Assembly (NCBI GenBank): GCA_964643995.1
Contig: CAZXUJ010000001.1
Span: 69,622 to 133,621 of the forward strand
Direction of reading: 5' to 3'
DNA: 64,000 nt
Origin: an uncultured Candidatus Saccharibacteria bacterium
Lineage (GTDB): Bacteria; Patescibacteriota; WWE3; UBA101185; UBA10185
The notes under the pieces were generated by a model that was not told the DNA's origin, ran no database searches, and was given only the letters and a program-made list of their open reading frames with translations. This document shows positions 1-64,000 of this stretch, piece by piece; the stretch's first letter is position 1; every line of letters starts with the position of its first letter. Both the position numbers and the translations under genes were made by a program.

Positions 1-39
1 TGGCGCGATAACTGGTTCAAAGACAATATATATGAGGCT

Positions 40-2367
40 GTGGATTTCTCGAATAAGCCTAAGAAATACATTTTAGCTGAGCTCCCCTACCCCTCAGGTG
101 AATTTTTGCATTGTGGTCATATGATGCGATACACAGTACCTGAGATCTATTCTAGATTCTTAAGGATGCGCGGATACAATGTCTTGTTTCCTATGGGCTG
201 GGACTGTTTCGGATTGCCAGCAGAAACCTTTGCAATTAAGAAAAAAATCACACCTCAGGAGGCAATAGCACTTGCAATCAAAAACTTTAAATATTCATTG
301 CAAATGATGGGATATGCCTTTGACTGGGATCGTGAGTTAAGCACATCTGACCCAGAATTTTATAAATGGACACAGTGGATGTTTATAAAGCTGTGGAAAG
401 CAGGATTAGCACAATTGAAAGAAATGCCCGTCTGGTGGTGCGATGAGTTGGGAGTATTAGCTGACGAAGAAGTATTGCCCGATCCTAATGATAAAACTAA
501 AAAAGTTTCCGAGCGTGGTGGCTATCCCGTACGAAGAAAAATGTTTAAACAGTGGGTTTTGAAAATTACTGATTACGCAGATAGATTGCTAGCTGATCTA
601 GATAAAACTCAATATGAAGAGTCTGTAAAGCAGGGTCAGATTAATTGGATTGGTCGAAAGGATGGCGCAAATGTTTATTGGGAGGTTGCAGGACAAAACT
701 TAGTTACCTTTACTACACGTCCTGATACATTGTTTGGAGTGACATTTTTGGTGCTAGCCCCAGAACATCCAGCTGTACAATCACTACTTGATCAACTAGA
801 AAACCCCGAGGAGGTCAAAAAGTATATTGAGCAAGTTCAGAGTATGTCAGAGATGGAAAGACAGACTAACCGCAAAAAGACAGGCGTACAACTGAAAGGA
901 ATTTTTGCAAAGCACCCGCTAGATGAGGTTACTAGGGAAATTCCAGTTTATATTGCTGATTATGTGCTGCTTGATTTTGGGACAGGTGTTGTGCAAGGAG
1001 TTCCAGCGCACGATGAGAGAGATTTTGAATTTGCAAAGGCATTAGATATTGAAGTATTAGAAGTAATAGATTCAGATGGAATAATGATAAATTCTGGTAA
1101 CTATAATGGAAGTAACTCTACGGAGTTCGCGAGAATCATCACCGAAAGATTAAAGGATGAAACCAAAGGAGATGTTGCAAAGACCTATAAACTACGTGAT
1201 CAAATATTTTCAAGACAAAGGTACTGGGGGGAACCTATCCCGCTAATAAACAAGAAAGACGGAACATTAGAGCCTGTTAGTGAAAATGACTTACCAATTG
1301 AATTGCCTATAATGAAAGACTTTTTACCTTCTAGCGATGGGACAAGTCCACTAGAAAGGAACGTTGCATGGAACAAAACGACAGACAGCTCAGGCAATGA
1401 AGCAAAACGTGAAACAGATACTATGCCAACATGGGCAGGCTCAAACTGGTATTACATCAGATATATTGACCCTAAAAACAACGAAACTTTCTGCGATATG
1501 GAAAAGATGAAATATTGGTTACCTGTAGATGAATACTTTGGGACTGCGGCGCACACAACGGCTCATCTAATGTATACAAGATTTTGGTACAAAGCATTGT
1601 ATGATCAGGGACTAATGCCCTACGAAGAACCAATAGCTTCAAGAATGAGTGGTGGCATGTTACTAGGTCCCGATGGTCGTGCAATGTCAAAATCACGTGG
1701 AAACGTGATTGATCCGAAGATGGTATTTGATAACTATGGCGCGGATGCACTGAGAACCTACTTGGCATTTATTGGACCTTATGAAGACACCTATCCCTGG
1801 AGTGATACGAGCATAATGGCTTGTTATCGACTGATAAGAACAGTTTATGAACTGAATACTAAGGTTAAAGATGTTGAAGCAAATGAACAAACTAAGCGAG
1901 CTTACAATAAAATGATCAAAGAAATCACATCAATGATGACAGAAATGAAGATGAATACTTCAGTAAGTCAAATAATGATTTTTACTAATCATTTAAAAAC
2001 CCTAGAAGAAATCCCATCAGAAATATGGAAAGGGTTTTTAAAAGTCTTCGCACCTATCGCACCTTTCGTAACCGAGGAATTGTGGCAGAACGTAAACGGC
2101 TTTAAAGCTTGGAAGAAAGAAAATAGCATTCATTTGCAAGAATGGCCGACATACGATGATAAGTTTGCTACTGACTCAGAAGTCGAGCTACCTGTACAAA
2201 TAAATGGAAAAGTGAGAGCTAAGATAACAATACCAATAGGCAGTACAGAAGCAGAGGTCAAAGAATTAATACTACAAAATGAAAACGTTAAGAAACATAT
2301 CGAAGGCAAAGAAATAGTAAAACTGGTCTACGTACAAGATAAGATAATCAATATAGTACTTAGATAG
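40..2367 (+). CDS. leuS: Leucyl-tRNA synthetase (class I aaRS)
   Basis: 775-aa ORF. HIGH-region motif LPYPSGEFLHCGHMMRYT, leucyl signature PMGWDCFGLPAE, KMSKS motif GRAMSKSRGN, and a full-length editing-domain-sized insert. Confidence 0.93.
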   Translation: MDFSNKPKKYILAELPYPSGEFLHCGHMMRYTVPEIYSRFLRMRGYNVLFPMGWDCFGLPAETFAIKKKITPQEAIALAIKNFKYSLQMMGYAFDWDRELSTSDPEFYKWTQWMFIKLWKAGLAQLKEMPVWWCDELGVLADEEVLPDPNDKTKKVSERGGYPVRRKMFKQWVLKITDYADRLLADLDKTQYEESVKQGQINWIGRKDGANVYWEVAGQNLVTFTTRPDTLFGVTFLVLAPEHPAVQSLLDQLENPEEVKKYIEQVQSMSEMERQTNRKKTGVQLKGIFAKHPLDEVTREIPVYIADYVLLDFGTGVVQGVPAHDERDFEFAKALDIEVLEVIDSDGIMINSGNYNGSNSTEFARIITERLKDETKGDVAKTYKLRDQIFSRQRYWGEPIPLINKKDGTLEPVSENDLPIELPIMKDFLPSSDGTSPLERNVAWNKTTDSSGNEAKRETDTMPTWAGSNWYYIRYIDPKNNETFCDMEKMKYWLPVDEYFGTAAHTTAHLMYTRFWYKALYDQGLMPYEEPIASRMSGGMLLGPDGRAMSKSRGNVIDPKMVFDNYGADALRTYLAFIGPYEDTYPWSDTSIMACYRLIRTVYELNTKVKDVEANEQTKRAYNKMIKEITSMMTEMKMNTSVSQIMIFTNHLKTLEEIPSEIWKGFLKVFAPIAPFVTEELWQNVNGFKAWKKENSIHLQEWPTYDDKFATDSEVELPVQINGKVRAKITIPIGSTEAEVKELILQNENVKKHIEGKEIVKLVYVQDKIINIVLR

Positions 2368-2881
2368 TCCCCATCGTTAGAGTAAGTGAATAAGCAAAAA
2401 AAGTTAGATAAGCACCCAACACTACTGTTGCAATTATGCCAGGTATCAGACTTCCACTCTTAACAACACGCGTTCCAAACAATTCGTCGTGCCATGCTAA
2501 CTTATTTGGATTTTTTAGAACACGTAAATATCCGAGACCAAAAAAACCAACTGAAAATATGTAACCAGGAAACTGTCTATACAAAGCCGTTTTGAAGTCT
2601 AGCAATGAATCATCTCTGGAATTCAAAATTTTTAGTCCAAACAGTAATTTGCCAAGATCGCCCCCGAAATGGCTTACAAAATAAATCAAATAGGTCGTGT
2701 AAAAAACACATGAAAACATGTATAAGCTAGCAGTTAGAATTCCTACTTGAAGCAAGTTGGTACTTTCTGTTATTACAGCAATAAATAATGGGACGGACAG
2801 TAGGGAGAAATAGATAAGTATATTTAAAAATGTGGCTAAAAGTCTTGTAAAAAAACCTGCATTTACCTTAGTTTGTTCCAT
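2360..2881 (-). CDS. RDD-family integral membrane protein
   Basis: 173 aa with 3-4 TM segments and a C-terminal LAWHDELFGTRVV motif typical of the RDD family. Convergent 8-nt overlap with the leuS stop. Confidence 0.55.
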   Translation of the reverse strand: MEQTKVNAGFFTRLLATFLNILIYFSLLSVPLFIAVITESTNLLQVGILTASLYMFSCVFYTTYLIYFVSHFGGDLGKLLFGLKILNSRDDSLLDFKTALYRQFPGYIFSVGFFGLGYLRVLKNPNKLAWHDELFGTRVVKSGSLIPGIIATVVLGAYLTFFAYSLTLTMGTI

Positions 2882-3875
2882 TTGGTTGATCTCCTTGCGT
2901 CATAAAATTAAAAAACATACTCCAAGTAAAATTTTTATACGTAGTTAAGTAGGCACCGACTGCCATAAAAACTTCAATTAAAGCGAAAAGCAAAGGAATT
3001 AAAAGTAAAATTAAAGCAACAACCAATCCCTGGCTCATATTCTCAAAATTTATAAACGATCTCGGTAAAATGAAACTCAACAGGACGCTTACAAACATTC
3101 CTAGGGTTACAAGCATCAATGTGGACACTACAAGACAGTTTGTTATTGCTAAAACAAACACTTTTACTATATTATTTACAAACATTTTCAAGCCTGCCTT
3201 GATAGCATCAAAAGCACCTTCACCCTTTAGAGCAATGTAACGTAATGTAAAGTTGTTACCTAAGGATAAAACAAGTAAAAAGATAAATATTGGTAGTAAC
3301 AAAAGCATGGCAACAGCAAGCAGTGTAGATGTTTCAGCAAGTAAAGCAGAAAGTCCAGCAGCTACAGAGACTATTAATATAACAGCACCGGCAGTGACAA
3401 ATAGCAGTCTATAACGAACAATTTCACGGAGCGACTTACGACCGTAACTACCTAAATCATTGAGGGAGTAACTTCTATCACTTATAGCATCGTTCATGCC
3501 ACCAAGAAATGCTCCATATGCCCAGCTCTGTGTAAATAAGCTTACAGATATTGAGAATACTATAAAAATTATTAAAGCAATGCTAAACAAAATTCTATTG
3601 CCTGTGCTGATAGATGCTATTGCTTTGGAAACGTATGAGAAGTCAGGACGCATATCAGTTTCTCCAAGAACCATACCGACTAGATTTGCAGGTTTAGTTT
3701 TCTGCTTTTGATATTGGTACTGATTTTGATGTTCATTACTAGAGTTAGTATTCGAAGAGCCTCCTACAAAATTAAATGACCCCATAGAACCAAGCATAAG
3801 CGCTAATACCCAAAGCATTTTATGTTTCCATGCTAGTTTTAAAGATTTTGACACTATATCGGATAAGTTATACAT
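2868..3875 (-). CDS. Hypothetical polytopic membrane protein
   Basis: 335 aa with a signal/TM N-terminus, a Q/N-rich linker and about 8 hydrophobic helices. No recognisable catalytic motif. Confidence 0.45.
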   Translation of the reverse strand: MYNLSDIVSKSLKLAWKHKMLWVLALMLGSMGSFNFVGGSSNTNSSNEHQNQYQYQKQKTKPANLVGMVLGETDMRPDFSYVSKAIASISTGNRILFSIALIIFIVFSISVSLFTQSWAYGAFLGGMNDAISDRSYSLNDLGSYGRKSLREIVRYRLLFVTAGAVILIVSVAAGLSALLAETSTLLAVAMLLLLPIFIFLLVLSLGNNFTLRYIALKGEGAFDAIKAGLKMFVNNIVKVFVLAITNCLVVSTLMLVTLGMFVSVLLSFILPRSFINFENMSQGLVVALILLLIPLLFALIEVFMAVGAYLTTYKNFTWSMFFNFMTQGDQPNGTN

Positions 3876-3941
3876 CTGGAATTAAGTATATAGCGTAACA
3901 GATTTAATTTGCAATTAATTTATGTAATGTATACTTTTTGA

Positions 3942-4445
3942 ATGAGGCATCGAACATTTGCAATCGTACTTGGGTCATTAATATTTTTACTGTTTGGGCT
4001 GCTTGAACAGAATAGTGCAAGCAATCTTGAGGAGTACACGGTAGTTGATGTTGTTGATGGAGATACAATAAAGGTACAACAAAGCAATAAAGAGGTTACA
4101 ACAGTACGTCTGATAGGTATAGACACCCCAGAAACCAGTCATCCAAGCAAACCAGTACAATGTTTCGGCAAGGAAGCAACAGAAAAGTTGACGGCCATGG
4201 TGCTAAACAAAACAGTCACACTTGAAAAGGACTCGTCAGAGGTTGATCGTTACGGAAGACAACTTCGATATGTTTATTTCGATGGAGCATTTGTTAATGA
4301 AAAAATGGTACGGGAGGGATACGCTTTGGAATCAGCCTTTGAACCAGACACTAAGTACAAAGACCTATTCAAAGCTGCCGAAGACTATGCCATGGAAAAT
4401 AAAGAAGGTCTTTGGAGTGAAGACACCTGCAACGGTGAGTTATGA
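3942..4445 (+). CDS. Secreted thermonuclease (staphylococcal nuclease-like, SNase fold)
   Basis: Signal peptide followed by DGDTIKV...RLIGIDTPET...RYGRQLRYVY...NEKMVREGYA, which matches SNase catalytic and Ca-binding motifs. Confidence 0.8.
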   Translation: MRHRTFAIVLGSLIFLLFGLLEQNSASNLEEYTVVDVVDGDTIKVQQSNKEVTTVRLIGIDTPETSHPSKPVQCFGKEATEKLTAMVLNKTVTLEKDSSEVDRYGRQLRYVYFDGAFVNEKMVREGYALESAFEPDTKYKDLFKAAEDYAMENKEGLWSEDTCNGEL

Positions 4446-4446
4446 A

Positions 4447-5016
4447 TCAGAAAAGAGATGATTCGTAACGTTTAAGTCTACGTCGTAAGTATTTATATGT
4501 AGGCACTGTTTCACCGACTAAGTCCCAAAATCGTTGCGAATGGTTCATTTCCTTAAGATGACATAGTTCGTGTACAAAAATGTAATCTTGCAGAGCTTCT
4601 TCCAAGTATATTATGCGATAATTAAAACTAAGAGTCCCAGTGTTGGAGCAACTTCCCCATCGAGAGCTTTGATCTCGTACAGTTATTTTCTCATACTTGA
4701 ATTGATAATGCGCATTGAAATATGCCAATCTTTCTTTGGCTAAACGTATAACAGATGCCTTCGCCTCAAGGTATTTTTTACGGTGTATAGTGGGTGTTTT
4801 CCCATCCAAATTCAATTTGTCGAGCTGAGATTGGATCCACAATGTATTTTTGGCAACAAAGCTTTCATAAAAGCTTTCAGAAGTTCTACTAGGAACCGTC
4901 AAAGTTACAACACCTAAAGATGAGACCCTAAGCAACAACTTTTTAGCACGAGGGTTAGCGGTCACTGTGTATCTTAAATATGTATTATTGTTACTTAACA
5001 ATATTTTTTTCTCCAT
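4447..5016 (-). CDS. YgjP-like metal-dependent hydrolase (DUF45 / WLM-SprT-like HExxH)
   Basis: 189 aa with the C-terminal motif FVHELCHLKEMNHSQRFWDLV characteristic of the YgjP/DUF45 family. Confidence 0.7.
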   Translation of the reverse strand: MEKKILLSNNNTYLRYTVTANPRAKKLLLRVSSLGVVTLTVPSRTSESFYESFVAKNTLWIQSQLDKLNLDGKTPTIHRKKYLEAKASVIRLAKERLAYFNAHYQFKYEKITVRDQSSRWGSCSNTGTLSFNYRIIYLEEALQDYIFVHELCHLKEMNHSQRFWDLVGETVPTYKYLRRRLKRYESSLF

Positions 5017-5044
5017 AACAAAAAAGGTCCGGACTAGCCGGACC
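5017..5044 (-). terminator. Rho-independent terminator downstream of the hsp20 gene
   Basis: Hairpin GGTCCGG-actag-CCGGACC (5026-5044) followed on the minus strand by a T-run (A-run 5017-5025 on the plus strand). It lies immediately 3' of the hsp20 stop. Confidence 0.6.
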
Positions 5045-5064
5045 TTACCGTAAGTAATTCAATA

Positions 5065-5481
5065 TTAACTTTTTTTCTTGACAGAGATCTTCTTTGGAAG
5101 ATCTTCATCTGTCTTGGGAACTGTTACGCGAACGATACCATCCTGAACCTCAGCTTCGGCCTTCGAGGCTTGCACGCTTCTTGGTAAGCTTGTTGAGTAT
5201 GTAAAGGATGTTTGACGTGAACTTTTGTATACCACTTTCTTCTTATCTTTTTCCTCCTGGGACTCATCGTGTGACGCACTTATAGTTAAAATATTGCCCT
5301 CAACAGTTACTGCTACCTTTTCTTCGGGAACACCTGGGACCGCTGCTTCTACTACGACAGCATTCTCAGTTTCATATACATCCATCTGAGAACTATCTGA
5401 TAGATCAGGCCACCTAAAAACGTCGTCATCAAAGAAAGACGGCCAAACTGGATACTGTTGCTTCCACTTAATTAAAGCCAT
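5065..5481 (-). CDS. Small heat-shock protein, Hsp20/alpha-crystallin family
   Basis: 138 aa with the alpha-crystallin domain pattern MDVYETENAVVVEAAVPGVPEEKVAVTVEGNILTISA. Confidence 0.85.
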   Translation of the reverse strand: MALIKWKQQYPVWPSFFDDDVFRWPDLSDSSQMDVYETENAVVVEAAVPGVPEEKVAVTVEGNILTISASHDESQEEKDKKKVVYKSSRQTSFTYSTSLPRSVQASKAEAEVQDGIVRVTVPKTDEDLPKKISVKKKS

Positions 5482-5522
5482 AAATAGCCTCCTTTAGTTG
5501 AAATAGATACTAATAGTAACTA

Positions 5523-5549
5523 TTATCAGTCTAGTTAACGGAGTGCTAG
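5523..5549. promoter_or_regulatory. Imperfect CIRCE-like inverted repeat upstream of hsp20
   Basis: TTATCAGTC-N9-GAGTGCTAG; read in the hsp20 transcription direction this is cTAGCACTC-N9-GActGaTAA against the CIRCE consensus TTAGCACTC-N9-GAGTGCTAA (8/9 and 7/9). It sits between hsp20 and galU. Confidence 0.25.
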
Positions 5550-5573
5550 ATGTCAATATGACAATGTATGAAA

Positions 5574-6488
5574 TCAGATTAATAACTCATTGTTAATAAA
5601 GTCGGTTAATTTATCTTTTAAATCCTCTCTCTCCATGGCAAATTTGAGCGATGTCATAAGATAATTTAAAGGGTCTCCTGTTGTTAACCACTCACCTTTA
5701 ATTGGTGGTGCAATTACCTCATTGCCCATTTTTATCAAGTCTGTAATCGCATCAGTTAGCCACAACTCATCATCATTTCCTGTGTGAGCATTTTCAATGT
5801 AATCTACGATGTCATAGTTGAATATGAATCTACCAAACTGGGCCTTGTTGGATGGGGCTTTGTCTCTAGGATATTTTTCACATATTTCAGCTACAGAATA
5901 TGGGTATTCCGATCCTTCTTTGTATCGAACCTGGCCATAGCGGTCGATAACGTCCCACGAAACCTCCTGCACACCCAATACTACCGATGGGCTACGTTCG
6001 TCGAAAGCGTTCATAAGCTGCTTGGTTACAGGGACACCGTTCGACAAGGTCATATCGTCACCAAACATATAGACAAAGGCTTCATCATCATCAATTAAAT
6101 CTTTAACTGCTAAAAGCGGTGATGCATTTCCGTATGGCAAATGATTCTTTTGTCTTACATATATGAAATTGGCCATTTGTGGTATTTGCTGAACTATCTC
6201 AAGATATTTAAGTTTGTTGTGATCTTTAAGATACTGTTCAAGCTCAGAGCGATTATCAAAATAGTCTTCCATGATGTGATTACCTGCACGAGTAACCAAG
6301 ATGATATCGGAAATACCGGAATTAACTGCTTCTTCTACTAAGTAGTGAATAATTGGTTTGTCTATAATGGGTAACATTTCCTTGGGTTGGTTTTTGGTAG
6401 CAGGTAAAAATCTTGTTCCTGTGCCAGCGGCGGCTATAACTGCTTTGGTAATTTTTCCTTTTTGACTCATGGTATCCTTTCTTTTCAA
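5574..6488 (-). CDS. galU: UTP-glucose-1-phosphate uridylyltransferase
   Basis: KAVIAAAGTGTRFLPATKNQPKEMLPIIDKPIIHYLVEEA matches the GalU N-terminal nucleotidyltransferase signature. Confidence 0.88.
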   Translation of the reverse strand: MKRKDTMSQKGKITKAVIAAAGTGTRFLPATKNQPKEMLPIIDKPIIHYLVEEAVNSGISDIILVTRAGNHIMEDYFDNRSELEQYLKDHNKLKYLEIVQQIPQMANFIYVRQKNHLPYGNASPLLAVKDLIDDDEAFVYMFGDDMTLSNGVPVTKQLMNAFDERSPSVVLGVQEVSWDVIDRYGQVRYKEGSEYPYSVAEICEKYPRDKAPSNKAQFGRFIFNYDIVDYIENAHTGNDDELWLTDAITDLIKMGNEVIAPPIKGEWLTTGDPLNYLMTSLKFAMEREDLKDKLTDFINNELLI

Positions 6489-6509
6489 ATTAGACGAAAA
6501 GTAAGAACA

Positions 6510-6896
6510 TCATAATACTTTTTGGGATATTTGTACATCAATGGTATATGGTCTTAAGTTTCGTCCTTTTGGAATCATCAGGTAGGATACACATCCTACG
6601 ATGAACAAACCAAGTTGCAAGCCGCAACTTGACCCATGCATGTAGGAAAATCTGCGGATTATGTATTCAATCCACCGACCGGTGCCAATCCAGGGGAAAG
6701 CAAATGCTGACATATAAATTGTGTTAGCACGAGACATTACAAAGAAACAAAAACCCCAAATTCCAGACAAGACAGCTAGGAACTGATCAAGAAACAACGA
6801 GTCGGAGACATTTCTCCAAATCAGTAACCACACTATCGCGGCAATTGTTCCCATAGTCAATTCAATTACTCGAGCCATTAAAGGCTTTGTCGACAT
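6510..6896 (-). CDS. Hypothetical small membrane protein
   Basis: 128 aa with 3-4 TM helices. No motif recognised. Confidence 0.4.
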   Translation of the reverse strand: MSTKPLMARVIELTMGTIAAIVWLLIWRNVSDSLFLDQFLAVLSGIWGFCFFVMSRANTIYMSAFAFPWIGTGRWIEYIIRRFSYMHGSSCGLQLGLFIVGCVSYLMIPKGRNLRPYTIDVQISQKVL

Positions 6897-6994
6897 AACA
6901 TTCTCCTTAGAACAAACCCTTTAGGGTACGATATATCCATTATTATGCTATAGGATACCTAGGTTGCCAATTTAGATTGACCGCTGCGAAAATT

Positions 6995-8308
6995 TCAAAG
7001 TAGTTGAGTAGCTAAATAAAGCGCTGTAGAAACAAGTAGCACAGAGGATATTAATCCTGAGTAGTCTGAAAACCAGGTGATTTTTTTGTTTATGGTTGTT
7101 TTGAATTTGTAAAACAAAAGCATAAAGCAAAGCAAAACCAGGTATATTCCACTTGCAAAAGCAACAAGAACTGGAATTAGAAGCCACAAATAACCTGTTG
7201 ATATTACTATAAAAAGTATTGTCCAGCCCATCAGACATGGGGATAACCCCTCAAAAAAAGCTAACATAAACTTCTCTCGGGAGCTTGGGTAACTTGTGTA
7301 ATCATGGTTATGATCATGGTGGTGTTCGTTATGAAGGCTATGCTCTAAGCGATGTTTCATAAAGTGGGACAATTCCTTTAGCAGTTGCCAGAAAGATACA
7401 AAAACCATTGAATAAATTGCAAAAATCTGAATTTGACCCGCAAGTGTGTATATATCCCTGAATGAGTTTAGAATTAATAAGAAGGTGCCTATAACAATAA
7501 GATCTGACATATGCGTAAGCGTAAACAGGGAAGTGAAAACAAGGCCATCCCTAAGGGAAGTTCGCTTATCAACCATAAATGATGCGAGTATTACTTTACT
7601 ATGACCTCCTTCCAAAGCATGCAAACCACCCACTACCATGGCAATGAGTAATATAAGGATTAATGAGCGCAAGGTGGTTTCTTCGACCCTAGATTTAAAA
7701 GTTTCCACTAAAACGTTATTGATAGAACTCCTCGAGGTTTCGTCTGCTTTAACCGAGGCATCAATGTTTACACTGCTAAACGCTAGGGTGCTATCGATAC
7801 CAGACAAGACTCCCCCCTTGATAGCAGTTGCAGTACCATCCTTAGTTAGTTTTGAAATAGTTACATAATTCTGAGTTGGCGTAAATTCATTAAATAAATC
7901 TATATTTAATACGCCATGTGTAACATCTGCAACGCAACTATAGGTACCTATCAAAAATATGTCAGTAGATTCCTTCGATGTTCTTTGCATTGAAAGGTCT
8001 TTGTTTATAGATAGTGTGCAAACTTTGTCATCTACACTCAAAATAGATTTTTGCTTAACATATGAATCCAAAGTATTAAAGTGAAAATCTAGAAATGACA
8101 TGAGGTTGTCCTCGTTTGCTACAGCATCAACCAAAACATTAAGTTGTACCCAGTTCAATGCAATCGTAATTTCAGCTGACTTAGCGGGGGTATCTGCAAG
8201 AACTAATGTTGTTGATGTTGAGTTAGAAGGATGTGCCAATACAACACCAGAAGCTGAAAAAAAGAGGAAAAAAGATATAATTACCAATATAAACTTGTTG
8301 ATAGACAT
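6995..8308 (-). CDS. NicO/RcnA-like Ni/Co transporter fused to an N-terminal secreted domain
   Basis: Signal peptide and a 200-aa extracytoplasmic domain, then a TM core with GGLHALEGGHSK (NicO family GxxHAxxPGHGK motif) and a His-rich loop HNEHHHDHNHD. Confidence 0.55.
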   Translation of the reverse strand: MSINKFILVIISFFLFFSASGVVLAHPSNSTSTTLVLADTPAKSAEITIALNWVQLNVLVDAVANEDNLMSFLDFHFNTLDSYVKQKSILSVDDKVCTLSINKDLSMQRTSKESTDIFLIGTYSCVADVTHGVLNIDLFNEFTPTQNYVTISKLTKDGTATAIKGGVLSGIDSTLAFSSVNIDASVKADETSRSSINNVLVETFKSRVEETTLRSLILILLIAMVVGGLHALEGGHSKVILASFMVDKRTSLRDGLVFTSLFTLTHMSDLIVIGTFLLILNSFRDIYTLAGQIQIFAIYSMVFVSFWQLLKELSHFMKHRLEHSLHNEHHHDHNHDYTSYPSSREKFMLAFFEGLSPCLMGWTILFIVISTGYLWLLIPVLVAFASGIYLVLLCFMLLFYKFKTTINKKITWFSDYSGLISSVLLVSTALYLATQLL

Positions 8309-8310
8309 AA

Positions 8311-9123
8311 TTAGGCAATACTAAACTCTTTGACAAGGCTTTTCTCTTGCTCAGTATGAATTAGAGCTTTGACAGAGATATATTTTTCTAAACCCGAACC
8401 CTTAAGTTTTTTCTTTAGTAGTTCGTCAATTTGAAAAATACCTACGGAATTGTTCATTGTTACATTTACCTGAATAGGTTTCACATCCCCCGTCTTAATC
8501 TCAACATTCTCGATTGCTGCTTCGGACAGCGAGTGTATGTCGATTATGCCACCTTCAAATGATACTTTGGAACGGCCCTCGTTCATATCTAATGCATCAG
8601 CTACACGAACTATACCAGCCTCTATGGTATATGGAGTACCGCCTTTTCTGTGACTAATTATTGCATGTAGTGTGTCAGAAATTATTATGGTGCGTTCTAT
8701 TTCAGGTAGAAAATCCAGGATATTGTGCATTACCCTGTCTGCTATTGCTAAGCTGAATTCTTCATGACCCTCTCTGCTAATTGTTATACCAAGATCATGG
8801 AACAAACTAGCCAAGAATATTACTAGTTCACCATGTTCATAAGTTAAACCAAAGTCACCTTCAACGGATAAATCAACACCTGATTTCTTAAGAATTCTAG
8901 TTAGACGCAAAGCAATATTAGCTACTATTTGAAAATGTATAGGGCCATGGTCAGTCATTTTGAGTCGATCAACAGCGTTTGTATTGCTAACTAACCACAA
9001 AGTTTTTATCTCCTCGCTGTTATTTATTGCCTCTAGCGCCTGTTTGACTAAACTATTGTGTTCGGTTGGAACTGATATTTTTACGTTTTTTACTTCTTCG
9101 TGCATGTTTCTCTTATTTATCAT
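8311..9123 (-). CDS. HD-domain phosphohydrolase
   Basis: H...HGPIHFQIVA, FHDLG and VADALD motifs in HD-superfamily order. Confidence 0.6.
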   Translation of the reverse strand: MINKRNMHEEVKNVKISVPTEHNSLVKQALEAINNSEEIKTLWLVSNTNAVDRLKMTDHGPIHFQIVANIALRLTRILKKSGVDLSVEGDFGLTYEHGELVIFLASLFHDLGITISREGHEEFSLAIADRVMHNILDFLPEIERTIIISDTLHAIISHRKGGTPYTIEAGIVRVADALDMNEGRSKVSFEGGIIDIHSLSEAAIENVEIKTGDVKPIQVNVTMNNSVGIFQIDELLKKKLKGSGLEKYISVKALIHTEQEKSLVKEFSIA

Positions 9124-9655
9124 CGTGGCAATTATACACTATACTTTTATTGTGGTTATATTCAGAGATCAGAGTTTGTTTGAGTTTCATGAAGCCAGAG
9201 ATTCTGGAGTCACGCGAATATCTAGAGGGAAGTTTATAATTTCGAATTTTATACTGAGTGTTGTATTTTTGGCAATCACAACTGCATTTTTAAAAAACTT
9301 TTATTATGTTGATCTGGCAAACACATGCATTATAAAAACCAAATACTCAATACATACAGAAAACAAAACTCATATACATCAGGCAATTAAGACTATCAGA
9401 ACAACAATGCCAAGTGATTACAAAACTCTTTGCAATTATGTCACTAACATAACCGAAACTAACTGTATTGTCGCCAATGAAACAGGACCTATCATCACAT
9501 ATGCTGATAGCGTAGGTTGCTATATCAAAGGCACAAAGACTGTCTTTATTCAACCTTTAACTACCTCACAAACAAAACCAGACAATGAGGAAATTGCTGA
9601 GAATCTAGCGAGATATTCTAGATATAGCGAAGAATTCTGGCTCAATATACAGTAA
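9104..9655 (+). CDS. Hypothetical membrane-anchored protein, paralog of the 9642-10085 ORF (no HExxH)
   Basis: The ORF track gives 8960-9655. The first in-frame ATG that does not run deep into the upstream divergent gene is at 9104. A TM segment precedes an NFYYVDL...P.DY..CN.V block shared with the convergent neighbour. The start is uncertain. Confidence 0.4.
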   Translation: MFLLFIIVAIIHYTFIVVIFRDQSLFEFHEARDSGVTRISRGKFIISNFILSVVFLAITTAFLKNFYYVDLANTCIIKTKYSIHTENKTHIHQAIKTIRTTMPSDYKTLCNYVTNITETNCIVANETGPIITYADSVGCYIKGTKTVFIQPLTTSQTKPDNEEIAENLARYSRYSEEFWLNIQ

Positions 9656-10085
9656 CTTTATCAAGAAACAGTTTGCCAACTTTATAGCATTCTTGCTCAA
9701 GAAGAGTACGTTTTTCGCTGAATTGACGGGCATGGCAAGTTTCATGCAAAATCAAATCGGCAGCAAAAGCTATATTGCCTTGATCGTTACCTATATAAAT
9801 TACATCTGGTTTATTCATATAAAAACATCCACCATCAAGACCACCACATCCTGGATTTTTATTTACCACACGCACACGATTACATACCTCGGAGTAATCG
9901 CCTGGAGAGGCATATTTGATCAACCTTAAAGCACCTCTTAGATCCAAATTGCTTAATAGAAAAGACGGAACTACTCTTATCACACAGTAACCTGGATGTT
10001 CAAAATCAACGTAATAAAATCTAGATAGAACAAATGTTGAAGATAGAAATATTGTTAGAATTATTAAAACTTTTTTCATAAGCAC
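9642..10085 (-). CDS. Hypothetical secreted/membrane-anchored putative Zn-metallopeptidase-like protein (HExxH)
   Basis: N-terminal TM segment, then RFYYVDF...PGDYSEVCNRV...NIAFAADLILHETCHARQF with an HExxH motif. It is paralogous to the 9104-9655 ORF. Confidence 0.5.
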   Translation of the reverse strand: MLMKKVLIILTIFLSSTFVLSRFYYVDFEHPGYCVIRVVPSFLLSNLDLRGALRLIKYASPGDYSEVCNRVRVVNKNPGCGGLDGGCFYMNKPDVIYIGNDQGNIAFAADLILHETCHARQFSEKRTLLEQECYKVGKLFLDKVTVY

Positions 10086-10090
10086 GAGTG

Positions 10091-10807
10091 TTACTGTGAT
10101 TTCAACTCTTTTATATAGGTGAGTTCCTGCTTAGTTAATGTTCGACTTGCACCTAACGCTAAATCACCAAGGTGTAACTTTCCAATACTTACACGTTTCA
10201 ACTCTGTAACGTGCAAATCCACATAACGGCAGGACATACGAATTTGTCTTTTGATCCCTTCATAAATAGTCATTTTAAATTCTCTTGGTCCGGTTTTTTC
10301 TATTTGGGCACGTGATGTAACCTTGTCATCTATTGGTATGCCACCTTCACGAAGTTTTGCCAGTTGCATTTCTTTCACTACTTCACGCGTTGTCACAATG
10401 TATGTCTTCGGTACATGAAACTTTGGGTGGGTCATTTTATAGGACAAATCACCATCGTTTGTTAACAGTATTAGACCAGTGGAATCATAATCTAGCCTTC
10501 CAATGGGATATAATCTGTTTTTTGATTTCACAAGTTCTTTTGTGGTTTTTCTTCCTCTATCGTCAGTAACCGTGGATAACACCTCTTTTGGTTTGTTCAG
10601 CAAGAGATACTCATAGTTTTCTTTAATAGGTTTAGTGTTTATTGGCTTTTTATCTAGTTCTACAGTGTCCACAGTATCATCAACCACATCACCCAAAACT
10701 GCAACCTTACCATTAATATTGATACGTTTTGCACTGATTAAAATGTCTGCTTTGCGTCTCGAAGCAATATTATTTTGAGCCAAAAACTTGTTTATACGGG
10801 TTTTCAT
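10091..10807 (-). CDS. rRNA pseudouridine synthase, RsuA/RluB family
   Basis: N-terminal S4 domain (RINKFLAQNNIASRRKADILI) and catalytic core LLLNKPKEVLST...RLYPIGRLDYDSTGLILLTNDG. Confidence 0.85.
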   Translation of the reverse strand: MKTRINKFLAQNNIASRRKADILISAKRININGKVAVLGDVVDDTVDTVELDKKPINTKPIKENYEYLLLNKPKEVLSTVTDDRGRKTTKELVKSKNRLYPIGRLDYDSTGLILLTNDGDLSYKMTHPKFHVPKTYIVTTREVVKEMQLAKLREGGIPIDDKVTSRAQIEKTGPREFKMTIYEGIKRQIRMSCRYVDLHVTELKRVSIGKLHLGDLALGASRTLTKQELTYIKELKSQ

Positions 10808-12997
10808 TTATTCGTATCTTAATGCATCAAGTGCAGAAATTTTACGTGATCTTTTTGCAGGGAATATGCCTGTTCCAATACCTACGAAAAAGGATAATAT
10901 CATTATCACGGCTATAAATGAAAATGGGATATGCGAGATATTTATAAATCCCTGACCTTTTGCAACTGAAAAAACTGTGAGAAGTAGACTCGCTGCCTTT
11001 CCAAAGACTAACCCAACAAGTAAACCTGAAATACCCGCACAAAAACCCATAATGATAGACTCTGTTAAAAATAGCTCCTGGACCTCCATAGTGGTCATAC
11101 CCATGGCTTTCATTAAACCAACCTCACGAGAACGCTCAAGGAGTGAGACAGTTAAGGTATTGAACATACCTAGGGATGCTACAGCGAGCGCGATCATACC
11201 CATAACACCAAGAACCAAGCGTATAGTGGCAAACAGACTCGTAATTTGTTCAACCGTATCGACTACCGAGGTAGTAGCAAAACCAGCGGCTTCTATCTGC
11301 TTGCGAATAATATCGAGTGATTCTTGATCATTTGAAACTACCTTAAGCTGAGAATAATTCACAATTCCTAAAGAGCGTAGGTCTATAAAGGGGACATAAA
11401 ATACTGGCGCAGTATCATCTGGCGTTACACCAACAATTGTATACTCGGTAGATTCAGACTCAGTACGCTTTTTTGATTCGGCAAGTAGATTTGTGGGTAT
11501 TACAAATGAAGCACTGAATGTTTTACCAACCGCATCGCCTTCGGTGATGTTTAAAATTTTCAACATAGCACGGTTAACAACAGCCTGACGTAGCGCATTG
11601 TTGCTAATTACAACAGTGTTAACTTCGTCTTCGTCGGAAACAGAGGTTTCATCTACAATTTCGACCCACTCACCATCCTCTACAACAACAGTTTGATCTT
11701 GTGCAACTGGCACTGGATTTGTTTTTGCTGGTTCCTCAGCAACAATTGCCTGGGCTAGGCTCGTTGAAGTTCCTAAAACCTTACCGGGAAGGTTAACGGG
11801 TGTAACTGAAAGATTGATTTCGGCTATGTAGCCTTGTTCTTGCACCAAATCGCTATTGTCATCAAGTTTAGGTAAATACTTACCATCTATACAGCCAATA
11901 TCAGCATCGGTGCATGTGGTTTCTTCCCAAAGATAAGCTTTGGTTTTTACCCAGCGACCCAAAACTGCACCATCAGAATCGGTCGCAAACACTCCATTGG
12001 AATCGTCAGATAAATATGTGGCACCTGCGACATAAACACCATTTTGCAAACCTTCTACCCTCTTCGTATATCCTAACAACTCGGAGTTAGGGCTAGGTTC
12101 TTTACGGACACGAACCCAAGTTTCAGGTAGGATTTCAAATTCAATAGGTGAAAGCTCTTCTAAGTAGGTGTACTGAACTCGGATATCTTGAGTACCTGCT
12201 ACTTCAGGTGGCTCTACAAGTTCCGGCACATAACTTTCAAGACTAACCGAAATTTCATTGCTATCAAATATGGCACCCTCAATTGGTTTTATAGCCGATT
12301 TTTCCAGATAACCGGTTGTAACACCATAAACCGCCATGTCGGAAACAGAATTTTGGTAATTTACTCTTCCAACGACAGCTATCAAGGGGTAAACATCCGC
12401 TACATTTGCATAACTCTTGATATCAGAGAGTGTTTTGTCATCAATACGTATTCTTGAACCAGCCTGCGGTGCAATGTCAACCTGTCTCAGCTCGTCTAAG
12501 CGAGCAACACGACCAATAACTAGTCTTTGAAGTCCATAACCCACCGAAACAAGAAAAACTATTGCACCAATACCAATGGCTACACCGCCAATGGTTATCA
12601 ACGTACGGGTTTTTTTCACTTGCATATTTCTTATAGCTAACCTGATAATATCCAACTTAGAGATAGTTTCGCCTCTGTTACGATCAAAAACACTCACGAA
12701 CTTCACATAAAATCTTGAATAGTTACCTTGAATGTTGCTTAATGTTGGTTTCGGAACAAAGGGAATTCTATGAAGATATTTAACAACCAAAGAATTAACC
12801 ACATATATAAGAACCAACATATGAAATGAGAAGAACTCACCAGAGAAATACACCAATGATTTTACAAGCGAAACTAGCGCAGGTTTGAGAGAACGTAACT
12901 TCTTGGGAATGTTAGTCACATCGAATCTTAATTTCATTGTTGTATTAATTATTAGCTTTTTTTGAAAAAAATCTAGGTTGTTTTTTCTTAGGCCCAA
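10808..12997 (-). CDS. ABC transporter permease, FtsX/MacB type with an enlarged extracytoplasmic domain
   Basis: 729 aa with an N-terminal TM segment, a roughly 420-aa periplasmic domain and a C-terminal FtsX 3-TM bundle (GLMKAMGMTTMEVQELFLTESIIMGFCAGISGLLVGLVFG). It overlaps the upstream ATPase gene by 53 nt. Confidence 0.8.
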   Translation of the reverse strand: MGLRKNNLDFFQKKLIINTTMKLRFDVTNIPKKLRSLKPALVSLVKSLVYFSGEFFSFHMLVLIYVVNSLVVKYLHRIPFVPKPTLSNIQGNYSRFYVKFVSVFDRNRGETISKLDIIRLAIRNMQVKKTRTLITIGGVAIGIGAIVFLVSVGYGLQRLVIGRVARLDELRQVDIAPQAGSRIRIDDKTLSDIKSYANVADVYPLIAVVGRVNYQNSVSDMAVYGVTTGYLEKSAIKPIEGAIFDSNEISVSLESYVPELVEPPEVAGTQDIRVQYTYLEELSPIEFEILPETWVRVRKEPSPNSELLGYTKRVEGLQNGVYVAGATYLSDDSNGVFATDSDGAVLGRWVKTKAYLWEETTCTDADIGCIDGKYLPKLDDNSDLVQEQGYIAEINLSVTPVNLPGKVLGTSTSLAQAIVAEEPAKTNPVPVAQDQTVVVEDGEWVEIVDETSVSDEDEVNTVVISNNALRQAVVNRAMLKILNITEGDAVGKTFSASFVIPTNLLAESKKRTESESTEYTIVGVTPDDTAPVFYVPFIDLRSLGIVNYSQLKVVSNDQESLDIIRKQIEAAGFATTSVVDTVEQITSLFATIRLVLGVMGMIALAVASLGMFNTLTVSLLERSREVGLMKAMGMTTMEVQELFLTESIIMGFCAGISGLLVGLVFGKAASLLLTVFSVAKGQGFINISHIPFSFIAVIMILSFFVGIGTGIFPAKRSRKISALDALRYE

Positions 12998-13868
12998 TTT
13001 CTGGCGTAGGTACAGGCTGCGTTGGCATAGGCGGGTTAGGCGGTAAGGGGGTTGGAATTGGAGTTGGGGGGCTTACGGGTTCCGGGGCTATCACTGGCAC
13101 TTCAGCCGCAGTTTCAATCACCAAAGATTCTCCGCGTTTTGTAGGTACCGACTGTTCTAGGACGGCTTTCTGATCACCCACAACTACGGACTCAACCTTA
13201 CCATCAAAAATCTTAACCACACGTTTTGCATACTTTATATATTCAAGGTCGTGGGTAACCATCAAGACCGTTTTACCGCTCTCATTAAGGCTACTTAGGA
13301 GTTGCATTAGGTTTTTACCGGATTCAAAGTCGAGGTTACCTGTAGGCTCATCAGCAATTATAATCTCAGGGTCCGTAACAAGGGCGCGTGCTAAGGCTAC
13401 TTTCTGCTGTTGACCTCCTGAGAGCTCAGTTGGAAAATAATTGACCCAGTTGCTCATTCCCATATTTAGTATTGAATGCCAAGCTTTTTTAATTGCCTCA
13501 CCTTTTTCTACACCTAGTAGTGACAAAGGAAAAGCTACATTTTCAACAACACTTAATGACTTAACCCAGTTAGGTTGTTGATAAACCATCCCTACATGCT
13601 TCTTACGGAAAGAGGATCTAGCATCTTCGTTCGGGAGTTCATATAGACTGACTCCTAAACATGTAACAGACCCAACGGATGGAACTTCCAAGCCGAGGAG
13701 CATATGTAAAAGTGTAGATTTTCCAGAACCGGAAGGACCAATGATAACTGTGAAATCACCCTTATTAACTTCAAAACTCATACCTTTGATAACTGGAATA
13801 TGTTGATTCCCTACCTTATAAGATTTTTCAAGGTTCTCAACCTTTATTACAACATTGGTTTCAGCCAT
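12945..13868 (-). CDS. ABC transporter ATP-binding protein (MacB/LolD-like) with a proline-rich C-terminal tail
   Basis: Walker A GPSGSGKST, signature LSGGQQQKVALARAL, Walker B IIIADEPTGNLD. The C-terminal tail is PEPVSPPTPIPTPLPPNPPMPTQPVPTP. The start overlaps the stop of the giant gene by 1 nt. Confidence 0.9.
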   Translation of the reverse strand: MAETNVVIKVENLEKSYKVGNQHIPVIKGMSFEVNKGDFTVIIGPSGSGKSTLLHMLLGLEVPSVGSVTCLGVSLYELPNEDARSSFRKKHVGMVYQQPNWVKSLSVVENVAFPLSLLGVEKGEAIKKAWHSILNMGMSNWVNYFPTELSGGQQQKVALARALVTDPEIIIADEPTGNLDFESGKNLMQLLSSLNESGKTVLMVTHDLEYIKYAKRVVKIFDGKVESVVVGDQKAVLEQSVPTKRGESLVIETAAEVPVIAPEPVSPPTPIPTPLPPNPPMPTQPVPTPEIGPKKKQPRFFSKKANN

Positions 13869-16800
13869 TATTTAAGCCCTCCCAAGAAACCAAAGACCTG
13901 ACTCAAGTTGGTTATAACAAGATTAAGAGCATTATCAGAAGCTTTAGGCGTGATGGTAACAGTATCAACAGAGTTTCCAACATTATTGGCTTTGTCGTTG
14001 GAAATTGCCCTCAGATGGTAAACCTTTGACGGATTTAGTCCAGATATTACTACCGCATGATTAAATGTTAAATTACTATCTTCTTGGCTTTTCTGTGAAT
14101 AGGTTGATCCAGTACCCTCGCCAAATTCGACTTGAGATGTAGCAGGCTCGTCGGTGTCCCAGCTTATGACAAGTTGCGCTGTCGCTTCTTTATCTTGGGA
14201 TACAACAACACTTCCCTCAATACTCAAGTTTGATATCGCTGGGGGTCTGGTGTCTGTTGCAGTCGTGATACGTTGTATATCGCTAGAAGCCTCATTACCA
14301 GCTTTATCACGTCCCTTAACCGTCAACAAATAAGTTGTTTCTGGTAGTAACCCTTTAATCTGGAGACGATGTTGTCCCTTAACCAATTCAACATTTACTT
14401 CATCTCTAGCATCAGCAGTATTACCCTCAGGGTAGTAAGTTAAAATCGACGAGACCTCTGTATTGGTATTCCATGTCACTAAAACTGACGGTTGTGCGGC
14501 TCCCCTCACCTGCTGAATTCTCACATTGTCGATTTTTGGACGAGGAAGAGTTTCAAAGGTTAATACACTTCCATCATACTCATCATCCTCAGGATCAAGG
14601 GTATTGATCTTATAATAGTATTTTGTACCGTCGGTAAGATTTTCAAGAGTAGTATTATATGTGGTTTCTGAGGTCGATGTGGCAAGTTCTAACAAACTGC
14701 CAGAAGCTCCAGATAAGCCATAATAAATTTTTACCGATGTAGCATCGGTAACTGTATATTGTAGGGTAACTCTATCGATGCCTACATACTTTGCCGAAGG
14801 ATCTGTAACCGTAGGAGCAGGAGCTGTTTCGAAAGTGAATTCATCACTTAGTCCGGTGTTACCATCTTCATCCGTCCATTTGGCAATCGCATAGTAACTG
14901 GTACCTGGACTTAGATTTGAAAGTGCTATCTCATGGGCAGTGACTTGATCAGAGTTCGAAGGCTCTTCATCAAAATAATCCCCCGAACTAGTACCATATT
15001 GTATTTTTGAATCACTTACGCGATCGGTTGACCAAGTGATTGTAGCTTTCTTCGTAGTGATTCCAGTAACCTCAGGTTCTGAATCAAGCGTAGCAGCTTC
15101 GGTAAATCTACCTGTAGGAAGTAACTCGACAGAGCTGGTAAATGCACCGCAATTATCAACACTATCGCAGGCACGGACTTTATAATAGTATGTTATCTCT
15201 TCAAGACTAGTATCAATGTAGGCTGAACCGGTAGTGGTAGCTAAGGAGCTATAAGTTGAGTCATCCTCTGAACGATAAATCTCGTAATAATCTATACCTG
15301 AACCTACATCAGTTGGAGCAGTCCAAGAAAGTGCTAATCTCCAAGATTCAGTACTTTTTATTGAGACATCAGAAATCTCTAAGTTAAGAGGAATACCTGG
15401 AGCTGAAGTGTTAGCTGTAAATGAAACGCTTGTGTAAGAACCATAATTGATAGCACTACCATAATCACTGCCATTTCTGGCCGCCAAATAAAGTGTGTTT
15501 AATCCGACTTGAGTAGCAAAGGAACTTGCCGAAAGAGTAGTATCTCCAGCACTTGTATAAGTACAAGTGGAGGAAGAAGGTAAAGTGTTAACTGTATAAC
15601 AGTAAGTCAAAGCATCTTCAGTACCAGAGTAACTTGATGGCGCGTCCCAAGAAAAGGCGAATGAATTGGATGTGTTTGTACTCGGTGTAACTTGTAAAAA
15701 TTGTGGTGCTGAAGGACCATCACCTGCATAATAATAGGTTGCTTGCAGTGGTGTTGCTGAGTAATTGCCTGCCGTATCCACAACCCTTAGATAAAATGTG
15801 TTTGCGTCAGTTTGATATGCCGCATCGTCAATTTCGATTGAAGTTAGCGCTGTAGTAGCAGACCAATCGCTTAGTGCACCAGATGCGGCACCAGTTTTGT
15901 ATTGATAACCAGCTACACCAGACCCACTGTCGGAGGCTATACCCTCACCACTTGAAGGCCATGAAAACGTAAACGAATTTGAGGCGGCATAACCAGATGG
16001 TGTAACAGTAACCGTGCTTGGGTTACTTGGGGAAGTATTGTCAAATTTGTAAATAAAGGCGGCATATGTCGTACTTACATTTTGTGCATTGTCTTTGGCT
16101 TGTATTCTTAAATAATAGGTACTTCCACTTACGAGACTACTTGCGGTATATGTGGAGCCGGCTTGAAATGAACCTGCCGTTGACGGAACTGCAGAGCTAT
16201 CAGTTCCAAAATATACAAAATATCCAGCTAGCCCAGCTCCTGCATCACTCGCGCCGCTCCAAGAGAAATAGGGTCCTGTATGAGTGTACCAAGTGTTTGT
16301 CGTAAGACTAGATCCACCAAATGCACTAAGTGCCGTGATGCTACTTGGGGCGGTAGGGTTAGTTGTATCAGAATTTGCCTCAACTATTACCTCATTGACA
16401 GTGACTTGTTGAGTGCCGTCACCATCTAAAATTGCTTGCCATTTTATACCAGACGAGGATATTGGGAGAGTGGGAATATTTGTGTTTATATCAGCTTCCG
16501 TATTTGCCTGACTAGTAGAGGCAGATGTTTCCCACGAGTCACTATCCCAGTATTTCCATGTGCTACCACCGTCGGTTGAAAGTCTATACATTACAGTACC
16601 ACCATTTAGTGTTTCTGTAGTGACAAAACCTGCAAAACTGGCAATATCCTCAGTAAATACAGCAGTAGTGTTTGAAACAGTTTGTGCCGACGCAGAATAC
16701 GGTGTCGTTGTAAAGGATGATCTGGCAGACGTGCTGATTCTAAGTTCGTCCAGTGTCCCATTAAAGTAACCTTGGGCAACACCACTGGAAGTACTTCCAT

Positions 16801-19744
16801 ATGTCGTACCCACTAACAAGCTTTTTGTAGTATTTGGTATAGATAAAGAGGCACTACCTGAATTATCAAGAACACCATCAATGTATATTTTCATCGTGCT
16901 ACCGTCATAAGTTGCTGCTATGTGGTGCCAACTGGTGTTTTGAGTCGCCGTAGTAGACTGTAGATATCCATTGTTTCCATAAGACCATACTGCCGCATCA
17001 ACATTTGCGGACTCGCCCAAACCTGCAAATAGTTTTCCTTGAAAAACAGCTAACGAGTGTACACTTTCGGACGCATTAATATCCCAGCTTGAGTTTATTG
17101 CATCTCCTCCGATCTGACTCCATGATGAACCGTCATATCTCCAAACTTCTGACTCTCCAGCAGTTGTTCCAACGCCAGCAAAGACATAACCATTGTATGA
17201 AGCTAAAGAGCGCACCCTTTCGTAGGTTCCTGAGGTCCAACTACTATTTAAATCGTCACCACCTACTTGTGACCAAGTACTACCATTCCATTTATATACA
17301 TCAGCGTCTCCCGCCGTAGTACCTAAACCTACATACAGTTCATTGTTGTGAATTATCATTGAATCCACCTGCTCGTGAAGTGAAGCCCAGCTAGAATTGG
17401 TACTGTCGCCACCTATTTTAGTCCATGCGGTACCATTCCAACTGTAAACCTCAGCGTCACCAGCACTACTACCAATACCAGCGTATAGAAGGTTATTGTA
17501 CCCAACCATGCTATGAACTGTTTCATAGTTAGTGTTCCAGCTCGAGTTAGTTCCGTCACCTCCGATTTTTGTCCATGCCGTACCGTTCCAACGCCAAACT
17601 TCAGCCTCGGTGGCAGTAAGTCCCAAGCCAGCATACAAATAACCATCGTAGGCCGCCATACTCTGGACGTTTTCAAAACCGGTTGTCCATCCTGAATTTA
17701 AACTATCACCACCAACTTGAGTCCATGTTGAGCCATTGTATCGCCAAACCTCGGCATCGTTAGCCGTAGATCCTAAACCGGCATATAGATTTCCACCATA
17801 ACTCTGAAGTGAAAAAACTGTTTCAAACGTACCCGCGGCCCAGCTACTATTGACTCCTTGTCCACCAACAATGGTCCAAGTGCTGCCATCGTACTCAAGT
17901 ACCATAGCATTACCCGCTACTGTATAACCCGTACCAGCATAAAGTTTGCCGTTGTGGGTTTTCAATGCTTCTACACTTTGAAGGTTGTAAAAACCCCAGC
18001 TTTTATTAATGTAGTTGCCACCAAACCTTGTCCATGCACTTCCGTTCCAACTCCACATTTCACCACTTGCACCCGTACCTGTAAGACCTGCATATAAGGT
18101 ACTACCTGAATATAAAAGAGTGTTAACATGGGTATGCGTGTTTGTAAAACCAGAGTTTATTGCATCACCACCAATTTTGGTCCAAGTCGTTCCATTCCAA
18201 CTCCATACCTCGTTATCACCCGCGGTATTACCCAAACCAGCATAAACAGTTGATCCGGTACTTGCCAAACTGTAAACAGCCTCGTATGAACTAGAATCCC
18301 AGCTCGAGTTCACAGTATCGCCGCCAATTTTTGACCATGTCCCACTCGTAAAACGCCAAACTTCGGCCTCACCTGCGGTTGTTCCAATACCTGCATATAA
18401 ATCTCCGCTTAGGTAAGTCATGCTTAGAACATATTCATAGGTGGTATTCCAGCTTGAATTTGTTCCATCACCACCAATTTTTGTCCACGCACTACCGTTC
18501 CAACGCCAAATTTCAGCGTCGGTTGCACTAGCACCTAACCCTGCATAAACATTAGTACCGTCATTTATAAGGGAATATACCTGTTCAAACCCAGTGGTCC
18601 AACCTGAATTCAAGCTATCTCCACCTATTTGAGTCCAGGCACTGCCATTCCAACGCCATACCTCAGCATCGTTAGCTGTAGTACCAATGCCCGCATACAA
18701 GTTTGACCCCATGTAAGTTAAACTAGCTACTTGCTCATATGTTCCAACTGCCCAACTCGAATTAACAGCATCACCGCCGATTTTCGTCCAATCAGTGCAG
18801 TTAGACGTAGTATCGCAACTCCAGACCTCAGCATCACCTGCAGTAGTACCAAGTCCTGCGTAGAGCAAAGTTCCGTTGGTAGCCAAGGATAAAACACTTT
18901 CAAAAGTTTGGTCCGCCCAGCTAGAATTATCGCCAGCACCACCTATTTGAGACCAAACTGTACCATCCCATTTCCAAACCTCAGCATCACCAACAGCGTT
19001 ACCTAACCCAACATAGATGTCTGAACCTACAGTAACCGAGGAATGTACAGCAAACTTACCGTTTAGGTCCCAGCTGTTGTCAATGTCTATACCAGCATTT
19101 TGCGTCCACTCTGTTGCACTAGAACTGGCTAACTCATATGTAATTTTTCCGGTCTCATTGTCGTAGTAAAGTTTATAGTCACCCTTGTCTACTATTCCTT
19201 GAGCCTGATCCGCGCTACCTGCTGATAAACTTGTGCCAAACTTAGTCCAAGCTTCAATAGAATTGACTTGCCCTAGGGAGATTGATGCAGAATCAGTTAC
19301 GGATATTTTGGAAGTGTCTCCATCAAGGGTTAGGCCATTGTTTAGATTACCAGTAACCCATGATGGAGCTGTGGCCGTACCATCATTAGCATTGCTAGAG
19401 GAGTCATCGACTGTAGTACCAGAAGATTCGTCAAGGTGAAAAAGTAATGCAGTGTCTGAGTCAGACGTATAGTTTTGAACCTTTAAGCGTGCAGTACTGC
19501 TTGATACCTCAACTGCGGTTGAATCGGATAAAGTGTAATCTCCAGCACTTGCAAAATCCCAAGTATAATCAACATCCCCCGCAGCAAATATATGCTGAAT
19601 GTATGAAGAAAATAACAAAGCAGATGTAAGAATAAAAACGACAAACACATGAAAAACATGTTTGCTTTTTTTGATACGCTTTGTAAATACTCCGTTGTAT
19701 ATTTGTTTCAAATGTGTCACATATTTGGGCATAGCTTCTCTCAT
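13868..19744 (-). CDS. Giant (1958 aa) secreted/surface protein: signal-anchor, LamG/ConA-like domain, 14 beta-propeller-like repeats, second LamG-like domain, array of fibronectin-III-like domains
   Basis: N-terminal hydrophobic anchor. Laminin-G-like pattern ALLFHLDESSGTTVDDSS and later LDELRISTSARS. Fourteen repeats of about 55 aa of the form LYAGLG.TAGDAEVW.WNG..W..IGGD..NSSW. C-terminal repeated beta-sandwich modules (FN3-like, Y.Y.V.A.D..GN.S). The true start may be M5 (MPKYV) at 19732. Confidence 0.8.
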   Translation of the reverse strand: MREAMPKYVTHLKQIYNGVFTKRIKKSKHVFHVFVVFILTSALLFSSYIQHIFAAGDVDYTWDFASAGDYTLSDSTAVEVSSSTARLKVQNYTSDSDTALLFHLDESSGTTVDDSSSNANDGTATAPSWVTGNLNNGLTLDGDTSKISVTDSASISLGQVNSIEAWTKFGTSLSAGSADQAQGIVDKGDYKLYYDNETGKITYELASSSATEWTQNAGIDIDNSWDLNGKFAVHSSVTVGSDIYVGLGNAVGDAEVWKWDGTVWSQIGGAGDNSSWADQTFESVLSLATNGTLLYAGLGTTAGDAEVWSCDTTSNCTDWTKIGGDAVNSSWAVGTYEQVASLTYMGSNLYAGIGTTANDAEVWRWNGSAWTQIGGDSLNSGWTTGFEQVYSLINDGTNVYAGLGASATDAEIWRWNGSAWTKIGGDGTNSSWNTTYEYVLSMTYLSGDLYAGIGTTAGEAEVWRFTSGTWSKIGGDTVNSSWDSSSYEAVYSLASTGSTVYAGLGNTAGDNEVWSWNGTTWTKIGGDAINSGFTNTHTHVNTLLYSGSTLYAGLTGTGASGEMWSWNGSAWTRFGGNYINKSWGFYNLQSVEALKTHNGKLYAGTGYTVAGNAMVLEYDGSTWTIVGGQGVNSSWAAGTFETVFSLQSYGGNLYAGLGSTANDAEVWRYNGSTWTQVGGDSLNSGWTTGFENVQSMAAYDGYLYAGLGLTATEAEVWRWNGTAWTKIGGDGTNSSWNTNYETVHSMVGYNNLLYAGIGSSAGDAEVYSWNGTAWTKIGGDSTNSSWASLHEQVDSMIIHNNELYVGLGTTAGDADVYKWNGSTWSQVGGDDLNSSWTSGTYERVRSLASYNGYVFAGVGTTAGESEVWRYDGSSWSQIGGDAINSSWDINASESVHSLAVFQGKLFAGLGESANVDAAVWSYGNNGYLQSTTATQNTSWHHIAATYDGSTMKIYIDGVLDNSGSASLSIPNTTKSLLVGTTYGSTSSGVAQGYFNGTLDELRISTSARSSFTTTPYSASAQTVSNTTAVFTEDIASFAGFVTTETLNGGTVMYRLSTDGGSTWKYWDSDSWETSASTSQANTEADINTNIPTLPISSSGIKWQAILDGDGTQQVTVNEVIVEANSDTTNPTAPSSITALSAFGGSSLTTNTWYTHTGPYFSWSGASDAGAGLAGYFVYFGTDSSAVPSTAGSFQAGSTYTASSLVSGSTYYLRIQAKDNAQNVSTTYAAFIYKFDNTSPSNPSTVTVTPSGYAASNSFTFSWPSSGEGIASDSGSGVAGYQYKTGAASGALSDWSATTALTSIEIDDAAYQTDANTFYLRVVDTAGNYSATPLQATYYYAGDGPSAPQFLQVTPSTNTSNSFAFSWDAPSSYSGTEDALTYCYTVNTLPSSSTCTYTSAGDTTLSASSFATQVGLNTLYLAARNGSDYGSAINYGSYTSVSFTANTSAPGIPLNLEISDVSIKSTESWRLALSWTAPTDVGSGIDYYEIYRSEDDSTYSSLATTTGSAYIDTSLEEITYYYKVRACDSVDNCGAFTSSVELLPTGRFTEAATLDSEPEVTGITTKKATITWSTDRVSDSKIQYGTSSGDYFDEEPSNSDQVTAHEIALSNLSPGTSYYAIAKWTDEDGNTGLSDEFTFETAPAPTVTDPSAKYVGIDRVTLQYTVTDATSVKIYYGLSGASGSLLELATSTSETTYNTTLENLTDGTKYYYKINTLDPEDDEYDGSVLTFETLPRPKIDNVRIQQVRGAAQPSVLVTWNTNTEVSSILTYYPEGNTADARDEVNVELVKGQHRLQIKGLLPETTYLLTVKGRDKAGNEASSDIQRITTATDTRPPAISNLSIEGSVVVSQDKEATAQLVISWDTDEPATSQVEFGEGTGSTYSQKSQEDSNLTFNHAVVISGLNPSKVYHLRAISNDKANNVGNSVDTVTITPKASDNALNLVITNLSQVFGFLGGLK
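17030..19045 (-). repeat. Intragenic tandem repeats (about 165 nt x 14) encoding the propeller blades of the giant protein
   Basis: Recurrent DNA words (e.g. ccaacgccaaa(c/t)ttcagc at about 17590, 18499 and 18650) and 14 protein-level YAGLG...AEVW.WNG...IGGD...NSSW units. Confidence 0.6.
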
Positions 19745-19757
19745 ATTGACAAGGGCC

Positions 19758-19786
19758 TATATATTATTCTAGAGCCTAAAAGTCAA
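19758..19786 (-). promoter_or_regulatory. Candidate sigma70-like promoter for the giant-protein/ABC operon
   Basis: On the minus strand: TTGACT - 17 nt - TATATA, 13 nt upstream of the annotated ATG. This favours the downstream M5 start. Confidence 0.3.
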
Positions 19787-19871
19787 AATTTGATCATATA
19801 TAAAGTATATTACAAAAAAGAGAATAAATGTATAAAATTACTAGCAAGTTTACTATTGATAGCTATGGTAA

Positions 19872-22070
19872 TTGAGTCTACTATTAACTGAAATGAGCAT
19901 ACGTAAAAAACTCTTTGTCTTTATTTTATTTGTCGGTTTAGTATCAGGGGGTGTAGTTGTAATAGTATCCGAAACTTTTATCAGACTTAATGTGGAAGAG
20001 ATAGAAACAAAGACTGCCGAAGAAAGTGTTTCACAGGTACTCGGGGTTTTAGAAGAAAAGATTAACAGGGTCGATACATTTACAACAGACTATGCCGGAT
20101 GGGATGATACTTATTATTTTATTCAATATCCAAATGAAGAGTACATAGAATCCAATATACTGACTGAAACCTTGGTTACTACTAGGATAGGTTTCATGAT
20201 CTATGTAAACAAATCAGGACAAATCGTAGAGGATAAAACTGTGGATCTAGGATTAGGTATCGGCGTTTTTACCCCCGAAAGTCTTATCGCGGAAGTGGAA
20301 AAGGGGGGGGATTTGATACACCACACAAACACTAATGAAGTTAGAAAAGGGATACTCGCCTTAGCTGATGGAACTCGCGTAATCATATCCTCCAGGCCAA
20401 TCTTGACGAGTGCAAAGGAAGGACCAATAATGGGCACTTTGATCTTTGGCGAATTCCTGGATGACTACACCTTACATGATATTGAAAACAAAACCAAGAG
20501 GAAAGTAACCATACATAGTACAGATTCAACTGACACTAAAGTACAAGACATAATAGGCAAAATCAGTGAAAACAGCTCAACCGTTGTGCTGACTCCTGAC
20601 AATAATACACTGCAAGGGTATGCCCTTATCAAAGATATCTATGGGAACCCAACAATGCTCTTACAAGTTGAGCTACCGAGAGATTATTACGTACAAAGCC
20701 GCAAGCAATCGATTTCATTTATTGTTAGTATAATTGCCATAGGGTTGTTGTCATACTTAGCAGGGATTGTCTACTTTGAAAATTTGGTTCTGAAGCCATT
20801 GAAAAACATTACGAGAGACCTCGCAAAGATAAGAGCAAAAAAAGATTCGGCATTGAGAGTTGAGATGACAGGTTCAAATGAGATGAAAACGCTGGCCACA
20901 CATATAAATGAGATGCTAGAGAGTTTATCAGAATATGAGATCAAGCTGGTAAACATTAACGAAACACTCAAGAAGGAAAACAAGGATATTGAATCAATCG
21001 TAAAGCAAAAAACAGCAGATTTGAAAGAAGAGAGAGCACGGCTATTGTCAACATTTAATTACATCCCAAATGGACTCTGCATTACTAACACTAGACTTGA
21101 AATAGCGCTCACAAACCCGGGAATGTATAAAATCCTAAACCTAAGTGACTCAGAGCACTCACTTACATTTGATAAATTACAATCAGTACTAAAAGATTCC
21201 CTAAATATTAAGGAACTTTGTGATGACTGTCTGGAGTATGGAAAGCCAATTAGTCAAGAGATACGATATCAGGAACGAGTGTTTGACCTTTATATAGCGA
21301 CTATAAAGTCACTAGACAAGGCAGAAAAGTTTGGACTTATAATTTTGCTTACAGATATGACTCAGATTAGACTACATGAAAGAGCTCAGGATGAATTAAT
21401 AAACGTACTTTCCCATGAATTAAGAACACCGCTATCTGTGATAAAAGGATACGTAAGTATGCTGCAAAAAGCACCAATAGTTGATGAGAGTGTCAAAAAG
21501 GAGCTAAGTGGAATAGATGTAGCTAACCAACACCTTATTGAATTGGTAAACAATGTGCTAACGTTGTACAAATTGGAACAAAACAAGCTTATTTTCGATG
21601 AAGAGGAGATTGTAATCGCTAAGTTACTCAATGAAACACTAGAAAACCTCGAACCGGAGCATAAATACAAAGACCTAAAAATAAATCAGACGATACAAGA
21701 TGAAAATATAAAAGTTTTAGCAGATAAAGAAAAACTAAGACTTGTAGTAAGCAATGTGCTATTGAATGCCATTAAATATACCGAACATGGAACAATAGAT
21801 GTTTCTTCTGAGATAGATGGGGATAAGTTAAAAGTTAAGGTAAAAGACACGGGAATTGGTGTAGCAAAAAAGAACCAGGCGATGCTGTTTAAAAAATTTC
21901 AAAGAGCTGGGGATACTATACACGTAAAAGAGAACCTTTCGGAAAAAGGAATGGGACTTTATATTTCTAAGTTGATAATGGAAAAAATGAACGGGGATTT
22001 GTACCTGGAATTTTCGGACCTTGGCGCTGGTAGCATATTCGTATTTACAGTAAGGTTGGTAATTGAGTAA
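19872..22070 (+). CDS. Membrane sensor histidine kinase (extracytoplasmic sensor domain, PAS-like, HisKA, HATPase_c)
   Basis: N-terminal TM and a periplasmic domain of about 250 aa with a second TM. H-box LSHELRTPLSVIKGY. ATPase G-boxes DTGIGV and GMGLYISKLIMEKMNGDL. Confidence 0.85.
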   Translation: MSLLLTEMSIRKKLFVFILFVGLVSGGVVVIVSETFIRLNVEEIETKTAEESVSQVLGVLEEKINRVDTFTTDYAGWDDTYYFIQYPNEEYIESNILTETLVTTRIGFMIYVNKSGQIVEDKTVDLGLGIGVFTPESLIAEVEKGGDLIHHTNTNEVRKGILALADGTRVIISSRPILTSAKEGPIMGTLIFGEFLDDYTLHDIENKTKRKVTIHSTDSTDTKVQDIIGKISENSSTVVLTPDNNTLQGYALIKDIYGNPTMLLQVELPRDYYVQSRKQSISFIVSIIAIGLLSYLAGIVYFENLVLKPLKNITRDLAKIRAKKDSALRVEMTGSNEMKTLATHINEMLESLSEYEIKLVNINETLKKENKDIESIVKQKTADLKEERARLLSTFNYIPNGLCITNTRLEIALTNPGMYKILNLSDSEHSLTFDKLQSVLKDSLNIKELCDDCLEYGKPISQEIRYQERVFDLYIATIKSLDKAEKFGLIILLTDMTQIRLHERAQDELINVLSHELRTPLSVIKGYVSMLQKAPIVDESVKKELSGIDVANQHLIELVNNVLTLYKLEQNKLIFDEEEIVIAKLLNETLENLEPEHKYKDLKINQTIQDENIKVLADKEKLRLVVSNVLLNAIKYTEHGTIDVSSEIDGDKLKVKVKDTGIGVAKKNQAMLFKKFQRAGDTIHVKENLSEKGMGLYISKLIMEKMNGDLYLEFSDLGAGSIFVFTVRLVIE

Positions 22071-22079
22071 AATGGTTAT

Positions 22080-22475
22080 ATGGCAAAAATTTTGATTATT
22101 GAAGATGACCTAGCGGTTGCAGGTATATATCAGGACTTACTAGAAAAAGATGACTACAAGGTTATTGTTTGCAGTAATGGTGCCGACGGCTTAAGTGCTG
22201 CAAGGAGCGAAAAACCAGATCTGATACTTCTGGATGTTATGATGCCAAACATGGACGGCATAGAGGTTCTAAGAAGACTAAAGGCAGATAACGATACTGA
22301 CCTTATACCCGTAATAGTCTTAACGAATGTAGGTGTAGATGAGGTGCAGAACGAAGCACTGAGCTTGGGTGCAGCAAGATATATTGTAAAGACTGATGTA
22401 TCGTACCCACGTTTTGTTGAGCAGATTAAAGATTACGTTACAAAAAGTCCTCCGGAACAAGCAATAAATAACTAA
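22080..22475 (+). CDS. Single-domain response regulator (CheY-like receiver only)
   Basis: 131 aa with KILIIEDD...LILLDVMMPNMDG...VIVLTNVG, a receiver with conserved Asp residues and no output domain. Confidence 0.85.
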   Translation: MAKILIIEDDLAVAGIYQDLLEKDDYKVIVCSNGADGLSAARSEKPDLILLDVMMPNMDGIEVLRRLKADNDTDLIPVIVLTNVGVDEVQNEALSLGAARYIVKTDVSYPRFVEQIKDYVTKSPPEQAINN

Positions 22476-22503
22476 ATCTTTTGTACTGCCCAAAAACAAA
22501 TAT

Positions 22504-23757
22504 ATGAAAAAAAGAAGTCTATCTGAGGAATTAATTGAAAGAGGTTTGATATACCAATTCTCTACTGAAAAGGCTGAAGAAATTCTTGACCATGGAAAAA
22601 GAAAGGGTTATTTGGGCGTTGATCCATCGGCGGATTCTATCCATATTGGAAATCTTGTTACATATGTGTTTGCACAGCATCTAAAAAATCATGGACACGA
22701 AATGATCTTGCTAGTTGGAGGTGCTACAGGTCTGGTAGGAGATCCCTCGTTCAAAGATGAAGAACGAGAAGCGGCAAGCCCCGAAGTGATTGAAGCGCGC
22801 GTTATGAGTATAAAAAAACAAATCTCTAGCATATATGGCCTAGACAAAATGAAAATCGTTAACAACTATGACTGGTTTAAAGATATGGATACTATGACAT
22901 TTTTGAGGGAAGTTGGTAAGCACTTCAATGTTGGAACAATGATAAAAAGAGACTCAGTAAAGAAACGCATCGAAGGAGAAAATGGAATGTCCTATGCAGA
23001 GTTTTCTTACTCACTTATTCAAGGATATGACTATTACTACCTGCATGTTAATGAAGGCTGTGATTTACAAGTTGGTGGATCTGATCAATGGGGAAACATA
23101 ATCTCCGGAGTCGATTTCATAAGACGTAAAACTGGAAACGCAACATATGCGATGACCTTACCATTGATAATGGACAAGGCTACAGGTAAAAAATTTGGCA
23201 AGAGCGAAGGCAATGCTGTTTGGTTGGATCCTACAAAAACATCACCTTATGCCTTCTATCAGTTTTGGCTTAATACAGATGATCTTAGCGTTGTTGATTA
23301 TTTAAAAAAGTTCACATTTTTGACATTAGAAAAGATCGAAGATATAGAAACAGCGCACATGAAAGATCCTGGAAAAAGATTAGCTCAAAGGACACTTGCC
23401 GATGAAGTTACGACATTCGTGCATGGACCGGATATAACATCGAGCGTCAGAGAAGTTTCTGAAATACTGTTTTATGGTGGAAATTTAGATAAGCTTTCTA
23501 CCAATGCAAAAACAATACTATTAAGGGAAGCTCCAATTTATAAACCGGGTAAAAATGAGAATGTTGTAGATATACTAGTTTCTTCAGGCTTAGCAACAAG
23601 CAAAAGGGAAGCAAGAGAATTTATTCAAAATAAAGCAGTTTGTATTAATGATTTAAACATTAACGATTTAGAAATGAGCTTAGATAAACTAGACTTAAAA
23701 GGATTGGCCATATTAAGAAGAGGTAAAAAAAATCTGTGTGTATTGAATCTAGAGTAA
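22504..23757 (+). CDS. tyrS: Tyrosyl-tRNA synthetase
   Basis: HIGH motif GVDPSADSIHIGNLV, KMSKS-equivalent KFGKSEGN, and a C-terminal S4-like domain. Confidence 0.93.
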   Translation: MKKRSLSEELIERGLIYQFSTEKAEEILDHGKRKGYLGVDPSADSIHIGNLVTYVFAQHLKNHGHEMILLVGGATGLVGDPSFKDEEREAASPEVIEARVMSIKKQISSIYGLDKMKIVNNYDWFKDMDTMTFLREVGKHFNVGTMIKRDSVKKRIEGENGMSYAEFSYSLIQGYDYYYLHVNEGCDLQVGGSDQWGNIISGVDFIRRKTGNATYAMTLPLIMDKATGKKFGKSEGNAVWLDPTKTSPYAFYQFWLNTDDLSVVDYLKKFTFLTLEKIEDIETAHMKDPGKRLAQRTLADEVTTFVHGPDITSSVREVSEILFYGGNLDKLSTNAKTILLREAPIYKPGKNENVVDILVSSGLATSKREAREFIQNKAVCINDLNINDLEMSLDKLDLKGLAILRRGKKNLCVLNLE

Positions 23758-23758
23758 G

Positions 23759-24832
23759 ATGAACATTTTCAATAAAAGAAAAACTGTCCTTTATATTACG
23801 AACAACACATTGGAAGGTGGTAATGTAATATTCTCGAAAGAACCTATTCTCACTGACTACACAAGCATAACTTGGTCAGATGACGGATTAAACAATTCGT
23901 TAAAACTGCTATCAACGAAAGTGAGGGCAAAAAAAGTAATTTTGACCCTGGGAGAAGGTTTCATCAGCATTGTTAACATAACCCTACCTAACAATCTGCA
24001 ATTAACTGAGGAAAGAGAATACATTTTGCAAGAAATTAAAAAGGTATCACCAGATACGGCAGAAAGTGGAAATTGGAAATTTAAGACAATAGCCTATCAC
24101 ACGGACAAGAAGGAAGTTCTTGCATATTCACCTATAATTGAGAAGTTCCAAATGCTAACTAGTGCATTACAATCCATTAGATGTGCGGTTGAATGTATTG
24201 AGCCAGACATAATTGCCAAAGCAAGGCACCAAAATGCATTAATAGGAGCTGCAATTGAAGCAAAAGATGAAAAAACAGGAACTAATGAGCCTTTGATTCA
24301 CCTTACTAAAAATGTTGCATTAGACATACAAAAGGTAAATAAGATATCAAATAAATGGGTTGCCATCAGCTTTGTAGTATTAATGCTTGGCATAGGAATG
24401 TGGATAATTACCCAAAACACTAACTCAAACGAAAGTACAAACGAATCACAGGAAGTGCCCGTGGAAGTAATGAAAACAAATGAGACAACAGAATCCACTG
24501 GAACACCAGCAAAGATACAGAAAGAAATGTTCAATCCGGAAAATTATTCAATCCAAATTCTTAATGGAACAGGCATAGAAGGATTAGCCGCAAAAACATC
24601 CGGGGAATTCAAAAACATAGGCTTTGCTGATATAGAAATCGGAAATGCAGCTTCGGCTGATGTATTGATTACACAAATATACTTTAAAGCAGAGCCCGAT
24701 ATAACTGAATTAAAAATTATTGTACTGGACACATTGGGACTGCATGAAGGAAATATTCAAAATAAAAGTGAAGAAAACGGTGAATTTGACGTGAAAATAG
24801 TGTTGGGACAAGACTTTGTTAATGTAAAATAA
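23759..24832 (+). CDS. Membrane protein with a C-terminal LytR_C (LytR/CpsA/Psr C-terminal) domain
   Basis: A cytoplasmic N-terminal domain of about 200 aa (weakly PilM/actin-like), one TM (WVAISFVVLMLGIGMWIIT), and the C-terminal block IQILNGTGIEGLAAKTSGEFKNIGFADIEIGNAASADVLITQIYF typical of LytR_C. Confidence 0.55.
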   Translation: MNIFNKRKTVLYITNNTLEGGNVIFSKEPILTDYTSITWSDDGLNNSLKLLSTKVRAKKVILTLGEGFISIVNITLPNNLQLTEEREYILQEIKKVSPDTAESGNWKFKTIAYHTDKKEVLAYSPIIEKFQMLTSALQSIRCAVECIEPDIIAKARHQNALIGAAIEAKDEKTGTNEPLIHLTKNVALDIQKVNKISNKWVAISFVVLMLGIGMWIITQNTNSNESTNESQEVPVEVMKTNETTESTGTPAKIQKEMFNPENYSIQILNGTGIEGLAAKTSGEFKNIGFADIEIGNAASADVLITQIYFKAEPDITELKIIVLDTLGLHEGNIQNKSEENGEFDVKIVLGQDFVNVK

Positions 24833-24944
24833 TAATTGTATTATAATTATCCTATGGATGAACTGCACAGCATGCTACCCTCAAATTGGGAAATGTTATC
24901 AGCCGAAAAAAAAAGAACTAGCAGGGCAGGTTACAAAGTAACTT

Positions 24945-25205
24945 ATGGCAATACCAAAATACAAAAAACATTATGAAGAAATGATTGAATATAATGAAGA
25001 GGTTTTTCGAGCCCTTAAAGAGCTTGATCGAAAATCGCAGGAGTTTAAAGAGATACAACGTAAGGCGGTCAGAATAGTGCATCAATATGAAAATGCACTG
25101 TGTAATCGTACTGAGTCCACAAAGTTTAGTAAATTTTCTGCGGGATTATCGGACAAGTTTATGGAAGAAGTACGACGCGATTATCCAGAGATAGATTACA
25201 CTTAA
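24945..25205 (+). CDS. Hypothetical small charged protein
   Basis: 86-aa ORF, co-directional and 2 nt from the next gene. No motif. Confidence 0.35.
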   Translation: MAIPKYKKHYEEMIEYNEEVFRALKELDRKSQEFKEIQRKAVRIVHQYENALCNRTESTKFSKFSAGLSDKFMEEVRRDYPEIDYT

Positions 25206-25206
25206 A

Positions 25207-26073
25207 GTGTTTTTAAACATACTTAACACATGGGAATTCAACTTAGTGGCTTATCTTTTTTTTGTGGTGCTTTTCTTTCAGTGCTACAAATTAGCAGTAA
25301 AAAGAGCTAAAAGAGATGGAGCAGCTACAATACTTTTACAAGCTATTGCTGGCGGCAGCATTCTTTTGCTAGCACCATTCTTCGACATGTCATTAGCGAA
25401 AGAATCCAAGTATTGGATTTTACTCTTTGTTGCATGCCTTTTTTATGCCCTAAACGATCGGTTACAAACTACAGCAAGAAAACATCTTCCTGTTTCGACA
25501 TATTCGATAATAAATCAATTGACAACAGTTTTTTTAATTTTTATAGGACTAACTATTTTTGGCGAACCTGTAGTTCCTATAAAAATTGCTGGAACAGTGC
25601 TAATTCTCATAGCAAATCTGCTTTTAGTTTATAAAAAAGGTGGTTTGAAAGTTGACCGCAATGTAGTCATATCAATTCTTGCCATACTGTTTTTTTCGAT
25701 TGCAATTTCGGTTGACATAGGTATATCCCAACAGTTTAACTTACCTTTCTACATAATGCTTACCCTTGTGATTCCAGCAATAATGATATGGTTTGCCGAA
25801 AAAATTCCGACAAAAGAAATCTCCGAAGAATACAACTCTCCAGCTAAAAAATACTATATTGTCACTGGAGTTGCTTGGGGGCTTGCAATACTGTTTTCAC
25901 TGAGAGCTTACCAATTTGGAAATGTTACTACAGTTGTACCTTTGCAAGCTACAGCCGTAGTTCTAAATGTCTTAGCGGCATACATACTGCAAAATGAACG
26001 TGAGGATAGGGTTAAGAAAATTGTTGCGGCGTGTTTAGTAGTTTTAGGCGTATATTTTACGGTAAGCTCTTAA
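25207..26073 (+). CDS. DMT-superfamily (EamA-like) permease
   Basis: 288 aa with about 10 TM helices arranged as two 5-TM halves. Confidence 0.55.
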   Translation: MFLNILNTWEFNLVAYLFFVVLFFQCYKLAVKRAKRDGAATILLQAIAGGSILLLAPFFDMSLAKESKYWILLFVACLFYALNDRLQTTARKHLPVSTYSIINQLTTVFLIFIGLTIFGEPVVPIKIAGTVLILIANLLLVYKKGGLKVDRNVVISILAILFFSIAISVDIGISQQFNLPFYIMLTLVIPAIMIWFAEKIPTKEISEEYNSPAKKYYIVTGVAWGLAILFSLRAYQFGNVTTVVPLQATAVVLNVLAAYILQNEREDRVKKIVAACLVVLGVYFTVSS

Positions 26074-27484
26074 TCAACTTTCTCAACTCCTTGCGAAGTT
26101 CTTCAGTAGTAGCCGTATCCACCATTGATAAAAGTCTATCAAGCTTTTCATCAAAACCGGACAAGCTTAGTTCCAGGCTTTTAGTGATGAATATTTTTTT
26201 ATCTTCAGTCTTTAGTAGGCTCTTTTTTTCTTGCGTTGTGAAAAGTTGCTCACGTAGTTTTTCACCCGGCCTTATACCCGTATAAATAATATCCATGTCA
26301 TGCCCCGGAATATAGCCGGAGAGTCGTATTAAGTTTTGCGCTAAATCCAAGATTTTGACTGGACTACCCATATCCAAAACAAATAGTTCTCCCCCATCCC
26401 CTATCGATGCCGCCTTAAGAATCAGCTGTGAGGCTTCTGGTATAGTCATAAAGTACCGAGTCATTCTTTTATCAGTAATAGTCACAGGGCCACCAGATTC
26501 TATTTGCCTCCTAAAGGTTGGAATAACCGACCCGAAGCTATCTAATACATTTCCAAACCTGACCGTCATTATTTTAGTGCCTTTTTTATCGTTATTAATT
26601 TTAGCGATACCCTCTGTGAGTAATTTTGTAGCTCCCATAACCGATTTTGGACGTGCAGCCTTATCAGTGGAAACAACTATAAAACGTTCAGTTTTTGAAT
26701 TTACTGCAGCATTAACTACATTTCTAGTACCTAGCACATTATTTTTTAATGCCTCGGAAATGTTTTCTTCCATCAACGGTACATGTTTGTATGCGGCCGC
26801 ATGAAAAACATAGGTTGGTTCAAATTCCCTAAATACATTTTTGACCTTTTTTTTATCTCGAATGTTAGCTATAACAAAATTTAGGTGCACTTTTGGAAAA
26901 TCATTTTTCAACTCATTGCCAAGATCAAACAATCCGTTTTCCCAGCAATCAAGTAAAATCAATTCATCCGGAGAGTAAGCAGCAATTTGCCTAGAAAGCT
27001 CTGAACCAATAGAACCTGCGGCACCTGTCACCAAAACTTTTTTGCCTTTAAAAAAATTAACTAAATCCGATACATCTGACCTGATTACGGGACGTCCAAG
27101 AAGGTCTTCGACCTGAACCTTGCGCAAAGTTGAAACACGTGCCTTTCCTTCTATGATTTCTCTAACACGAGGTACTATTTTTACATCAAGTTTCAAGTCG
27201 GAACAAATTTTCAAATAATTTGCAATGCGGTCACCTTCCGCAGACGGGATAGCAATAATTACTAAATCAATTTTTCTTTTTTTGGCTAGATATGGTAAGT
27301 CGTTCTTAGCACCTAGCACCTTTTTTGAACCTACGGAAACACCAATTTTATGTTTATCGTCATCGATAAATCCCAAAACATTTAACCCAAGATCAGGGTG
27401 GGACTCAAGCTCATTTAGTACATCTGTACCAGCGGCACCGGCACCAATTATCACAACATTTTTAATTTTCGATTTTATATTCAT
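26057..27484 (-). CDS. Polysaccharide biosynthesis protein of the CapD/PglF/WbpM family (UDP-sugar 4,6-dehydratase), soluble form
   Basis: N-terminal Rossmann VVIIGAGAAGTDVLNEL...GFIDDD, second Rossmann VLVTGAAGSIGSEL, and catalytic FHAAAYKHVPLME (YxxxK). Confidence 0.8.
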   Translation of the reverse strand: MNIKSKIKNVVIIGAGAAGTDVLNELESHPDLGLNVLGFIDDDKHKIGVSVGSKKVLGAKNDLPYLAKKRKIDLVIIAIPSAEGDRIANYLKICSDLKLDVKIVPRVREIIEGKARVSTLRKVQVEDLLGRPVIRSDVSDLVNFFKGKKVLVTGAAGSIGSELSRQIAAYSPDELILLDCWENGLFDLGNELKNDFPKVHLNFVIANIRDKKKVKNVFREFEPTYVFHAAAYKHVPLMEENISEALKNNVLGTRNVVNAAVNSKTERFIVVSTDKAARPKSVMGATKLLTEGIAKINNDKKGTKIMTVRFGNVLDSFGSVIPTFRRQIESGGPVTITDKRMTRYFMTIPEASQLILKAASIGDGGELFVLDMGSPVKILDLAQNLIRLSGYIPGHDMDIIYTGIRPGEKLREQLFTTQEKKSLLKTEDKKIFITKSLELSLSGFDEKLDRLLSMVDTATTEELRKELRKLIKSLP

Positions 27485-28335
27485 AAAGTACTGACCAATT
27501 TCTCTAGACCTTCTTCAAAAGTAACCGATGGAGACCATGCTAAGACCTTATTGGCGAGTAAATTATTACCACGTCTATATCCTCCCCCATCAACATTTGG
27601 ATCAAATTTAATTTTAGCTCGTGTTTTGAGTAATGCTTCTATTTTGTTAGTTAGCTCTAAAATACTTACCTCAGTTCCTGAGCAAATGTTTACAGTACAT
27701 AAGTTTTCGGGAAAATTGAAATCTGCGGCTAGCTCTAGGGCTCTAACAACGTCATCAATATAGACATAGTCTCTTGTCTGACTGCCATCACCATGAATGG
27801 TCAAGTCGGTGCCATTTTTTATACGATCCAAAATAATTGAAACTATTGAGGTAGATTTGTTTGGACTAGGGCCGTATATGTTAGTAAGTCGTAATATAGT
27901 TGCCCTGATATTGTGTGCGAAGGCGTAAAAAGACACAACCTCTTCCGCCATGAGTTTTGACAACCCGTATAAGCTACGAGGCCCTTTTTCATAGGATTCA
28001 TCTATTAACTCCTTATTGTGAGATGCTTTGTATACTTCAAAACTAGACGCCAAAACGAATTTGCATAGCGGATTGGTTTGCACAATTGCTGAAAGTAAAT
28101 TAGCAGTGCCTATGACATTAACATGTAACACATTGGGGTCATTCGGTTTGATAACACTGGCTAAATGTAAAACAACATCACAGTCCTTAACGAAATCAAC
28201 TAGAGTCGATGGATCTAGGAGAGATTGTATTTTTTGATCAAAAAATTTAAGTTCTAAACCCTTGTTGCTGCTTAGTTTTTTTGATAATACACCACCTACA
28301 TAACCTGAGTGACCTGTGATTCCTATAGTTTTCAT
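27481..28335 (-). CDS. NAD-dependent sugar epimerase/dehydratase (SDR extended family)
   Basis: GITGHSGYVGGVL Rossmann motif and YGLSKLMAEE (YxxxK). Confidence 0.8.
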   Translation of the reverse strand: MKTIGITGHSGYVGGVLSKKLSSNKGLELKFFDQKIQSLLDPSTLVDFVKDCDVVLHLASVIKPNDPNVLHVNVIGTANLLSAIVQTNPLCKFVLASSFEVYKASHNKELIDESYEKGPRSLYGLSKLMAEEVVSFYAFAHNIRATILRLTNIYGPSPNKSTSIVSIILDRIKNGTDLTIHGDGSQTRDYVYIDDVVRALELAADFNFPENLCTVNICSGTEVSILELTNKIEALLKTRAKIKFDPNVDGGGYRRGNNLLANKVLAWSPSVTFEEGLEKLVSTL

Positions 28336-28393
28336 AGATACAACAATTATATATTTGATGTGACATATTAGAAAGCGTAAGATTAACCAATAT

Positions 28394-29179
28394 ATGCGAA
28401 AATTTAAGTCTAAAAAGAAGAATTTTGTTTACTTTATTTATAGAATAATTTCCCCAATATTTAATCCAATAAATTTTTATACCGGCACTGTTGGATATGT
28501 TTGGTACTTACGTGATGCCATTAAATACAATAAATTAAGCAGTAATAGCGAAAATAAAATAAAACTTAACACAAACCTGCATCCAATACTTTATGAAAAA
28601 GTTTCATTTACGCCTTTTGATGCACACTATTTTCATCAGCAGTTATGGCTCTTTGAAAAACTTCTTGCGAGAAAACCTAAATCTCATGTAGATATTGGAT
28701 CAACATACGAAATGAGCGGATACATTTCAAAAATATTACCAGCCAAATTTGTCGACATTAGACCAATAGATGTAAATCTTAAGAACCTTGAGGCACTAAA
28801 AGGTGACATCCTAGATTTACCGTTTGAGAACGAATCTGTAGAGTCTGTATCATCACTTAATGTTATCGAGCATATTGGATTAGGGCGATATGGAGACCCA
28901 ATTGATCCTGAAGGAATTAAAAAGGCATGCACTGAACTCCAAAGAGTTTTGGCAAAAAATGGTACCTTATACATCTCAACTCCGATTGGCAAAGAAAAGC
29001 TATGCTTTAATGCCCACAGAATTAGTGATCCTAAAAAGATAATTTCATATTTTCCAGAACTAGAATTGGTGGAGTTTACAGCCATAGATGACGAGGGAAA
29101 ACTTAATGAGAAGGTAACCCCAGAAGACTACCGAAACATGGACTTTTCATGTGGATTTTTTGAATTCACTAGAAGATAG
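28394..29179 (+). CDS. Class I SAM-dependent methyltransferase (Methyltransf_11/DUF268-like)
   Basis: VDIGSTYEMSGY (motif I-like), DILDLPFENESVESV, VIEHIG, AKNGTLYIS. Confidence 0.6.
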   Translation: MRKFKSKKKNFVYFIYRIISPIFNPINFYTGTVGYVWYLRDAIKYNKLSSNSENKIKLNTNLHPILYEKVSFTPFDAHYFHQQLWLFEKLLARKPKSHVDIGSTYEMSGYISKILPAKFVDIRPIDVNLKNLEALKGDILDLPFENESVESVSSLNVIEHIGLGRYGDPIDPEGIKKACTELQRVLAKNGTLYISTPIGKEKLCFNAHRISDPKKIISYFPELELVEFTAIDDEGKLNEKVTPEDYRNMDFSCGFFEFTRR

Positions 29180-30257
29180 TATGAACACATCAAATAACCC
29201 AATAATTTCCGTTGCAGTTACTGCATATAAAAGACCTAAATATACTGAGGATGCAATTAAATCCTTTCTCAATCAAGACTTCAATGACGCAGAAATGCTG
29301 ATACTAGATGACTGTGTGGAAGACTCAAGTGTGAAAGAAATTGTCGAACGGTATGCGGCAAGAGATTCAAGAGTAAGATTGATAAAAAATGAACAGAGAC
29401 TTGGTTATTGTAAAAACTTTTTAAAGTCGTTAACTGAGGCAAAGGGGAAGTTTATTGTCACGTTAGGAGATGATGACATTCTTTTGGACAAAAACGCGCT
29501 AGCTACATACGTACATGTATTCCAAGAACACCCAGATGTTAGTTACATATACTCCAACATGGTTCAGATCAATGAGAATCTAGAAATCGATTATATATTC
29601 GAGTTGTTCGACAAAGACTACTACTGCAAGAATCTTAATGAATCCTTAACAAAAACTTGGCTTAGATCTTGCTTCATTGCAGGAATCGGACTAAGAAATA
29701 ATGTGGACTTTGAGAAGTTGTATCCAAAAGATGATATCTTGTTTCCACAAGTGGAGCTTATAGGTAAAATCTTGGGAAATAGTTCCTCATATGCAATTTC
29801 AAGCAGACTCATCGGAGCACGTGCACATCTGGCACAGCTTGGAAATGTAGCACTTAAGGGCAAAAATATTAAAGGCACTGAAAGGCACTCTGTATACGAG
29901 TTAAATATGGTTTTTGATAGAGTTCAAGATTATTTCAAACAAAATCTTGACATAAAGGACCAGATAGATAGGAGCTTTATCAACTCGTTTTTCGAGACGA
30001 ACCATAAAGCTATTTTTGCAAATGAAAAAATTAGTAATGGAAATGTGCAAATACTCAAAACGTTTATGCAAGCAATCAAAAACAACCCGATGGCACTAGT
30101 CAATATCAACTTCACAGGATACTTTTTAGCTGCATTTCTGCTTCCAAAGAAATTACTATTCAAGATAAAGGAAAAGTATAAAAAGAACAGTTTACAGCAA
30201 TATGGAGATTTACTAGTAACATATAATAAAATGATTCAAGAAATAAAAAATGTATAA
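29151..30257 (+). CDS. Glycosyltransferase family 2
   Basis: ISVAVTAYKRPKYTEDAIKSFLNQDF...LILDD...GYCKN (GT-A DxD-type). Confidence 0.8.
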   Translation: MDFLNSLEDSMNTSNNPIISVAVTAYKRPKYTEDAIKSFLNQDFNDAEMLILDDCVEDSSVKEIVERYAARDSRVRLIKNEQRLGYCKNFLKSLTEAKGKFIVTLGDDDILLDKNALATYVHVFQEHPDVSYIYSNMVQINENLEIDYIFELFDKDYYCKNLNESLTKTWLRSCFIAGIGLRNNVDFEKLYPKDDILFPQVELIGKILGNSSSYAISSRLIGARAHLAQLGNVALKGKNIKGTERHSVYELNMVFDRVQDYFKQNLDIKDQIDRSFINSFFETNHKAIFANEKISNGNVQILKTFMQAIKNNPMALVNINFTGYFLAAFLLPKKLLFKIKEKYKKNSLQQYGDLLVTYNKMIQEIKNV

Positions 30258-30882
30258 AGAGGCAATTGCAAAAAAATACAACTCTGAACTAGAAGGAAAC
30301 CCTTACGGATCTATGGCTACCATAAAAGGGTTTATAAAAGGAGGAACTAGAGTATTGGACGTGGGATGCGCAGGTGGATATTTAGGTAAACACTTCCCTA
30401 ACAATGAATTTTATGGAATTGATGGCAATGAGGTTGCGGTGAAAGAAGCAAAAAAGTCATATAAAGAGGTAGCACTAGTGGATCTTAACAAAATTCCCAA
30501 AGATTTGGTTTTCAGTGAAAAGTTTGATTATGTGATTTTCGCCGATGTTCTGGAACATCTCCTGCATCCAAAGGAAATATTGCAACACTTTAGAAACTAC
30601 CTCAAGGATGGAGGGCAAATAATAGTTTCGGTTCCAAATGTAGCGTTATGGAGGGTTAGGTTAAACCTATTACTGGGCAGATTTGAATACACTGATTATG
30701 GTGTTTTAGATAGAACTCATGTACATTTGTATACATTCAAAAGTACAAGAGAGCTTTTGCAATCTGCAGGACTTAGGGTCAAATACTCTACAGGTGCGGC
30801 CTATGCACTGGGACCCCTAGCTAAACTGCCATCACCTGCCAAGGAATTATTTAGCGTGCACGTTATAATGGTTGCGGAATGA
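30250..30882 (+). CDS. Class I SAM-dependent methyltransferase
   Basis: VLDVGCAGGYLG motif I and FDYVIFADVLEHLLHP. Confidence 0.75.
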   Translation: MYKEAIAKKYNSELEGNPYGSMATIKGFIKGGTRVLDVGCAGGYLGKHFPNNEFYGIDGNEVAVKEAKKSYKEVALVDLNKIPKDLVFSEKFDYVIFADVLEHLLHPKEILQHFRNYLKDGGQIIVSVPNVALWRVRLNLLLGRFEYTDYGVLDRTHVHLYTFKSTRELLQSAGLRVKYSTGAAYALGPLAKLPSPAKELFSVHVIMVAE

Positions 30883-32945
30883 TTAAGGGCTTTATAAAAA
30901 ATCACTACATATTAATATTACTTATACTAATACATGTTGTTACACATCACACATGGATTTTTAACACTGACTATCTGACTTATGGTGATGCAAGAGTATA
31001 TCCCCCACAAATGCAGGCGGATTTAATTCAAGATTCCTTAAAAACTTATGCAACTGGCATTGACTTGGGATCCTTCGAATTAAGCGGAGGTGCCAGCATA
31101 ATTAAATTGGTTCACGGACTACTTGGAAAAATAGGTATTTACTATAATCTTTCCTTCAGGGTTATTTACATGTACCCATATGTATTCTTAGCTCCTGTTG
31201 CAATATACCTACTAACATCAAGATTTATAAAAAACAAATTCGGACTGTTTTGTGCTGGATTAGTATATCTATTTAACACTTACTTCTTGGTACTTCAAAC
31301 AGCCGGGGTAACCATGTTACTGGCAAATATGTGGGGCACTTTTATGCTTGTCTATTACTACAAACTATTCATGGAGAAGAGGTCTGTCTTTAACTATTTA
31401 ATGATTGTTCTTATGTCCCTGCTTGCCTGTATTTACGAATTCAGAATATTCTATCTCGCAATAATTCTGTGTAGCATGCTTGTTATATATAAATTCATTT
31501 TTATAGAACGCAAATGGTCTGACCTGTTTCTCCATGCCAGTATAGGCATAGTTACATTGATTCTAAACTCGTTTTGGTTTTTGCCAGTTATCCTATCAGG
31601 ACAACTTCTGGAGAACAGGCTTTTTTCCAGAGGACTTTTTGGGAGTGGCTACTTTGATTTATTCAGCGCCTTTAATCTTTTTCATAGATTCTGGACTGGA
31701 GGAGCAATAGCTCAGTTTGTAAATCAACCAATACCTATGCTTTTTTGGGCAGTGCCGATTTGTGTAATAATAGCCATCTACAAAAATGAAAAAAACAAGT
31801 GGGCACAATTTTTTGCTGTAATTGCCATATTGGGTGTCTTCTTAACTAAACAAGAAGATTTACCCTTCCCGCACATATATTCGTGGTTATACAATAATTT
31901 CCCTGGGTTTAACGCCTTCAGAGAAGCCTCAAAATTTTACTTTATTACAGCAATAGGATATTCAGTACTGATAGGTTATTTTATGCAGTGGCTATGGGAA
32001 ACTAAATTTACGAACCTGTATCAAAGATATGCACGGGTGCTAGCAAGCATACTTATTGCTGGTATATTTCTTTATAACTCAATTCCCTTGGTTACATTGG
32101 AATTAGGATCACTGTTTATTCCAAGACATATTCCACAGGAATACAAAGTGTACAACGAATTTATAATAAGTCAGGACGATTCCTTCAGAACTCTTTGGGT
32201 GCCCTCTGAATCTAAGTGGGGCTACTACTCAAACAGCAAACCGCGCCTTGGATTTGGACTTATGAGTACAGTAAATTGGGAAAACTTAAAAAACAGGCCC
32301 GACTATGTACAATACGATCTTCCAAAGAATATTATTGCCAACTTATTAATGCAAACGTTTTCGGATAACCTCATAGACGCACACTCGATAAAATATGTTG
32401 TCGTACCAACATATGATTTAGAAAATGACGACAATATTTATATCCATTTTGGGAATGACAGGAACTTCTATCTAAATTTGGTTTCAAATTTAGGCTACCT
32501 GAAACCATTAGATATTGGCACAAGAGACTTAAAAGTATTTCGAAATGACAACTACAAACCACGAATTTACTTAACGAACGAAAAGGAAACCCTTGCAACA
32601 CGTATCCCATATGAAGAAGTTGAGTACACGCTGATTAGTCCAACAGAATATATAATAAAACTTAAAGACCTAACAACACCAGTTTATTTAAATTTTTCAG
32701 AAAAGTTCGATTCTGGCTGGGCACTAAAAGATAATAACTACTTTTTGGATGAGCTAGATCACTTTTCAAACGAGTATAACCTAAACACCTTCGTACTTGA
32801 CGAAAAGTATGAAAATAGAGAACTGACTCTGTATTACAAACCACAAGCATACTTCGATGCCGGAATACTTGTATCTCTAGGAGCACTAGCTACACTGATA
32901 ACAAGTGCGTTTGGCATAGTTATTTTCAGCAAAATAAGGAAATGA
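30879..32945 (+). CDS. Large polytopic membrane protein, putative GT-C-fold glycosyltransferase/polymerase
   Basis: 688 aa with about 12 N-terminal TM helices and a 270-aa C-terminal extracytoplasmic domain. ATGA overlap with its neighbours inside the glycan operon. The assignment is structural inference only. Confidence 0.4.
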   Translation: MIKGFIKNHYILILLILIHVVTHHTWIFNTDYLTYGDARVYPPQMQADLIQDSLKTYATGIDLGSFELSGGASIIKLVHGLLGKIGIYYNLSFRVIYMYPYVFLAPVAIYLLTSRFIKNKFGLFCAGLVYLFNTYFLVLQTAGVTMLLANMWGTFMLVYYYKLFMEKRSVFNYLMIVLMSLLACIYEFRIFYLAIILCSMLVIYKFIFIERKWSDLFLHASIGIVTLILNSFWFLPVILSGQLLENRLFSRGLFGSGYFDLFSAFNLFHRFWTGGAIAQFVNQPIPMLFWAVPICVIIAIYKNEKNKWAQFFAVIAILGVFLTKQEDLPFPHIYSWLYNNFPGFNAFREASKFYFITAIGYSVLIGYFMQWLWETKFTNLYQRYARVLASILIAGIFLYNSIPLVTLELGSLFIPRHIPQEYKVYNEFIISQDDSFRTLWVPSESKWGYYSNSKPRLGFGLMSTVNWENLKNRPDYVQYDLPKNIIANLLMQTFSDNLIDAHSIKYVVVPTYDLENDDNIYIHFGNDRNFYLNLVSNLGYLKPLDIGTRDLKVFRNDNYKPRIYLTNEKETLATRIPYEEVEYTLISPTEYIIKLKDLTTPVYLNFSEKFDSGWALKDNNYFLDELDHFSNEYNLNTFVLDEKYENRELTLYYKPQAYFDAGILVSLGALATLITSAFGIVIFSKIRK

Positions 32946-34672
32946 GTTACTTATACAACTATATTATAGGGTTACTCGAGGATAACACCGGTATTTTTTA
33001 TACACATTGGCTACTAAAAAACCCACAATTTAGTAGTTATATAGGATACCCCACTGGACAACCAGTAGACTTTACCAACACAAGCGAACCGTTATTTCTT
33101 CGAGGTTTTTTCTTCCTAATGGCGAACTTTAATACGGTAGCTTTCTACAACATTTTTATATTGGTATCACTTGGACTTGTGTTGATAACCACATATCTGC
33201 TTTTCAATCATTTCACGAAAACCAAAATAGTAAGCATTATGCTAGCAACACTCTTTACACTCTCCCCATATTTTTATTATCAATCAAGGTCACATGTAAC
33301 TCTTATTCAGTTTTGGCTAGTAGTTTTGTTCGTATATTTTTTGATACAAGCTAAAAGTTTTAAACACTTTTTTTGGCTTGGGCTATATCTTACCCTTGTA
33401 ACTTTAGTTAGTAACTATTTTGCATACTTCTGTTTGTTGATACTAGGTGGTTACTTTTTTGCAAAACAGATAACATACAAAATCTATGGTCTAAAGTATT
33501 GGAGTATGCAAGTGTGGCTGAAATATCTGTTTTGCCTAATCACTTTCTTTGTGACAACCGTTCCAATACTGATGCCGTATTTTAGAGCCTTTTATGGGAC
33601 CAATGACAGCAGTAACCAAACAGAGAGCACTGATTCAAAAGGACTGAATAGAACACTGGAAGACTTTTTTATATTTTCTTCACGACCGTGGTATTTTGTA
33701 CTACCCTCAATAGATAATCCATTTGTTGGTAACGTCACCAACGAAACAGTAAGGTGGCTACAAAATGATTGGGGATATTTCCTTACCCAAAACTACTTTA
33801 AAAGTGAGCACAGTGCTAGCTTTCTCGGCTGGATTAACATTGTGATGGCATCCTACGGAGTTTATCTAGTTATCAGAAGACTTAGAGAAAAACAACTTAC
33901 CACGCCAACAAGTATAGAAGACTCTACTGAATTAAAAATTCTTGCACTCGTGCTAGTTGCAATTTTCTTGGGCATTCTTACGCTTCCTCCATATATTACT
34001 TTGGGTGGAATAAAACTTCATATGCCAAGTTACATCTTATATAAGGTGTTTCCAATGTTCAGAGTACTGACAAGATTAGGTACTGTTATTTTACTTATTG
34101 TGCTAGTCCCCACTGCATATACGTACAAGGAATCTATAACTAAAATAAAGGAGAAAAAGGGAGTATTGGTAAGCACACTACTTATACTGCCGATATATGC
34201 TTTTAGTTTAGCAGAGTTTTTTGTTCCAATAAAACTTACAGATGTGTCACAAATGCCTGAAGTGTTTGAATATGTGAAAACGCAGACACCACAAGATTCA
34301 GTTATTGCGGTGTTTCCATACAGTAGAACAAACACTGCGATGTTCTGGATTAAAGATTTTCAAAGAGCAGTTGTTAATCCTAGAGAGTTCAAGGATCCAA
34401 AGAGAGGTTTTAACTCTGAGAATTTTACAAAGGAGTTAACTAAGTGTGAAGGATTAAGATCTGCAGCTCACTTAGGGGTGAATTATATTGTGGTATTTCC
34501 AAATGCGAATGAAAACACAGAAATTTTTGATAAAACCGCCGGACTTGAAAAAATTGCAGAATTCAGTGCAAGTACAACAAAACAGCGAGTTTACAAATAT
34601 AGCAGCATTGGGTATGCTGGTGCTAACGAAGGCGCAGTAGTATACAAGTTAACGAAAGTCACCTGCGAGTAA
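32942..34672 (+). CDS. Second polytopic membrane protein, putative GT-C-fold glycosyltransferase
   Basis: 576 aa with 10 or more TM helices and a C-terminal soluble domain. 4-nt overlap with the upstream gene. Confidence 0.4.
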   Translation: MSYLYNYIIGLLEDNTGIFYTHWLLKNPQFSSYIGYPTGQPVDFTNTSEPLFLRGFFFLMANFNTVAFYNIFILVSLGLVLITTYLLFNHFTKTKIVSIMLATLFTLSPYFYYQSRSHVTLIQFWLVVLFVYFLIQAKSFKHFFWLGLYLTLVTLVSNYFAYFCLLILGGYFFAKQITYKIYGLKYWSMQVWLKYLFCLITFFVTTVPILMPYFRAFYGTNDSSNQTESTDSKGLNRTLEDFFIFSSRPWYFVLPSIDNPFVGNVTNETVRWLQNDWGYFLTQNYFKSEHSASFLGWINIVMASYGVYLVIRRLREKQLTTPTSIEDSTELKILALVLVAIFLGILTLPPYITLGGIKLHMPSYILYKVFPMFRVLTRLGTVILLIVLVPTAYTYKESITKIKEKKGVLVSTLLILPIYAFSLAEFFVPIKLTDVSQMPEVFEYVKTQTPQDSVIAVFPYSRTNTAMFWIKDFQRAVVNPREFKDPKRGFNSENFTKELTKCEGLRSAAHLGVNYIVVFPNANENTEIFDKTAGLEKIAEFSASTTKQRVYKYSSIGYAGANEGAVVYKLTKVTCE

Positions 34673-34676
34673 ATTA

Positions 34677-35051
34677 ATGAGTGTAAATAACCTAATTGTA
34701 ATACTTTTAGTAATAATGCTTATTGGGATAGTTTTTTTATCAACTAAAAGAAGAATTGAATTGACGGTTCTAGTTTCAATGTTAACAGGGATTACTATGC
34801 TTTACATTGTGAAATTACCGTTTCTTATTAATACTATCAGTATTGTATTTATACTCTTACTACTTATCTGGGCGTTTAAAATTTCTCGAGATATTATCTA
34901 CATCGGAGCTATATTTTTTATATTGTGTAGTGCTGTTTTTCTTCAGTTACAATTTGAACTACCTGCTAAATTTTCGGGGACACTCAGTTTCTTTTTACTG
35001 TGTATTGGTGTAGCTAAGGACATACTTTATGAAAAAACTTTTTCTAAGTAG
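34677..35051 (+). CDS. Small 4-TM membrane protein
   Basis: 124 aa and strongly hydrophobic. Lies within the operon. Confidence 0.4.
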   Translation: MSVNNLIVILLVIMLIGIVFLSTKRRIELTVLVSMLTGITMLYIVKLPFLINTISIVFILLLLIWAFKISRDIIYIGAIFFILCSAVFLQLQFELPAKFSGTLSFFLLCIGVAKDILYEKTFSK

Positions 35052-37116
35052 CATTCTCTGCCTTGCGATGCTATCAATAGGATTTTTCAAAACAACAGCT
35101 GCTGATAAGACAGGCTATTTTGCAAGGCTTCTATCCAGCTGGGATATAGATATATATACGCTCAATGAAAATGTAGAAACTAAGAAATGGGAACTACCAA
35201 AAGACAACGAAGACGACTTTCTACTCCTAACCACCAATCAAATGACACTGATTGGAATGAATCTAGATATGCTACTTTCATACAATAAAGTGATATTAGT
35301 ATGTGACACTAGCGTGGAGTTAAGTAAAGAACTTGCGTGTAGTTTTGATGGTATTACTACCACTTTTCAAAAAACAGAGTTGGCATCGGACAATAGTAAT
35401 AGTATTTTGAACATATTTCTTGGAAACACCAATTTGATAGTTATCCCAGAAGCCGGATTTGTACTACCTAAAAATACCGCTGAAACTACTGCCTATTTTG
35501 AAGCACTTGCTATCTCAAGAGAAAATAAGGCACAAAACAGTGAGGAGAACACTAGGACCGATACTGCAAAGCCTCAATCTGTAGTTATCGAAAACTCAGA
35601 ATTGATAGGTTATTTAGTATTTTTATTACTATTCAATTTTATAGTCGTAATGCCGATAAAAAAATTAAGCAGTACTGGCCGAGTAACATTACGAAATATG
35701 TACACTCAGCAACTTGGCGAACTTAAGAGATTCGTTGATATGTACGAGCCTTTTTCAAAATATTTAGTTACGATGGGGATCTGTGTAAACATCATTGTAG
35801 GAGGTGTTTTTCTGCTGAACAACGGGTTAAGGCTATTACTAGATGCGGCCAAAACACTTCTAGCAACACCAACATTAGCAGACATTGTTGGTTTGGAAAT
35901 CTTCAGTTCCCGATATGCACTAGTATTAGTAATAGTAAATATTCTGTTGCTTGGCGTTTTAAGCCCCATGGTTATTGATAGAGTAATCGCAAACCTAAAC
36001 ATAAAGATGCTGTTACCACAGCACAAAATAAAAGATGATATAGCCAAGTGGATAGTGATAGTTTTCGGTATAGCGGGAATTATGATTGCTTCTACTGGGA
36101 CAATTGCTGAAACACATCATTTATTAACTGCAGTTTTACTGGTTATAACCTATATACTTTTTGTGTCACATGAGTTTAAATTCACGGTTAAAGAAAAATT
36201 ACTGGCTACATGTGTTATAGCAACTGTGGCAATTGTTGTACCAAGTTATAGTTACTACTCTCAGGAGATTTCGATACATATAACTGAAGAAAAATTGTTC
36301 AGTGACTCTGAGAGAATAGTTGTATTGCCATACAAAAGAGTTATAACTAAAAACACAAAAATAAAAGAGTTCACTACAGGAATTGATTTTCCAATCTTTA
36401 TTGAACACCAACTTATATACCACCCAAGTTACCCGAACATTGTCAACAAAAATATTGAAAGCATTGATCTAACAAATAACTACATGGTAGTAACTAAAGG
36501 TAAAAAAGACTACATCAACACCTTGCTTTCATTTCCAATATTACTAAAACACGTTGAGGCAAATGGTGTAAGTGAGTTCTTTTATACCGAAACAAACTTT
36601 GCACAAACAGATACCGTAGCAGTCAAAATGACAATAGATTGTTCAAAAGATACGTCAGCAAAGGAAATATATCTAGAAAAGTATAGGTTATCTACGGACC
36701 CCGAACAATTTAACTTACTTATTTTTCCAGGATGCACACCAATGCAAAAGGAACTAACATATACAGCTCCAATTGATACAAGATATATGCAACAACCTGG
36801 TATCTTTCAAATTCAAAACTTCTCAAAAGTTAGATTTAGTAAAATAGTGCTCCAAGTCAATGGCGTTGATGTGGAACCAAAGTATATTAAGACTCCAAAC
36901 GACTACCAACAACTTGGCACAGGACAAAATAAGCTAGACTCCACAGAACTGTATGTTTATTCCCAAGAAACTGAGGATGATACAAAGTATAAAAACACGA
37001 CCAAGGACGTAAACATAGGTTCACTCATAAATACTGCCCTAGAAACTATGAATATAGAAAATAATTTCGTAATGTGGTCAAGTGCAGAAAATGCAATAAT
37101 TAAAAACGTACAGTAA
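35029..37116 (+). CDS. Hypothetical secreted/membrane protein (signal peptide, central 6-TM block, C-terminal domain)
   Basis: 695 aa. The signal peptide is MKKLFLSSILCLAMLSIGFF, and the hydrophobic block spans about aa 190-400. Confidence 0.45.
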   Translation: MKKLFLSSILCLAMLSIGFFKTTAADKTGYFARLLSSWDIDIYTLNENVETKKWELPKDNEDDFLLLTTNQMTLIGMNLDMLLSYNKVILVCDTSVELSKELACSFDGITTTFQKTELASDNSNSILNIFLGNTNLIVIPEAGFVLPKNTAETTAYFEALAISRENKAQNSEENTRTDTAKPQSVVIENSELIGYLVFLLLFNFIVVMPIKKLSSTGRVTLRNMYTQQLGELKRFVDMYEPFSKYLVTMGICVNIIVGGVFLLNNGLRLLLDAAKTLLATPTLADIVGLEIFSSRYALVLVIVNILLLGVLSPMVIDRVIANLNIKMLLPQHKIKDDIAKWIVIVFGIAGIMIASTGTIAETHHLLTAVLLVITYILFVSHEFKFTVKEKLLATCVIATVAIVVPSYSYYSQEISIHITEEKLFSDSERIVVLPYKRVITKNTKIKEFTTGIDFPIFIEHQLIYHPSYPNIVNKNIESIDLTNNYMVVTKGKKDYINTLLSFPILLKHVEANGVSEFFYTETNFAQTDTVAVKMTIDCSKDTSAKEIYLEKYRLSTDPEQFNLLIFPGCTPMQKELTYTAPIDTRYMQQPGIFQIQNFSKVRFSKIVLQVNGVDVEPKYIKTPNDYQQLGTGQNKLDSTELYVYSQETEDDTKYKNTTKDVNIGSLINTALETMNIENNFVMWSSAENAIIKNVQ

Positions 37117-37122
37117 AAGATT

Positions 37123-38292
37123 ATGAAAATCGCATTTTATATAACTACAATTTTAGAACAGGGAGGTGGAAGTCAGGAATATCTTATAACAACAGCTAAA
37201 AAGCTTTCGGAACTTTATGGTCATAATGTTGACATTGTAGGGCTTGATGACAAATATACAGTTACATACTTAAGATTTTTCTTATGTATTTTTTATCTTA
37301 AATACGTGCGCAAATCGCATTTTTACAATGAAAGTCTCACCTCAATAAGGGCAAGGTTAGGAAAAGTTAAGTATGTGAAGTGCAAAAGCTTTAAGGAACT
37401 GAGGGATACCTTAAGTAAATATGACGTAGTATATAGTAAAAACGAGTTGTTAGAGGCTTTATTATTTAGTGGAGTTATAGGTTTTGAAAACATTGGTCCC
37501 GTAATATTCGCATGCGTAACAAGCATAAACTTTACTGGCAGTACTTCACCCCAAGCAATAATACGAAACAAATTATACAACGGAAGTGTTTACAAATTTC
37601 TTTGTCGCAATGTAAAAGCCTTTCACGTTCTAAATTCACACGACGAACATTTCCTACAAAAACTTTTCCCTAGCAAAAGAATATATAGGATTTGCCCATC
37701 ATTTAATTTCGACGAGTTTAAAAGACTTTCCAACGAGTATCCTGCAAACTTTGAGTTCGATGGTTCCGCAATAAACATAATTTCAGTGGGTAGACTAAGT
37801 ATTCAAAAAGGTACTGAAGAACTAATCAAACTTATAGACGAAATAAATGAACAGCAGCTTAATAACAAAGTTGTATGGTACATAGTCGGAAAAGGTGAAG
37901 AAGCTGCAAAGGTCGAGGCACTAGTCGCTAGATGGAAAAATGTAAAATATCTTGGTTACATAGAGAATAAATTCCTTCCAAGTATCCTAGAAAACATGAG
38001 TTTATATATATCCCTAAGCAAAGGTGAAACTTTTGGATATACTATCGTCGAAGCAAATACTTTTGAAGTACCAGTTATATCCTACGATCTTTCTGGACCA
38101 CGAGAACTTGTGGAACAAGGAAAAAATGGTTATTTAGCAAAAGATTATGAGGACTTCAAAAGAGCACTTATAGACTTTTTAGAAGGTGATCTTCACTTTA
38201 CGGATGTTGAGAAAGTAGTGCGGGATAGGCTGGATGCTAGGATAATTTATGGCAAAATATTAAAAATGTTCGAGGAGGTTTACAATAAATAG
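37123..38292 (+). CDS. Glycosyltransferase family 4 (GT-B)
   Basis: C-terminal EX7E-type motif ETFGYTIVEANTFEVPVISYDLSGPRELVEQGKNGYL. Confidence 0.8.
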   Translation: MKIAFYITTILEQGGGSQEYLITTAKKLSELYGHNVDIVGLDDKYTVTYLRFFLCIFYLKYVRKSHFYNESLTSIRARLGKVKYVKCKSFKELRDTLSKYDVVYSKNELLEALLFSGVIGFENIGPVIFACVTSINFTGSTSPQAIIRNKLYNGSVYKFLCRNVKAFHVLNSHDEHFLQKLFPSKRIYRICPSFNFDEFKRLSNEYPANFEFDGSAINIISVGRLSIQKGTEELIKLIDEINEQQLNNKVVWYIVGKGEEAAKVEALVARWKNVKYLGYIENKFLPSILENMSLYISLSKGETFGYTIVEANTFEVPVISYDLSGPRELVEQGKNGYLAKDYEDFKRALIDFLEGDLHFTDVEKVVRDRLDARIIYGKILKMFEEVYNK

Positions 38293-38293
38293 T

Positions 38294-39154
38294 ATGAATG
38301 AAGAAATACTCAACCTAGAAGGGTGCACAAAACGCAATAATAACCTTTACACATTTGACTCCAAGTTCTCTAGCGACCTTAAATTCTCAATTGAGAAATG
38401 GGACTCATGGTATAAAGAAAAGCTAAAGTCAGGATCATACAAAAAAGATTTCTACTACTATAAAGAAAATTATTTTCCACTTACTATTGCGCAACTTGAA
38501 AAAAGTAAGCCACTAAATAAGGATATTGTATTTTTGGAGATTGGAAGTGGAGAATTCTTTTTGGGAAATCTAATTGCAAACAGAGTTAAGTTGGTCATAG
38601 GAGTTGATCTGTGCCCTACAGCCCTAAAGATAGCCCAAGAAATGTTCGAAAATGCTGGAATAACAAATTATTTACTGATCCAAGCGGATATACTTGATAT
38701 GCCACTAAAAGATAATGTGATAGACCTAATATATGGTGGAGGAACTATTGAACATTTCAAAGACACACAAACCTGCATAGACGAACTATACAGAGTTCTT
38801 AAGCCAACAGGTGTGAGTTTCAACACTGTGCCCTACCTAAATATTGGGTCACTAACCTATCGGCAAATTTGGGGCAACATACCAAACTTCCCCATTTTGC
38901 GAGAACTAGCAGAACTTATACATATAAAAATACTTGGTGGAAAACACATGGTCTTCGGATATGAGTTTTCTTTTACTATCCCGCACTTACGCAAACTACA
39001 CGAAAAGGCAGGGTTCAAGAAAATTGAAATTACAAAGTTTGATGTGCACCTAAAGTTTGAGTATATACCTCATTGGCTTAGAAAACCTTTCATATGGTTA
39101 TCGTCAAACGTTGCAGCTTTTTGGCCAATGATCAAAGCTGTTGCTGTAAAATAA
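38294..39154 (+). CDS. Class I SAM-dependent methyltransferase
   Basis: VFLEIGSGEF motif I, GGGTIEHF and LKPTGVSF. Confidence 0.7.
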   Translation: MNEEILNLEGCTKRNNNLYTFDSKFSSDLKFSIEKWDSWYKEKLKSGSYKKDFYYYKENYFPLTIAQLEKSKPLNKDIVFLEIGSGEFFLGNLIANRVKLVIGVDLCPTALKIAQEMFENAGITNYLLIQADILDMPLKDNVIDLIYGGGTIEHFKDTQTCIDELYRVLKPTGVSFNTVPYLNIGSLTYRQIWGNIPNFPILRELAELIHIKILGGKHMVFGYEFSFTIPHLRKLHEKAGFKKIEITKFDVHLKFEYIPHWLRKPFIWLSSNVAAFWPMIKAVAVK

Positions 39155-39291
39155 TAAAAATATACTTGCAGCAAAAAGTATGACTGATGATAGATTTAGA
39201 CATGATGCTCGAAAAATACTTAGGAACTTCGATCAAAAAGCTTTAAAAATTATGGAAGGTGCTTAAGGGCTAAAGCATTCCACTGCTCCGG

Positions 39292-39840
39292 TTATAGATT
39301 AGAAGATTCAAATTGAGTGGGTCTAACTATAACAGCATACTCCACCTGCACCCGCCTAGTTGCTTCTTCTAGCCCCTCGCAATCACCTTGTAATAACCAG
39401 TCTTTCATGAGTTGAACCATTTCGGTTAGTGTTATTTTGTGACTATAGAGCAACCTTGCTAGGCCTGCGGGGACCCCAGAGTATGATTGAATATCCGGAG
39501 TATCGCCTAGACTTGGCAAAGACCTTACACCAGGCCAGGTACCTCTTCCATGCTGATCAGCTTTAGCTATTGCAGCAACCCTTGTTAACAGGTCTTCGGC
39601 TCTAGCAGCAGACTCAGGCGTCGATTGCTCCCAACAGTAGGTTGTGGATCTATGTTACCTTCTGTACACATTTTCGCCAAAGTTGGATCGGCAACCTCTA
39701 TACCAAGCAATCTTTTTCCCCTAATTAGTTCATCCAAACCAGCATCTCTAGCATTTAGCAAGATATAGTCATAAATATCAGGAATAGCAGGTTTCTCTAT
39801 TGAAACCCAATTTTCATCTTTTATTGATTATCGAAAGTCC
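39292..39840 (-). pseudogene. Frameshifted, start-less gene remnant
   Basis: Minus-strand translation gives ...SIEKPAIPDIYDYILLNARDAGLDELIRGKRLLGIEVADPTLAKM...LLL [frameshift] AEDLLTRVAAIAKADQHGRGTWPGV...VEYAVIVRPTQFESSNL. There is no start codon, one frameshift at least, and only a 75-aa ORF survives. Confidence 0.35.
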
Positions 39841-39949
39841 ATTTATAACAATTAATAGATCGTTAGATTTGATTTCTATCTTTGAAAAGTTGTTACTCAA
39901 AGACATAAACATAAATGTAGTCAACAGAATAACAGAAAAACACACTGGG

Positions 39950-40798
39950 TTATTTTGTATCTATTATGGTGCCGTCAGCATCATATATTATTGCTTTTAT
40001 AGTTTCTACTACTTCGGGTTGTTCTAGAAGGGCGGTTAGGTTATCTATAACATGGAAGTTCGCGTTCCTAAACAGAGATTCATCTGAAAGCGGATACATC
40101 TTTGCGGATTCATCACCCCCAGGCTGCAAATAGTAGATATGGCCTCCCTGCTCTAATATATGTTTTATTGCATCTAGATCCCAATTATTATCACCAACAT
40201 AAGCAATTTCTGCTTTTTTAATACCTTGTGCTTCGAATGTAGCGGTTGCTGTTTTTAAAGCTTCAACTTTGTTACCACTAACATTAACTTCCACGCCATT
40301 CACGTAACCTGTTTCTTCGTCATATGTAAATCTATTTGCAAATGCATTTTCAGGGGGAATCCCTAATTCTGCTACTGCAGGATCTACTAAATACTTAAAA
40401 CCAGAGCTAACAACCGCAGCTTGCACTCCGCGCTCTTTTAATAAAGGTAGTGTTTCTTTTGCGGCTGATGTGGCCTCGGATGCAGGAAGCATACTCTCTA
40501 AATCACCTTCTTTAGGAAGTCTGCCTTTAATAGCTCTATAAGTCGAAGTGAAATTTTTAACTTCCCAAACTATAAGACCTTGATAATCAGCTTCTGTTCT
40601 TCCACTGGCTGCAAAAATCTGAATTTGCGTTTTAAGTTCCTCTTCTATCCCTAGTTGTTCAGCAACGAACATATAAGGATTTTCACCACCTTTGCTTCTT
40701 TTGTTTGCAGGAGTAACCTCAGGTTTGGCTGTCGCAACAATAGAATATTCAGCATCAGGAATGTATTTTGCTTCGTCAGTCATAAGATGATTATACAT
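39950..40798 (-). CDS. HAD-superfamily hydrolase-like protein with atypical motif order
   Basis: Motifs II-IV appear in order: VVSSGF (II), SGNKVEAL (III K) and IAYVGDNNWDLDAIK (IV). A canonical motif I (IIYDADGTIIDT) lies at the extreme C-terminus just before the stop. Confidence 0.5.
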   Translation of the reverse strand: MYNHLMTDEAKYIPDAEYSIVATAKPEVTPANKRSKGGENPYMFVAEQLGIEEELKTQIQIFAASGRTEADYQGLIVWEVKNFTSTYRAIKGRLPKEGDLESMLPASEATSAAKETLPLLKERGVQAAVVSSGFKYLVDPAVAELGIPPENAFANRFTYDEETGYVNGVEVNVSGNKVEALKTATATFEAQGIKKAEIAYVGDNNWDLDAIKHILEQGGHIYYLQPGGDESAKMYPLSDESLFRNANFHVIDNLTALLEQPEVVETIKAIIYDADGTIIDTK

Positions 40799-40925
40799 TG
40801 ATTAAAAATATAAAGAAACAAAAGGTTCAATCTTTGCATCAGGGTATTAATAAAGGTAATTTTTTTGAACCAAAAGACTGTCGTAATACAGGGGATAATA
40901 TGTGTATGTTCGTAAACAGTCCCAT

Positions 40926-41001
40926 TGGGGTGGCCGACCGGGCTCGAACCGGCGACATCCTCTTCCACAGAGAGGCGCTCTACCACTGAACTACGGCCAC
41001 C
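40926..41001 (-). tRNA. tRNA-His (anticodon GTG) with an encoded G-1 and 3' CCA
   Basis: Cloverleaf: acceptor G(-1)-GUGGCCG/CGGCCAC-C-CCA, anticodon stem CCUCU/AGAGG, loop CUGUGGA, T-loop UUCGAGC. Confidence 0.9.
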
Positions 41002-41046
41002 AGGTAAAGTATCATTCTGAATTATAACATTGAGTTTTTATATGAT

Positions 41047-42492
41047 CTAATTTGTCCTAAGATAGCGCCAATTTGCGAAATCTAGGTATCTGTCTTGCAC
41101 GGTAAAGGTATACTTCTCCCCTATCCCATCAATAAACCTACTTACATAATAGTTCTTAAATGGATGATACAAAAAGATTGCTGGGATCTGTTCCACAATA
41201 ACTTTTTGGAATTCGTTGTAATGAATAACTATTTCATCTGGATCTAGAGCATTGCGACCTTCCTCTAGTGCCCGATCAGCACGAACATGTTCAAAGTTTG
41301 AGAGATTCAACCCTGGGGCTTCTTTTTGAGTTGAGTGCCAATTAGCATACCGCCCAGGGTCACGGCTAGTTTCTTGCCCAAAAAGCAAAATCTCATAATC
41401 GCGAGACACTATAACGTCTTGGACAAAAGTGTCTGGTTTTCGCACATCAATTTTGAGGTCAATGCCAAGTTTTTCTTTCCAAATTTGTCTTATGCTTTCT
41501 GCAACTTCACGATGTGTCTCAATGTCTGGAATCGTTAATGTCAGATCAAGTTCTAAATCTTCTGCTAGTTTGGGGTCAAATGGATTAAAATCCAATTCCT
41601 GATTCGTAAGAATACTCCTGCTTATTGGACCTTCGACTAAGATACCCCGCTCATAAATTAACTGCTCTTTGTTAATTACTTTTTGGAGTTTGTCCCTGAG
41701 AGTAATGTCCTTGATAGAATCTCGATCTAAATTAAAGAAAAGTGCAAAGTAGACGCCTTGGATTGGAAATTTGTGGTTTTTGAAATTTTCTAGGTCAACC
41801 TTCTTCTCGGTCATAAATGCATCTATCTCACCAAGCTTAGCTGCAGTTACTAACTCATCGTCGTTGCTGTAGTACCTAAAGATCATTTTTTTTATTGGAT
41901 GCTCGGGGTTGTTGTTACGAAGAATAATATCCTTAACAATAGGACCACTATGTTCCACACGAATAACTGTAAACCCACCGCTAGATACTGGTAACAAAGG
42001 GGAATAATTCTCCTGGGAATTATCTTTCATAATCCCTACAGTTAGCAGGTTAAGAAATGAAGAAAGTTTATTTGGGAGAATAAACCGAACTGTCTGATCG
42101 TCCACCTTGTCTGTACCAACATACTGAAGGTCATCAAGTTTAAAAGATGTATAGATAATATCATCTGCAGTTATTTTTGATCCGTCCGACCAATATTGGT
42201 CTGGTTTTATGGTTACTGTATAAACAAGCCCATCATCAGACTCCGCCCAGCTTTCTGCGAGATCTGGTACTAGGTTACCGAAGTTATCATATTTAAAAAG
42301 CCCACGATAAATAAGACCGGAAATAGTTTGATCTGTTTGTGTTTTTGCCAGGTTTGGCAAAAAAGATACAGGTTGGCCAGTGACGCCCTCTACAAACTGA
42401 GGTGTCGGAGAAATAGTAAGCAGAAAGGAACTTATAAAGAATCCTAATTGGTACAAAATATTCATATTTGTAGGTATTTTATCAGTTGGCAA
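41047..42492 (-). CDS. ABC transporter substrate-binding protein, family 5 (oligopeptide/nickel type), orphan
   Basis: Signal peptide, then GLIYRGLFKYDNFGNLVPDLAESWAESDDGLVYTVTIKPDQYWSDGSKITADDIIYTSF (SBP_bac_5 N-terminal signature). No permease or ATPase genes are adjacent. Confidence 0.8.
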   Translation of the reverse strand: MPTDKIPTNMNILYQLGFFISSFLLTISPTPQFVEGVTGQPVSFLPNLAKTQTDQTISGLIYRGLFKYDNFGNLVPDLAESWAESDDGLVYTVTIKPDQYWSDGSKITADDIIYTSFKLDDLQYVGTDKVDDQTVRFILPNKLSSFLNLLTVGIMKDNSQENYSPLLPVSSGGFTVIRVEHSGPIVKDIILRNNNPEHPIKKMIFRYYSNDDELVTAAKLGEIDAFMTEKKVDLENFKNHKFPIQGVYFALFFNLDRDSIKDITLRDKLQKVINKEQLIYERGILVEGPISRSILTNQELDFNPFDPKLAEDLELDLTLTIPDIETHREVAESIRQIWKEKLGIDLKIDVRKPDTFVQDVIVSRDYEILLFGQETSRDPGRYANWHSTQKEAPGLNLSNFEHVRADRALEEGRNALDPDEIVIHYNEFQKVIVEQIPAIFLYHPFKNYYVSRFIDGIGEKYTFTVQDRYLDFANWRYLRTN

Positions 42493-42586
42493 GAATTGAG
42501 CAAGTTGACAAATCTACCAACACTAGAGTTGGTATTTTAGTTGGTTTATTGATAAAATAGGATAGCTTTTAGGTATGATTTTAGAC

Positions 42587-42661
42587 GGCCCCATCGTCTA
42601 ATGGTCAGGACGCCAGGTTTTCATCCTGGTAATCGGGGTTCGATTCCCCGTGGGGTCACCA
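42587..42661 (+). tRNA. tRNA-Glu (anticodon TTC)
   Basis: Acceptor GGCCCCA/UGGGGUC, anticodon loop UUUUCAU, T-arm CGGGG-UUCGAUU-CCCCG, 3' CCA encoded. Confidence 0.9.
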
Positions 42662-42768
42662 ATGAAATTTATCCCAATACGTTGGTCGAATCATCTAATG
42701 ATTTTTTGCCACGCGCTCCTCTTTTTATATTTAAAAAGTCACAAAATTTATAAAAGTGCGATATAATA

Positions 42769-43824
42769 ATGACAGTGAACAAGAAATTATTTCGTCCTCC
42801 CATAAATCTCACTCTTTTAAGGAAATTGATTATTGTTTTTGCCTTCTTGTTCATTTGTTTTCTTACCTTTTTTGTTTATCAGGATCTTTTTATTCGTAAA
42901 AATTGTGTTGGTCCCTGGGGCAGCCAAGCTTGTCGGGGTTTTGAAGCTAATAATATATGTTTCGGTTATCGTTATCCGGTTTGTGGTTCACCAAATCTTC
43001 CTTATTTGCTTACTCAAGAAAAAAGTATAGTACCGTTATATATTGGTGAAACAGAAAAAGGTTGCAGAGAATTTTTTGAGGCAAACTGCCCTATCCACCT
43101 TGGATGCCAGATGATGTGTACGGACTCATATCCATCACATTGTTCTTGTGGAGGTAGATTTTTTAACACTATCAATTTGATTCCAGCTGAAAAATGCATC
43201 CTAGAAACATATGAAACAGAAAACATTCCTAATATTGCAAAAAATGAAATGAAATATGGGATATATTTACATGAAGCATTTTTGCCAACAGAGAACATAA
43301 GTGAGGCTGCCTCCTGTCTAGAGCGCTATCCTAATAAAGAATTTTATGCATATCTCCAATTGACCGAAGCACCTACTGAGGATATTGAAAAACTCTTTGA
43401 TGAACATGGTATGTTTTTACACTTTGCAGCAAGAAACCTATTGTATACAATAAAATTCCCTGCCGAAACAAAGCTGTCAAAAGAAATAAAAGATCACATA
43501 AGGTGGATTGGTGTTTTGGATGTGAAACACAAAGTATCTGAAGACTTGTGGTATGGCACTGTTGACGAATCGGCCTTGACTGAAAATGGTGATGTAAAAT
43601 TGATCGTGAGTTTTTGGGCAGAAGAAAAAGAAGATGGTGCGCGTAAAATTCTGGATAAATATAATGCTTCAGTTGAATCATTCTCTGTTCGCGAAATCAA
43701 GCAAGGTATTAGGTATATAAGTACGCAAATTACAATGAATCCAATTAATTTGCGTGGGTTAGCCTCTGAAAATACAGTAATCGGCATAAGCACAGTTTCT
43801 CCCCCACCAGAAATCTCTAACTAA
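42769..43824 (+). CDS. Hypothetical cysteine-rich secreted protein
   Basis: N-terminal signal/TM. Cys-rich module of about 100 aa (CVGPWGSQAC..C..C.., CREFFEANCPIHLGCQMMC...CSCGG), then a 200-aa domain. The start is uncertain because a TATAAT hexamer lies immediately 5' of the annotated ATG. Confidence 0.5.
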   Translation: MTVNKKLFRPPINLTLLRKLIIVFAFLFICFLTFFVYQDLFIRKNCVGPWGSQACRGFEANNICFGYRYPVCGSPNLPYLLTQEKSIVPLYIGETEKGCREFFEANCPIHLGCQMMCTDSYPSHCSCGGRFFNTINLIPAEKCILETYETENIPNIAKNEMKYGIYLHEAFLPTENISEAASCLERYPNKEFYAYLQLTEAPTEDIEKLFDEHGMFLHFAARNLLYTIKFPAETKLSKEIKDHIRWIGVLDVKHKVSEDLWYGTVDESALTENGDVKLIVSFWAEEKEDGARKILDKYNASVESFSVREIKQGIRYISTQITMNPINLRGLASENTVIGISTVSPPPEISN

Positions 43825-43859
43825 CAATCATTTTAATAATTTTCTTTTGCTTTTATAAC

Positions 43860-44396
43860 TTAAACTGAAATGTAGGTATTAAACAACGGTTGCGCCACCT
43901 CTAATGATTCAAACTGTTGAGCCTTGGGCTCACCCATAAAGAATGAGGAGGTATCACTACCTCCTTTTTTCTTGACAAATCGCACTAATTTAGGTGTTCC
44001 AAAAGTCAATTCATCATAGGTTGGAGGTTGCTCAAAAAGGGGTACTTGACAATAGTCTGACAGTTGGTTTGCAGACCATGCTTTTACTACTTTCCACTTT
44101 ACATCCCCTATCTGAACGTCTTCATTAAGTTTTACTGTTTTAACTGAATCCTTAGTCTCTTTTACTTTTTGTGAATTTGTATCGTTGTTGGAAGTATTTT
44201 TAGAATCTGATCCAGTACTTGTCTTACTTGATGATCCACCAGCTGAAGCGATGATACCAATAATAAACAAGACCAATATTCCTGTGATAATTGGGTGTTT
44301 TGCAAAGAATCCTCTTTGATCTTTTTTGCAGTATGGGAATATCTTAGCTTTTTGATCAATGTCAGTTTGACAATATTTACATTTTTTAGTCGCCAC
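43860..44396 (-). CDS. Zn-ribbon / TM / extracellular-domain protein
   Basis: N-terminal CKYCQ...YCKK zinc ribbon, one TM (ITGILVLFIIGIIASAGG), an S/T/N-rich linker and a beta-rich C-terminal domain. Confidence 0.5.
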   Translation of the reverse strand: MATKKCKYCQTDIDQKAKIFPYCKKDQRGFFAKHPIITGILVLFIIGIIASAGGSSSKTSTGSDSKNTSNNDTNSQKVKETKDSVKTVKLNEDVQIGDVKWKVVKAWSANQLSDYCQVPLFEQPPTYDELTFGTPKLVRFVKKKGGSDTSSFFMGEPKAQQFESLEVAQPLFNTYISV

Positions 44397-44590
44397 TCAT
44401 ATCACCCCCTTTGAAAATTTGAAATTATTCTTCTGTTCAATGGATGACGCAATAATTTGATTAAGGCAACTAAATAGACCGCTTCGGTATGAGAGACCGT
44501 TTCAAAATTGGCGCTTTTTATGAGTAGTTTTGTTTGTTGTTAAAGGTAGAAATACTGTTTTCTCAAAGTAAAAGAGCATAAAATCCCTCA

Positions 44591-45486
44591 ATGTTTAAAA
44601 AAATCCTAAATGTAAAATATGCAACCTGAATAATAATGTCATTAGACGTGGCCTTCGAAATGGAAAGATTAGATATAAATGTAACTCCTGTAATGCTTGG
44701 TTTTTTGTAGATAAATCCAAAGCTGTTAGCAATAAGAAAATATTAACTCATCATATCGATGGCACACCTTTTAGAGCTCTTGCCGAACAAAATAAATCTT
44801 CGGCAACAACAGTGTATCGTAAAAACCTTTCTGCTTTAAAACAACTGATTCATTGTGCCGATATAACTCGTAAATATTGTAATAGATATTGTGGAATATT
44901 AGTTGTTGACGGTAAATATCTTGCTGTCAGAAATTATGACCGTAAAATACCAGTGCTTTACGGTATTGATTACCTCTCCCACGATATCCCAAAATATAAG
45001 CCTTTTATGGCTGAAATAAACCAACTCTTTAAAAAGAAATTATCATACGGCGTTTTTGTAAACCAAGCTAAATCAATTTATGAAAAATATAAAGCTGATC
45101 CAAAATGTAAGTCAGTGATGCTTGATATGCGAGATAAATTACCACTTCTTCTTGCACATCTTCAAACTAAACACATCCCAAGAACAACTAATCTAATCGA
45201 ATGTTTTAACTCTCATCTTCAAGGTCGTTTAAAAACAATAAAAGGTTTTAAATCTTTTAAACATGCTGACCTTTGGTTAAATGCATACTTCATTCGTCGT
45301 AGATTTAAAAAATTTAAGGATTGTAAAGGTCAATTTAAATGCCTAAATGGTAGAAGATCAATCGATATTGTTGTAAACACAGAACTAGTTGGCCTTGGTA
45401 TAGTTTCATTACTAGCTATAGAAAAAGACCGCGAGTCTCTAAACCCATTGGTTAAAAAAACCCACGATTTAGTTGGCATGCTTTAA
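44591..45486 (+). mobile_element. IS1/IS1595-like transposase gene (Zn-ribbon plus DDE domain) needing a -1 shift at an A7 run
   Basis: After a 4-codon leader (ATG 44591, MFKK) and a -1 shift in AAAAAAA (44597-44603), the frame encodes PKCKICNLNNNVIRRGLRNGKIRYKCNSCNAWF (CxxC...CxxC ribbon), then a DDE region (VVDGKY...GIDYLSHD...TTNLIECFNSHLQGRLKTIKGFKSFK). No in-frame start codon exists for the long frame. Terminal inverted repeats were not confidently identified. Confidence 0.65.
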
Positions 45487-46041
45487 ATAAATCACAATAC
45501 CCAAAGAAAGTATTAAAAAGTTTTTGAGAATATACTGTCCAACAAGCGTTGGCACTAAAAAATTCTCCCAAGCTATTGCCGGTAAAAAGACTAATGGACC
45601 AAAAGTAGTCACTATGTGAACCACAGTAAGTGATAAGACTATTTTCTCCACTTTTGGGATGAGCCACAGTATTCCTATAAAAACCTCGAAATATCCGAGA
45701 ATTAGTATGAAAACGTCTATAGACATAAATGGAAAGGTTTTATCAAGCAGACTCGCTACCAACTCATGGGCAGGACTATATCCAATCAGTTTTAGACTAC
45801 CGAACCAAAAATAAACTATAAAAATAGAAATACGGGAAAACCAGATATAGTATTTCTCAAAAAAAGCATGCATGAAATAACGATAGTCCTTCTTGATTAT
45901 AAATTCAACTAGATCTATTCTTATGGCGAAGTTCCAATTAAATTTAGTTGTATGATGTACACTTATTTTATCTTTAGTATTAGGTATAGTTTTGATTTCT
46001 CTTGTGATTTCTACTTCCCTGCTATTCTCAAAACGAGTCAA
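45469..46041 (-). CDS. Hypothetical 5-TM membrane protein
   Basis: 190 aa and hydrophobic. Its 3' end overlaps the transposase 3' end by 18 nt. Confidence 0.45.
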   Translation of the reverse strand: MTRFENSREVEITREIKTIPNTKDKISVHHTTKFNWNFAIRIDLVEFIIKKDYRYFMHAFFEKYYIWFSRISIFIVYFWFGSLKLIGYSPAHELVASLLDKTFPFMSIDVFILILGYFEVFIGILWLIPKVEKIVLSLTVVHIVTTFGPLVFLPAIAWENFLVPTLVGQYILKNFLILSLGIVIYLKHAN

Positions 46042-46583
46042 TTGCCTTCCAAACGGAATTAAGGAGATATCTTGAACTTGTAGAGCTGATAAGCACTAGG
46101 AGACTTAAAAGCAAACGACATAGTGTTGATATAGTTACAAATGCCGAAATAATACAGGCATGCGTAAAGAGTTGGGGCACTAATTGTTATTCAAGGTGAA
46201 GACAGTAGTGAACAGATATCTGAGGGGGGAATAATTTTTGATAAGATCGTTTCAGGAGAGATTCTTTCGAGTATATTCGAACTTAGCACAGAAGAACATG
46301 ATGGTGCTGTGATAATTGAGCAGGATAGAATATTGAAATTTGGTGCGCAGTTACCCCTATCAATCAATTTTAGAGAAATAGGAAAGCATGGCACATTCAC
46401 AGTGCGGGGCGTGGACTAGCAGAAAAGTCTGATGCACCAGTGATTATAGTCTCAGAGGAAAAGTGTTTTATAAGTATTGCGTATAGAGGAAAACTTAAAA
46501 GACTTACAAATTACGATCAACTAGGACAAATTCTAGATAAAAAACTCAGGAATCAAGGAGAGGTCCTATGTCTTATAAAATAG
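46008..46583 (+). pseudogene. Diadenylate cyclase (CdaA/DacA-like DAC domain) pseudogene, 5'-truncated with at least 2 frameshifts
   Basis: Three frames spliced together: ...DIVTNAEIIQACVKS | GALIVIQGED...EEHDGAVIIEQDRILKFGAQLPLS...REIGKHG | HIHSAGRGLAEKSDAPVIIVSEEKCFISIAYRGKL. These match the DAC motifs GALIVI, HDGAVII, LPLS, (T)RH.AA.G.SE..DA and VVSEE.G.IS. There is no N-terminal TM region and no start codon. Confidence 0.6.
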
Positions 46584-46621
46584 CCGCAGTTTTTTTGGCA
46601 ATTATACTCAAATTTATATTA

Positions 46622-47515
46622 TTAAAAGCTCAGGAGATCAATTAATACAGTTCTAAGGTCCTTCTGAGTTGTTTTAAGTAAATTGGACTCCACATCATAC
46701 TCATATTCCGCAGGGATAGTGGTAGGAAATAAACCAAAGAGTTTTTCAATCTTCGTACCCATAAGAGTATATTTAACGGAATCCCCATTAACATTTACTG
46801 AGATTTCATCGACAGAGTCGAGCTTTTCCGAGGAAATTGTCTCACGTACAACTTTATCTGGAGTAGTTGTTAGATCCACAAGGTTTGTATCTGTTTCAAT
46901 AAAAAACTTGCCCTCCTCCTCGACTATTCTGTTTGTGGAACGCATCTTAACAGGCACACTATGTGTTACAACTTTTCTAGTAGGTTGTTCTTTCTTCACC
47001 TCTTCAGTTACCTCAACAGGCAAATCATTGACCAAGGCATCTAGATCGGCTGTGGTATCCTCACCACCGTCGTCTGGTGTAGGTAACAAAGAGTCTATTT
47101 CATTTAAATACTTTGCATCTTTGGAGGGTTGAGGGGTTTCTTTAAAATAAGTTTTGGCTGCTTCATTTGCTGCTTCCTTAGGATCGATACCCTTCTCAAC
47201 TACCACAACATTATCTGGTATATCCTTTACAGTTTCAGTCTCACGAAGCAAATTACCAGCCAGGTCATAGGTTCTTATTTTTATGTAAATCTTTCCATCA
47301 CGATATTCCTTTCGCATAACAGCTTTTTTTTTGCCTTCCTGCATGGTATTTTCAAAAACAGACCCCTCCTCAATATAAGTCTCCCCTGCTACTGCGATTG
47401 GGGATTCGCGCAAAAACGAGCCTGCTGCGACTACAAAAGAGATAAATAATCCCAAAGCAATAATCGGTAAATGAAGTGAGTAGAACGTGATTAATTTTGT
47501 TTTGGGCATATTCAA
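46622..47515 (-). CDS. Hypothetical secreted protein (N-terminal signal-anchor)
   Basis: 297 aa. A TM/signal (LITFYSLHLPIIALGLFISFVVAAG) precedes an acidic, Thr/Glu-rich extracellular region. Confidence 0.5.
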   Translation of the reverse strand: MNMPKTKLITFYSLHLPIIALGLFISFVVAAGSFLRESPIAVAGETYIEEGSVFENTMQEGKKKAVMRKEYRDGKIYIKIRTYDLAGNLLRETETVKDIPDNVVVVEKGIDPKEAANEAAKTYFKETPQPSKDAKYLNEIDSLLPTPDDGGEDTTADLDALVNDLPVEVTEEVKKEQPTRKVVTHSVPVKMRSTNRIVEEEGKFFIETDTNLVDLTTTPDKVVRETISSEKLDSVDEISVNVNGDSVKYTLMGTKIEKLFGLFPTTIPAEYEYDVESNLLKTTQKDLRTVLIDLLSF

Positions 47516-47580
47516 ATTGTATCAGCATCAATATAGAGTTACAATTTATTTACTATGGGAAAAGGCAGTGAGACATTACA

Positions 47581-48354
47581 TTGGTACCCGAACAAAGTAC
47601 AGAGCCAGTTACCGAGGAAGATGTAGATTGGTTAAGGGATCTAGTGGCTCGCTATGGTACAGATGATGACAATCCAACAGAAGATAGCGAGAAAATTGTA
47701 CAAAACATTTTGGCGGATACAGATGACCGAACTCCTGAAGAAATTATTGCACTGCAATTCGAGATGGAGGAAGCTGCAAGAGAAAGAAAACCTGGCAAAG
47801 GTGGAACCAAACCAAACACAAAACAAAAAAATGCCAGAGCAGCCCAGTTAAGAGAGGAACAGATAAGGAACTCGCGCGAAAACAGAAATGAAGAAACAAT
47901 ACAAACTTTGCAAACCCAACTAGAGGGAAGTGAACTTTTCAAACTTGTTAAAAATGATGATCCCGACGCCGACTTCTTCGTAGAAACGTACGCGCATTGG
48001 GTATGCGTATCGATTGAGAATCACGGCAATCCAGTGTTGACACAAGGCGATATCTCAATCGAGAATTTTAAGAGAGCCAGTGGTCCTGGTGGACAGAATA
48101 TGCAAAAAGGCGAATCAGCACATCGTGCAGGGCATGTCTGGTCTGGGATTGTAGTCGAAGCTAGCAATCGAAGTAGTGAACAAAGTGAGAGAGAAGCCAA
48201 AGAAAAGTTGGAGGTAAAACTTAAAGAAAATATTGCAACTTGGGAAAATTATCTAGGCACAGCGAAAATAGATATGAAACCTAACGAAGGTATCTGGGAT
48301 GCTAGGGAAAGAGCAATAAGAACTCAAGTATACAAAATGGCACGGGCAACATAA
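47581..48354 (+). CDS. Protein with a C-terminal RF-1-type GGQ peptidyl-tRNA hydrolase domain and a novel acidic N-terminal region
   Basis: TTG start. The C-terminal half contains RASGPGGQNMQKGESAHRAGHVWSGIVVEASNRSSEQSEREAKEKLEVKL, which aligns with the release-factor GGQ core (SGPGGQHVNKT-SAVR.TH.PTGIVV.CQ.ERSQ..N...A...L). The PxT/SPF codon-reader domains and the basic ArfB-type tail are absent. Confidence 0.65.
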   Translation: MVPEQSTEPVTEEDVDWLRDLVARYGTDDDNPTEDSEKIVQNILADTDDRTPEEIIALQFEMEEAARERKPGKGGTKPNTKQKNARAAQLREEQIRNSRENRNEETIQTLQTQLEGSELFKLVKNDDPDADFFVETYAHWVCVSIENHGNPVLTQGDISIENFKRASGPGGQNMQKGESAHRAGHVWSGIVVEASNRSSEQSEREAKEKLEVKLKENIATWENYLGTAKIDMKPNEGIWDARERAIRTQVYKMARAT

Positions 48355-48364
48355 AATCACCTTA

Positions 48365-49273
48365 ATGGGAAAAAGCCTAGATAAAAAATTAATACAACGA
48401 GAGCAAAAGTTCAGAGAACGTGTGTCTAGAACACTTAATGTTGGAGACGAAGTTATTGCGAGTATGTTTGGAGAGAAACTAAGTTGTTTGAGAATTAACA
48501 CTTTAAAGTTTAAACCTGAGGAAATATACGCAAAAATAAAAGATCTCGCAGAGCTTGAAAAGATCGACTGGATTGAAAATGTTTTTGTTATCAAAAAAGG
48601 CAAGGACAAGCTTACACACAGTGAATTTTTCGAAAACGGAGCTTACTATATCCAAAATTTATCAAGTCTAGTGCCCGTGTTAGTTCTTGACCCTAAGCCT
48701 AATGAAGCCATTCTTGACGTGTGTGCAGCACCAGGCGGTAAAACAACATATTTAGCTCAGCTCACCAAAAACCAAGCACAGCTAGTGATAAATGATGAAT
48801 CAAACATAAGATTGATGAGAACCAAACAACTATGCAAAAATTATGGAGTAAAATTGGCAGGAACATTTAATCAGCCAGCACAATACTTAACAAAACACCT
48901 TAATATAAAATTTGATGCTATATTGATCGACGCACCTTGTAGTGGAGAGGGACTTATAAATTTGAGTATACCGGAATCATTGCAATACTGGAGCACAAAA
49001 AAAATTAATAGACTAAAAAAACTGCAAAAGCGGATTTTGGAGGAATCCTATAAATTGTTGAAATCCGGTGGGAGAATAGTTTATGCCACATGCACAACCG
49101 CACCAGAAGAAAATGAGGAGGTGATTGCTAACCTATTAAAAAATCATAATGACGTAGAGAGTGTGGAAGTTATATTACCAATAAAAAATACAGTAACTGT
49201 AGACAATTCGGTGCACATAATCCCAGACAACATATTTCAAGCCTTCACGATCTCTACAATCATCAAACGATAA
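48365..49273 (+). CDS. rRNA (cytosine-C5) methyltransferase, RsmB/RsmF (NOL1/NOP2/Sun) family
   Basis: DVCAAPGGKTTYLAQL (SAM motif I), ILIDAPCSGEGL (motif IV with catalytic Cys) and VYATCTTAPEENEEVI (motif VI TC). Confidence 0.8.
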   Translation: MGKSLDKKLIQREQKFRERVSRTLNVGDEVIASMFGEKLSCLRINTLKFKPEEIYAKIKDLAELEKIDWIENVFVIKKGKDKLTHSEFFENGAYYIQNLSSLVPVLVLDPKPNEAILDVCAAPGGKTTYLAQLTKNQAQLVINDESNIRLMRTKQLCKNYGVKLAGTFNQPAQYLTKHLNIKFDAILIDAPCSGEGLINLSIPESLQYWSTKKINRLKKLQKRILEESYKLLKSGGRIVYATCTTAPEENEEVIANLLKNHNDVESVEVILPIKNTVTVDNSVHIIPDNIFQAFTISTIIKR

Positions 49274-49288
49274 ATTTGTTAGAATTAC

Positions 49289-50410
49289 TTGATGGAAAAA
49301 TTCGACGTCGAAAAAAAGTTGGTTAAGCTGATAGTTTCAAAGATCAGCGAGGGTGTGATAATCACAAGTTTGGACAGAAAGATTGTAGAATTCAGTGAAG
49401 GGGCTTCCAAGATTACAGGCTACACGCAACTGGAGACGTTTGATAAACCCGTGGAAGAGATTATAAAACTGATCAAAGATGACACCCCCATACCTGTTGA
49501 TGAATTCTGCCCGATTGAATCATTTGAGATAGATGGTGCAATTTTTAGCGAATCTGGGCTTAAGCTGACTACTAGAACTGGAGAGACAAAAATAGTAAAT
49601 ATCATAACTAACAAAATCAAAGAGGGCGGTGACATAAATATTGGCTGTGTAATAACTATCACTGATAAATCCAAAGAAACGGAGCTAGAACACATGAAAT
49701 TAGACTTCATATCAATGTCAGCACATGTTCTAAGAACACCAGTTACTATTATTCGTGGTTATGCACAAACACTACTAAAAGAAAGCACTATTTCAAAGTT
49801 AGAAGCCATAGAAATAGATTCAATCAATCAGATCGCTACAGCTGCAAATGATCTGCGGGATAGGATAGAAAATATGCTGGCACTATCAAATATAAAAGAT
49901 GGTGAAATCAGAGTTAATCCTATTCCTCTGAGTTTGGAAGCAACTGCAAAAACGGTGCTAGAAACTTTTAGAGCTAGAGCTAACGAAAAAAAACTTGAAT
50001 TAAAATATATACCACCAAGAGAAGAACTACCAAGAGCATATGCGGAAGTAGGAAAAATAAAGGATGTGTTGGAAAAACTAATCGACAATGCTATTAAGTT
50101 TACGGAGCAGGGTTCCATTGAGGTTTCGATAGAGCCAGAAGGGGAATTTCTTAAAACCATCGTAAAAGATACAGGTCCTGGAATTGCAGAAGAAGGTATT
50201 ACTCAGCTTTTCACTAAGTTTTATCGAGTAAAACGCAAAACACTAGAAATGGAGTCAGGAAATGGTCTAAGTCTATATACAAGCAGGCGTATAATTCGAG
50301 CGTTAGGTGGCGATATCGGAGTAGAATCTAAGCAAAGCGTAGGGTCAAAGTTCTATTTTACAGTGCCTACGTACAAATACGATCTAAACAAGAAAACACA
50401 ATTAATTTAA
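49289..50410 (+). CDS. Cytoplasmic sensor histidine kinase (PAS, HisKA, HATPase_c)
   Basis: H-box MSAHVLRTPVTIIRGY. ATPase motifs DTGPGIAEE and GNGLSLYTSRRIIRALGGDIGV. No TM segments, and it is an orphan. Confidence 0.85.
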   Translation: MMEKFDVEKKLVKLIVSKISEGVIITSLDRKIVEFSEGASKITGYTQLETFDKPVEEIIKLIKDDTPIPVDEFCPIESFEIDGAIFSESGLKLTTRTGETKIVNIITNKIKEGGDINIGCVITITDKSKETELEHMKLDFISMSAHVLRTPVTIIRGYAQTLLKESTISKLEAIEIDSINQIATAANDLRDRIENMLALSNIKDGEIRVNPIPLSLEATAKTVLETFRARANEKKLELKYIPPREELPRAYAEVGKIKDVLEKLIDNAIKFTEQGSIEVSIEPEGEFLKTIVKDTGPGIAEEGITQLFTKFYRVKRKTLEMESGNGLSLYTSRRIIRALGGDIGVESKQSVGSKFYFTVPTYKYDLNKKTQLI

Positions 50411-50559
50411 TATCTATTTGTTAAGTACTGACTGTACTGTCCTGCGATCAACAAAAAACTGATAATACCAACAATTAATAACGCAATGAATAAAGCAACA
50501 AAGTTAAATCCCCACCTTTTATTTGACTTATAAAGATCGTACACGTAAAAAAGTATATT

Positions 50560-51195
50560 ATGAATTTAAGGGAACTTCAAAACACACAGATAAAAGATTT
50601 AACCTTTAGCATAGTTGATACAGAAACTACCGGAATGTATTCGGAATTTAACCGGATAATGGATATAGGCATAGTTACAGTCAAAAATAATGTGGTTTTA
50701 GGCAAATGGGAAACTCTGATTGATCCAGAACAACAAATACCCTATTGGATTACAGAATTTACAAATCTTGATGATTTTAAAGTAAGGGGACAACCAAAGT
50801 TTGCCAACGTGATAAACGATATACAACAACGAATTGAAAACACTGTTTTCGTCGCACATAATGTTGGGTTTGACTATTGGTTTTTGCATCATGAGTTTAA
50901 GCGAGCGAATAGAGAATTTGGCGTACCAAAGCTATGCACAGTCCAACTTGCGCGAAAGTTGTTACCTCAACTGCGCTATGCCAATCTAGATCTGCTAGCA
51001 AACTTTTACGACATTACCATAGATAACAGACATAGAGCGTTACCCGACGCCGAAGCTACGGCGATCGTGTTCAGTAAATTACTTGATCTAGCAGTAAATA
51101 AATATGGTGTGCAGAATTTCTTTGATCTTGAGGCACTACAAAGGCTTAATGTAGCAAGAGACATAGATCGAAAGTCTATTGTATTATTTAGCTAA
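50560..51195 (+). CDS. DnaQ-like 3'-5' exonuclease (DNA polymerase III epsilon family)
   Basis: Exo I FSIVDTETTGM, Exo II VAHNVGFDYWFL, Exo III HRALPDAEATA. Confidence 0.8.
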   Translation: MNLRELQNTQIKDLTFSIVDTETTGMYSEFNRIMDIGIVTVKNNVVLGKWETLIDPEQQIPYWITEFTNLDDFKVRGQPKFANVINDIQQRIENTVFVAHNVGFDYWFLHHEFKRANREFGVPKLCTVQLARKLLPQLRYANLDLLANFYDITIDNRHRALPDAEATAIVFSKLLDLAVNKYGVQNFFDLEALQRLNVARDIDRKSIVLFS

Positions 51196-52424
51196 TGAAA
51201 TTTTACGATAAACAGAAAGACCCAAAATTTATTTTGGTGGTTTCTATACTCCTTACCTACATTGTAACCATATTCCTGTTGTCAATGAGTGTACGTAAAC
51301 TTAGTGGCAAACTAGGTAACATAAGCGAAGAGCTTATTACTGTTAAAACATCACAGGGAAACTTTGAAAAGAACTTTTCTGATGAACTTTTCTCAGAGCA
51401 TCTTGAAATAAGTGAAAAAAGGAAAATCGAAAATGAATTAGCTGTCTTGAAAATCGAACTAGAAAATCTTAAATCCAGCGAAGACACGACAATAGTTGAG
51501 ATAAATAAAATATTTGAGTTGTTAGAAAATTTCGAGCAAAAAGTAGTCAGAAACGATAAGGTAAAGATCGATTCGGAAAATGTAGATGAAAAAACAAAAG
51601 AATGGGGACTTCTATTGATTAACAAAGATTTTGAAACTATCCAAGATCAAATTGAAGAGAGCAACTCTAAGCTGGACACCAGCTACAATAAATACTTGGC
51701 ATCATTACCCCCACCAGCACCAATTGGAGGTGGCTACTCTTATACTACTGTGGACACAGAGCGTGGAAGGTTTGGTGTTTATTTGATTAAGGTGCCACTT
51801 TCTGAATATCGGGTCAAAACTGTTACGGCGGCCAAAGATGACTGTAGTGACAACTGTCCAACCAAAAGCTTAGCCGAATATGTAAACGAAAATAATGGTT
51901 CTGTAGGTATGAATGGTTCTTATTTTTGTCCACCTGACTACTCAAACTGCAGCGGAAAAGTTAACACTTTTGACTATGCTTTATACGATTCGAATGCTAG
52001 AAAATGGATTAACAAAGATGCACGCTCTTGGGGAGATACAGGTTTAATGACTTTTAACGGCAATAGCGCAAGATTTTACAAAAGATCCTCTGACTATGAT
52101 GGAGATGGTGTTGATGCCGCTATTTCCAATTACCCTGCCCTGCTAGAAGATGGCAATATCGCTGTTGATGAAGACATACTAACTTCATATCAAAAAGATG
52201 TTAAGGGTACACGTGGCGCTATAGGATTTGGAGGAGAAAACATATATCTCGCACTTATCTTAGGGGCAACAGTTGAGGATGCCGCCTATGCTATGAGGTC
52301 ACTAGGCGCGAGAGATGCATTAAATCTTGACGGTGGTGGCTCATCAGCAATGTACTCAAATGGGGGGTACATTGTGGGTCCCGGACGAAGTTTGCCTAAC
52401 GCTATTGTTCTAGTAAGAAATTAG
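51195..52424 (+). CDS. Membrane-anchored protein with a C-terminal phosphodiester-glycosidase (NAGPA-like) domain
   Basis: N-terminal TM, a coiled-coil of about 120 aa, and the C-terminal motif ALNLDGGGSSAMYSNGGYIVGP...PNAIVLV typical of PF09992. 1-nt overlap with the dnaQ-like gene. Confidence 0.6.
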   Translation: MKFYDKQKDPKFILVVSILLTYIVTIFLLSMSVRKLSGKLGNISEELITVKTSQGNFEKNFSDELFSEHLEISEKRKIENELAVLKIELENLKSSEDTTIVEINKIFELLENFEQKVVRNDKVKIDSENVDEKTKEWGLLLINKDFETIQDQIEESNSKLDTSYNKYLASLPPPAPIGGGYSYTTVDTERGRFGVYLIKVPLSEYRVKTVTAAKDDCSDNCPTKSLAEYVNENNGSVGMNGSYFCPPDYSNCSGKVNTFDYALYDSNARKWINKDARSWGDTGLMTFNGNSARFYKRSSDYDGDGVDAAISNYPALLEDGNIAVDEDILTSYQKDVKGTRGAIGFGGENIYLALILGATVEDAAYAMRSLGARDALNLDGGGSSAMYSNGGYIVGPGRSLPNAIVLVRN

Positions 52425-53700
52425 GTTCACTTTCGTAGTCGTAGTTATATCCAGTATCACGTGATAAAACTGTAGTATTTGGATGCTTTTCTTTCCATTT
52501 TGCCCAAGTGGTAGTTGTTGTAGGAATAACATTTAAAACGGCCTTGTTCTCAAATGCCGGACCAGATATAGCTTCACCTGTTGATTGTAACCACAAGCTT
52601 TCAATCTCAGAACGATCATAGATAATTGCATCACCTTCATATACATCACCCGAAAAACCAAACTTTGTATCGTACATACCTAGTAACCCGATATATGAAA
52701 CAGCAGTCTCACAAAAAGCACAGAAGTTTACAACAACAGGTGCTTCGTTATACATATCGTTTACAACTTTATGCCAGCGAAGTATTTTTCGGGGGTAAGC
52801 GCGCTGAATATCTAGGTAATTCACCCCAAAAACCACATCCTCATCTTTTAGCCATTCAGAAGAATCCAGTACAGACTCAAACTGTGGATAGTCTATTGGT
52901 GGGTAACAAGATTCTCTATCACAAAGTCTCTCAATTTTAGTCTTGTCAAAAACCAGGTCTTGAGGAGGTAGTAGTATGTCTTGAGCGCCAAACTTTGTTT
53001 CAACAAGGGATGCCACAGTTACCCAATTCTCAGGCAAATTATCCAAAAACCAAACTTGCAAACGCTTTTCATAGCCAAAATAAACAAAAACAGAAGTTAG
53101 CATCAAAATAATCCCAAAGATCTGACGAACTAAAACATGGTTTTGTTTTACAAAATTTAATTTGGAAGTAAACCTACTACCTTGCGTTGCAATTAACCAA
53201 AGTGGAACACCTACACCAATAGCATAGGCAAGGACCAAAGCAACTGAGGCTAGGGATATTTTGTTAACAGCTGCTAGCGTCGAAATAGCCGCTACGATTG
53301 GACCCACACAAGGGGTCCAAACTAAACCTAAACCAACACCAGTAAAAAAGCCACCTGAAAAACCAGGCCTCGTAGTCGTGGTAAATTTGCTAAAGAGGTG
53401 CTCAATGTAAAACTGAAGTTTTTCCCATATTGGAAACAATATTGATATACCAATACCAAACAAAAGAACCGATGCTGAGAGACGCAAAAAATCAGCAGAA
53501 ATCCCTAACAACGTAACAAATGCGGATAAAAATAGCGCAGCTGCAGAAAAACTTAAAACAAGTCCAATAATTACCCCCTTTACACGAGACTTATTTCCAT
53601 CCAGGCCGCTTGAAAGTATTATGGGCAATATTGGAAGAACACAAGGTGAAAAAACTGTCAGCATGCCGGATAAAAAAGCGACAGGGAGTAAAGTAAGCAT
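52402..53700 (-). CDS. CcdA/DsbD-type thiol-disulfide transmembrane electron transporter fused to a C-terminal DUF3179 domain
   Basis: N-terminal 6-TM CcdA core with LTVFSPCVLPILP and WTPCVGPIV cysteine motifs. The C-terminal 200 aa match DUF3179 (GVNYLDIQRAYPRKIL..HKVVND, FCAFCETAVSY CxxC, LSRDTGY). Confidence 0.75.
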   Translation of the reverse strand: MLTLLPVAFLSGMLTVFSPCVLPILPIILSSGLDGNKSRVKGVIIGLVLSFSAAALFLSAFVTLLGISADFLRLSASVLLFGIGISILFPIWEKLQFYIEHLFSKFTTTTRPGFSGGFFTGVGLGLVWTPCVGPIVAAISTLAAVNKISLASVALVLAYAIGVGVPLWLIATQGSRFTSKLNFVKQNHVLVRQIFGIILMLTSVFVYFGYEKRLQVWFLDNLPENWVTVASLVETKFGAQDILLPPQDLVFDKTKIERLCDRESCYPPIDYPQFESVLDSSEWLKDEDVVFGVNYLDIQRAYPRKILRWHKVVNDMYNEAPVVVNFCAFCETAVSYIGLLGMYDTKFGFSGDVYEGDAIIYDRSEIESLWLQSTGEAISGPAFENKAVLNVIPTTTTTWAKWKEKHPNTTVLSRDTGYNYDYESEPNFLLEQ

Positions 53701-53703
53701 ACT

Positions 53704-54303
53704 TTATAAGTTCTCCAATATTGTTTCTACCCCGCCTCCAAGCCATTTACTTATTTCCTTACCTTGGCGGTTTACGTGAACAAATGTATGTTGGGCTGTC
53801 ACATTGTATTGCCTCTTAAGATCTGTCTCAGTGTCATAATTTAGTTTTAAAATTGTAAGCCCTTTTGGTAAAAGGGTATGGTCTTTCTGAATGCTTTTAT
53901 CAGCAGAACGACAGGTAGGACACCAATCAGCGTAAAAAAACAGCAAAGCTTGACCTTCATCTTTGAGAATCTGATCCAAAGCTGTTTTGGAGTAATTTAC
54001 ATAATTTTGTTTTATAGGAGTACCTGCATTGGGATCAGCTACAGCAGGCGCATTTACAACAGGCTGTGTTGGCTGAGATTCTGCAGGAGCGGGTTCAGCA
54101 GAAACTTCTGGAGTCACCTCATTTATTGGAGGTGTTGGTTGCTCAGTTATAGTTTGTGATGATGGAGTAACTGTTACTTCAGGCGCACTTGGATCTTCAC
54201 GTAAAAACACGAGAAGACCAATCAATATAAAAACGCCAAACATGCTAACTAAAGCAACAACAGTGTTGGTTTTATTGTGATTAGGACTTGAAACCTCTTC
54301 CAT
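53704..54303 (-). CDS. Membrane-anchored thioredoxin-like protein (TlpA/ResA-like)
   Basis: N-terminal TM, a Pro/Thr-rich linker, and a thioredoxin fold with ALLFFYADWCPTCRS (WCxxC). Confidence 0.8.
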   Translation of the reverse strand: MEEVSSPNHNKTNTVVALVSMFGVFILIGLLVFLREDPSAPEVTVTPSSQTITEQPTPPINEVTPEVSAEPAPAESQPTQPVVNAPAVADPNAGTPIKQNYVNYSKTALDQILKDEGQALLFFYADWCPTCRSADKSIQKDHTLLPKGLTILKLNYDTETDLKRQYNVTAQHTFVHVNRQGKEISKWLGGGVETILENL

Positions 54304-54428
54304 AAAGTAATATTAACATAATGCAGTAGTAGTGGAGGGGCACAAACAAAAACTTTGAAAAAACGATGCGTGCCTCTCAGACTAAAAAAACATTTTTGAA
54401 AGATGGAGTCAAGAAGTTAAGAGAGACA

Positions 54429-54466
54429 CAAGCGTATTGTCGTTTATTTGACATACAATACGCTTG
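54429..54466. repeat. Perfect 12-bp inverted repeat with a 14-nt spacer (CAAGCGTATTGT-N14-ACAATACGCTTG)
   Basis: Read directly from the sequence. It is located between the 3' end of ORF 54490-55491 and the start of the thioredoxin gene, and has no adjacent T-run typical of intrinsic terminators. Confidence 0.5.
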
Positions 54467-54489
54467 CGTTGCGCAGTCTCTCTAAGCAT

Positions 54490-55491
54490 CTAGTCCAAAT
54501 TGATATCCCATATTTCCCCTTGAGAAAATACCGGAAAACTATGCAGGAGATCAGACCAGCTGGATGGGTTAATAGAAAAAGCACGGCTGAGATCATAACC
54601 AGTAGCATCAACACCATTTCTTTTAATGTTGAGAGCAGTTGTTACACTCACTTGGGAGGTTGGGTAGTTAGCAACTATACTCTCTACAGTTCCTCGTGAA
54701 GAGCTATAATCTCGTACCAACAAGGCAGAGTTTTGTACAGAAGAAGCACTCCATATGAGCTGATAGACAGCTTTTCCGCTGAGCCTTAAACCAATCAGCT
54801 TCACTAACTCAGCGATGGGGGTTTGCCAAGCCTGGCGTTCTCTCCATGCCTTTGCACCTTTGCAACCAACCTCATTTGTTGCGTGCTCGTTTCTGCAAAG
54901 CACATAGGCACCATTGGACAAACGAACTGGATGATAGATAACCTCACTTCTTTGGTTACTACAATCCGGGCATGGGACCTTTCCTAATGCATTACCCCCA
55001 TACCAACTCAAATCAACGAGTGGCACGTTGAAAGATTCCTCCAGAGGCAATACCAACCCAACCTTTGCAATCCCTAGGAAAATGCCTAAATTTTCGAGCA
55101 ACTCAGCTCGTTTCAGATGTACAGGCCCTAAAAGTGCCGCAGGAGCAAAGTTCCCCGAGACCTTTGCGATATTCCGCATGTACGGATCATAAAAATCCCT
55201 CCACTGAGAATCATCCACAGCGTCTCCAGCAGGCCATAAATGCCGATATTCGCCCAAAGTACCGCCATATCCCATAAACGATACTAAATTCTTCCCTGGA
55301 TACTGCGTTGCAATTGCCAACTGTAAGAACAGCTCTGACGCCCGAAGATTCGGACTAGGTGTGCTGGCATCAGCCAACATCCAAGTCTCTATATCCGGAA
55401 CACCTATAGAAGCATCCCAACGATTCTGAAAAGCTTCTTTGGCTACATTGTAACCACTTTCATCTGAGCTGAATCTCTTCACAATTTTCAT
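54490..55491 (-). CDS. Hypothetical protein in a GC-elevated islet
   Basis: 333-aa ORF. Local GC is about 47% against about 36% in the flanks. Cys cluster CPDC...C...C. Motifs GDAVDD...RNEH weakly resemble metallophosphoesterase motifs, but no confident family assignment was made. Confidence 0.5.
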   Translation of the reverse strand: MKIVKRFSSDESGYNVAKEAFQNRWDASIGVPDIETWMLADASTPSPNLRASELFLQLAIATQYPGKNLVSFMGYGGTLGEYRHLWPAGDAVDDSQWRDFYDPYMRNIAKVSGNFAPAALLGPVHLKRAELLENLGIFLGIAKVGLVLPLEESFNVPLVDLSWYGGNALGKVPCPDCSNQRSEVIYHPVRLSNGAYVLCRNEHATNEVGCKGAKAWRERQAWQTPIAELVKLIGLRLSGKAVYQLIWSASSVQNSALLVRDYSSSRGTVESIVANYPTSQVSVTTALNIKRNGVDATGYDLSRAFSINPSSWSDLLHSFPVFSQGEIWDINLD

Positions 55492-55564
55492 CTGTATTAC
55501 TCCTTGGGCTACAGCCCATGTATATTTTTTCCCTATGATTTAGACAAAATGCTACTAAGCAAAA

Positions 55565-56773
55565 CTAACTGCTTAACACCTTTTCATATAAATCTTCCAT
55601 TTGAGATACTTGAGCATCTAAGGTATATCTACCGGAAATAAACTTTGATGCATCTACTGCTTTGGCTTGTAAACTTTGTCTGTAGAGCTGATCAGTAAAA
55701 AATCTATATAGCGCATCTTCCAAAGCTGCAGTATTTCCAACAGCAACCAATTCAGAGTAGTTACCATTTTGAGATTGTTCAACTAGCCCCTCTATATTAG
55801 AACTGATTACAGGTATTCCCAAAGCTAATGCTTCAAGAACCGCATTAGACCAAACTTCGGTTAATGAAGGTTGTACATATAAACTGGTTTTACTTAAATA
55901 CTGTGAAACCTTAGCATTAGGAACATAGCCCAAAAATTCAACACTATCACCAAGATTGTTATAATCACACAACTGACGCATTTCCCTTATATCTGAGCCA
56001 CCACCAATCAAACGCACCTTAACTGCTATCCCATTGGAACGCAAACCTTTGACTGCATCAATTAAGTAGTTGATACCTTTCAAAAATGACAACTCTCCCA
56101 CATATGTTATATCTGCTGGCGATATGTCATTGTCATACAGGCCCACCACTGGAACCGTATGATTGTTTGGGTTAGTACCAAAATCTGTTCCGTTGTGCAC
56201 AACATGCAGTTCTTTGTCTATCCCTAACCACTGTAAACCCTCTTTTATGCACTCGGCAGGTGCAGAGACATATATATTTTCAGACGGCAAATATTGACGT
56301 AAAAAATTCAATTTGGACTCTTTTTCCAGCGAAGTCATTGTACCCAAAGCCGAGAAAGGAATATGTCGGTGAGATGTACGTATAGAAAATATACATTTCT
56401 TGGAATTTTCAGCACAATATCTTAAAGCTTCCAAAGAAGCAGGACGGCAAGAGTAAGTAAAATATATATGCGTTACGTCAGCCCAGTTAATTAAATCCTG
56501 CAACTTCTTCATGGAGTCTAATAAAACTATTTTCACACCATCAATCTCTTTTACATCAGCTGTAGTTTTATATGTCTCAGAAGAAAATCTACTGGTGGCG
56601 ATTACAACTTCGTATCCTCTATCAACCAACTCTCGGGCACTTTTAAACACGTTAACTTCCACACCACCACCTTCTGTTGGAGGGTAATCATGAACAAACA
56701 ATATTTTTTTGCTAACTACGTTTTTTTCCATAACTATGGTGCTATTCTCCTGGAGCCGCCATTGCCAGCACAA
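55565..56773 (-). CDS. Glycosyltransferase family 4 (GT-B; BshA/MshA/PIG-A-like N-acetylglucosaminyltransferase candidate)
   Basis: C-terminal EVWSNAVLEALALGIPVISSNIEGLVEQ (EX7E region) and the N-terminal GT4 fold. It overlaps the upstream PIG-L gene by 40 nt. Confidence 0.8.
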   Translation of the reverse strand: MCWQWRLQENSTIVMEKNVVSKKILFVHDYPPTEGGGVEVNVFKSARELVDRGYEVVIATSRFSSETYKTTADVKEIDGVKIVLLDSMKKLQDLINWADVTHIYFTYSCRPASLEALRYCAENSKKCIFSIRTSHRHIPFSALGTMTSLEKESKLNFLRQYLPSENIYVSAPAECIKEGLQWLGIDKELHVVHNGTDFGTNPNNHTVPVVGLYDNDISPADITYVGELSFLKGINYLIDAVKGLRSNGIAVKVRLIGGGSDIREMRQLCDYNNLGDSVEFLGYVPNAKVSQYLSKTSLYVQPSLTEVWSNAVLEALALGIPVISSNIEGLVEQSQNGNYSELVAVGNTAALEDALYRFFTDQLYRQSLQAKAVDASKFISGRYTLDAQVSQMEDLYEKVLSS

Positions 56774-57489
56774 ACAAATTCATGCAAAATTGACGAATTT
56801 TCAGGCTTAAATTTATACCATGTAGGATTAAGCAAATCGTAACACTCAGCATATTTGTACCCAACACGTGAGCCTCTCAACAATGCCAAACCATTTACAA
56901 AATTGCGCAGGTATTCATCCACTCTATTTTCATATGCCACTTCAGTTGCAGAAATTTTAGCTTCATGAGAATCAGACGTGTTAAATGTTATTAAAGGATT
57001 AGGCAAAACATTTAGTCCATCGGTTTGCACCAAGATTCCAGTTTTGATAGGTTCCCCTAGCTCTGGCTGAGTTTTTCTGTATGCTATTTCGAATGCCCGC
57101 TTGCCAATATCATGGGAAACAGTATGCTCAAAATGATAATCATCTCTGTTCATCAGAGCTACAACATCGGGCCGTATTTCCCTAATAGCCTTTGCAACCT
57201 GCATAATGACGGCTTCATCCTCACCAAACAATCTTTTGGCCGGATCCAAGATAATAGGGTCATTAACGCCTAATATTTTACAAAAATGCCTAGTTTCATT
57301 TATTCTGTTTTCCCTAATCTCCTTACCTTCACCCGTATCACTTATGGCATTCTTAGCGGTTGTACAAACCAGCTCATAGACATCCCAGCCTGAGTCAACC
57401 AAACGTTTCATTGTGCCCCCTACCAACATATCGTCGTCTGGGTGCGCACAGATATACAAATATTTTAACTTTTTGTTCTCGGTTTCCAT
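56734..57489 (-). CDS. PIG-L/LmbE-family N-acetylglucosaminyl deacetylase (BshB/MshB-like)
   Basis: LYICAHPDDDMLVGG (AHPDDE-type zinc-binding motif), 251 aa. Confidence 0.8.
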   Translation of the reverse strand: METENKKLKYLYICAHPDDDMLVGGTMKRLVDSGWDVYELVCTTAKNAISDTGEGKEIRENRINETRHFCKILGVNDPIILDPAKRLFGEDEAVIMQVAKAIREIRPDVVALMNRDDYHFEHTVSHDIGKRAFEIAYRKTQPELGEPIKTGILVQTDGLNVLPNPLITFNTSDSHEAKISATEVAYENRVDEYLRNFVNGLALLRGSRVGYKYAECYDLLNPTWYKFKPENSSILHEFVCAGNGGSRRIAP

Positions 57490-57523
57490 TTTTGTTTCCT
57501 AAATTAATTACTAAGCAAACCAA

Positions 57524-57560
57524 CAAAAAAAGCCTCCGAATGGAGGCTTTTTGTAGTTTT
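57524..57560 (-). terminator. Rho-independent terminator downstream of the 38-aa small ORF
   Basis: Hairpin AGCCTCC-gaat-GGAGGCT (57531-57548) with a T7 run on the minus strand (A-run 57524-57530 on the plus strand) and T-rich sequence on the other side. It could act in both directions. Confidence 0.6.
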
Positions 57561-57579
57561 AAAAATTTTTACTAACTTA

Positions 57580-57696
57580 CTACTCGGCCCCCATTAACTG
57601 CTTAACAAAGAGAATAAACACTATAACGAGGACATACATAGTATTACCTGTTATTAATTGGTTATTTAGTTGTAGCGCCAATGTTTGACTTTTCAT
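57580..57696 (-). CDS. Unannotated 38-aa hydrophobic peptide gene (MKSQTLALQLNNQLITGNTMYVLVIVFILFVKQLMGAE)
   Basis: Below the ORF-track size cutoff. ATG at 57694-57696, a single predicted TM helix, a strong promoter upstream and an intrinsic terminator 31 nt downstream. Confidence 0.45.
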   Translation of the reverse strand: MKSQTLALQLNNQLITGNTMYVLVIVFILFVKQLMGAE

Positions 57697-57714
57697 AAGC
57701 TACTCGTATGGCAC

Positions 57715-57741
57715 ATTATACCAAAAATCCACAAATTGCAA
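57715..57741 (-). promoter_or_regulatory. Sigma70-like promoter with an extended -10 (TTGCAA - 15 nt - TGgTATAAT) for the small ORF
   Basis: On the minus strand: TTGCAATTTGTGGATTTTTGGTATAAT. The -10 TATAAT is plus-strand 57715-57720 and the -35 is 57736-57741. Confidence 0.4.
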
Positions 57742-57770
57742 AATTCTCTACATACATCTAATATCTACAC

Positions 57771-58796
57771 ATGAGTTCTAAACTTCAAAAAGGTGCAAAA
57801 ACCGCTATCAACCACTGTATAAAGCTTCAAAAAAAAGATCGTATAGTTATCATAACTGATACAGAAACGCTTGAGGTTGGTGAAGCACTAGACAGTGAGG
57901 CTAAGAAAATTACACAAAACATACTTTTTCTTGTTATTGAGGATTTTACAGAGAGGCCCGCAAGAAACTTGCCGCAGAAAATGCTTGATCAAATCTCAGA
58001 ATTTAAGCCGAATGTTTCAATTTATGCTGCACAAGGAAAACAAGGCGAATATCCAGTTTTTCGTAGTCCTTTGATAGATTTTTTGGCAAAAGACCTCGAG
58101 TGTAGACATGCACACATGATTCTTATAACCAAACAAATTATGGAGGATGGTATGAATCAAGACTTTAATCAAATTTACCGAGTTACTAATAATGTTTTTG
58201 AGATAGTTCACTTAGCCTCAAAGATTCGGGTGACAGATCCCCATGGAACAGATATTACGTTTGATCTAGATCCCATCAATATAAAATGGACTCCGGATGA
58301 TGGGCTGATTCGCAAGATTCACTACGCGAATCTGCCTGGAGGAGAGGTTTTCACAGCGCCAAAAAATGCTAACGGAATATTTGTAGGCTGGATACTGGGT
58401 GAGTATATGTCAACCAAATATGGTCCTTTGAAAAAACCAATCATAATAAAAGTTGTTGAGGGCATTGCAACAGAAGTTAAGGGGGATGAGCCAATGAGAA
58501 CTGAATTTGAGGACTATATAAGTGCCAATGAAAATGGTAACAGACTAGGAGAACTGGGCATTGGAACACTTGTAGGGCTAAAAGAGTTTATTGGAAACTT
58601 GCTACAGGACGAAAAATTTCCTGGGGTTCACATTGCGTTTGGAAGTCCATACCCAGAAAAAACCGGAGCGACTTGGGAGGCTAAATCTCATATTGATACC
58701 ATAGCTAAAGACACTACAATTGAGGTTTTTATCAACGATCAATCGCAAATAATAATGAAAGATGGAAAATTTGTTGAAAAAGTTTTAATATTATAG
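57771..58796 (+). CDS. M29-family aminopeptidase (aminopeptidase T/PepS-like)
   Basis: GELGIGTLVG...FPGVHIAFGSPYPEKTGATWEAKSHIDTI matches the C-terminal metal-binding region of M29. It is shorter (341 aa) than typical members. Confidence 0.65.
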   Translation: MSSKLQKGAKTAINHCIKLQKKDRIVIITDTETLEVGEALDSEAKKITQNILFLVIEDFTERPARNLPQKMLDQISEFKPNVSIYAAQGKQGEYPVFRSPLIDFLAKDLECRHAHMILITKQIMEDGMNQDFNQIYRVTNNVFEIVHLASKIRVTDPHGTDITFDLDPINIKWTPDDGLIRKIHYANLPGGEVFTAPKNANGIFVGWILGEYMSTKYGPLKKPIIIKVVEGIATEVKGDEPMRTEFEDYISANENGNRLGELGIGTLVGLKEFIGNLLQDEKFPGVHIAFGSPYPEKTGATWEAKSHIDTIAKDTTIEVFINDQSQIIMKDGKFVEKVLIL

Positions 58797-58798
58797 TC

Positions 58799-59404
58799 AT
58801 GGCATATAGTTTTCGTAGATTACTCTCTGTACTAACTTATTTTTGTATGGTCTATGGGATTCTTCTCGGCATGATTATGACTTTCGGACTCAAGAGACAG
58901 GTCATAACTTCCCAAAACGCAACAAAAAGTACCCAAAACATCACTAAATTCACCGAGGAAGCTACAAAGAATCTTGAAAATAATGGGATATTTGTCTCTT
59001 CAATAAAGCCGTACGACGTTATCACGTCACCGATTGCAGTATCTGGATGGGTCGTACGTAACACTTTTCCGAACGAAAAATTTAGTGCAATTCTTGTTGA
59101 TGACAATGGTACGATCCTAGCCGTATCCGAAGTAAATTCAAAAGAAAATGGTAATGTTGTACATTTTAACACAAAACTTGAGTTTGGCGTTGCCACAAAT
59201 GAAAAAGGAAATATATTCTTCGAGGATGTACAGGAGTCTTCAGAAGGAACTACCGAGATTGTTTCATATCGAATGCCTATAAAATTTGCCCAATCACAAG
59301 CGCCAACCGATACAAACGAAGAGGCTAATTTAGATACACCTGTTGAAGAACCCGCTGTTGCAGGATATGAGACGCAATCTTGGGGAAAACAAGAGGAAGA
59401 ATAA
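58799..59404 (+). CDS. Hypothetical membrane-anchored protein with a Gmad2-like Ig domain
   Basis: TM anchor, then SSIKPYDVITSPIAVSGWVVRNTFPNEKFSAILVDDNGTILA (Gmad2/GerMN-like pattern). Co-directional, 2 nt after the aminopeptidase gene. Confidence 0.45.
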   Translation: MAYSFRRLLSVLTYFCMVYGILLGMIMTFGLKRQVITSQNATKSTQNITKFTEEATKNLENNGIFVSSIKPYDVITSPIAVSGWVVRNTFPNEKFSAILVDDNGTILAVSEVNSKENGNVVHFNTKLEFGVATNEKGNIFFEDVQESSEGTTEIVSYRMPIKFAQSQAPTDTNEEANLDTPVEEPAVAGYETQSWGKQEEE

Positions 59405-59427
59405 ACATTGTTAGTCACTAAGTCATC

Positions 59428-59502
59428 TGGTGAGCCCGGAAGGGATCGAACCTTCGACACCCTGGTTAAAAGCCAGGTGCTCTACCACTGAGCTACGGGC
59501 CC
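59428..59502 (-). tRNA. tRNA-Lys (anticodon TTT)
   Basis: Acceptor GGGCCCG/CGGGCUC-A-CCA, anticodon loop CUUUUAA, T-arm GAAGG-UUCGAUC-CCUUC. Confidence 0.9.
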
Positions 59503-59505
59503 AAG

Positions 59506-59952
59506 CTATTCTGACGAAGTCTCAATGGTATTTTCAAAGGCTTCAGTTCCGGTATAATCCATTCGTTCTTTAACTCGTGTTGCTGCTCTACCCTTCTTTT
59601 CACGCAAATAGAAAAGTTTAGCTCTACGTACTTTACCTTTTTTGGTAACTTCGAGTTTTTCAATGTTAGGAGAAATTAATGGAAAAATTCTTTCAACGCC
59701 AACACCATCTGCACCGATTTTTCTTACTATAAAGGTCTTAGAAACACCCTCACCTCTTTTACTAATTACAATTCCTTCATACGGTTGGATACGCACTTTA
59801 CCACCCTCAACGATTTTGTAGTGGATTTTAACAGTATCACCCGGCACAAATTCAGGAACTTGTACTTGAGTGTTAGACACATTTGTTTGTTGTGTTGCTA
59901 GTTCTTGTGACATAATCTGATAGAGGTTATCAAATAAAGGTTGAAATTTCAA
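59506..59952 (-). CDS. rplS: 50S ribosomal protein L19 with N- and C-terminal extensions
   Basis: Core [68 protein letters not shown] matches L19. Confidence 0.9.
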
Positions 59953-59954
59953 GT

Positions 59955-62045
59955 CTAGACTTTTACTTTCGCGTTTATTTCGACAACAATACCCTCCGCA
60001 TCAGCACTTATGCTTAATTCGTCTCCAGTCTTGAGCTCACCATTTATGATCTTATCTGAAATACGATTATCTAGTTCTTTTTGTATTAATCTTCTCAAAG
60101 GACGTGCGCCATACTCTTCGTTATAACCGTGCTCCACCAAATACTCACGAGCCTTTTTATCAACATTCAGCTCAATATCTTGTTCTTTTAGCAGTATCTC
60201 AGTTTTGACTAACATACGATCAGCTATTTCTCTGATGTCCTCCTTAGTTAGTGAGGTAAAAACTATCGTTTCATCAATTCTGTTCAAAAACTCTGGACGA
60301 AAGCTATCCTTTAATATACCATCGATTTTGTTTGAGAAATCCAGATGCGACTGAACAGACTTGGAACCAGCACTTCCAAAACCAATATTAGTTCTTCGCA
60401 ATATATCTGAACCTACATTTGAAGTCATGATTATTATGGTATTCTTGAAGTCAACCGTTCTGCCCTTGCTGTCGGTCAAATGCCCATCCTCCATTATCTG
60501 TAGCAAGGTGTTGAAAATATCAGGGTGAGCTTTTTCAATCTCATCTAACAGCACTATTGAAAACGGTTTACGACGTACTGTTTCAGTAAGATTGCCAGGG
60601 CGATCAAAACCAATATAACCTGGAGGCGCTCCGATAAGTTTACTTACAGTGTGTTTTTCCATGTACTCACTCATATCTAGTCTAACGATCATATCCTCAT
60701 TACCATACAAAACCTCCGCTAGTGCTTTAGAGAGCTCTGTTTTACCGATACCAGTAGGCCCAAGAAACAAAAATGAACCAATTGGTCGTTTCGGATCTTT
60801 AAGACCTGCACGGGCTCTTCTGATAGCCTCAGATAATGTGTTTACTGCATGATCCTGACCAACTATTCTTTCATGAAGCTTTTTTTCAAGATTTAAAAGT
60901 TTTTCTTTTTCAGCTACACTTAGTCTTTCCAGAGGTATCCCACTCGTTCTTGATACTACTTTCAACACGTCATCGACAGTAACATCTGGTATTTTTTCAA
61001 GCTTTGTCTGAGTCCATATATCAATTAATTCAGCCTTGACCTTTTCAAGCTGCTCTAGATCATTTTCAAGTTGAGTGGACTCTTTCTCAGAAAGATTATC
61101 CTCACGTAATTTTTTCTTTAAATTCTTGATTTTGCTTTCTACTTCTTTAAGGTTTGCGGGCTCTTGAATTTGAGATAGTCTCACTAATGCGGAAGCCTCG
61201 TCAATGATATCTATAGCTTTATCAGGAAGGAATCTGTCGGAAACATAACGATCAGACATTTTTACAGCCTCATTTATGGCCTCATCTGTGATCACGACTT
61301 GATGATGTTTTTCGTATTCGGGACGTAATCCTTGAATTATTTCAACAGTTTCATCCAAAGATGGTTCTTTAATCATAATTGGTTGGAATCTTCTTTCAAG
61401 TGCGGCGTCTTTTTCAATATGCTTTCTGTACTCATCGACTGTTGTCGCACCAACCATCTGCAGTTCTCCCCTAGCTAAGGCCGGCTTCAATATATTTGCG
61501 GCATCCATAGAACCTTCGGCCGAACCAGTACCAACTACAGTATGAAGTTCATCTACAAAAAGAATTATTTGACCATGAGCATCAATTACCTCATCAATAA
61601 TGTCTTTTAAGCGTTTTTCGAACATACCTCTGTGTGAGGTACCTGCCACGACCAGTGCTAAATCTAGTGAAAATACCCTTTTCCCGCGCAAAGGCTCAGG
61701 TACTTGGTTATTTACTATTCGTTGTGCTAGTCCTTCAGCAATAGCAGTTTTACCAACACCAGGGTCACCTATTAAGACGGGATTATTTTTTGTTCGACGG
61801 GAAAGAATATGAATCACACGCTCAATTTCCATCTTTCGACCAATTACAGGATCAAGCTTACCTTCTTTAGCCATATCAGTAAGGTCTCTCCCAAATTTAT
61901 CAAGTTTTGAGGTTGCAGAAGTTTCTTTTTGAAGTTCAAGGTAACAAGGCTCACATAAAGCCATGTAAACTTGCTTACCATCAATGATTTTATTCGCAGA
62001 TATTACAGCAGGACGTTGCCCGCAGCGATGACAAATTACAGCCAT
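59955..62045 (-). CDS. Clp/Hsp100 ATPase with two AAA+ modules and an N-terminal C4 Zn ribbon (ClpE/ClpC-like)
   Basis: N-terminal CHRCGQRP...CEPCY. AAA-1 Walker [14 protein letters not shown]. Short coiled-coil M-domain. AAA-2 Walker [15 protein letters not shown] and sensor motifs. 696 aa. Confidence 0.88.
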
Positions 62046-62106
62046 AAAATTATCTTAGCACTCTATTGCCTCGTTTGACAAGAGGAGAATAATACCACCG
62101 CAAAAA

Positions 62107-63957
62107 CTAATGCTCCCAAACATCACCAACAAATGGGTCTGATTTAACAGGAACTTTTTTAATATAAAGCTTACCTGCTCTTATCATTTCAGATTGTAAC
62201 ACCTTTGCAAACTCTTCAGCTTGATCCTCTCTAACCTCACAGGCAATTTCGTCGTGTACAGTAAGCACTATATCACCATCAATACCGTGATCCTTCATAT
62301 ATTCGCTAACATATACCAAAGCATACTTTATAACATCAGCATTAGTTCCTTGGATCGGATGATTTTTCGACTCTCTTTCGATTTTTGAGATTTTCTTGCG
62401 ATAGTCTGGATCATTTTTCTCAGGAAGCTTATACCACCGTTTTCTGCCGGCAGGTGTAACACTAAAACCATTACGTACAGCATTTTTTGCTAGGTTATCA
62501 AGAAAAGTCTTGACGCTAGGGTAAGCTTTGAAATACTTATCGATTAAATCTTGACTCTCCTCTGGTGTAATTTCTTTGCCAGTTTCTTGTTTAATACGTC
62601 CAATTAATCCCATTGCGCCCATACCATACATCAAACCAAAACCGATCGGCTTAGCCATTTGGCGAAGATCCGGATATAATTTTTTGAAATCAGGCGTGTA
62701 CTCTTTACCAAACATTAGTGCCGCAGTATAACCATGTATGTCCATAGACGAATCGCTTAATGCATTTATCATCTTCTCATCCCCAGAAAGATCGGCCAAG
62801 ATTCTCATTTCAAAGCCAGAGTAGTCTGAAACTACCAGTTTGTAACCTGGCTCAGGATTAAAACACTCTCTAAAAGGTGCTTCTTTAGTGTTTCTTGGTA
62901 TTTGTTGAATATTTGGGTTGTTACATGCAAAGCGTCCTGTTGCGGTGCGCATTTGTGCAAAATCGGGATGCATACGGTGTGTAACAGGATTAATCTTTTC
63001 TATAAGTTCATATCCAAAAGCTGAAATCAATTTTTCATGCTTACGATATTTGCTTAAAAGGTCAACAATAGGATGACTCACGTTGTTCAAAATGGCACTT
63101 CCGGTTGAAGGCATGTCTAGACCAAGTTTGTTATTGAATAAATCCATTAGCTGTTGTTGACTGTTAATATTTATAGAGTCTGCAACGCCACCGAACAAAT
63201 CATTTTGGGACACTTTATAATATGGACGTATAGCCAACTGAAATTCTTTTGCTATTGCATCCCGTTGATCCTCTAGGCTTCTAATAATACCAAGCCACTT
63301 TTCTTTGTTTATATAAATGCCCTTAAGCTCCATATCTCCGACTACTGTTGTTACAGCAAATTCTAGTTTAGCTATTTTCAAAACATCATGCTTCTTGAGT
63401 AATTCAAACTGCTTTTGAAAGATTGGAAATAGTATCAAAGTGTCTGCTGCGGCATATCGTAATTGCTCCTCGGAAAACTTTTGATGCTGAGTCATATCAG
63501 CAAACGATTTTTGTAAAGCTTTGTCTAATACACCTGGTTTAACATACCTATCGGAAATGGCCTTCAAACCAACTGCAGCACCCATTCCGGCTTTCAAAAC
63601 ACTTTCAGCTAACATGGTGTCATAAATATTTTTGACTTCAATCCCATACTTTACCTTTATGTACTTATAGTCGAACTTACCATTTTGAAGAAGCTTTACA
63701 ATCTTGTTATCCTCAATTATCTGTTTGAATAGAGGGATTTTGTCCAACTGAACAGTTCGTACATCAAAAAGATAACTAATATCTTCAGGACCTAACTGGA
63801 CCATAAGAAGTGTTCCCGTATAAGGATCCAAGGAATTAGCCTCCACGTCTAGTGCTAACATTTTCTCGTGAGACAACTGATCCAAGATTTCATTCGCGCG
63901 AGCGTCATCTGTGACATATTCATATTTTGGGTTTTCGGGGTCAAACTTCAAATCCAT
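62107..63957 (-). CDS. polA: DNA polymerase I, Klenow-like (3'-5' exo plus polymerase; no 5'-3' exonuclease domain)
   Basis: Exo motif LDVEANSLDPYTGTLLMVQL. Polymerase motifs RQMAKPIGFGLMYGMGAMGL (motif B) and LTVHDEIACEV (motif C). Begins directly with the 3'-5' exo region and is 616 aa. Confidence 0.88.
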   Translation of the reverse strand: MDLKFDPENPKYEYVTDDARANEILDQLSHEKMLALDVEANSLDPYTGTLLMVQLGPEDISYLFDVRTVQLDKIPLFKQIIEDNKIVKLLQNGKFDYKYIKVKYGIEVKNIYDTMLAESVLKAGMGAAVGLKAISDRYVKPGVLDKALQKSFADMTQHQKFSEEQLRYAAADTLILFPIFQKQFELLKKHDVLKIAKLEFAVTTVVGDMELKGIYINKEKWLGIIRSLEDQRDAIAKEFQLAIRPYYKVSQNDLFGGVADSININSQQQLMDLFNNKLGLDMPSTGSAILNNVSHPIVDLLSKYRKHEKLISAFGYELIEKINPVTHRMHPDFAQMRTATGRFACNNPNIQQIPRNTKEAPFRECFNPEPGYKLVVSDYSGFEMRILADLSGDEKMINALSDSSMDIHGYTAALMFGKEYTPDFKKLYPDLRQMAKPIGFGLMYGMGAMGLIGRIKQETGKEITPEESQDLIDKYFKAYPSVKTFLDNLAKNAVRNGFSVTPAGRKRWYKLPEKNDPDYRKKISKIERESKNHPIQGTNADVIKYALVYVSEYMKDHGIDGDIVLTVHDEIACEVREDQAEEFAKVLQSEMIRAGKLYIKKVPVKSDPFVGDVWEH

Positions 63958-64000
63958 ATGTATAAGTCCTAAGTCTTTTTCTGTTCAGCTAATTTTGCAA

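Follow-up and report, generated by a model that had tools for sequence, protein, structure and literature searches.

Organization of the locus

The window, i.e. the whole stretch of DNA that was analysed (64,000 nt, from a CPR/Patescibacteria genome with a GC content of approximately 38%), carries a three-gene operon on its minus strand, preceded by a short leader unit. The first gene of the operon (56734–57489) encodes a PIG-L/LmbE-family deacetylase (PF02585, 4.4e-20; a BshB1-like match is weak and sub-threshold). The second (55565–56731) encodes a GT4 glycosyltransferase, and its ATG follows 2 nt after the PIG-L stop codon. The third gene (54490–55491) encodes an orphan protein of 333 aa with conserved cysteines (CPxC...H...C), for which no sequence match was found in Pfam, NCBIfam or the PDB, even with a 32-sequence profile. 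In a set of 1.84 billion proteins, the family of this protein has only 31 cluster representatives, and an AlphaFold model calculated from three sequences was too poor for use (pLDDT 32). Named relatives of the PIG-L protein belong to candidate division WWE3 (the closest) and to Paceibacterota (more distant). A gene for an M29-like peptidase is located upstream of the leader unit in divergent orientation, and exact look-ups of the leader peptide, the PIG-L protein and the M29 protein matched no record.

The leader unit, likewise on the minus strand, opens with a promoter composed of a −35 hexamer, TTGCAA (57736–57741), and an extended −10 element, TGgTATAAT (57715–57723; 6/6 for TATAAT with the preceding TG). 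The two hexamers are separated by 15 nt, the last three of which complete the extended −10 element. The same promoter was returned by the promoter scan tool as TTTGCA-16-TATAAT, at 10/12 with a TG extension. The −35 hexamer is palindromic in sequence and may also act as that of the divergent M29 gene. Promoter-like matches as such are not above chance in this region (18 found vs 13.8 expected). No promoter was called by the scan between the terminator described below and the start of the PIG-L gene, nor any other promoter-like site on the minus strand from the leader promoter to well inside that gene.

The promoter is followed by an ORF of 38 codons and a TAG stop codon (57580–57696, stop at 57582–57580; translation MKSQTLALQLNNQLITGNTMYVLVIVFILFVKQLMGAE), which has no Shine-Dalgarno sequence. 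Its ATG, at 57696, is found 18 nt past the −10 element, so placed that the AUG would lie approximately 10–12 nt from the predicted 5' end of the RNA. Downstream of the ORF is an intrinsic terminator, AAAAAGCCUCC-AUUC-GGAGGCUUUUU followed by U7 (57525–57552), with a core of GCCTCC (57547–57542), the loop ATTC, GGAGGC (57537–57532) and T7 (57531–57525), the hairpin being flanked by A5 and T7. The calculated free energy of −17.9 kcal/mol corresponds to z = −5.0, with 0/200 shuffles folding as well, and bears out the terminator of the original prediction. Whole-window scans returned only about three terminators of such quality in the 64 kb, the count of other terminator-like matches being at the level of shuffled sequence. 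A second strong terminator is located at 5046–5024, directly before a co-directional gene, so constitutive leaky terminators may be a habit of this genome. Between the leader terminator and the PIG-L gene, a Shine-Dalgarno-like AGGAA (57496–57500) is embedded in 17 nt that are identical in the related locus L038.

In combination, the promoter, 38-codon ORF, hairpin with T7 and PIG-L start that had been proposed for this stretch are all present on the minus strand. The layout itself stands, with small corrections to the strand and to the distances: the stop codon of the ORF is separated from the GC core of the terminator by 32 nt rather than 31, and the end of the T-run from the PIG-L ATG (57489) by 35 nt rather than 34.

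Occurrence of the leader unit in related genomes

Relatives of the locus were collected as the genomic contexts of PIG-L and orphan-protein homologues. A genome scan with a single protein returned no relatives, and the loci came from an alignment-based scan. Most of the loci from that scan (L008–L034) hold a distant PIG-L gene without the operon and were left out, as were L036 and L040, whose contigs stop short of the upstream region. The resulting set comprises nine distinct loci, the window included, in which a PIG-L/GT4/orphan operon is headed by the leader unit. The loci represent approximately seven diverged CPR lineages, with the labels WWE3, Saccharibacteria and Parcubacteria. The gene order PIG-L–GT4–orphan is found in the window, L038/L039, L001, L002, L003/L005 and probably L035, the contig of which ends inside the GT4 gene. 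Conversely, the order is orphan–PIG-L–GT4 in L037, in L006/L014 (labelled Saccharibacteria) and in L007 (labelled Parcubacteria). The leader unit is located at the 5' end of the operon in 9/9 loci, whichever gene leads. The position upstream of a PIG-L/GT4 operon, already pointed out in the original prediction, is thus a constant feature of promoter, ORF and terminator in the relatives.

The anatomy of the leader is also retained. Of the eight related loci, all but L035 have a sigma-70-type promoter called at the matching position (L038, where the extended −10 element reads TGaTATAAT, L001, L002, L003, L037, L006 and L007). In all nine loci the ATG is found 7–18 nt past the −10 element without a Shine-Dalgarno sequence, and the ORF occupies the same place with a length of 30–45 codons. 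The spacers between the ORF and the GC core are 32, 32, 32, 30, 38, 32, 32, 24 and 36 nt, the commonest value, 32 nt, occurring in about five to six of the nine loci. A hairpin terminator was called by the scan in 7/8 relatives. The L006 hairpin, though present, was not called because its U-run is too short, and the U-tracts of both L037 and L006 are poor. RNAalifold yielded a consensus terminator helix for six relatives, one pair of which covaries between A-U and G-C. The first gene of the operon has a Shine-Dalgarno sequence of its own in every locus but L007, where none is evident. The gap between terminator and first gene in L035 is approximately 12–30 nt, depending on the choice of start codon. 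The leader unit is single-copy in the window, and its ORF is annotated in only one of the nine loci (L002, as a 41-aa protein), showing that gene callers miss ORFs of this kind. No sequence conserved among the leaders was found across the lineages. The WWE3-type loci, which make up five of the lineages, are not independent of each other because of their common ancestry.

Alternative helices in the leader RNA

The leader RNA of the window contains four segments that can pair in mutually exclusive ways. Region 1 (GUCCUCGUUA, 57624–57633, codons 21–25) is complementary to region 2 (UAAUGGGGGCC, 57586–57596, codons 34–37), the end of which lies 3 nt before the stop codon. The 1:2 duplex, with a calculated energy of −12.7 kcal/mol, would act as an anti-antiterminator. 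Alternatively, region 2 can pair via GGGGGC (57592–57587) with GCCUCC in the 5' arm of the terminator (−10.5 kcal/mol, vs −5.2 kcal/mol for the best other site in the window leader). In the fold of the nascent RNA this anti-terminator contains a second segment, in which GUAGU (57579–57583), spanning the UAG stop codon, pairs with ACUAC (57553–57557).

A stretch just before the stop codon that mimics the 3' arm of the terminator, and can therefore pair with its 5' arm, is found in each locus. In 7/8 loci, no other part of the leader complements the 5' arm as well as a site within the last ≤25 nt of the ORF. Shuffling gave p = 0.01 for the energy of this pairing in the window, and the values for the WWE3-type loci are 0.01, 0.02, 0.001, 0.003 and 0.005. 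The distant loci gave p = 0.056 (L037), 0.06 (L006) and 0.38 (L007), which are borderline taken singly. When the nascent RNA, i.e. the RNA before synthesis of the 3' arm, is folded to minimum energy, the 5' arm pairs with the end of the ORF in 7/7 lineages tested, vs 3–17 of 300 shuffled leaders (1–6%) in which it pairs with the ORF-end zone. For the three distant loci, support is clear from the fold-based test and borderline from the energy test.

The opposing 1:2 helix is likewise general. It can form in 9/9 loci with energies between −11.6 and −17.4 kcal/mol, region 1 lying inside the ORF and region 2 ending between −6 and +12 nt from the stop codon in each case. Folding of the full, ribosome-free leader yields the terminator in all nine loci, region 2 being sequestered by region 1. 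With the 5' part masked to mimic a stalled ribosome, folding predicts the anti-terminator in 9/9 loci, and this is still part of the minimum-energy structure at full length in 5/9. Conversely, a simulated ribosome on the stop codon restores the terminator in 9/9. In folds of the nascent RNA the anti-terminator is predicted in 8/9 loci unmasked and in 9/9 with the 5' part masked. The predicted three-state folding is thus attenuator-like in all nine loci.

The outer pair of the terminator core has changed from A-U to G-C in the window and L038, and region 2 has changed in step from GGAGGU to GGGGGC. In L038 the change of GUC to GCU in region 1 swaps the G-U and G-C pairs with the G-run, and the helix is kept. 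Similarly, the GUAGU and ACUAC segments are unchanged in L038, and it is the loop between them that varies. The rare codons of the ORF (GTC, CTC, GGG and GCC) fall exactly in regions 1 and 2, with GTC and CTC in region 1.

No run of a single regulatory codon is common to the loci. In the window, the zone in which a ribosome is predicted to stall reads Y-V-L-V-I-V-F-I-L-F-V and is thus rich in Val, Leu, Ile and Phe; the corresponding zone differs in the other loci. Sensing of a specific amino acid was considered from this branched-chain-rich zone and from a Trp residue present in 6/7 lineages, and was rejected, as neither feature is common to all lineages and the Trp residue was seen post hoc. 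A role for GGAGG near the end of the ORF as a Shine-Dalgarno sequence for re-initiation was also rejected, as no start codon follows and GGAGG is missing in L006 and L007.

Retention of the reading frame and drift of the peptide

The leader ORF is retained to a degree not expected by chance. Dinucleotide shuffles of the window leader gave a 5'-proximal ORF with 30 or more codons and a stop codon ahead of the terminator in 0.7% of cases, the range for the individual loci being 0.7–5% (P = 0.007–0.05 per locus). The product over the seven diverged loci is 1.8e-12. What is conserved is hence the ORF as an ORF, and not the hairpin only. The peptide sequence, the conservation of which in relatives had been raised in the original prediction, is not conserved. 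The peptides align at Met1 only, with a mean column identity of 32–33%, and their C-terminal residues differ in every lineage. No Pfam match was found for the peptide. A profile of eight peptides, searched against 5.8 billion proteins, returned as its sole match the annotated 41-aa protein of L002, itself one of the queries.

Likewise, the proposed membrane peptide with one transmembrane helix is not supported. The window peptide has an apolar run of just 13 residues, with a Kyte-Doolittle mean over 19 residues of 2.06. Values of at least 1.6 are found in four close loci only (the window, L038, L001 and L002), and the other five give 0.35–1.12. A hydrophobic membrane-spanning helix is thus not a conserved property of the nine peptides.

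The synonymous sites of the ORF are two to three times more conserved than those of the neighbouring genes. Between the window and L038, pS is 0.205 in the ORF vs 0.43–0.72 in four neighbouring genes (binomial p = 0.02–0.0005), where synonymous sites are nearly saturated. The identity is approximately 93% from the start of the ORF to the end of the T-run, vs 88% in the PIG-L gene, 85% in the GT4 gene and 70% in the orphan gene. The eight substitutions in the ORF comprise five synonymous and three non-synonymous changes, 6/8 being at codon position 3, and dN/dS is 0.14. In the second close pair, L001 and L002, pS in the ORF is 0.23 vs 0.68–0.78 in the neighbours. Here the substitutions are spread evenly over the codon positions (5/6/7), pN/pS is 0.53, and a 12-nt indel has left the reading frame intact. 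The third-position bias and low dN/dS between the window and L038 imply that the peptide itself is under some selection. Judged on sequence, the combination of a kept frame, strong constraint on nucleotides and weak, lineage-specific constraint on amino acids is what is predicted of a translated regulatory leader, and not of an ordinary small-protein gene.

Alternatively, the ORF could encode an independent functional small, and perhaps membrane-associated, protein. According to this explanation the terminator would be just leaky, setting a high ratio of peptide to enzymes without any regulated switching. The selection on the peptide between the window and L038 would fit such a protein, as would the possession of a promoter and terminator of its own, the hydrophobic segment in the four close loci, and the precedent of another terminator in the window directly before a co-directional gene. 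Still, we regard this explanation as unlikely, considering that the initiator Met is the only residue conserved across the lineages, that the family search recovers nothing beyond one of its own queries and that hydropathy at the level of a transmembrane segment is absent in 5/9 loci. Moreover, the reduced synonymous divergence and the absence of a third-position bias between L001 and L002 speak against it, and it would leave unexplained why the end of the ORF can pair with the terminator arm and why the distance from stop codon to hairpin is conserved.

A different role for the peptide would be that of a RiPP-like precursor or scaffold, modified by the three downstream enzymes, with a partial terminator as in lantibiotic operons. 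The order of promoter, short ORF, hairpin and enzyme genes is that of RiPP clusters, albeit in architecture only, and the third enzyme is an orphan. Against this, no leader or core motif is conserved among the peptides, whose C-terminal residues are different in each lineage, and the conserved trio is accompanied by no gene for a protease, exporter or immunity protein. With their weak BshA/BshB-like matches, the PIG-L and GT4 proteins are reminiscent of enzyme pairs for GlcNAc transfer and deacetylation on small molecules, and the constraint on synonymous sites is at the level of RNA. A RiPP-like function thus appears very improbable.

Conversely, the ORF could be incidental and the leader a non-coding RNA, i.e. 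a riboswitch, a protein-binding attenuator or an sRNA. The strong nucleotide conservation between close relatives is consistent with such an RNA, and the leader of the window folds better than its shuffles (z = −3.3). However, riboswitch aptamers normally show sequence conservation across lineages, which is missing here, and Rfam scans of the region, both at the gathering threshold and in permissive mode, returned hairpin-driven sub-threshold matches only, all centred on the hairpin (best Phe_leader, 31.7 vs 55 bits; Thr_leader, 15.5 vs 55 bits). The retention of the ORF in seven diverged lineages, the survival of its frame through the 12-nt indel and the constant placement of the stop codon relative to region 2 argue further against it, and we give this explanation hardly any weight. 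The last alternative is a type I toxin-like small hydrophobic peptide, a small toxin having been mentioned in the original prediction. It draws on the hydrophobicity of the short ORF and on its possession of a promoter and terminator, and is barely credible, since no plus-strand (antisense) promoter was called over 57500–57760, the hydrophobicity is not conserved, and the element is neither mobile nor multicopy but in many genomes invariably precedes the same metabolic operon.

A ribosome-dependent attenuator as the proposed mechanism

From the sequence comparisons and folding predictions, we consider it rather probable that the leader unit is a transcription attenuator of the trp/his type, by which ribosomes on the leader-peptide ORF control the PIG-L/GT4/orphan operon. 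The suggestion of a leader-peptide or attenuator-like arrangement in the original prediction is thereby strengthened, specifically by the relatives, by the promoter-free gap of 35 nt before the PIG-L gene and by the complementarity of the ORF end to the 5' arm of the terminator.

The mechanism would operate as follows. Transcription would start approximately 7 nt after TGgTATAAT, and the AUG, in spite of having no Shine-Dalgarno sequence, would be translated, as the conservation of the ORF suggests. With no such sequence, translation would depend on a putative 5'-proximal initiation. The outcome would be set by the four interacting segments, i.e. region 1 (57633–57624), region 2 (57596–57586), region 3 (GCCUCC) and region 4 (GGAGGC with U7). 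On an RNA free of ribosomes the 1:2 and 3:4 helices would form and transcription would stop at 57531–57525, releasing an RNA of approximately 180 nt; termination at the U-tract is presumed. A ribosome that has reached the UAG codon would cover region 2, so that the terminator would form again. Conversely, if a ribosome stalled over region 1, region 2 would be available for pairing with region 3, along with GUAGU:ACUAC across the stop codon. This 2:3 pairing would block the terminator, and RNA polymerase would read into the three operon genes.

The signal to which such an attenuator responds could be general translation, amino-acid supply or a ligand-dependent arrest of the nascent peptide. As there is no run of cognate codons, the classical sensing logic is missing. 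In a bolder form of the proposal, the leader peptide would act as a sensory arrest peptide comparable to TnaC or SpeFL, here on a nearly leaderless mRNA and with an intrinsic terminator as its output. It would report a metabolite or the state of translation to a CPR-specific glucosamine-conjugate pathway, possibly low-molecular-weight-thiol-like, with an uncharacterised zinc-ribbon enzyme. We consider this form distinctly doubtful; if true, it would be the first such regulatory mechanism described for CPR/Patescibacteria, and one common to several of their phyla.

To our knowledge, next to nothing is known of how CPR/Patescibacteria, which cannot be grown alone, regulate their genes. A conserved attenuator coupled to translation would show that these minimal cells use the classical logic of coupling between ribosome and RNA polymerase. 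It would likewise single out the PIG-L/GT4/orphan trio as a pathway that is regulated and probably important, and as a compact element of approximately 190 nt it would be testable in vitro.

Comparison with known systems

The proposed attenuator shares with trpL, hisL, pheL, thrL, leuL and ilvL a promoter-proximal short ORF and four RNA segments that form either 1:2 and 3:4 or else 2:3. As in these classical amino-acid leaders, an intrinsic terminator is located just before the first structural gene, and the position of the stop codon is such that the anti-terminator strand would be covered by a ribosome terminating there. In contrast to the classical leaders, there is no cognate codon run, the peptide is longer (30–45 aa), and the ORF has no Shine-Dalgarno sequence behind a 5' untranslated region of at most approximately 12 nt. 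Moreover, the downstream genes, instead of serving amino-acid biosynthesis, encode a deacetylase, a glycosyltransferase and an orphan protein, and the hosts are CPR bacteria. With scores below threshold, the leader unit is not a member of the Trp, His, Phe, Thr or Leu leader families of Rfam.

Lantibiotic operons of the nisA type have a partial terminator after the structural gene. The present locus resembles RiPP and lantibiotic operons in its strong promoter and short ORF, followed by a hairpin and by enzyme genes that would depend on read-through. It differs in that no conserved precursor motif, protease or exporter is present, the end of the ORF can pair with the terminator arm, and synonymous sites are under constraint.

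A regulatory codon run defines the amino-acid subclass of leaders and not those that sense antibiotics or other ligands. The ermC, TnaC and SpeFL leader peptides, which sense antibiotics or metabolites, have no codon runs; TnaC and SpeFL act via Rho and not via an intrinsic terminator. Common to such codon-run-free leaders and the present proposal is that stalling on the peptide, rather than starvation for a single amino acid, decides on read-through, and that the peptide can be under selection. The mef(E)/mel leader is a further antibiotic-sensing leader peptide without a codon run (PMC4335068). In contrast to mef(E)/mel, ermC, TnaC and SpeFL, the genes downstream of the present leader are neither resistance nor catabolic genes, and no arrest motif is recognisable in the peptides.

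A further parallel is offered by the leaderless polycysteine short ORFs of mycobacteria, in which ribosome pausing reportedly alters the downstream RNA structure and the expression of the operon (Canestrari et al., bioRxiv 10.1101/834739). Within that account, these short ORFs are likewise unannotated and without a Shine-Dalgarno sequence, and lie right at the start of a polycistronic mRNA. The mycobacterial ORFs, as described there, control access to a ribosome-binding site, whereas the leader unit described here has an intrinsic terminator and no codon tract (bioRxiv 10.1101/834739). A full-text search of the literature found no description of an attenuator in CPR/Patescibacteria, nor was any report found of this leader element or operon in CPR bacteria. 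The class of mechanism is classical; its interest lies in the CPR host group, the conservation across CPR phyla and the orphan enzyme that it would control.

Putative divergent promoters at the operon head

The M29-like peptidase gene, which diverges from the leader transcription unit, is preceded on the plus strand by a promoter region at 57736-57773, in which TTGCAA-N17-TAATAT-N6-ATG reads directly into the start codon at 57771. No Shine-Dalgarno sequence stands ahead of this ATG, and given this arrangement the M29-like peptidase mRNA is probably leaderless. The putative promoter matches the consensus at only 8/12 positions and was consequently missing from the output of the consensus scan. 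Its TTGCAA element is palindromic and may serve as the -35 box of the peptidase gene as well as, on the opposite strand, of the leader promoter. An identical TTGCAA-N17-TAATAT-N6-ATG arrangement is found in the closest related locus, L038. There, an extra gene of 121 aa (L038 3370-3735) has been inserted upstream of the leader promoter, on the side facing the M29 gene; the promoter itself is kept, and the product of the extra gene is repetitive and coiled-coil-like.

At least one Trp codon, located 9-21 codons ahead of the stop, is present in the leader peptides of six of seven lineages (loci L001, L002, L003, L035, L037, L006 and L007), a pattern spotted post hoc. In the sampled proteome, the Trp share is 1.3%. 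The leader peptide of the lineage comprising the window and L038 has no Trp.

Other strong hairpins in the window

A strong intrinsic terminator on the minus strand (5024-5046; 9-bp stem with 6 GC pairs, followed by a T-run) separates an HSP20 gene (5481-5065) from a YgjP-like metallopeptidase gene (5016-4447). The ATG of the latter lies ~5 nt past the T-run, and hence this gene, too, seems to need read-through past a terminator. The third strong hairpin, at 43945-43966 (+/-), reads GAGGAGGTATCACTACCTCCTT followed by a T-run and sits within the 3' end of a minus-strand ORF (43860-44396), ~120 nt beyond the end of a convergent gene (42769-43824). Its stem is built on GGAGG/CCTCC, as is that of the leader terminator, and GGAGG/CCUCC stems may be how terminators are generally made in this low-GC genome.

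The orphan protein and its gene neighbours

The third operon gene (54490-55491, minus strand) encodes an orphan protein of ~335 aa, with counterparts in L001-L003, L006, L007, L037 and L038. Searches of Pfam, NCBIfam and PDB returned zero matches, the family has only 31 representatives (50%-identity clusters) in 1.84 billion proteins, and the AlphaFold model was unusable. The protein contains a zinc-ribbon-like CPxC...H...C centre and an RDYSxxRG motif; D41, C174, C210, G234 and Y262 are invariant. Its gene is always accompanied by those of the PIG-L deacetylase and the GT4 transferase, which bear a weak likeness to BshB and BshA, respectively. This gene association and these weak similarities suggest that CPR bacteria have a glucosamine-conjugate pathway that is so far uncharacterised.
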